Shown: piece after piece, positions 1 to 36,742 of the stretch
Layout of the letters: every line of letters starts with the position of its first letter
Numbering within the stretch: the first letter of the stretch is position 1
Assembly (NCBI GenBank): GCA_964652785.1
Contig: CAZZDV010000003.1
Location: 10,416-47,157, forward strand
DNA from: an uncultured Bordetella sp.
GTDB taxonomy: Bacteria > Pseudomonadota > Gammaproteobacteria > Burkholderiales > SG8-39
Direction: 5' to 3'
DNA: 36,742 nt
Position numbers and translations under genes: made by a program
Notes under the pieces: model-generated
Databases searched by the model: none
Told to the model about the DNA's origin: nothing
The model's input: only the letters and a program-made list of their open reading frames with translations

Positions 1-35
1 GCGTCGTTCATTCGTTGCGAGCGTCGTTCATTCGT
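1..35. repeat. 15-bp direct repeat GCGTCGTTCATTCGT, 20-bp period, at window edge
   Basis: Identical copies at 1-15 and 21-35. Confidence 0.8.
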
Positions 36-131
36 CGTGCACCCGTTTCTTCGTCGCACGTGTCGTTGGCGTCATGATGGCGAATATACCGCAAACGCAG
101 CGCTTGCCCGGGCGAGCCGCCCTCCGGAATA

Positions 132-1307
132 ATGCCTTCGATCCCTCGTGAGCATTTTCATGCCGCAGTCCCCGCGCACCCACCTGCATTGATCCGAATC
201 CGCATCGTCGAGACGCTGGCCGGCATCGACGCGGCGGCATGGAACCGCCTTGCCGGCGGCAACCCTTTCCTGCGGCATGAGTTCCTGCATGCGCTGATCG
301 ATACCGGTTGCGCCTCGGCGCGCAGCGGCTGGCAGCCGCAGATCCTCGTGCTGGAACGTGACGGCGACTTTGCCGGCGCGATGCCGCTCTTTCTCAAGTC
401 GCACTCGTATGGCGAGTATGTTTTCGACTGGGCGTGGGCAGACGCCTATTCGCGCCATGGCATCGAGTACTACCCGAAGCTGCTGTGCGCGGTGCCTTTC
501 ACTCCGGTCACCGGTCCCCGCGTGCTTGCGGAAAACGACATTGACCGGGCCTTGCTGATCGGCAAGGCGCTCGACCTGGCCAAGGGCGTGTCGTCGCTGC
601 ACATCCTGTTTCCGCCTGAGGAACAGGCGGAAATGATGCGAGCGCGCGGCATGCTCATGCGTCGCACAGTGCAGTTCCACTGGACGAATGCCGGCTACAA
701 GGATTTCGACGACTTTCTTTCGCGGATGTCGCACCAGAAGCGCAAGAACCTCAAGCAGGAGCGCCGCAAGGTGCGCGAAGCCGGCGTCACGTTCCGCTGG
801 CTGCGCGGCGGGGAGATTCGCCGCGAGCACTGGGAATTTTTCAACCAGTGCTATCGGAACACCTACCGCGCGCACCATTCCACGCCCTACCTCAACCTGG
901 AGTTCTTCCAGCGGATCGGGCAAGCGCTGCCGGAGCACACCGTGCTGATCGTCGGCGAGCGCAACGGCGCGCCGATCGCCGCGGCGTTCAACCTCTACAC
1001 GCCCTCGACCCTGTACGGACGCTACTGGGGCGCGATCGAGTACGTGCCGCTGATGCACTTCGAGGCGTGCTACTACCAGGCGATCGACTTCGCGATCGCG
1101 CAAAAGCTGGAGCTGTTCGAAGGCGGCGCGCAGGGACAGCACAAGCTTTTCCGCGGCCTGCTGCCGGTGGAAACGCTCTCGGCCCACTGGCTGGCGCATC
1201 CGCAGTTCTCCCGCGCGATCGAGGATTACCTGGAGCGCGAAACCGAGGGGATCGCGAAGTACGTCAACGAGCTGAACGAGCACTCGCCTTTCAAGCGCGA
1301 AGCATAG
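132..1307 (+). CDS. GNAT-fold DUF482 / FemAB-like protein
   Basis: Motifs HSYGEYVFDWAWA, YYPKLLCAVPFTPV, LYGRYWG, HFEACYYQ, EGGAQGQHK; true start may be TTG at 189. Confidence 0.85.
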   Translation: MPSIPREHFHAAVPAHPPALIRIRIVETLAGIDAAAWNRLAGGNPFLRHEFLHALIDTGCASARSGWQPQILVLERDGDFAGAMPLFLKSHSYGEYVFDWAWADAYSRHGIEYYPKLLCAVPFTPVTGPRVLAENDIDRALLIGKALDLAKGVSSLHILFPPEEQAEMMRARGMLMRRTVQFHWTNAGYKDFDDFLSRMSHQKRKNLKQERRKVREAGVTFRWLRGGEIRREHWEFFNQCYRNTYRAHHSTPYLNLEFFQRIGQALPEHTVLIVGERNGAPIAAAFNLYTPSTLYGRYWGAIEYVPLMHFEACYYQAIDFAIAQKLELFEGGAQGQHKLFRGLLPVETLSAHWLAHPQFSRAIEDYLERETEGIAKYVNELNEHSPFKREA

Positions 1308-1310
1308 CCC

Positions 1311-1859
1311 TCAGAATTTCGGCTTCACCTTCGCGCGCTTGTACCGCGCGACGCCGTCGAGGATTTCCTGCTTCGCCTCCTTCGGCCCCACCCAGCCCTC
1401 GACCTTGACCCACTTGCCCGGTTCGAGATCCTTGTAGTGCTGGAAGAAATGCGCGATCTGCGCGAGCGTCGACCCGGGCAGGTCGTCCGGCGTGTTCACC
1501 GTGCGATAGAGGCTGGTGAGCCTGTCGATCGGCACCGCGATGAGCTTGGTGTCCTCGCCCGCCTCGTCTTCCATTTTGAGCATGCCCAACGGCCTGCAAC
1601 GCAGCACCACGCCGCTGATCAGCGCGAACGGCGAGATAACGAGCACATCGACCGGGTCGCCATCGCCCGACAGGGTGTGCGGGATGTAGCCATAGTTGCA
1701 CGGATAGTGCATCGCGGTAGACATGAAGCGGTCGACGAACATCGCCCCGGTCTCCTTGTCGACCTCGTACTTGATCGGCTCGGCGTTCATCGGGATCTCG
1801 ATGATCACGTTGACATCGTTCGGAACGTCGCGGCCGGTGGAGACTCGGTCCAGGTTCAT
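1311..1859 (-). CDS. ppa: Inorganic pyrophosphatase (family I)
   Basis: [11 protein letters not shown] start; [34 protein letters not shown] motifs; start trimmed from ORF 1311..2276. Confidence 0.97.
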
Positions 1860-1929
1860 TCGCTTTCCCAAGCTTGAGTTGGGCGATTCTATAATGGGCC
1901 GATCCCAACCAAGCACAACAGGAGATGGT

Positions 1930-2685
1930 ATGCGGCTCAAGGACAAAGTGGCGATCGTAACCGGCGCGGGTTCGGGATTCGGCGAAGGCATCGCCAAGCG
2001 CTTCGCGGAAGAAGGCGGCAAAGTAATTGTCAACGATATCAACCCTTCGGGCGGCGAACGCGTCGCGGGCAAAATTGGCGGCGGCAAGGCGGTGTTCGTG
2101 AAGGGCGACGTAACCAAAGGCGCCGACTGGGCGAACCTCGTGAGCAAGGCGATCTCGGCGTTTGGCCGCCTCGACATTGTCGTCAACAACGCCGGCTGGA
2201 CGCATCGCAAGAAGCCGTTCCTCGAAGTGACGGAGGCCGAGTTCGACCAGGTGTACTCGGTCAACGTGAAGAGCATCTACCTGTCGGTCATGCACGCGCT
2301 GCCGGTCTACCGCAAGCAGGGCGGCGGCTGCTTCGTGAATGTGGCGTCCACCGCGGGCCTGCGGCCGCGGCCGGGACTGTCGATCTACAACAGCTCCAAG
2401 GCGGCGGTGATCCTCATGAGCAAGTCCATGGCCGGTGAGTTCGGCCCGGACAACGTGAGGATCAACTGCGTGAACCCGGTGTTCAGCCCGGAGACGGGCC
2501 TGTCGGCCGAGTTCGCCGGCGGCGCGGTGACGCCTGAGGCGCGCAAGGCCTACCTGGCGACCATCCCACTGGGGCGCTTCTCAACGCCGTTGGACGTTGC
2601 GAATGCCTGCCTTTACCTTGCTTCGGACGAGGCCTCGATGATCAGCGGATCGTGCATCGAGGTGGACGGCGCGCGCTGCGTGTAA
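1930..2685 (+). CDS. Short-chain dehydrogenase/reductase (FabG-like SDR)
   Basis: [17 protein letters not shown] catalytic motif, VDGA C-terminus; SD AGGAG before ATG 1930. Confidence 0.92.
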
Positions 2686-2823
2686 ATTTTTCTATTCCGG
2701 CAATCCAGTTGACAGGAGATCTGCACGCCTATTGACATTTCGGATTTAAATCTTCGGCTTTGTTTGGGAAAGCCGGTCAGTCGGGTTCAACCGGTGGATC
2801 ACCTGCCGCAGCCGGCGTATTCG

Positions 2824-4131
2824 TCAATCCGGCAAGTCGAGGCGTAAATTACCCGCAATCTGGTCTTGCCACTCGGGCGCCACTTTCGCCTTTTCGGCGT
2901 ATTGCCGCCAGTTCGAAACGGCGGCGCGGACCTCTTCGACGATTTTGCCGGCGCGTCCGCGCTTCATCATCGCGGTCCTGGCGCAGGCGCGGAAGTCCTC
3001 CATCGAGAAGCCGTCCGTCTTACCGTTGATGGACATCTGGTGCCGGGCGGTCCAGGAGCCCGACGGGTTGTAGCTGTACGTCATGTCGAAAGCGGGCGAA
3101 AGCGACCAGGCGCCTTCGCGGTCCATCAGGAACGCAATGTTCTTCACGTGGTCGTCCTGGTTGCGCGCAATCACGTTGAACGCCATGCGCCGGAACTGCT
3201 CCTCGATCGCCTCCATCGGCAGTTCGAGTTGACGGATGATCATCAGGGCCTGCTCGTAGGCATACGCGCCGGGATTGTTGAAGTCATAGTGGGCCAGGGC
3301 GCACAGCGATTGCGCGTGCAGCTTTCCTCCGTCCTTCGTACGATCAAAGCGCCGGGTCATGAAGTGGCGGCGGTTGTTTTCCTCCAGCGGCCGGCACTCG
3401 CTCATCTTCACGCCCGCATCCGCCGCCATCAGATAGTAGGCGTACTCGATCGCCCCATAGCCCTTGGGATCCTCGAGTTCCTTGTCCTTGTTGCCGGAAA
3501 CCCCGTCGAACTTGAGCAGCCAGTATTCGAAGCCCGCGCCGGCTTCGACTTGTCCCGAACGCACTTCGTTGGTGGCGGGATTCCAGGCAATGACGGCTTT
3601 GGCGCGGGACCCACCCGCGGAGGTGCCGACGCGCAGAATGTCCTGCATCGCCTTTGCGCGTTCGGGGTCCGCGAACGAAGCCGCAGCGGTGTTTCTGTGC
3701 GTGAGCACGTCGGATGCCAGGTGCACCAGCGCATCGATCTCGATCTTTTCCGCCGCCTTTGCGGTGGGACCCCTGGCCGGCGCGTATTCCAGCGCCCCCA
3801 TGCCGCGCGCGCCGGTGTAGCACAGGCGCTCCACCGCATTGAAGCTCTCGGGGCTGCGGCCCTGAGTCGCCAGCCACGCGTCGATCAGCGCATTGCCGAA
3901 TTTGTCCGGCAGCGAATCGGCGAGCAGGCCGGGAAGGCCGTGAAACGTAATGCGAGGCAGGGCGGGAAACGTGTAGACACCGGCGGCCAGCAGCATCGCG
4001 ATCGGCGAAACCTGTATGCCACTCCCGGCGAATTCCGGGTCGTACTGGAATGCAGCAACCTCGGCGCCGTCTTCGAGCGATACCGCGCCGATCGTGCGGC
4101 CCCACAGCCGCACTTCCGCCAGCGTGGTCAC
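2824..4131 (-). CDS. hipA: HipA-family Ser/Thr kinase toxin (couple_hipA N-terminal domain plus kinase)
   Basis: AEVRLWGRTIG N-terminus, LADSLPDKFG, GTSAGGSRAK P-loop, RNQDDHVKN and SPAFD catalytic motifs; GTG start overlaps upstream stop (GTGA). Confidence 0.93.
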   Translation of the reverse strand: MTTLAEVRLWGRTIGAVSLEDGAEVAAFQYDPEFAGSGIQVSPIAMLLAAGVYTFPALPRITFHGLPGLLADSLPDKFGNALIDAWLATQGRSPESFNAVERLCYTGARGMGALEYAPARGPTAKAAEKIEIDALVHLASDVLTHRNTAAASFADPERAKAMQDILRVGTSAGGSRAKAVIAWNPATNEVRSGQVEAGAGFEYWLLKFDGVSGNKDKELEDPKGYGAIEYAYYLMAADAGVKMSECRPLEENNRRHFMTRRFDRTKDGGKLHAQSLCALAHYDFNNPGAYAYEQALMIIRQLELPMEAIEEQFRRMAFNVIARNQDDHVKNIAFLMDREGAWSLSPAFDMTYSYNPSGSWTARHQMSINGKTDGFSMEDFRACARTAMMKRGRAGKIVEEVRAAVSNWRQYAEKAKVAPEWQDQIAGNLRLDLPD

Positions 4132-4496
4132 GGCTTTGGGGGTTCCGGTTTATCGGCCCACGTCCATTTGCCGGCAGGTGCATTCCCCCGCTTTCGCGGC
4201 GATGCCGCGCGCTTTCGTTCTCGGCCTTGCAGTTTCAGCTGGGCGATCGGGCTTGGGACCGGCTCCGGGACCAGCTGCTCGAAGCGCTCCACGAGCCCCA
4301 GAGCACGGCAGACGCGTATGAGGTTGACCAGTTCGGCAGGTTCGCCTGCCTCCAGGCGCTCCAGGGTGCGCTTGGAGATCCCGGCCTGCGCGGCCAGCTC
4401 GGCCTGTTTCAGATTGCGGTCCAGACGGGCGCGGGCGAGGCGCTCGCCCAGCTCGCGCAGCACGGCTTCGTCCACGAGGGTCTCAGTAATTTTCAT
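4128..4496 (-). CDS. hipB: XRE/HTH antitoxin (HipB-like)
   Basis: LGERLARARLDRNLKQAELAAQAGISKRTLERLEAG helix-turn-helix; translationally coupled to hipA. Confidence 0.88.
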   Translation of the reverse strand: MKITETLVDEAVLRELGERLARARLDRNLKQAELAAQAGISKRTLERLEAGEPAELVNLIRVCRALGLVERFEQLVPEPVPSPIAQLKLQGRERKRAASPRKRGNAPAGKWTWADKPEPPKP

Positions 4497-4512
4497 AACT
4501 CGTCCCAGATGC

Positions 4513-4542
4513 CGAATATGACCACAAATCCTATCATATTCG
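4513..4542. promoter_or_regulatory. Inverted repeat CGAATATGA-N12-TCATATTCG, candidate HipB operator
   Basis: Perfect 9-bp arms starting 17 bp upstream of the hipB ATG. Confidence 0.6.
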
Positions 4543-4596
4543 TCATACTTGGCGAGTATAAGACATGTGTCGCTTCGCGCGCTGGGGTAGGTTTTC

Positions 4597-4608
4597 GTAA
4601 CGCGTTAC
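4597..4608. promoter_or_regulatory. Perfect palindrome GTAACGCGTTAC, candidate operator of the MNT-HEPN pair
   Basis: 12-bp palindrome 10 bp upstream of ATG 4619, overlapping a TACAAT -10-like hexamer (4606-4611). Confidence 0.55.
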
Positions 4609-4618
4609 AATAAGCCGC

Positions 4619-5125
4619 ATGGACACCCTTGCAAAGCCCAAAGGTGGACGCCCGAAAAGTGTTGCGCCGCTGTCTTCGGCAGAGCGGATGCGCCGCTATC
4701 GGGCGCGGCTCCGAACAAGAGGCGTCCGGGTGCGGGTTGTCACCGTACCCGACGGTGTTCTGTCGGCCATGCGGTTCGCGCCGGACACCCTGCTCACCCC
4801 CGGCGAGCAGGACGTGCTGCGCCGGTTTTGCGCCGGTTTCCACACGCTGCCGGTGATGCCGGGAAAAATGGCGGTCTTCGGCAGCCGCGCAACCGGCGGC
4901 GCGGACGAGCATTCCGATCTCGACATGGCGGTTTTTTTCGACGGATCGCGCAGCGCCGAGCTCGAGACCCGGCTTTCCGCCATCGCCTTCAGCGCCCAGT
5001 CCCCGTACCGGTCCGGACCCTATGGAATTTTTCTGCGGCCGGTGCCGCTCTACATTACGGACAAGAGCCTGTTCCTCGACTCGATTCGCCCCGATCTGGA
5101 GGTGGTATGGACAAGGCCGAATTAG
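4619..5125 (+). CDS. Minimal nucleotidyltransferase (MNT) antitoxin with basic N-terminal putative DNA-binding extension
   Basis: FGSRATGGADEHSDLDMAV (GS-x10-DxD) motif; N-terminal GRPKS...AERMRRYRARLR...VTVPD. Confidence 0.85.
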   Translation: MDTLAKPKGGRPKSVAPLSSAERMRRYRARLRTRGVRVRVVTVPDGVLSAMRFAPDTLLTPGEQDVLRRFCAGFHTLPVMPGKMAVFGSRATGGADEHSDLDMAVFFDGSRSAELETRLSAIAFSAQSPYRSGPYGIFLRPVPLYITDKSLFLDSIRPDLEVVWTRPN

Positions 5126-5583
5126 CCGCAACCGTGGCGCATGAGATTCAGGCGGCTCGCGGCGCTCTGGCGGCGGCAATGAACAATCTCGCCGGTCCGT
5201 ACGGCACGGAGTATCGCAGTTGCATCAAGGAAATGTACTTTGCCTGCTTCCACATGGCCACCGCTTTGCTTGCCTCGAAAGGCCTGCGCGCGAAAAGCCA
5301 CGACGCGATTCATCAACTCCTGGCGCTGCATTTCGTCAAACCGGCGGTGATGCTGGCCGATACGGCCAAGAAATACAACGCGCTCATGGAACGGCGCCAC
5401 GTCGCCGATTACAAGACGTTCATCCCAGTCGACGCATCCGACATCGCGGAGTTGAAACCGTGGGTTTCGTCGTTTATCGGACAGTGTCTGGATGTACTTC
5501 ACAAGTCCATGCCGAAGCTCGACACGGCGCCGATGAAAGACATCCTCGCCAGGTTCGATGAACTGGCGATTGCGCCGGGCTAG
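5107..5583 (+). CDS. HEPN-domain protein (UPF0332/COG1895-like), partner of MNT
   Basis: YFACFHMATALL, KSHDAI, F-VK and RHVADY (R-x4-Y) motifs; ATG 5107 overlaps the 3' end of the MNT gene. Confidence 0.85.
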   Translation: MDKAELAATVAHEIQAARGALAAAMNNLAGPYGTEYRSCIKEMYFACFHMATALLASKGLRAKSHDAIHQLLALHFVKPAVMLADTAKKYNALMERRHVADYKTFIPVDASDIAELKPWVSSFIGQCLDVLHKSMPKLDTAPMKDILARFDELAIAPG

Positions 5584-5676
5584 CAAGGAGTTTCTCCGGC
5601 CGGGCCGAATGTACCGGTATCAGTACATCAACTACCCGGAGAATGGCTCCAGGCTTAGGTCTTCAGAACAGAAAGT

Positions 5677-7155
<1,479 letters not shown>

Positions 7156-7198
7156 GGTCGATACGCCTGTGATTTGGCGAGAGCTCGCCGAGGGCGCG

Positions 7199-7204
7199 CA
7201 TTAT
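7199..7204 (-). promoter_or_regulatory. TATAAT -10 box followed by GC-rich discriminator (GCGCGCCC) for rhlE
   Basis: Minus strand reads GAGTATAATGCGCGCCCTC. Confidence 0.6.
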
Positions 7205-7238
7205 ACTCCGTTCCCCTCTGATTCCCTGCGTTCCGGCA

Positions 7239-9206
<1,968 letters not shown>

Positions 9207-9213
9207 CCCGCCC

Positions 9214-9741
9214 CTAGTTGATCGTGCGGGACTCGAGCTCGTCGACCGGCTCGGCCTGTGCGCCGGGCAGCTTGAGCTCCATGTCCCAGTCGCTCTTGCT
9301 GACCGCGGCCTGCAGCAGCCGGCAGACCGAATGAAGCAGCACTTCGTCGAGCGTCAGCGTAAGGCCCTGCCCGGTGGAGGGGTGCAGCGAAACGACCGGC
9401 AGGCCCTTGGCATCGTTGCCCGTCTGGATCCTCGCCAGCAATAACGGCTCGGCCCCAAGCGGGGTGGAGCGCTCGCTCTGCTGGAAAGGCTTGGAGAAGT
9501 CGGCGCGCTGCACGGCCTTCTGGTGCTCGATGCCCAGCAGCGCCTTGCGCGCCTCCGCGTTCGCCTGCACCTTGATGCGCGGACTGGCTTCCTCGGCAAG
9601 CTTCACGAGCAGCGGCCACAGCAGCTTGACGAAGCGGCGGGTGAGCCACATGCGGACCACAGCGCCGTCGTCGGTCGAGACGAGCATCAGCAACCGGTCG
9701 TGCTCGGCGTTGAAATCGATCTTCAGCTGGTGGAGTTTCAT
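9214..9741 (-). CDS. Hypothetical protein
   Basis: 175-aa ORF with host-like codon usage filling the gap between genes; no family recognised. Confidence 0.75.
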   Translation of the reverse strand: MKLHQLKIDFNAEHDRLLMLVSTDDGAVVRMWLTRRFVKLLWPLLVKLAEEASPRIKVQANAEARKALLGIEHQKAVQRADFSKPFQQSERSTPLGAEPLLLARIQTGNDAKGLPVVSLHPSTGQGLTLTLDEVLLHSVCRLLQAAVSKSDWDMELKLPGAQAEPVDELESRTIN

Positions 9742-9790
9742 GCGCCCAGTTTACCTCGACAGCAAGCGCCGGAAACGCTCAAAATTGCAC

Positions 9791-9970
9791 ATGAATGTGA
9801 CAATTCTCGATGCCACGGCCGCCGATCTCGCGGAGATCCGCGAGCTGTTCCTGGCGTACGCGGACTGGCTGGGCGACGACCTTTGCTTCCAGGGTTTCGA
9901 GGGCGACTACGACAACCCGATGCGGGGCGCGCGCGATTTCGAGCTTTACCTCGACCCGCGGATGCGTTGA
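9791..9970 (+). pseudogene. Internally deleted GNAT acetyltransferase remnant (59 aa)
   Basis: N-terminal signature RELFLAYADWLGDDLCFQGFE joined directly to C-terminal-like YDNPMRGARDFEL; acetyl-CoA-binding core missing. Confidence 0.7.
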
Positions 9971-10449
9971 ACAAGCGCCGTCGTCGAGCGCTCGTGCTCG
10001 AACGCGATCGACAGAACGCGCCCGCCCCTGGCGAGCACAACGGCTGCGCCGACGATTTTCTCCACCGCCCAATCGCCGCCCTTCACGAGCACATCCGGGC
10101 GCACCGATTCGATCAGTGCCAGCGGCGTGTCTTCCTCGAACCAGGTGACGAAATCGACCGCCTCGAGCGCAGCGATGACCGCAAGCCGGTCGGCCAGCCC
10201 GTTCATGGGGCGATCGGAGCCTTTGCCCAGGCGCCTGACCGAGGCATCGCTGTTCACGGCCACCACCAGGGCGGCGCCGAGCGCCCTCGCCTGCGCCAGG
10301 TACGCGGCATGGCCGCGATGCAGGATGTCGAAGACGCCGTTGGTAAATACGAGGGGGCGCGTGGCGCCCGCAATGCCCTGGGCCAGAGTCTCGGGCGGCC
10401 GGATCTTCCGTTCGAAAGCCGGTGCCGGTGGCATCGCCTTTTCGCTCAC
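9946..10449 (-). CDS. hldC: D-glycero-beta-D-manno-heptose 1-phosphate adenylyltransferase (RfaE domain II)
   Basis: VFTNGVFDILHRGH, VNSDASVRRLGKG, PDVLVKGGDW, STT motifs; start may be ATG 10434. Confidence 0.92.
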   Translation of the reverse strand: MSEKAMPPAPAFERKIRPPETLAQGIAGATRPLVFTNGVFDILHRGHAAYLAQARALGAALVVAVNSDASVRRLGKGSDRPMNGLADRLAVIAALEAVDFVTWFEEDTPLALIESVRPDVLVKGGDWAVEKIVGAAVVLARGGRVLSIAFEHERSTTALVQRIRGSR

Positions 10450-10463
10450 CCCGGGTCGTCGAC

Positions 10464-11791
<1,328 letters not shown>

Positions 11792-11802
11792 TTACACCCG
11801 TC

Positions 11803-12201
11803 TCACTCTATGAAGACCTCGAACGCGATGCGGCGCGCGGGATTGGGATGCCACTCGGCCTTGCTGATTCTGGCGTGCAGCGTTTCGCCGCGATCGATGG
11901 CCCACGCAAGCGCCGCGTTGTCGCGCCTGGGCACGTAGCCGAGCTTGCGACCGCGCCACTCGACGCGAACTGCGTTCGGGTCGAAAGTGTTTCCGGGCTC
12001 GCGCACGAGCGAAAGCCTGTCGCCGCCGCGCAGGTCCTGCCAGACCTCGGCGGCCTCCCCATGCCGGAATCCCGCCAACGGTGAGCTTTGCACGAGCATG
12101 CGCACCTGCCCGGTCTTCTGCTTGGCGGGTTCTGCGAATGCAGCCGCCGCGAATGCGAGGGCGACAGCAAGGAGCACTGCGCCGCTAGACTGTGAAGGCA
12201 T
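11803..12201 (-). CDS. HIRAN-domain protein with N-terminal signal peptide
   Basis: SPLAGFRH, LVREPGNTFDPNAVRV, KLGYVPR HIRAN motifs; hydrophobic leader ending AFA-E. Confidence 0.85.
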   Translation of the reverse strand: MPSQSSGAVLLAVALAFAAAAFAEPAKQKTGQVRMLVQSSPLAGFRHGEAAEVWQDLRGGDRLSLVREPGNTFDPNAVRVEWRGRKLGYVPRRDNAALAWAIDRGETLHARISKAEWHPNPARRIAFEVFIE

Positions 12202-12532
12202 TCCTGATCCACTGGATGCGCGCGACATCCAGCGTCTGCAGGAGCAACACGTCGAAACGGCAGGGCGCCTCCGGGCGCGCGGTGAGGAAATAGCGGGCCG
12301 CGGCGACGATGCGCGCCTGCTTTCGCCCTGTGATGCTCTCCCCGGCGCCGCCGTGCGATTCGTTCGTTCGCAGTCTCACCTCGCAGAAGACGAAGGTGTC
12401 GTCCTCGCGCGCAATGAGGTCGATCTCGCCGTGGCGGCAGCGGAAATTGCGCGCGATGATCGCCAGACCCGCCCCGGTCAGGAGGCGTTCGGCCAGTGCC
12501 TCGGCCTTGCGGCCCGCGGTGGCTGTGTCCAT
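12185..12532 (-). CDS. yraN: YraN family (UPF0102) putative nuclease
   Basis: G..AE, RNFRCRHGEIDLI, VFCEVR, CRFDV, WIRNAF motifs; start uncertain. Confidence 0.92.
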   Translation of the reverse strand: MDTATAGRKAEALAERLLTGAGLAIIARNFRCRHGEIDLIAREDDTFVFCEVRLRTNESHGGAGESITGRKQARIVAAARYFLTARPEAPCRFDVLLLQTLDVARIQWIRNAFTV

Positions 12533-12631
12533 TCCTGGTTCCATCCATGGTACGGCGGCTGCCCCTGCAGCCGACCCGTGGTTGCCCATCGCTTAACGAA
12601 CCCGCACAATCGGCGTTGACTTGGAGTTTCA

Positions 12632-13510
12632 TTGCCACAGGAATCCCCTCCCGCCGGAACGCTCTACGTCGTCGCGACGCCCATAGGCAATTTGTCGGAT
12701 CTCACGCCGCGGGCCCGGGAAATCCTCGCCGCGGTCGATCTTGTCGCCTGCGAGGACACCCGCACGACCCGGACGCTCCTTGCGGCGCACGGAATCAACG
12801 CCAAGACCGTCGCGCTGCATGAGCACAATGAGCGCACGGCCGGGGCGAAGCTGGTCGAATCCATCGGCGCCGGAAGGAATGTCGCGTTGGTGAGCGACGC
12901 GGGCACGCCGGGAGTCTCCGATCCCGGCGCCCTGGTCGTCGAAGCCGCCCACCGGGCGGGCATCCGCGTCATCCCGATTCCCGGCGCCAGCGCCGCAATC
13001 GCGGCGTATAGCGCAAGCGGGTTTTTGGCCGACCGGTTCCTGTTCGTGGGCTTCCTGCCCGCCACGCCCGGCGGCCGCCGCAAGGCCCTCGCAAAAATCG
13101 AGGCCGAATGCCCGGTGGTGATCTACGAAGCGCCCCATCGCGTGCTCGAAACCGTCACCGACCTCGCGGCCGCCTTCGGCCCGGAGCGCGAAGTCGTGAT
13201 CGCACGCGAGCTCACGAAGAAGTTCGAGGAGATCGCGCGGCTTCCGCTGGGGGCCGCGGCGGAATGGATCGGCTCGAATTCCCACCGCCAGCAGGGCGAG
13301 TTCGTGCTGGTGCTCGGCCCCAAGGCGGCAGCCGAGTCGAAGGACGACGGCGAAGCGGAGAGGATCCTGCTTGTCCTGCTGGAGGACCTGTCCGTCAGCG
13401 AGGCAGCCCGCATCGCCGCGCGCCTCACCGGCGGATCGAAGAATGCCCTCTATGCCCGCGCCCTCGAACTCGGCCAGGCGCAGGGTCTGAAAGGCACCAA
13501 GCCACGCTAG
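12632..13510 (+). CDS. rsmI: 16S rRNA C1402 2'-O-methyltransferase
   Basis: [50 protein letters not shown]; TTG start with GGAG SD. Confidence 0.96.
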
Positions 13511-13556
13511 AATCGCGCGGTCCACACTTCCACCCGAACTTCCTGCGCCCACTGCC

Positions 13557-14588
13557 TTGGATACCCTCGAACTCACCCGACCTGACGACTGGCACCTGCA
13601 CCTGCGCGACGGGGAGCACATGGCCTCGGTGCTGCCGCACACGGCGCGCTGCTTTGCGCGCGCGATCGTCATGCCGAACCTCGAGCCGCCGATCACCACG
13701 ACCAAGCGGGCGCTCGACTATCGCGAGCGCATCCTCGACGCGCTGCCGGAAAACTCGCGCTTCGAGCCGCTGATGACGCTGTACCTGACCGACGACACGC
13801 CGCCGGAGGAAATCGCGCGGGCGAAGCTCTCGGGCCGCATCCAGGGCGTGAAGCTCTATCCCGCGGGCGCCACCACGCATTCGGACGCCGGTGTCACGCG
13901 CATTTCACGCTGCTTTCACACGCTCGAGAAAATGGAGGAGCTCGGCATGCCCCTGCTCATCCACGGCGAGGTGACCGAGCCCGAGATCGACGTGTTCGAT
14001 CGCGAAAAGGCTTTCATAGACACCACGATGGGGTCGCTGGTCGACCGCTTCCCCGGCCTCAAGATCGTGATCGAGCACATCACCACGCGCGACGCGGCCC
14101 AGTATGTCGAAGTTACCGGCCCGAACATCGCGGCCACGATCACCGCGCATCACCTGCTCATGAACCGCAACGCGCTTTTCATGGGAGGCATCCGGCCGCA
14201 TAACTATTGCCTGCCGGTGCTCAAGCGCGAGGAACATCGCGAAGCGCTGGTCGAGGCGGCGATTTCCGGCAATCCCAAGTTCTTTCTGGGCACCGACAGC
14301 GCGCCTCACGCCAAGCACGCCAAGGAAACCGCGTGCGGCTGCGCGGGCCTGTACACCGCGCATGCCGCCATCGAGCTCTACGCCACCGCGTTCGAGGAGG
14401 CCTACGCGCTCGACAAACTCGAAGCCTTTGCCAGCTTCCACGGCGCCGATTTCTACGGCCTCCCGCGCAACAAGGACAGGATCACCCTGGTGCGCAAGGA
14501 GTGGCGCGTGCCGGACGCCTACAAGTTCGGCGCGGATGAAGTCGTGCCGATGCGCGCCGGCGAGTCGCTCGCATGGCAGCTCCGCTAG
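13557..14588 (+). CDS. pyrC: Dihydroorotase (homodimeric type)
   Basis: [47 protein letters not shown]. Confidence 0.97.
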
Positions 14589-15430
14589 CCGACCTGCCGC
14601 CGCTCCTACCGCCACACGCCACGGCCCACCCCGCGTTCGATCCGTTGCGGGACTGGCTGACGCAATTGGGGGAGCGCCAGGGACTGGACGACCTGAATGC
14701 ACTGGCGGAGGCCTCTGCATACCCTCCGGTCACTGCCGCCGGCCGTCCGGTGCGTTATTGCCCGCCCGCTTCGACCAGCGCCAGGGCATACGAGCAGCGG
14801 GTGTTCGATTCAGGCCAGGTGGAGACGCGCGCCGCCAACCTCCACGACTTTTTCAATGCGCTCGCCTGGCTTGCCTTCCCGCGGACCAAGGCGGCGATCA
14901 ACGCGCGCCACGTCGAGTGCATCGCATCGGAAGGCAAAGTTCGTGGCCCGCTGCGCGACCTGCTCACTTTGGTCGACGAAGGTGGCGTCGTAGTGGCATG
15001 CACAGACCCAATCCTTGCGGGGTTCGAGGCGCTGGTTCGCGCCTTTTCCTGGCAGGAACTCTTCTGGGAGCGCCGCGAAGCGCTTGCGGCTGACGCGCGT
15101 TTCGTGCTGCTCGGGCATTCGGCCTACGAGAAAGCGCTTGCTCCGTATCCAGGCATCACGTGCAAGGCGGTTTTCGTGCCGGTGAGCCGCGCCCAGCTCG
15201 ATGGCCCCGCATCCGAGCTGGCAGCCACTCTGGACGCCGCCGTAGCCAAGTGGATCCGGACCCTGCCCAAAGACGCACGCCCCCGCCAACTGGCGCCCTT
15301 GCCTGTATTTGGATATCCGGGCTGGCTGCCCGAAAGCGCTCACCCCGGCTTTTATGCCGACCGGCGCTGGTTCAGGGCCGCCCCGCCCGAAGCAAAGGTG
15401 TCGGGAGTAAAGGTTGAGCACCCGGCCTAA
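14573..15430 (+). CDS. DUF3025 family protein
   Basis: [49 protein letters not shown]; located after pyrC. Confidence 0.85.
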
Positions 15431-15443
15431 TACCGTGTAAAAT
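15414..15443 (+). promoter_or_regulatory. Candidate sigma70 promoter for rpmB-rpmG
   Basis: TTGAGC-N18-TAAAAT. Confidence 0.45.
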
Positions 15444-15468
15444 CTCGCCTTTTTCTGCGGAGCCCCCC

Positions 15469-15711
15469 ATGTCCAGAGTCTGCCAAGTCACCGGCAAAAA
15501 GCCGATGAAAGGTAACCTGGTGTCGCACGCGAACAACAAGACCAAGCGCACCTTTCTTCCCAACCTGCACTATCGCCGGTTCTGGGTCGAGAGCGAGAAT
15601 CGCTGGATCCGACTTCGCGTGTCCACCAATGCATTGCGCACGATCGACAAGAACGGCATCGACGCCGTCCTCGCCGACCTGCGCGCCAAAGGCGAAATCA
15701 AAGGAGTTTGA
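15469..15711 (+). CDS. rpmB: 50S ribosomal protein L28
   Basis: [29 protein letters not shown]. Confidence 0.98.
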
Positions 15712-15713
15712 CC

Positions 15714-15869
15714 ATGCGTGAAAAGATCAAGCTCGAGTCGAGCGCCGGCACCGGCCACTTCTACACCACGACCAAGAACAAGCGCACCACGCCGGACAAG
15801 CTCGAGATCAAGAAATTCGATCCGAAGGCGAGGAAGCACGTGATGTACAAGGAAACAAAGCTGAAGTAA
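15714..15869 (+). CDS. rpmG: 50S ribosomal protein L33 (51 aa, below ORF-track cutoff)
   Basis: Manual translation [51 protein letters not shown]; SD AAGGAG. Confidence 0.98.
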
Positions 15870-15903
15870 TCAGCATTCGGGCGACCCGCAACGGCCGCCC
15901 GGA

Positions 15904-15939
15904 AATAAAAAAGGGCCCGCATCGCGGGCCCTTTTTATT
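15904..15939. terminator. Bidirectional intrinsic terminator between rpmG and desA
   Basis: AATAAAAAAGGGCCCGC-ATC-GCGGGCCCTTTTTATT. Confidence 0.9.
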
Positions 15940-15953
15940 GGCGCTTCGCTTAC

Positions 15954-17132
15954 TCAGGCGTAGCAGCGCAGGCGCTGGCTGAACTCCGCCAGGGGCACGA
16001 TGCCGCTCGACTCGGCGCGGTGGCACCAGTCCTTGAACTCCTGCAGCAGCTGCTCCTTGGAGGCGTTGGAGCGCTCCCACAGGGCGACCAGCTCGTCGCG
16101 CATGGCCAGGACAGTCTCGAGCGCCTTGCTGTGCTTGAGCGCGTCGATGAGGCGCTCTTTCTCCGTCGCGGGCAGCACGCTCGCGCGCATGAGGTCGGGC
16201 TTGAGAGAGCGAAGCGAGGCCGCATGCACTGGCGAGCCCTGCTTCAGGCGGGTGAGCTCCTGCGCATAGGTCTTCTTCAGCGACTTGGCGAATCGCGCGA
16301 GCACGTCATAGCGGTTATTGATGACCGCATGCAGGGTCGCCGAATCAAGGTCGGAAACCGCCTTTGCATCCGCGAAACGCGGCTTGGGCGCCACTTTCTT
16401 GACCGTGGCGAGGCCCATCTTCTCGAGCAAGCAGATGTACATCCAGCCGATGTCGAACTCGTACCACCGCGATGAGAGCTTGGCCGAGGTGGCGTGCGAA
16501 TGGTGGTTGTTGTGCAGCTCCTCGCCGCCGATGAGGATGCCCCACGGCACGATGTTGGTGCTCGCATCCGCAGCGTCGAAGTTGCGATAGCCGAACCAGT
16601 GGCCGATGCCGTTGATCACGCCGGCGGCCCAGAACGGGATCCAGACGATCTGCGTCACGAGGATCAGGAGGCCCGGGATGATGCCGAACAGGAAGATGTT
16701 GATCGCGCCCATCAGCGTGAGGCCGAGGATCGCGTGCGCCGAATACAGGTGGCGCTCCATGTAGTCGTCGGGCGTGCCGTGGCCGTAGCGCTCGATGGTG
16801 TCCTTGTTGTAGGACTCCTTGACGTACAGCAACACGCCGCCCCAGAGCACACTGTTGATGCCGAGCACCTGCGGGCTGTGCGGGTCGTCCACCGTCTCGC
16901 ACTTGGCGTGGTGCTTGCGGTGGATCGCGGTCCACTCCTTGGTCACCATGCCGGTCGTCAGCCACAGCCAGAATCTGAAGAAATGCGACGCGATGGGATG
17001 CAGGTCGAGTGCCCTGTGCGCCTGGTGGCGATGCAGGAAGATCGTCACCGCGGCAATCGTGACGTGCGTGAGGGCGAGGGCGACGGCGACAAGGCCCCAA
17101 ACGGGCAGATCGAAGAAACCGGAAAAGAGCAT
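15954..17132 (-). CDS. desA: Delta-9 fatty acid desaturase with C-terminal helical extension
   Basis: His boxes HRHQAH, HRKHH, ELHNNHH; EFDIGW. Confidence 0.93.
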   Translation of the reverse strand: MLFSGFFDLPVWGLVAVALALTHVTIAAVTIFLHRHQAHRALDLHPIASHFFRFWLWLTTGMVTKEWTAIHRKHHAKCETVDDPHSPQVLGINSVLWGGVLLYVKESYNKDTIERYGHGTPDDYMERHLYSAHAILGLTLMGAINIFLFGIIPGLLILVTQIVWIPFWAAGVINGIGHWFGYRNFDAADASTNIVPWGILIGGEELHNNHHSHATSAKLSSRWYEFDIGWMYICLLEKMGLATVKKVAPKPRFADAKAVSDLDSATLHAVINNRYDVLARFAKSLKKTYAQELTRLKQGSPVHAASLRSLKPDLMRASVLPATEKERLIDALKHSKALETVLAMRDELVALWERSNASKEQLLQEFKDWCHRAESSGIVPLAEFSQRLRCYA

Positions 17133-17232
17133 CTGGAGGGAGTTTTATCTAGTGTGATTGGGGGAAGTTGCGCGCGATTCTACGCGAACCGCCCTCTCGC
17201 GCAACAGGTAAATCGTGACACTTTGTGCGGGC

Positions 17233-18507
17233 TCAGGCAGTGTCCCTGGAGATGATCCTAACCTCCCGCTGGGGAAAGGGAATTTCAATTCCGCGCGCCT
17301 TGAATTCGGCGAGAAACCGGAGGGTGATTTCGGAGTTGATATTGGTGCGTCCGTTCTCCGGATCGTCGATCCAGAAACCGGCTTCCAGGTCGATCCCGTT
17401 GTCCCCCAGCGAAAGGATCAACGCGTTGGGCGCAGGGTCTTTCAGGACGCGCGGATGGGCTGCGGCGATCTCGGCCAGCAAGGCGAGCACAGGCTCGAGC
17501 TCCGTGCCATACGCCACCGATACCCGGATCGAGAGGCGCAGCTTCTTGTCCGCGTAGGTGTTGTTGAGGACGGTCGAGGTGACCAGCGTGTCGTTCGGGA
17601 TGATCGCCTCCACGCCGGCAAGCGAGCGCACGACGGTATAGCGCGTGGTGATCTGCTTGACCTCGCCATAGTGGCTGTCGGCCGTGATCCAGTCGCCGAG
17701 CCGGATCGAGCGGTCGAGCAGGATGATGAACCCGGAGACGTAGTTGCTCGCGATCTTCTGCAGGCCGAGGCCGAGCCCCACGCCCACCGCCCCGCCGAAT
17801 ACGGAGAGAACCGTGAGGTCGATGCCCATCACTGGCAGCACGATGAGGATCGCCGCCACCAGCAGGGTCGCCTTCACCAGGCGCGCGAGCACCACGCGCA
17901 TGCTCATGTGCAGGCCATCGGCGCGCATGAGGCGCGCCTCGAGCGCGCTGCCGACCCACAGCGCAAGCAGCAAAGTGAGCAGGAGCCAGAACACCGACTC
18001 GACTGCCAGCTGCAGCGTGAATTTCTGCTTGCCGATCGAGAGCTGCACGCTGGAGAGCAGCGCCTGGATCTCCGGCAGGAGCCCGGTCAGGTAAAGCGCG
18101 ACCGCGGCCCAAATGACTGCGGCCACGCCGCGCTCCCACGCAGCGAGCGCCCCGCCCGGCGCAAACCCGAGCCGCAACAGGTAGACCACGAAACGGATGC
18201 CCGCGAGCGACGCGAACAACGGGATCGCGACCGAAAGCAAATGGGCCGCGCCCGAGCGCGAAAGCGCCGCGCGGGCAATGAAGAGGAGCCCTACGACGAG
18301 CAGCGGGAAGAGGATGCGGTTGAATCCCCCCGCGCCCACCCTGATCGCGGTGGACTGCGCTTGCGTGGTCTGGACCCGCGCAGTGCGGGACATTGCCCAG
18401 GCAACGAGGACGCATGCGACCAGCGCGCCGAGCTGCCAAAGGATGGTGGGCTTGTTGAGGTCGGCCCACAAATCGAGCAGCACGCTTTGGATCGAGCTTC
18501 CTGCCAT
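17233..18507 (-). CDS. MscS-family mechanosensitive channel
   Basis: Multiple TM helices; GGAVGVGLGLGLQKIASNYVSG, IIPN, GIEIPFPQREV. Confidence 0.93.
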   Translation of the reverse strand: MAGSSIQSVLLDLWADLNKPTILWQLGALVACVLVAWAMSRTARVQTTQAQSTAIRVGAGGFNRILFPLLVVGLLFIARAALSRSGAAHLLSVAIPLFASLAGIRFVVYLLRLGFAPGGALAAWERGVAAVIWAAVALYLTGLLPEIQALLSSVQLSIGKQKFTLQLAVESVFWLLLTLLLALWVGSALEARLMRADGLHMSMRVVLARLVKATLLVAAILIVLPVMGIDLTVLSVFGGAVGVGLGLGLQKIASNYVSGFIILLDRSIRLGDWITADSHYGEVKQITTRYTVVRSLAGVEAIIPNDTLVTSTVLNNTYADKKLRLSIRVSVAYGTELEPVLALLAEIAAAHPRVLKDPAPNALILSLGDNGIDLEAGFWIDDPENGRTNINSEITLRFLAEFKARGIEIPFPQREVRIISRDTA

Positions 18508-18614
18508 CGGCTAGGTGCCTTCCACGGCGATACCGTGCCAGCGTTTGTCTGTAATATTCCCAGTGTAAGGATGCTTTCGGGTTTTTCGCAAACAGCGGAT
18601 CGCGTTGCCGGGCC

Positions 18615-19304
18615 ATGCCAAAACTAAAATCGCTGCTTTCGCTGTTGATCCTTTGCATGCCTGGGGCAGCGCACGCCGCGCGTCCCTTCGTTACGGACGA
18701 CGCCCGCGTCGTCGATTCCGGCGGCTGCCAGGTCGAGACGTTCGTGAAGCGCCAGCGCAAAATCGACGAGCAGGAGTTCTGGTTCCTGCCCGCCTGCAAC
18801 CCGTTCGGCCGGGTAGAGCTCACGCTGGGTGGCATTTGGGTGGATGGGAACGCGCCGGGCGACAGCCGGGTCACGGTTGTCCAGGCGAAGACGCTGCTGA
18901 AGCCGCTGGAAACCAACGGCACCGGCTACGCAATCACCTTCGGCGCCGGGCACGTGACCCCATTCCAGTCGCGGCGCACGCTCAATCCGTACGTCAATGC
19001 GATAGGCAGCTTCTCGTTCGCGAACGACTTCGTCGTGATGCACGCGAACGTAGGTGCCAATCAGGACCGGCAGTTCGGGTCCACGCGGGGGACTTGGGGT
19101 CTCGGCGCCGAGGTCGCGCTGACACCCCGGCTATTCGGCATCGTGGAGGCCTACGGCCAACGCGCGGAGAAGCCGACCCGGCACGCAGGATTACGAGTAT
19201 GGATAGTGGCCAATCGGGTGCAGGTCGATGGCACACTGGGCGCGCAGAATTCCGGGCCGCCAGAAAGGTCGTTTCGCTCGCTCGGGATGCGCATCCTCTT
19301 CTAA
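18615..19304 (+). CDS. Exported protein, probable outer-membrane beta-barrel
   Basis: Signal peptide ending AHA, RPFVTDDA N-terminus, amphipathic strands, terminal Phe (SLGMRILF). Confidence 0.7.
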   Translation: MPKLKSLLSLLILCMPGAAHAARPFVTDDARVVDSGGCQVETFVKRQRKIDEQEFWFLPACNPFGRVELTLGGIWVDGNAPGDSRVTVVQAKTLLKPLETNGTGYAITFGAGHVTPFQSRRTLNPYVNAIGSFSFANDFVVMHANVGANQDRQFGSTRGTWGLGAEVALTPRLFGIVEAYGQRAEKPTRHAGLRVWIVANRVQVDGTLGAQNSGPPERSFRSLGMRILF

Positions 19305-19319
19305 AGCCCGGAGCCACCC

Positions 19320-19406
19320 ATGGTGATGCAACTGCTGGCCGATCCGCAGGCGTGGATCGCGCTGCTCACGGTGAAGCTGCGCGGCCGATACCGCAGGGAG
19401 AGTTAG
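19320..19406 (+). pseudogene. TerC-family membrane protein remnant (28 aa, termini only)
   Basis: MVMQLLADPQAWIALLT resembles the TerC/YegH N-terminus but runs straight into VKLRGRYRRES*; SD GGAG at 19310. Confidence 0.6.
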
Positions 19407-20659
19407 GCGCTCCGCTCGAACACCGCCGCAAAGAATCCGTCGGTCCGGTGAAGATGGGGGAACAGGCGCAGGTTCATGCCAGTATCGAGCGCGACGCCCT
19501 GCGACTTGAGAACCTCGGCGCATGAAATCTGGCGAAAGTCCCGGTGATCGGCGAGGAATTTCGCTGCGACCTCTTCGCCCTCCTCGCGCAGGATGCTGCA
19601 GGTTGCATACACGAGTCGGCCGCCGGGATGCGGCAGGCGGGCAGCCGCTGCAAGGATGCGCGATTGCTTTGAAACAAGCTCGGCCACGTCTTTCTCCCCG
19701 AAACGCCACTTGAGGTCCGGGTTGCGGCGCAAGGTGCCGAAACCCGAGCACGGCGCGTCCACCAGCACGCGGTCGATCTTGCCCGCGAGGCGCTTCACGC
19801 GCAGGTCGTTCTCGTTCGCGATGGCGACCGGATGGACATTCGAAAGTCCCGAGCGCGCGAGGCGCGGGTCCAGTCCCGTGAGGCGCTTGGCCGAGACATC
19901 GAACGCGTAGAGCCTGCCGGTATTGCGCATCAGCGCGCCCAACGCGAGCGTCTTTCCGCCGCCACCCGCGCAGAAGTCGACGACCATCTCGCCCCGCCGG
20001 GGCGCGACGATTGCCGCGAGCAACTGGCTGCCTTCGTCCTGAACTTCGACCCGGCCATCGAGGAACAGCGGATGCCGGTTGATCGCGGGCTTCCCGGCCA
20101 GCCGGATTCCGGTAGCCGAGTAAGGTGTCGGTTCGGCTGCGAATCCCGAAGCGCGCAAGGCCTCCAGCGCGGCTTCACGCGAAGACTTGATCGCATTGGC
20201 GCGCAAGTCCATCGGCGCCGGGGTCAGCAGGCCCTGCCCGATCGCGCGAGCTTCGATATCCCCGTACTCCGTGACGAGGCGCTCCCAAAGCCAGTCGGGC
20301 ATATCGAGCTGCACCGCGGCGGGCTGGTCTTCCGGCCGCGACGCGAGCGCACGTTCGAGCAACGGAAGGTCTTTCTCCCGCACTACGTCGGCCACGGCGC
20401 GCACCGGGATTCCCTGCAGGCGCACGAGCGAGGCCAGCACCAGCGAGTAGGGCGACTCGGATTGTGCGGCCACTGCGAGCGATCGGCGCCGGCGCAATGC
20501 GCCAAATACCGTTTCGGCGACGAAAGCGCGATCGGCCTGCCCAAGCTCGCGATTGTTGCGGAAATGCCGCGACACCGCCTGGTCCGCGGGCGAGGAAAAT
20601 CTCATCGCTTCCGACAACGCTTCGGAAGCATGCGCGATCAGCGCCTTGGTGGGCTTCAC
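19403..20659 (-). CDS. RsmB/NOP-family m5C RNA methyltransferase
   Basis: VEVQDEGSQ, DFCAGGGGK, VLVDAPCSG, LVYATCS, DGFFAA; start placed at GTG 20659. Confidence 0.92.
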   Translation of the reverse strand: MKPTKALIAHASEALSEAMRFSSPADQAVSRHFRNNRELGQADRAFVAETVFGALRRRRSLAVAAQSESPYSLVLASLVRLQGIPVRAVADVVREKDLPLLERALASRPEDQPAAVQLDMPDWLWERLVTEYGDIEARAIGQGLLTPAPMDLRANAIKSSREAALEALRASGFAAEPTPYSATGIRLAGKPAINRHPLFLDGRVEVQDEGSQLLAAIVAPRRGEMVVDFCAGGGGKTLALGALMRNTGRLYAFDVSAKRLTGLDPRLARSGLSNVHPVAIANENDLRVKRLAGKIDRVLVDAPCSGFGTLRRNPDLKWRFGEKDVAELVSKQSRILAAAARLPHPGGRLVYATCSILREEGEEVAAKFLADHRDFRQISCAEVLKSQGVALDTGMNLRLFPHLHRTDGFFAAVFERSA

Positions 20660-20696
20660 GACCGGGCCGATCGCGCGTTCGACCGCGGTACGGCGA

Positions 20697-21395
20697 TCAC
20701 TGCGCGGTAATCCGCGTGGCAACCTGGTCGATGCGCGTGCCGTCTTTCTCAACCACGAGGATGCGCACTGGCACATACCCGTGCTTGGCGGACAGCCAGA
20801 TTTCGGTGCTTCGGTCGTCAGGCTCTTTCTTCTGGCGCTCGATCTTGAGCGCATCCAGCTCGCCGGCTGGCGTGGTCACTTTCTCACGCCCCGTCGCCTT
20901 GTACGAGTACGTCGAGATGCCTTTGCCGTCGGTTACGCTTACACCGACCGGATTGGCGCCAGGCACGCGGAACGCGAAATTGTATGAAAACGAAAGCCGG
21001 TCCTGGATGTCCGGCGGCAGCGGCTTGGTTTCCGAAGCCCCCTCTTTCGCCTGCAGCGTGAGCGTCTTTCCGGCCCAGTCGATCTTCGCGCGGGAGGTAT
21101 CCCTGCCGGTGCGCTTGTCCTCGAACTCGACCGGGTGCAGGCCGTCGGCGGCGATCGAGCCCCAGCTGGTGCGCACGGCATCGCCGCGCAACGCGAACAC
21201 GCCTTTTCCTTTCAGCTGCGCATTGAGCTTGTAGGTCTTGCCGTCGTGCTCCAGCCGCTCGACGAGCTCCGCGATCGGCATGCCGTTGCGGCTGAGGTCG
21301 TATGCAATCTCGATTCGATTTGCCGGCGCGGCGAGCGCCATCGACGAAATCAGGGCGGCGCTAAGGCCGGTCAGAAAAGTGAGCTTGTCGCGCAT
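20697..21395 (-). CDS. DUF3108 family exported protein
   Basis: Signal peptide; QDRLSF, E.VTTPAG, EIWL....YVPVRI motifs. Confidence 0.8.
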   Translation of the reverse strand: MRDKLTFLTGLSAALISSMALAAPANRIEIAYDLSRNGMPIAELVERLEHDGKTYKLNAQLKGKGVFALRGDAVRTSWGSIAADGLHPVEFEDKRTGRDTSRAKIDWAGKTLTLQAKEGASETKPLPPDIQDRLSFSYNFAFRVPGANPVGVSVTDGKGISTYSYKATGREKVTTPAGELDALKIERQKKEPDDRSTEIWLSAKHGYVPVRILVVEKDGTRIDQVATRITAQ

Positions 21396-21981
21396 CGGGT
21401 TCCTTGACGAGGACCGCGCCTTTGTCGACGACAAGCTTGCCGTCGATCAGCCAGCGCAGCGCCTGCGGATAAACAATGTGTTCCTGCTCGAGCACCCGCG
21501 CAGCGAGATCCTGCGCGGTGTCCCCCTGCAGCACGGGAACCGCCGCCTGGGCGACGATCGGGCCCTGGTCCAGGTCCGGCGTGACGAAATGGACCGTGCA
21601 GCCATGGACTTTGACACCGGCCGCTAGCGCGCGTTCATGGGTATTGAGCCCGACAAACGATGGCAGCAATGAAGGATGGATATTGAGCAGGCGGTCCGCG
21701 TAGCGCGCCACGAACCGCGGCGTGAGGATACGCATGAATCCGGCGAGCGCCACCGCGGCCGGCGAATGCCTGGCCACCTCGGCCGCAAGCGCGGCATCGA
21801 AGCCTTCGCGCGTGCCGTAATCAGTGCCCTGGACGACCGCGGTCTTCACGCCGCGGGCGGCGGCAATCGCAAGGCCCGCTGCATCGCGCTTGTTGCTGAT
21901 GACCGCAGACACAGGCAGGCCGGCGTCGAGGATTGCCTGCATGTTGCTGCCGCGACCCGAGATGAGGATGACGATTGACAT
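21361..21981 (-). CDS. purN: Phosphoribosylglycinamide formyltransferase
   Basis: LISGRGSNM, LAGFMRIL, NIHPSLLP, GCTVHFV, DQGPI, EQEH. Confidence 0.97.
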   Translation of the reverse strand: MSIVILISGRGSNMQAILDAGLPVSAVISNKRDAAGLAIAAARGVKTAVVQGTDYGTREGFDAALAAEVARHSPAAVALAGFMRILTPRFVARYADRLLNIHPSLLPSFVGLNTHERALAAGVKVHGCTVHFVTPDLDQGPIVAQAAVPVLQGDTAQDLAARVLEQEHIVYPQALRWLIDGKLVVDKGAVLVKEPDARQAHFSDRP

Positions 21982-22000
21982 GGCGGGCCGCAGTTTACTC

Positions 22001-22030
22001 GGTACAGGGGAACCTTGGTTCCCCTGTACC
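22001..22030. repeat. Perfect 14-bp inverted repeat (REP-like element or terminator-like hairpin)
   Basis: GGTACAGGGGAACC-TT-GGTTCCCCTGTACC. Confidence 0.85.
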
Positions 22031-22053
22031 CCCTCCTTAAAAACCGCTCCGCT

Positions 22054-22587
22054 CTAGGTTATTCGCCAGAGGAACATATCGTGGCTGTTGCCCTCGAGAT
22101 TGAGCTGCGATCGCTCCTCCGGCGGCCAGCCCGGGATCCCGAACTGGTAGGCCACGATGCGCGCACCCGGCTTGAGGCTGGCACGAAGCCGTGGCGCAAG
22201 GCGCTCGTTGAGCTCGGAGAACAGGAACAGCGTGACCACGGTCGCGCTGGAGAAGTCGGTCTTGAAGAGGTCCTCTTCGCGGAAGCTCACGCGGCCTGTT
22301 ACCCCCGCCCGGCGCGCGCCCGCCGCGGCTTCGGCGAGTCGCTGCGGGTCGATGTCGATGCCGACGCCGCGCGCGCCAAACTTCTGCGCGGCGGTAATGA
22401 TGAATCGACCGTCGCCACAACCGAGGTCGTAGACGATGTCCTTGGGCCCCACCTGCGCAAGGCGGAGCATTTCCTCGACGACCGGCTGTGGCGTCGAGAC
22501 ATACGGCGCGTCGAGCCTGATTCCGTCAGTCGAGCACCCTGCGAGCAACAGCGCAGGCAACGTTCCCACGAATTCTCGTCGATTCAG
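22054..22587 (-). CDS. Class I SAM-dependent methyltransferase with Tat/lipoprotein-like leader
   Basis: [39 protein letters not shown]; leader NRREF...LLLAGC; start CTG 22587 or ATG 22635. Confidence 0.88.
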
Positions 22588-23999
22588 TTCGCCCCCTCGG
22601 CCGATGGCCCCGTCATGTCCTCGGCGCGCACCCATTGGTCGAACTCGTCCGCGCCCACGAAACCGAGCTCGATCGCCGCCTCCCTCAGCGTGCTCCCGCT
22701 CGCGTGTGCGTGCTTCGCGATCTGCGCGGCACGGTCATAGCCGATGTGCGGCGCCAAAGCTGTCACCAGCATGAGCGAATTGCCCACCAGCTCGCCAATG
22801 CGCGCCTCGTTCGGCTCGATGCCGCGCGCGCAGTGCTCCTCGAAGCTCTCCATGCCGTCCGACAGCAGGCGAGTGCTTTGCAGGAAGCTGTTGATGAGCA
22901 GCGGCTTGAACACGTTGAGCTCGAAATTGCCCGAGGCGCCGCCGATGTTGATCGCGACGTCGTTGCCGAGCACCTGGACGCACAGCATGGTCATCGCTTC
23001 GCACTGCGTCGGGTTGACCTTGCCCGGCATGATCGAGCTGCCCGGCTCGTTCTCCGGGATGGAGATTTCCCCCAGTCCCGATCGTGGGCCGGACGCAAGC
23101 CAGCGAATGTCGTTTGCGATCTTGATCAGCGCGGCCGCCAGCGTCTTGAGGGCGCCGTGCGCAAACAACAGCGCTTCGTGACCGGCCAGCGCAGCGAACT
23201 TGTTCGGCGCGCTCACGAACGGCGCCCCGGTGTCGGTTGCCAGTGCGGCTGCGATTTTCTCCCCGAAATCGGGATGCGTGTTCAAGCCGGTGCCGACCGC
23301 GGTCCCGCCCGCGGCCAGCTCGCTAAGCCCAGGGAGCGTGGCGCGCAGGGCTCGCTCCGCCGATTCGAGCTGGGCGACATAGCCCGAGAACTCCTGGCCG
23401 AGCGTCAGGGGCGTCGCATCCTGCAAGTGCGTGCGCCCGATCTTGATGATGGCTTTGAACGCGTCGCGCTTGAGGGCAAGGGTCTCGCGCAACGCCTCGA
23501 GCGAGGGCAGGAGCGCGCGGTCGATCTGCAGCACCGCTGCGAGGTGCATGGCGGTCGGGAACACGTCGTTCGACGACTGGCCGAGGTTGACGTCGTCGTT
23601 CGGGTGCACGAGCCGCTTCTGCCCGCGCTCGCCACCGAGCAGTTCCGAGGCGCGGTTCGCCAGCACCTCGTTGACATTCATGTTGCTTTGCGTGCCGGAG
23701 CCGGTCTGCCAGACCGAGAGCGGGAATTCCTCGTCGAGCTTGCCGGCGAGCACTTCGTCGGCCGCGGACTGGATCGCCTGCGCCTTATCGGCTTCGAGGA
23801 GCCCGAGCGACAGGTTGACGCGGGCCGCCGCGCGCTTGGTCATTGCAAGCGCGCGCACCACCTCGATCGGCATGCGCTCGGTCGAGATGCGGAAGAACTG
23901 GCGGCTGCGCTCGGTCTGCGCGCCCCAAAGACGGTCGGCCGGGACTTCGATCGGGCCGAACGAATCCTTCTCGGTGCGGGTCGCGCTCATGCGCGACAT
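22584..23999 (-). CDS. fumC: Fumarate hydratase class II
   Basis: [42 protein letters not shown] signature. Confidence 0.98.
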
Positions 24000-24039
24000 T
24001 CTGCTCCGGATTTGGCTGGCAGACGACTGCGGCGGCCGG

Positions 24040-24522
24040 CTACTGCTTCTGCAGCAGCGAGCGCAGCATCCAGGCGTTCTTCTCGTGGATCTGCATGCGC
24101 TGCGTAAGGAGATCGAGCGTCGGTTCGTCTTTGGCCTTGTCGGCCACCGGCAGCACCGAGCGCGCGGTGCGCACGATCGCCTCCTGTCCCTCGATCAGCA
24201 GCTCGATCATGCGGGTCGCCTTGGGGATCCCGTCGGTTTCCTCGATCGAAGCAAGCTTCTCGTACTGCTTGTAGGTTCCGGGCGCGTAGTGGCCCAGCGA
24301 GCGGATACGCTCGGCCACCAGGTCGATGGCATTCCACATTTCCGTGTATTGCTCCATGAACAGGATATGGAGCGTCTGGAACATCGGGCCTTCGACGTTC
24401 CAGTGGAAATTGTGCGTCTTGAGGTAGACGGTGTAGGTGTCGGCCAGCAGGCGCGACAAGCCCTCCGCGATCCGGGCGCGGTCTTTCTCGCTGATCCCGG
24501 TGTTCATCTGCATCTTTCCCAT
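24040..24522 (-). CDS. dps: Dps DNA-protecting mini-ferritin
   Basis: [38 protein letters not shown]; SD GGAGG before ATG 24522. Confidence 0.96.
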
Positions 24523-24578
24523 TGCGGCCTCCCATGATTTGCATGGGCTTAGTCTAACCAACTGCGTCCGCGCGGTCG

Positions 24579-24615
24579 AAAAATCGTTTTAATCGGACCC
24601 ATCGCAGAGCGCTAT
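24579..24615 (-). promoter_or_regulatory. OxyR-like site upstream of dps
   Basis: Minus strand ATAG-N7-CGAT-N7-ATTA-N7-TTTT versus consensus ATAG-N7-CTAT-N7-ATAG-N7-CTAT. Confidence 0.5.
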
Positions 24616-24735
24616 CGCGCGGCCGTCATTTACACTAGCGCGCACAGCGCTCCTGTAATTTCCTTGAATTAATCTGGATGCCCCGCCCCAGTCGACTCGT
24701 TTACCCCGTACGGCACCCTTCCCCTAAGGTATTTC

Positions 24736-25962
24736 ATGGCCTTGACGACGTCTTCCACCCTTGCCCGCGCGCCTGTGCGCTTGCTTCGCGCGGTCTTTCT
24801 GCTCCTCCCGATGATCGCGATGCTCGCAGCCTGCGGCGCGAAGGAAGCCGACAAGGCCAAAGGGCCGCCCGGAGGCGGCATGCCACTTGCGGAGGTCGGC
24901 GTCCTCACCGTTGCACCGCGCTCGGTCGGCCTCACGACGGAACTCCCGGGGCGACTGGAAGCCTCGCGCGTTGCGCAGGTACGCGCCCGGGCCGCGGGCA
25001 TCGTGCAAAGGCGCCTCTTCCGCGAAGGCAGCGATGTGCGCGCAGGCCAACCGCTGTACGAGATTGACAGCGCGCCCTATCGAGCCGCCCTCGCCAGCGC
25101 CGCCGCGTCCGTCGGGCGCGCGCAGGCCAGCCTCACGCAGGCCGCCGCGCAAGCCGAGCGCTACAAGCCGCTGCTCGAGGCCAACGCGATCAGCAAGCAG
25201 GATTACGTAAACGCAGTGGCATCGAAGGCGCAGGCCGAGGCCGACGTCGCAGCCGGCAATGCCGCCGTGCAAACCGCGCAGATCAACCTGAGCTACACGT
25301 CGGTGGTGTCGCCGATCTCGGGCCGCATCGGCCGCGCGCTGGTCACCGAGGGCGCGCTCGTGGGACAAGGCGAAGCCACGCCGCTGGCCATCGTCCAGCA
25401 GATCAACCCGATCTACGTCAACTTCACGCAATCCACCACCGAAGTGATGCGCTTGCGCCGCGCGGTCGAAAGCGGCCAGCTCAAGCGCTCGGGCGCCAAT
25501 GCGGCGCTGGTGCGCATCGAGCTCGAAGACGGCAGCGAGTACCCGCAGCCGGCGCGCCTGCTGTTTGCCGACCTGTCGGTGGACCCGACCTCAGGCCAGA
25601 TCACTTTGCGCGCCGAGGCGCCCAATCCCACCGGCATCCTGTTGCCGGGAATGTACGTGCGAGTGCGCCTCGAGCAAGCAGAGGCGAGCGCAGGCATCCT
25701 GCTGCCGCAGCAAGCCGTGACGCGTGGATCCACCGGCGACACCGTGATGGTGGTTGCTTCAGATGGCAAGGTGTTGCCTCGGCCAGTGAAGATCGGTTCG
25801 GCGCAGGGCGGCCAATGGGTGATCCTCGAAGGCCTCAACGCCGGCGAGCAGGTCATGGTCGACGGATTCCAGAAGCTGCGGCCGAACACGCCGGTCAAGC
25901 CGGTTCCATGGCAGCCGGCAGGCGCCACCGGCGCGGCACCCAAGCCGGCCGCCGGCCGCTAA
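24736..25962 (+). CDS. acrA: RND efflux periplasmic adaptor (AcrA/MexA-like lipoprotein)
   Basis: Lipobox LAAC, ELPGR, VRARAAGIV, SPISGRIG, LLPGMYVR. Confidence 0.92.
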   Translation: MALTTSSTLARAPVRLLRAVFLLLPMIAMLAACGAKEADKAKGPPGGGMPLAEVGVLTVAPRSVGLTTELPGRLEASRVAQVRARAAGIVQRRLFREGSDVRAGQPLYEIDSAPYRAALASAAASVGRAQASLTQAAAQAERYKPLLEANAISKQDYVNAVASKAQAEADVAAGNAAVQTAQINLSYTSVVSPISGRIGRALVTEGALVGQGEATPLAIVQQINPIYVNFTQSTTEVMRLRRAVESGQLKRSGANAALVRIELEDGSEYPQPARLLFADLSVDPTSGQITLRAEAPNPTGILLPGMYVRVRLEQAEASAGILLPQQAVTRGSTGDTVMVVASDGKVLPRPVKIGSAQGGQWVILEGLNAGEQVMVDGFQKLRPNTPVKPVPWQPAGATGAAPKPAAGR

Positions 25963-25974
25963 GGAACCCCGTCC

Positions 25975-28900
25975 ATGGCCCAGTTCTTCATCGATCGGCC
26001 CATCTTCGCGTGGGTGATCGCGCTCTTCATCATGGTGCTCGGCGGCGTGGCGGTGAAACTGCTGCCCGTCGCGCAATACCCCACCGTCGCGCCGCCTTCC
26101 ATCGTGCTGACCGCGACCTATCCGGGTGCGTCCGCCAAGAACCTCGAAGAGGCCGTGATCGGCGTCATCGAACAGGAGATGAACGGCTCCCCGGGCCTCA
26201 TCTACATGGAGTCGGTGAGCCAGGCCAACGGCGTTGGCACGATCACGCTCACGTTCGAATCCGGGACCGACCCGAACCTCGCGCAGGTCGATGTGCAGAA
26301 CCGGCTCAGCCGCGCCGCGCCCCGCCTGCCCTCCGCAGTGACGCAGCAAGGCGTGCGCGTCGACAAGGCCCGCTCGAACTTCCTGCTTTTCACCATCCTC
26401 TCGTCCGACAACCCCCAGTACGACCCGATCGCCCTGGGCGACTACGCGTCGCGCACCGTGCTGCCGGAGATCCAGCGCATTCGGGGCGTCGGACAGGCGC
26501 AGCTTTTCGGCACCGAGCGCTCGATGCGCATCTGGATCGACCCGGACAAGCTCGTCGGCTTCAACCTCACGCCGGTCGACGTGAACAACGCGATCCGCGC
26601 GCAGAACGCGCAGGTCCCCTCGGGCACGATCGGCGAGCTGCCCAACCTCGCCGCGCAGACGATCACCGCAACGGTCGTCGTCAACGGCCAGCTCACCTCG
26701 ACCGGGCAGTTCGGCAACATCCTGCTGCGCGCCAATACGGACGGCTCCACGGTGCGGCTGCGCGACGTCGCGCGCCTGGAGCTTGGCGCGCAAACCTATG
26801 CCACCTCGGCGCGTCTCAACGGCAAACCTTCGACGGGCATTGGCGTCCAGCTTTCCCCCACGGGCAACGCCCTGGCGACCGCGGACGCGATCCACAAGCG
26901 CATGGGTGAGCTGGCCGCCTACTTCCCGCCGGGCGTGAAGTACGACATCCCGTACGACAGCTCGCGCTTCGTGCGCATCTCGATCAGCCAGGTGGTCGAA
27001 ACGCTGATCATCGCGGTGATCCTCGTTTTCCTCGTGATGTTCCTGTTCCTGCAGAACCTGCGCTACACGCTGATTCCAACGATCGTGGTTCCGGTCGCGC
27101 TCATGGGCTCGGTCGGCGTGATGTACGCCTTCGGCTTTTCGATCAACGTGCTGACCATGTTCGCAATGGTGCTCGCGGTGGGGATCCTCGTCGACGATGC
27201 GATCGTGGTGATCGAGAACGTCGAGCGCATCATGAGCGAGGAGGGGCTCTCACCGCGCGAGGCCACGCGCAAGGCCATGGGGCAGATCACCTCCGCGTTG
27301 ATCGGCATCACGGTCACGCTGGTGTCGGTTTTCCTCCCGATGGCGTTCTTCGCCGGCGCCGTGGGCAGCATCTACCGCCAGTTCTCGCTGGTGATGGTGA
27401 GCTCGATGCTGTTCTCGGTATTCCTCGCGCTGTCGCTGACGCCCGCGCTTTGCGCCACCTTCCTCAAGCCGGTCGAGGCCGGCCATCATCATGCGAAGGG
27501 GGGATTCTTCGGCTGGTTCAACCGCGGCTTCACGCGCACCACGAAGGGTTACGAGAACTGGGTGGCGGGACTCCTCAAGCGCACCGGCCGGGTCCTGCTG
27601 GTGTTCGCAGCGATCGTCGCGGTCGTGGCCGTGCTGATCGCGCGGTTGCCGCAATCGTTCCTGCCCAGCGAAGACCAGGGCTACATCATCGCCAACGTCC
27701 AGCTGCCGCCGGGCGCGACGCGGGAGCGCACGCTCGCCGTCATGCAGCAGGCGGAAGGCTTCATGCTCAAGCAGCCGGAAGTCGACAAGATGGTCACCGT
27801 GCTCGGCTTCAGCTTCTCGGGCAGCGGCCAGAACGCCGCGCTTGCGTTCGTGCCGCTCAAGCACTGGGACGAGCGCAAGGGCCCGGACCATTCCGCGCAG
27901 GCGCTCGCGCGCCGCGCGTTCGGCGCGCTCATGGGCGTGCGCGACGCGTTTATCTTCGCGCTCGCGCCGCCGGCAATTCCCGAGCTCGGCACTGCAACCG
28001 GTTTCAACTTCCGCCTGCAGGACCGCGGCGGCGCCGGGCATACCGCCCTCCTCGCCGCGCGCAACCAGCTGCTCGGCGCGGCCGCGCAGAGCAAGATCCT
28101 CGCGGGCGTGCGTCCCGACGGACTGGAAGACGCGCCGCAGTTGCAGGTCGACATCGACCGCGACCGCGCAGGCGCGCTTGGCCTGTCGTTCGACGCCATC
28201 AACGCGGTGCTGGCCACGGCCATCGGCTCGCTCTACATCAACGATTTTCCGAACGCAGGCCGCATGCAGCGTGTAGTGGTGCAGGCCGAGGCGTTCGCGC
28301 GCATGCAGCCCGAAGACCTGCTCAAGCTCAACGTCAAGACCAGCCAGGGAAAGTTGGTGCCGATCTCGGCGTTTGCGACCACGCGCTGGGTGACCGGGCC
28401 GATGCAGGCGATCCGTTACAACGGGTATCCCAGCATGCGCCTGGCCGGTGACGCGGCGCCCGGCTTCAGCACCGGCGAGGCGATGAACGAAATGGAGCGC
28501 CTCGCCGGGCAGCTGCCTGCCGGCTTCGCGTTCGAATGGACCGGCCAGTCGCGTGAAGAAAAACTCGCCGGCGCGCAAGCGGCCATCCTTATCGCTTTCT
28601 CGATGCTCGCCGTGTTCCTCTGCCTTGCCGCCCTCTACGAGAGCTGGGCGATCCCGTTCGCGGTGTTGCTCGTCGTGCCGCTGGGCGTGCTGGGCGCGGT
28701 GCTCGGCGTGACGCTGCGCGGCATGCCGAACGACGTGTTCTTCAAAGTCGGCCTCATTGCGGTGATAGGTCTATCGGCGAAGAACGCGATCCTGATCATC
28801 GAGTTCGCCAAGGAGCTGCATGCGCAAGGCAAGGACCTCATCGAAGCCACGCTCGAGGCCTGCCACCTGCGGTTCCGTCCGATCCTGATGACCTCCATCG

Positions 28901-29148
28901 CGTTCATCGTGGGCGTCCTGCCGCTGGTGATCTCCACCGGGGCGGGCTCGGCCAGCCAGCGCGCGATCGGCACGGGCGTCATGTTCGGCATGATCACGGC
29001 AACCGTGCTCGCGGTGTTCTTCGTGCCGGTGTTCTTCGTGGTCGTGCGACGGATGTTCAAGGGCCGCGTGCACGCACCGGCCCCGCCGGCCGTCGATCCC
29101 GCGCCGGCCGTCGATCCCGCGCTGGCCGCTTTGGAGGTGAAATCATGA
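25975..29148 (+). CDS. acrB: HAE1 RND transporter (AcrB/MexB-like)
   Basis: MAQFFIDRPIFAWV, GILVDDAIVVIENVER, LSAKNAILIIEFA, RFRPILMTS. Confidence 0.96.
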   Translation: MAQFFIDRPIFAWVIALFIMVLGGVAVKLLPVAQYPTVAPPSIVLTATYPGASAKNLEEAVIGVIEQEMNGSPGLIYMESVSQANGVGTITLTFESGTDPNLAQVDVQNRLSRAAPRLPSAVTQQGVRVDKARSNFLLFTILSSDNPQYDPIALGDYASRTVLPEIQRIRGVGQAQLFGTERSMRIWIDPDKLVGFNLTPVDVNNAIRAQNAQVPSGTIGELPNLAAQTITATVVVNGQLTSTGQFGNILLRANTDGSTVRLRDVARLELGAQTYATSARLNGKPSTGIGVQLSPTGNALATADAIHKRMGELAAYFPPGVKYDIPYDSSRFVRISISQVVETLIIAVILVFLVMFLFLQNLRYTLIPTIVVPVALMGSVGVMYAFGFSINVLTMFAMVLAVGILVDDAIVVIENVERIMSEEGLSPREATRKAMGQITSALIGITVTLVSVFLPMAFFAGAVGSIYRQFSLVMVSSMLFSVFLALSLTPALCATFLKPVEAGHHHAKGGFFGWFNRGFTRTTKGYENWVAGLLKRTGRVLLVFAAIVAVVAVLIARLPQSFLPSEDQGYIIANVQLPPGATRERTLAVMQQAEGFMLKQPEVDKMVTVLGFSFSGSGQNAALAFVPLKHWDERKGPDHSAQALARRAFGALMGVRDAFIFALAPPAIPELGTATGFNFRLQDRGGAGHTALLAARNQLLGAAAQSKILAGVRPDGLEDAPQLQVDIDRDRAGALGLSFDAINAVLATAIGSLYINDFPNAGRMQRVVVQAEAFARMQPEDLLKLNVKTSQGKLVPISAFATTRWVTGPMQAIRYNGYPSMRLAGDAAPGFSTGEAMNEMERLAGQLPAGFAFEWTGQSREEKLAGAQAAILIAFSMLAVFLCLAALYESWAIPFAVLLVVPLGVLGAVLGVTLRGMPNDVFFKVGLIAVIGLSAKNAILIIEFAKELHAQGKDLIEATLEACHLRFRPILMTSIAFIVGVLPLVISTGAGSASQRAIGTGVMFGMITATVLAVFFVPVFFVVVRRMFKGRVHAPAPPAVDPAPAVDPALAALEVKS
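29085..29120. repeat. Perfect 18-bp tandem duplication GCCGGCCGTCGATCCCGC x2
   Basis: Encodes PAVDPA x2 in the AcrB C-terminal tail. Confidence 0.88.
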
Positions 29149-30593
29149 GCGCGCCGCGCTGGAATACGCTTTCTCCGCATCGGGCGCGCGCGTTGGCGCT
29201 CGCGACTCTTGCCGCGGTCACGGTGCTTGGTGGATGCGCCTCGATGGCGCCGCCCCTGGAGCGCCCCGCGCCCCCGGTGGCGAGCACCTTCCCGAATGTC
29301 GACCCGGGCGCCCCGGGCGCCACGGGCCCGCGGGCGGGCGAGATCGAGTGGCAGCGTTTCTTCGGCGACCCGCGCCTCAAGCGCCTCATCGAGATCGCCT
29401 TGCAGAACAACCGCGACCTGCGTGTTTCGGTTCTCAACATCGAGCAGGCGCGTGCGCAGTACCAGGTGCGCAGGGCCGACGAGCTGCCGACGGTGGGTGC
29501 CGGCGTCTCGGCATCGCTCCAGCCCAGCGGTCGGGGCCGCACCGGCAACCTCTACGCCGCCGGACTGACCGTGACGTCCTACGAGCTCGATCTCTTCGGC
29601 CGCGTTCGCAGCCTGAGCGACGCGGCGCTCGCTACGTACTTCGGCACCGAGGAAGGCCGCAAGGCCGCGCAGATCACGCTGATCTCGGCTGTAGCCACGA
29701 CCTACCTCAGCCTGCTCGCGGACGACGAACTGCTGGCCGTGACCCGCCAGACGCTTGTCACCCGGGAAGAGTCCTTCAAGCTCACCAAGCTCAAGTTCGA
29801 TGCCGGCGCCGCCTCGGAGCTCGATTTCCGGCAGGCCGAATCGCTGCTCGAAGGCGCCCGCGTAACGCTCGCGCAGCTCGTGCGCCAGCGCGCCCTCGAC
29901 GAGAACGCGCTCATCCTGCTGATCGGCCAGCCGCTGCCCGCCGAGTTGCCGGGAGGCCTTGGGGTCACCGGGCCGCAGGTGATGCCCGACCTGCCCGCGG
30001 GCCTGCCCTCGGAAGTGCTGGTGCGCCGCCCCGACGTGCGCCTCGCCGAGCAGCAGCTGATTGCCGCGAACGCGAACATTGGCGCAGCCCGAGCCGCCTT
30101 CTTCCCGCGGATCTCCCTCACTGGCGGCCTGGGCACCGCGAGCACCGAGCTCTCGGGTCTGCTCAGGAGCGGATCGTTCGGCCTGACCCTCGCGCCCCAG
30201 CTCCTGCTGCCGATCTTCGACGCGGGGCGCAACCGGGCCAATCTGGAAGTGTCGCTTGTAAACCGCGACATCGCGGTGGCTCAGTACGAGAAAACGATCC
30301 AGACTGCGTTTCGCGAGGTGTCGGATTCCCTCGCGGGGCGCGCCACCCTGGATGAGCAGGTTCGCGCGCAAGCGGCGCAACTGAATGCCGAGGCGATCCG
30401 GTTCAAGCTTGCGGACCTGCGCTATCGCGCCGGCGCAGCGAGCTACCTCGATGTCCTCGATGCGCAACGCGCGCTGTTCTCGTCGCAACAGGGGCTCGTG
30501 CAAGTGCAGGCCGCGCGCGTGCAGAACCTCGTCACGCTATACAAAGTGCTGGGCGGCGGCTGGAGCGGGGAAACCGCGGCACCCCGTCCCTGA
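29145..30593 (+). CDS. oprM: Outer membrane efflux lipoprotein (OprM/NodT family)
   Basis: Lipobox LGGC, ALQNNRDLR, YELDLFGR, RRPDV, LYKVLGGGW; ATGA overlap with acrB. Confidence 0.93.
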   Translation: MSAPRWNTLSPHRARALALATLAAVTVLGGCASMAPPLERPAPPVASTFPNVDPGAPGATGPRAGEIEWQRFFGDPRLKRLIEIALQNNRDLRVSVLNIEQARAQYQVRRADELPTVGAGVSASLQPSGRGRTGNLYAAGLTVTSYELDLFGRVRSLSDAALATYFGTEEGRKAAQITLISAVATTYLSLLADDELLAVTRQTLVTREESFKLTKLKFDAGAASELDFRQAESLLEGARVTLAQLVRQRALDENALILLIGQPLPAELPGGLGVTGPQVMPDLPAGLPSEVLVRRPDVRLAEQQLIAANANIGAARAAFFPRISLTGGLGTASTELSGLLRSGSFGLTLAPQLLLPIFDAGRNRANLEVSLVNRDIAVAQYEKTIQTAFREVSDSLAGRATLDEQVRAQAAQLNAEAIRFKLADLRYRAGAASYLDVLDAQRALFSSQQGLVQVQAARVQNLVTLYKVLGGGWSGETAAPRP

Positions 30594-30599
30594 CGAACC

Positions 30600-31295
30600 T
30601 TATGGAAGATCGAAAAGAATGACCTCGGCGTCGCGCCCCTGCTCGAGCACGATCTGCGCTGTGTCAGTGGCTTTGAGGGCGTCGCCGGTCTTGAGCGGCG
30701 TGCCGTTGGCCGTCACCTCGCCGCGAGCCACGTGCACGTAGGCACGGCGTCCCTTTGCAAGCGGGTGCACCGCTTTGTCTGCGCCATCCAGCAACCCGGC
30801 ATAGATCGACGCATCCTGGTGGATCGTCACCGAGCCGTCGCGCGCGTCGGGCGATGCGATGAGGCGCAGGCGCCCGCGCTTGGACGCAACGTCGAAATGC
30901 TTCTGCTCGTAGCCGGGCGGGATGCCGCGCACGTTCGGCTCGATCCAGATCTGCAGGAAATGGGTGACCGACGCGGCGTGGTTGTACTCGCTGTGCCGCA
31001 CGCCGCTGCCGGCGCTCATCCTTTGCACGTCGCCGGGCACGATCGTGGAGCCGGTGCCCATCGAGTCCTTGTGCGCCAACTCGCCTTCGAGCACGTAGCT
31101 GATGATCTCCATGTCGCGATGGCCGTGCGTGCCAAAGCCCTGGTCCGGGTTGATGCGGTCCTCGTTGATCACGCGCAGCGCGCCGAACCCCATGTGGTCC
31201 GGATCCTGGTAGTCGGCAAAGGAAAACGTATGGAAAGAGCGCAGCCATCCGTGGTCTGCGTACCCCCGTTCAGCCGATTTGCGTACTTCGAGCAT
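30600..31295 (-). CDS. yhhW: Pirin family protein (YhhW-like)
   Basis: HGWLRSFHTFSF, LRVINED, HGHRDMEI, HSEYN, FLQIW. Confidence 0.93.
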   Translation of the reverse strand: MLEVRKSAERGYADHGWLRSFHTFSFADYQDPDHMGFGALRVINEDRINPDQGFGTHGHRDMEIISYVLEGELAHKDSMGTGSTIVPGDVQRMSAGSGVRHSEYNHAASVTHFLQIWIEPNVRGIPPGYEQKHFDVASKRGRLRLIASPDARDGSVTIHQDASIYAGLLDGADKAVHPLAKGRRAYVHVARGEVTANGTPLKTGDALKATDTAQIVLEQGRDAEVILFDLP

Positions 31296-31337
31296 TGTTG
31301 CCTCCGAATTGGTTCATCGGTATTGAATGCACAGGAA

Positions 31338-31721
31338 TCAGTCTAGCTTGGCGGCTTCGTCGTTCTCGCGCGCGGCGATTTCCTTCTGCACTTCGGCCAT
31401 GTCGACCTGCTTGGCTTTCTCGATGAGATCGCCCAACGCGCCCGCCGCCAGCGCGCCGGCCTGCGAGTAGAGGATCACCTTGTCGCGAAACACCATGAGC
31501 GTCGGGATCGACCGGATGTCGAAAGCGGCGGCGATCTCCTGTTCGTCCTCGGTGTTCACTTTTGCGAAGACAATGTCTGCGTGCGACTCGGAGGCCTTCT
31601 CGAACACCGGCGCAAATCCCCGGCACGGCCCGCACCAGGGCGCCCAGAAGTCCACGATCACCACCGGGTTGCCGGTGACGACCTGCTCGAAATTGTCCTT
31701 GTTCAACTCGACGGTCGCCAT
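31338..31721 (-). CDS. Thioredoxin
   Basis: DFWAPWCGPC, IRSIPTL. Confidence 0.95.
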   Translation of the reverse strand: MATVELNKDNFEQVVTGNPVVIVDFWAPWCGPCRGFAPVFEKASESHADIVFAKVNTEDEQEIAAAFDIRSIPTLMVFRDKVILYSQAGALAAGALGDLIEKAKQVDMAEVQKEIAARENDEAAKLD

Positions 31722-31824
31722 GTGCGGCCCCTTCGACGGAAAGCATAATGATACGCGCCGCCTTCAATAGACGTCGTTACCGACTTCACACAACAAGCAA
31801 GATTCGCCTGTTTATCCCGCAAGA

Positions 31825-32718
31825 ATGACGATCTCTATCGGGCGCTTTGCGCCTTCACCCTCCGGCCCGCTCCATTTCGGCTCGCTCGTTGCGGCACTGG
31901 GGAGCTACCTGGATGCGCGCGCGAGCGGCGGTCGCTGGCTGGTGCGCATCGAGGACGTGGACGAACCGCGAACGCAGGCGGGCGCCGCCGAAACGATTTT
32001 CGCGTCGCTCGAACGTTGCGGTTTCGAATGGGACGGGTCCGTCCTGCGGCAGAGCGAGCGGAAGGAACGTTACCGCGAGGTCTTCGAGCAACTGGTGGCC
32101 TCGGGCGCGGCGTATGCGTGCGGATGCACGCGCAAGGAGATTGCGGATTCAGCGCTTGCAGTCGATGGCGCGCGCATCTATCCGGGAACGTGTCGTAACG
32201 GCCTCGCCCCCGGTCGCGAGGCGCGCGCCTTCCGCGTAAGAACGCAAGCCGGCCCTGTCGAATTTGCCGATCGAGTGCAAGGCCGCATCGCGCAGGACAT
32301 CGAACGCGACGTCGGCGACTTCGTGCTTCTGCGCGCCGACGGCTACTTCGCCTACCAGCTCGCCGTGGTCGTGGACGATGCGGACCAGGGCATCACCGAC
32401 GTGGTGAGAGGCGCCGACCTGCTCGATTCGACCGCGCGCCAGATCCATTTGCAGCGATTGCTGGGGTTGTCCACGCCCCGCTACCTGCACCTGCCGGTCG
32501 CAGTCAACGCGCAAGGCGAGAAGCTTTCGAAGCAGACCGAAGCGCGCGCAGCCGGGCCCGGATCACTGCCTGCGGCGTTCGAATTCCTCAGGCATGCATT
32601 GCCCAAAGAGCTGGTCGACGCGCCGGCAACGCAACAGCTCGCATGGGGCATCGCCCACTGGGACGCGGAGCGAATCCCGAAGACGCGCGCTATTGCCGCT
32701 TCCTCGCAGGACGGTTGA
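31825..32718 (+). CDS. gluQ: Glutamyl-Q tRNA(Asp) synthetase
   Basis: [40 protein letters not shown]; no anticodon-binding domain. Confidence 0.95.
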
Positions 32719-33589
32719 CCGCCAGCACCGCGAGGACGACACAGGCCAGCGCTGCGTACTCCTGCACGCTTGGCCGTTCTCCAAGAAAAACGAATCCGCA
32801 GAGCACACCCACGATCGGCACCGACAGCACGCTTATCGAGGACACGGTCACCGAAACGCTCGAGGCGATCTTGAACCACGCCCAGTAGGCAAAAGCGAAA
32901 GCGATGACGATGTTGTAGAGCAGCGCGAGCCATGCCGCGGTGCCCACGGGGGTCCACGCATTGCGCTCGAAGACCAGGGTGCCCAGGAGGATCGGCAGGC
33001 CGCCCAGCGACATCGTCCACGCGGTAAACGTGCCCGTCGGCAGGCCGAGCGGCCAGCGTTTCAGCATCACCGTGCCGATGGCCCATGTAAAAGCTGCGCC
33101 CAACGCAAGCAGCGCGCCGAGCGGCGCGCGGCCGATCACGACGAGGTCCTCGCCGATCAGCAGCGCCATGCCGATCATGCCGAGCAGCAACGCGCCGACT
33201 TTGCGGCCCGTGATCTTCTCGCCGAGCAGCCAGGCCGACAGCGGCACCGACCAGACGGGCATCGTGAAAGCGAGGATCGCCGCACGCCCCGAAGGGATCA
33301 TCATGAGCCCGAACGCGATCATCATGTTCCAGCAGGTCACGTTGAAGAACGCGAGGACCGCGAGCTTTCCCCACAGGTGCCGCGGCACGCGCAGGCTGTT
33401 GCCGGCGGCATAGGCGATACCGAAAAGCAGCAGCGAGCCGAACGTGATGCACAGGCTGCGGAAGATCCAGGGCGTGAACTCGTCCAGCGCGACCTTCATC
33501 GCCGTCCAGTTGAATCCCCACGCGAAGGTCAGCCCGGCGAGCGTCCACCAAAGCGACCTCGGCATGCGCTGGTCGCTGGTCGGCGTCAT
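32690..33589 (-). CDS. EamA/DMT family transporter
   Basis: About 10 TM helices, WGFNW, FTMPVW, LGE repeats; start ATG 33589 or GTG 33601. Confidence 0.9.
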
Positions 33590-33597
33590 CGCGACGC

Positions 33598-34824
33598 TCA
33601 CCTTGCGACCCGCACCGGCATGCTCTTCATCCCGCGGAACACCATCGAGTTGATCCACTCCGGCTCGCCCGCGAACTCCATGCGCCTGAAATGCCGTGCG
33701 ACCGCGGGGATGGCGATTTCGCCCTCGAGCCGCGCAAGCGGGAACCCCAGGCAGATGTGCAGCCCGAAACCGAACGTGAGATGGGCCACGCCATCGCGTG
33801 CAAGGTCCACGCGGTCCGGGTCCGGATAGGCGCGCGGATCGCGGTTGGCCGCATTCAGCATGATGAACACGCGCTCGCCGGGCTTGAGCGTCTTGCCGTG
33901 CAGCTCGTGCTCGACCCCGACGATGCGCACCTGCGCGCCGCTGGGGCCGTCGAAGCGCAGCAACTCCTCGCCCGCGCGCGCCGCGAGACCCGGGTCGGCC
34001 CGCAGTTTCTCCCTTTCCGCGGGAAAGAGGATCAGCGAACGCGTCGAATTCGCGAGGTGGTTGGTCGTCGTTTCGTGGCCAGCGAACAGCAGCAGGATGC
34101 AGGTCGCGATCAGCTCGTCCTCCGACAGGCGATCGCCGTTGTCCTCGAGATGCACGAGTTCCGAAAGCAGGTCCGGCCGTGCATTGGCCCGCCGGTCGCG
34201 GATCATCACGCGGAAGAACTCGGCCATTTCGTGGGTCGCCGATTCCGCGACTCTGTATTTCTCCTGCGGCTTTTCCGCCGAAGTGCGCGAGCTGCCGATG
34301 AAGAGCGCCATGTCGTCGGACATCCGTTTCACGCGCGAAAGCTCTTCGCGCGGCACGCCGAGCATGTCCATGATCACCAGCGCGGGCAGCGGCCCCGCGA
34401 ATGCGGCGATGAAATCGAATTCCTCGCGCTCGCCGATCGCTTCCAGCAGCCAGGAGGTCAGGCTTTCGATGTTCGGGCGCATCTCGCGCATCGACTTGAG
34501 GTGGAAGACCTTGGAGGTGAGCTTGCGCAGCCGCGTGTGCTCCGGCGGATCGCGGAACACCATCCAGTGCGAGAGGTAACGGATGATGTCCCCGATCTTC
34601 GCGGCCTCCGGTCCCGGCATCGACGCGAAGAACGGCCGCAGCCGGTCCGAGGACATGTCCTTGTCCAGGCACGCGCGCTTCACGTCGTCGTAGCGCGTGA
34701 GCACCCACGACTTGATCCTGGGGCTCCAGTGCGCCGGATCCTCGTCCTGCATGCGGCGATACAGCGGGAAGGGATCGGCGAGGTACTCCACGCGGTCCGG
34801 CTGGAACTCGAGGGCCGGGGCCAT
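33598..34824 (-). CDS. Cytochrome P450
   Basis: DPPEHTRLR, I-helix AGHETT, EELLR (ExxR), heme motif FGFGLHICLG. Confidence 0.96.
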   Translation of the reverse strand: MAPALEFQPDRVEYLADPFPLYRRMQDEDPAHWSPRIKSWVLTRYDDVKRACLDKDMSSDRLRPFFASMPGPEAAKIGDIIRYLSHWMVFRDPPEHTRLRKLTSKVFHLKSMREMRPNIESLTSWLLEAIGEREEFDFIAAFAGPLPALVIMDMLGVPREELSRVKRMSDDMALFIGSSRTSAEKPQEKYRVAESATHEMAEFFRVMIRDRRANARPDLLSELVHLEDNGDRLSEDELIATCILLLFAGHETTTNHLANSTRSLILFPAEREKLRADPGLAARAGEELLRFDGPSGAQVRIVGVEHELHGKTLKPGERVFIMLNAANRDPRAYPDPDRVDLARDGVAHLTFGFGLHICLGFPLARLEGEIAIPAVARHFRRMEFAGEPEWINSMVFRGMKSMPVRVAR

Positions 34825-34826
34825 CG

Positions 34827-35741
34827 TCAAGGGGTCGGCTCCTTCGGTGCATTGGAGGTGACCAGCCAGACGCCGGCCACGGTAATGGCCATGCCGAGCG
34901 CGGCCCACGGCGAGTACGACTCACCGAAGACCAGCCACGCGAGGATCGCAGTGGTCGGGGGGCAGAGATAGAACAGGCTTGCCACGGCCGTGGCCGCGCC
35001 GCGCCGGATCAATGCGAAAAGCAGGAACATGGCGCCGAGCGACAGCCCGAACACCATCCACCCGAGCGCCAGCATGAACTGCGGCGTCCACTGCACTTCG
35101 AGCGAATCGAACGCAACCGCCAGCGGCGCGGTCACGATGAAGGCGGCGAGGAACTGCAGGAACGAGTTGGTGCGCATGTCCACGTGGGCGCAGCGGCGCT
35201 TCTGGTAGAGGGTCCCGTAGGTGATGCAGACGAGGCCGACCGTGGCCGACAACGCCGCGCCCCAGGTCACCGCACCAAGCGCCATCTTGTTCCACACGAC
35301 CACCATGACGCCGAGGAACCCGAGCACGAGGCCCACCCACTGCATGCGGGTGGCGCGCTCGTTCACCATGTGCCCGGAGAGGAATGCGGTCAGGATCGGT
35401 TGCAGTCCCACGATCAGCGCCGCCACGCCCGCCGGCATCCCCAGGCTGATCGCAATGAACACGCCGCCGAGATACCCGGCCTGGATCAGCGCGCCGGCCA
35501 CCATGACGTGCCCCGCCTCCGCACGGGTCGCGGGCCACGCGGCTCTCGCCAGGTAGCAGACCGGCAGCATCAGCACCACAACGCACGCATAGCGCAGCGA
35601 GAGGTAGGTCAGCGGGCCGCAATAGGGCAGTCCGAGCTTGGCGCCGATGAAACCCGAGCTCCAAAGGAAAACGAAGAGCCCCGGAATGAACAGGCCGTGA
35701 ACCGGCGTCGATTGGGCAGCCGGCACGGCGGGCGCAGTCAT
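34827..35741 (-). CDS. EamA/DMT family transporter
   Basis: FVFLWSSGFIGAK, LIVGLQPILT, GTLYQKR, SLFYLCPP. Confidence 0.92.
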   Translation of the reverse strand: MTAPAVPAAQSTPVHGLFIPGLFVFLWSSGFIGAKLGLPYCGPLTYLSLRYACVVVLMLPVCYLARAAWPATRAEAGHVMVAGALIQAGYLGGVFIAISLGMPAGVAALIVGLQPILTAFLSGHMVNERATRMQWVGLVLGFLGVMVVVWNKMALGAVTWGAALSATVGLVCITYGTLYQKRRCAHVDMRTNSFLQFLAAFIVTAPLAVAFDSLEVQWTPQFMLALGWMVFGLSLGAMFLLFALIRRGAATAVASLFYLCPPTTAILAWLVFGESYSPWAALGMAITVAGVWLVTSNAPKEPTP

Positions 35742-35912
35742 GCCGATATTGTTGCCGCTTTTACTTCCAGCGTCGCCCGCATTTCGCCCAGTGGGAGATT
35801 CCTGTCATACCCTTGGTTTCAAACGAAGTGCTCACTAACTTTCCAATAATGGCACCGCACAAGGCGCATTTTCCGTTTATATTCAGTCATCTGAGAGCTT
35901 CAAAAAAAGAAC

Positions 35913-35962
35913 TTGACGCACTGCAACAACGCGCCTAGAATCTGAATTGTTGCGACGCACAA
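35913..35962 (+). promoter_or_regulatory. sigma70 promoter of the phasin gene overlapped by PhaR-like TGC/GCA boxes
   Basis: TTGACG-N17-TAGAAT (35913-35941); TGACGCACTGCAACA and TTGTTGCGACGCACAA motifs. Confidence 0.65.
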
Positions 35963-36023
35963 GGCGGCACAGAAGCCCCCCCTTACCGCAGCACCGAATT
36001 TATCCACCTTAAAGGAGTTGACC

Positions 36024-36566
36024 ATGTACGTAACGCCTGAGCAGATCACCGCCGCCAACAAAACGAATGTCGAAACCGCCCTTTCGATCGCCGCGACGCA
36101 GTTCTCCGCGATGGAAAAGCTGGTCGGCCTGCAGACCGCCATGCTGAAGTCGATCTTCGAAGATTCGATGAACAACGCCCGCACCCTGGCCGGCGCGAAG
36201 GACGTCCAGGAATTCGTGACGATCCAGCAGACGCTGGCGCAGCCCGCCGTTGAGAAGTGCGTTTCGTACTCGAAGAGCGTGTACGCGATCGCCGTCGAGA
36301 CGAACACCGAGCTGTCGAAGTTCGCCGAAGCGAAAGCCTCGGAGCTGAACCAGAACTTTGTCACGCTGCTGGACAAGGCGAGCAAGAACGCGCCGGCTGG
36401 GTCGGATGTCGGCGTTGCCGCGGTGAAGTCGATGCTGTCGGCGGCCAACTCGGCCTACGACACGTTCTCCAAGGCCGCCAAGCAGGCCACGGAGATGGCC
36501 GAAGCGAATGCAACGGCCGCGACGGAAACGATGAAAGGCTACGCAAAAGCAAAAAAAGCGGCCTGA
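36024..36566 (+). CDS. phaP: Phasin (PHA granule-associated protein)
   Basis: TPEQITAANK, EKLVGLQ, AKDVQEF, KNAPAGSD.GVAAVKS, ..KKAA end; SD AAGGAG before ATG 36024. Confidence 0.93.
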   Translation: MYVTPEQITAANKTNVETALSIAATQFSAMEKLVGLQTAMLKSIFEDSMNNARTLAGAKDVQEFVTIQQTLAQPAVEKCVSYSKSVYAIAVETNTELSKFAEAKASELNQNFVTLLDKASKNAPAGSDVGVAAVKSMLSAANSAYDTFSKAAKQATEMAEANATAATETMKGYAKAKKAA

Positions 36567-36715
36567 GCGCCAAGCGGCCGGCCAAGCGCCGGCCCGAAAG
36601 CGTGGCGCGTGCTTCGCCACCCAAACGGCGCGTCGCAAAACCGGTGAAGAAGCCGGTGCCGAAAGCCGTGGCCAGGGCGGCAAAGCCCAGGCCCAAGGCG
36701 AAGAAGAAGAAGTAG
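36557..36715 (+). other. -1 frame extension of phasin: 52-aa histone-H1-like basic tail reachable by frameshift at A_AAA_AAA (36551-36557)
   Basis: SGLSAKRPAKRRPESVARASPPKRRVAKPVKKPVPKAVARAAKPRPKAKKKK, tandem TAG TAG stops, no ATG. Confidence 0.6.
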
Positions 36716-36726
36716 TAGTCCCAGAA

Positions 36727-36742
36727 CCCCGCTTCGGCGGGG
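36727..36742 (+). terminator. Probable intrinsic terminator after the phasin tail (cut by window end)
   Basis: CCCCGC-TTCG-GCGGGG hairpin; any U-tract would lie outside the window. Confidence 0.65.

Follow-up and report, generated by a model that had tools for sequence, protein, structure and literature searches.

Analysis of a phasin gene near the 3' end of the window (the whole 36,742-nucleotide stretch of DNA under study) indicated that its mRNA probably contains a cassette for programmed -1 ribosomal frameshifting, similar in type to those of dnaX and IS3, by which one gene would give a 230-residue phasin with a basic tail beside the 180-residue form. Most ribosomes would read GCA AAA AAA GCG GCC and then the stop, producing the 180-residue phasin. 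A fraction would slip one base back, with two tRNA-Lys on the heptamer A_AAA_AAA, and the slip would probably be assisted by a hairpin situated 9 nt downstream. The slipped ribosomes would read 52 further codons, yielding a protein whose Lys/Arg-rich and nearly acid-free tail ends just before the terminator. By analogy with the basic tails of PhaF, PhaM, and AlgP, this tail may anchor granules to a polyanion, either nucleoid DNA or polyphosphate. Comparison of related sequences strongly supports the frameshift reading, on the basis of conservation of both the heptamer and the -1 tail, covariation in the hairpin, the absence of a start codon for the tail and of in-frame fused forms, and the sole tRNA-Lys(UUU) of a relative with a complete genome. 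The ribosomal nature of the shift and its efficiency are both matters that we infer from the sequences.

The elements of the gene and its surroundings are located in the window as follows.

35913..35941, plus strand: promoter-like site 5' of the phasin gene, TTGACG-17-TAGAAT, with 10/12 consensus matches (positions 1390-1418 of locus L001)
36012..36017, plus strand: Shine-Dalgarno sequence AAGGAG, 6 nt 5' of the ATG, assigned from sequence
36024..36566, plus strand: phasin gene in the zero frame, 180 residues, with ATG at 36024 and TGA at 36564-36566, the product ending ..YAKAKKAA
36534..36538, plus strand: Shine-Dalgarno-like AAAGG, 12 nt 5' of the heptamer, a possible 5' stimulator
36551..36557, plus strand: slippery heptamer A_AAA_AAA (a run of seven A), in X_XXY_YYZ phase with the zero frame, with the stop two codons on
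36557..36715, plus strand: -1 frame extension of 52 codons (SGLSAKRPAKRR...KPRPKAKKKK) plus TAG
36558..36566, plus strand: spacer GCG GCC TGA, 9 nt, holding the zero-frame stop
36567..36608, plus strand: compound hairpin with outer stem GCGCCA/TGGCGC around inner stem GGCCGGC/GCCGGCC, the likely 3' stimulator
36723..36742, plus strand: 5' part of an intrinsic terminator, AGAACCCCGC-TTCG-GCGGGG, with its T-run lying outside the window, past a 100-N scaffold gap

The 180-residue protein matched Phasin_2 of Pfam (PF09361) with an E value of 5.7e-25 and 87.9 bits against a cut-off of 24.9, and TIGR01841 of NCBIfam with an E value of 5e-19 and 68.5 bits against a cut-off of 30.2. The genome to which the window belongs is 97.9% complete in 494 contigs, and contains two PHA synthase genes and a single Phasin_2 gene; a profile search of this 97.9% complete genome gave no match to the PhaF-type phasin family, PF05597. 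The zero frame of the phasin gene ends TAC GCA AAA GCA AAA AAA GCG GCC TGA. An earlier note on this DNA, made from its letters alone, had proposed that a -1 shift near this end produces two granule proteins from one gene, and all of its sequence statements on the phasin, heptamer, tail, and hairpin held when the sequence was read again. The heptamer does lie two codons 5' of the stop in the phase described, and the AAAGG does end 12 nt 5' of it. Only one terminator-like site is present on the plus strand, and it is found where the note had placed it, 3' of the tail and not after the phasin stop. This terminator is cut by the 100-N scaffold gap just past the window, and copies of the terminator hairpin flank the gap.

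The -1 frame is open from 36557 to 36712, and is followed by TAG TAG at 36713-36718. Re-translation of these 52 codons reproduced the tail as originally reported, SGLSAKRPAKRRPESVARASPPKRRVAKPVKKPVPKAVARAAKPRPKAKKKK, with 13 Lys, 8 Arg, and a single acidic residue (Glu). No ATG occurs within the window's tail, and the first GTG is 17 codons past the start of the heptamer. The trans-frame product would have a length of 178 + 52 = 230 residues.

We gathered 110 loci encoding related phasins, 30 from related genomes and 80 from named genome records, all of the latter being MAGs of uncultured Burkholderiales or Betaproteobacteria. Removal of 11 duplicates, 5 loci running off their contigs, and 10 distant phasins (<58% identity, none with a tail) left 84 distinct loci. 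The arrangement first described for the single gene, comprising the heptamer, the zero-frame stop, a basic -1 frame, and the hairpin, was looked for among these homologues and recurs in many of the species.

The motif NNA_AAA_AAR was found two codons before the stop in 62 of the 84 loci (74%), taking the form A_AAA_AAG in 43 and A_AAA_AAA in 19. The codon before AAA AAR specifies Ala, Pro, Ser, or Thr (GCA, CCA, TCA, or ACA), and its final A is invariable. Within the same 84 genes, GCA accounts for 4.3% of Ala codons and AAA for 16.3% of Lys codons, while A occupies 7.9% of third positions. Codon usage would lead one to expect the motif in approximately 1.3% of genes (7.9% x 16.3%), as against the 74% seen, and the heptamer is kept at synonymous positions beyond the need of the protein. 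Three additional loci (L019, L099, and L103) have a broken canonical site but keep the tail, and each of these possesses an in-phase A_AAA_AAC 18 nt upstream from which the -1 frame is open, giving 65 heptamer-bearing loci out of 84. That a second kind of heptamer occurs in precisely those loci that have lost the first but retained the tail would be hard to explain without frameshifting. No structure common to the three A_AAA_AAC loci was found close to their site. The commonest frameshift heptamers of IS1 and IS3 elements are listed, in a section of PMC4066793, as A_AAA_AAG, A_AAA_AAA, and A_AAA_AAC. Two loci have a run of six A out of heptamer phase, L077 with GCC AAA AAA and L010 with GCG AAA AAA, and both are without a tail.

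A basic tail was defined as 10-80 residues with K+R of at least 28% and no more than two acidic residues, the K+R threshold having been moved down from 0.30 to 0.28 after loci L013 and L014 were seen at 0.29. By this definition, a basic tail was found among the 65 heptamer-bearing loci in the -1 frame of 60, the 0 frame of 6, and the +1 frame of 1. The 19 loci lacking the heptamer had such a tail in the -1 frame in only five cases, the tail being gone in the other 14. Summed over the tails of relatives, the -1 frame encodes 21.9% K, 19.9% R, and 0.8% D+E with 0 stops, compared to 5.1% K and 18 stops in the 0 frame, and 5.0% K, 13.6% D+E, and 37 stops in the +1 frame. The tails of relatives vary in length from about 15 to 57 residues and many are rich in Arg and Ser. 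Their common opening is K-[GS]-R-[LV]-S-A-K, and their last codons reach the terminator hairpin or even fall within it.

Heptamer and tail do not always occur together. The heptamer is present without an intact tail in five loci; in two of these (L003 and L100) the terminator directly follows the stop, and in three (L016, L041, and L098) the frame is broken within the tail. The five loci with a short basic -1 frame but no perfect heptamer are L049, L064, L083, L084, and L089. On a tree from which the C-terminal columns were left out, the heptamer changes 11 times and the tail 13 times, few of its branches have good support, and paired loss of the two gave four well-supported independent pairs, too small a number to give the sign test power, its result being not significant (p 0.25-1). 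Selection on the tail was examined in seven independent pairs, in which the codon-position differences were 14/18/29 (chi-square 5.9, p about 0.05, calculated by hand) and the codon changes were 17 synonymous versus 28 non-synonymous. From these sequences, selection on the exact tail sequence seems weak, and the constraint seems to be one of charge and composition. The tail had no match to any Pfam or NCBIfam family. A search for larger proteins sharing the tail found none at E <= 0.01 among 134 candidates, a weak test given that the query is of low complexity. The AKP and KKP units of the tail are scattered, with no regular AAKP tandem repeats, and the sole report of Tandem Repeats Finder was an 11-nt, 2.2-copy repeat inside the hairpin.

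The GC-rich compound hairpin that had been pointed out 9 nt 3' of the heptamer is indeed the minimum-energy fold of 36558-36625. At -33.2 kcal/mol, the fold of 36567-36608 is no better than that of dinucleotide shuffles (z -0.8, with 36/200 folding as well). Among the 57 tailed loci, the first stem of at least 4 pairs begins exactly 9 nt past the heptamer, at the base immediately 3' of the stop, in 38, and between 6 and 11 nt past the heptamer in 45, and the mean fold z-score versus shuffles is -1.94. The usual spacer between heptamer and structure is given in part of the review PMC5009743 as 5-9 nt. Within the window's genus the outer stem occurs as GCGCCA/TGGCGC, GCGCTA/TAGCGC, and GCGCTG/CAGCGC. 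RNAalifold gave little with plain MAFFT alignments because loop lengths differ, and a covariance model was used instead. Seeded with seven loci, the model found the element at 49 places among 83 loci, including one odd second match. On the alignment fitted to the model, in which 7 of the 49 rows are the model seeds and match by construction, 97.7% of cells were paired compared to 86.4% in shuffles, with 0/500 shuffles as high. Compensatory change was seen in 8/9 hairpin pairs of this model-fitted alignment, and controls in which the register was slid were 15-63% paired. These values are to be read with the overlap of the hairpin and the tail codons (a conserved SAKPG...RSSA peptide) in mind, as it confounds RNA and peptide constraints. 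Based on its position and pairing, the compound hairpin is likely a 3' stimulator of the shift. The AAAGG is built from conserved K-G codons that are also kept in tail-less relatives, and therefore any role in the shift is inseparable from constraint on the protein.

The complete genome of one relative, G021, has 43 tRNA genes, including one tRNA-Lys(UUU) and none with CUU, and its phasin gene has both A_AAA_AAG and the tail. A linear scan of the window's own assembly (97.9% complete) found no complete tRNA-Lys gene. One apparent match there, which arose only by wrapping around from one end of contig C140 to the other, was absent from the linear scan and was rejected as an artefact. Parts of PMC5009743 give the sole tRNA-Lys(UUU) as the reason that A_AAA_AAG is so shift-prone in E. 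coli, and state that in Thermus, which has two Lys tRNAs, polymerase slippage takes the place of the ribosomal shift.

The same extended protein might arise if the frame differed in the DNA or the RNA and not in the ribosome. Variation between seven and eight A in the DNA could switch the gene between a short and a fused version, or the broken frame could come from an assembly error or a decaying gene. Homopolymer runs are frequent sites of mutation, and PMC11067923 reports a case from the laboratory in which A8 became A7 near the 5' end of a Legionella phaP. We nonetheless regard this explanation as very unlikely. The choice between A7 and A8 was checked in assembled contigs, and the contig of an independent DNA run (X8), which spans 36384-36742, has A7 with no indel at the run. 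The contigs of one DNA and three RNA runs in all showed no indel at 36551-57, a result to be read with the knowledge that contigs hide rare variants and do not reveal where a transcript ends; the RNA contigs of relatives end near 36561-36573, from which no conclusion is drawn. The same layout of phasin, heptamer, and -1 tail recurs in more than 50 independently assembled species, most of which have A6 followed by G, a poor tract for mispairing. No in-frame fused form was found among the best 120 of 2790 homologues, all of which end ..KKAA-like at 180 residues apart from N-terminal over-calls that account for the 8 longer entries, nor among 150 representatives (50% identity), where the longer entries were frame-broken or unrelated. 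One candidate of 227 residues (P0170) looked like an in-frame fusion, and was ruled out as a noisy sequence with several frame breaks. The earlier note had reasoned that the zero-frame end speaks against a sequencing indel, and the ..KKAA end is a normal phasin end, found in tail-less relatives too. Judged from these sequences, the frame break is not an assembly error or indel. Transcriptional slippage, in which the polymerase would add one A and normal translation of the A8 (or A7) mRNA would give the same tailed protein, has an identical product, and what the comparison shows of the tail would suit it just as well. A7 is the run in the window's genus, and AAAAAAA is described as slippage-prone in a section of PMC4066793. 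On the other hand, efficient bacterial slippage is associated, in the relevant part of PMC5009743, with runs of about 9 A or T, a length reached neither by the window nor by the 43/62 canonical sites having only A6 and then G. The run of A in tailed loci is always in heptamer phase, the loci with an out-of-phase A6 being tail-less, and both a 3' hairpin at a distance of 9 nt and a lone tRNA-Lys(UUU) characterise ribosomal shifts. The RNA contigs carry no insertion, within the limit already given for rare variants. Because of the short A6G runs, the heptamer phase, and the sole tRNA-Lys(UUU) in G021, ribosomal frameshifting is favoured over polymerase slippage, which we think unlikely as the explanation of the tail; slippage may add a minor share at the A7 run carried by the window's genus.

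Two further explanations would dispense with a shift altogether. In one, the -1 frame is untranslated and the stretch from stop to terminator is a structured 3' UTR, for example a stabilising hairpin together with the A-rich arm of a bidirectional terminator, while the heptamer is kept for another reason. The conserved hairpin could act alone, A-rich sequence beside terminators is common, and the evidence of selection on the tail sequence is weak. Furthermore, reading frames in DNA rich in GC stay free of stops by chance, and in the window the +1 frame likewise has no stop over the length of the tail. This explanation does not readily account for a basic, acid-free, and stop-free composition that is specific to the -1 frame (60/65 loci, versus 6 and 1 for the other frames), for retention of the heptamer at synonymous sites in the face of strong codon bias, for the appearance of a second in-phase heptamer in just the three lineages that lost the first and kept the tail, or for the loss of most tails where the heptamer is absent (14/19), and we consider it improbable, to about the same degree as slippage. 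In the other explanation, the tail is a separate small protein made by re-initiation at or near the phasin stop, where in the window a CTG overlaps the TGA. In relatives the codon overlapping the stop is CTG, CTA, or GTA, and the tail is without a preceding Shine-Dalgarno sequence. In all 57 tails the 8 codons nearest the heptamer are free of ATG, GTG, and TTG, and 37 of the 57 lack all three throughout. Because start codons are absent near the heptamer in these 57 tails, separate initiation is taken to be ruled out, and it ranks as the least probable of the explanations.

Programmed -1 frameshifting of the phasin mRNA would resemble that of E. coli dnaX (tau/gamma) and of IS3/IS911, for which parts of PMC5009743 and PMC4066793 describe the same A-rich X_XXY_YYZ heptamer (A_AAA_AAG or A_AAA_AAA), decoding by a single tRNA-Lys(UUU), a stem-loop shortly 3' of the heptamer, and two products from one gene. 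They also describe an optional Shine-Dalgarno-like element 10-14 nt upstream, of which the AAAGG of the phasin gene may be a counterpart. The outcomes differ in that the dnaX shift ends the protein after one codon and the IS shift fuses two ORFs, whereas the phasin shift would lengthen the protein by 20-57 residues; moreover, the phasin is a granule coat protein and its spacer of 9 nt falls at the upper limit of what is usual. The csoS2 gene of the alpha-carboxysome and copA are likewise non-mobile cellular genes with two isoforms in a ratio set by translation, and the csoS2 product, like the phasin, belongs to an inclusion or organelle of the cytoplasm (PMC5009743, in part). These families are unrelated to the phasin, and in both the shifted product is the shorter one.

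With regard to the function of the tail, the nearest likeness is to proteins that combine a granule-binding part with a highly basic disordered tail, namely PhaF, PhaM, and AlgP, to which the phasin is likened by its predicted tail composition. Portions of PMC5658603 and PMC11894788 describe PhaF of Pseudomonas as a phasin domain whose basic, histone-H1-like tail places granules on the nucleoid through non-specific DNA binding, with PhaM of Ralstonia eutropha acting like PhaF and AlgP doing so for polyphosphate granules. The pair of short and tailed phasins mirrors tail-less PhaI together with PhaF. The tailed product had been called PhaF-like in the earlier note, whose proposal of a short and a tailed phasin made from one gene by a -1 shift gained comparative evidence, but the PhaF likeness does not extend beyond analogy. 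As a statement of family membership it fails, since PhaF belongs to PF05597 and Pfam finds only PF09361 in the 180-residue protein. The phasin tail is also shorter than that of PhaF and is without regular AAKP/KPAA tandem repeats, of which the PhaF C-terminus has eight AAKP-like (PMC5658603, in part), and it would be reached by recoding rather than from a separate gene. That the tail tethers granules to the nucleoid or to polyphosphate is something we infer from composition and analogy. The window's genome also encodes a DNA topoisomerase (Pfam Topoisom_bac, E 5e-118) with a similar C-terminal K/A/P tail, and a small H1-like protein that carries such a tail and whose HC2 match is below the curated cut-off.

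Full-text literature searches found no description of recoding, whether frameshifting or slippage, in phasins, in keeping with what the earlier note had stated, and the frameshift mentions examined, in the portions of text concerned, deal with mutations. The term 'polyhydroxy' is absent from the available portion of the recoding review PMC5009743. The mechanism is canonical, and its proposed use in a phasin gene is new as far as we have found. Few non-mobile bacterial genes are known to have programmed -1 frameshifting, dnaX, copA, and csoS2 being among those reviewed (PMC5009743, in part). If the present reading is true, the phasin would be a further non-mobile case, conserved over a whole clade of uncultured Burkholderiales of soil, sediment, and freshwater. 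Gene callers would miss the long form, and every database entry examined is the 180-residue protein.

More tentatively, in this clade the one gene may replace the two-gene sets PhaI/PhaF and PhaP/PhaM, the frequency of the shift fixing how many coat molecules per granule bear a polyanion-binding tail. Since the shift would depend on a single tRNA-Lys and the hairpin, the ratio of tailed to short phasin could respond to the translational state of the cell during the nutrient imbalance that triggers PHA formation. The -1 frame of many relatives ends at or inside the terminator stem, an observation adduced for such a response. The phasin family is widely used in bioplastic research, and the cassette is short and would need no special host factors beyond the sole tRNA-Lys(UUU). 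Frameshifting in the phasin gene would, if true, be a novel means of giving a fixed, sub-stoichiometric share of the coat protein a tail that positions granules.

In L019, L099, and L103, three phasin loci from related genomes, the canonical shift site, a slippery NNA_AAA_AAR heptamer two codons before the phasin stop, was found to be disrupted and reads AAG AAA or AAG AAG, yet the basic -1 tail is retained. An in-phase A_AAA_AAC site (GCA AAA AAC) lies 18 nt upstream of the broken site and 30 nt before the phasin stop. Given the broken canonical site, the upstream heptamer, and the preserved tail, the slippery site appears to have been relocated in these three loci. We looked for an RNA structure common to the three near the A_AAA_AAC site and found none.

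L016 has a second frame change within the -1 tail, and its zero-frame end reads ..GKAKKKS ahead of the terminator. The 227-aa protein P0170, a noisy database entry with several frame breaks, carries the same tail without interruption, and therefore the change in L016 is probably an indel, either real or derived from assembly. L041 and L098 resemble L016 in appearance.

The following features of the window and of its own genome were also noted.

Window 36720-36742 and beyond (L001 2200-2345): terminator hairpin and gap region
Window 35915-35935 (L001 1392-1412): imperfect inverted repeat (CTGCAACAA / TTGTTGCG region) in the promoter
C60:9638-12304 (L150): type IA DNA topoisomerase with a K/A/P-rich C-terminal tail
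C183:827-1183 (L151): 119-aa open frame, nearly all K/A, H1-like; its HC2 match is weak and under the cut-off

At many loci, for example L050, L062, L071, L072, L076, L086, and L093, the -1 frame stop (..KARR TAG) falls inside the intrinsic terminator hairpin, in either its loop or its 3' half, and a ribosome finishing the tail would therefore occupy the 5' arm of the terminator. The window itself ends in this hairpin. Beyond it lies a 100-N scaffold gap with the same hairpin sequence copied on either side, an arrangement that probably arose artefactually at the hairpin during assembly or scaffolding, and the X8 contig, from an independent DNA run, has a 28-letter insertion at 36722. At the other end of the gene, the inverted repeat overlaps the -35 to -10 promoter, and part of it was scored as a minus-strand terminator-like hairpin in the terminator scan; the repeat could serve as an operator, bound for instance by a repressor of the PhaR type.

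The full tRNA set recovered from the complete relative G021 (loci L111-L149) comprises 43 genes, among which the single tRNA-Lys has anticodon UUU, whereas 84% of the Lys codons in the phasin genes are AAG. Distant Phasin_2 genes from other families of the order (L022, L025, and L026; 41-48% identical) likewise terminate in ..KKKAA with AAA AAA codons, although these are not in heptamer phase (G_AAA_AAA, T_AAA_AAA), and lack the tail. The Lys-rich phasin C-terminus seems to predate recoding, and may have been its seed.
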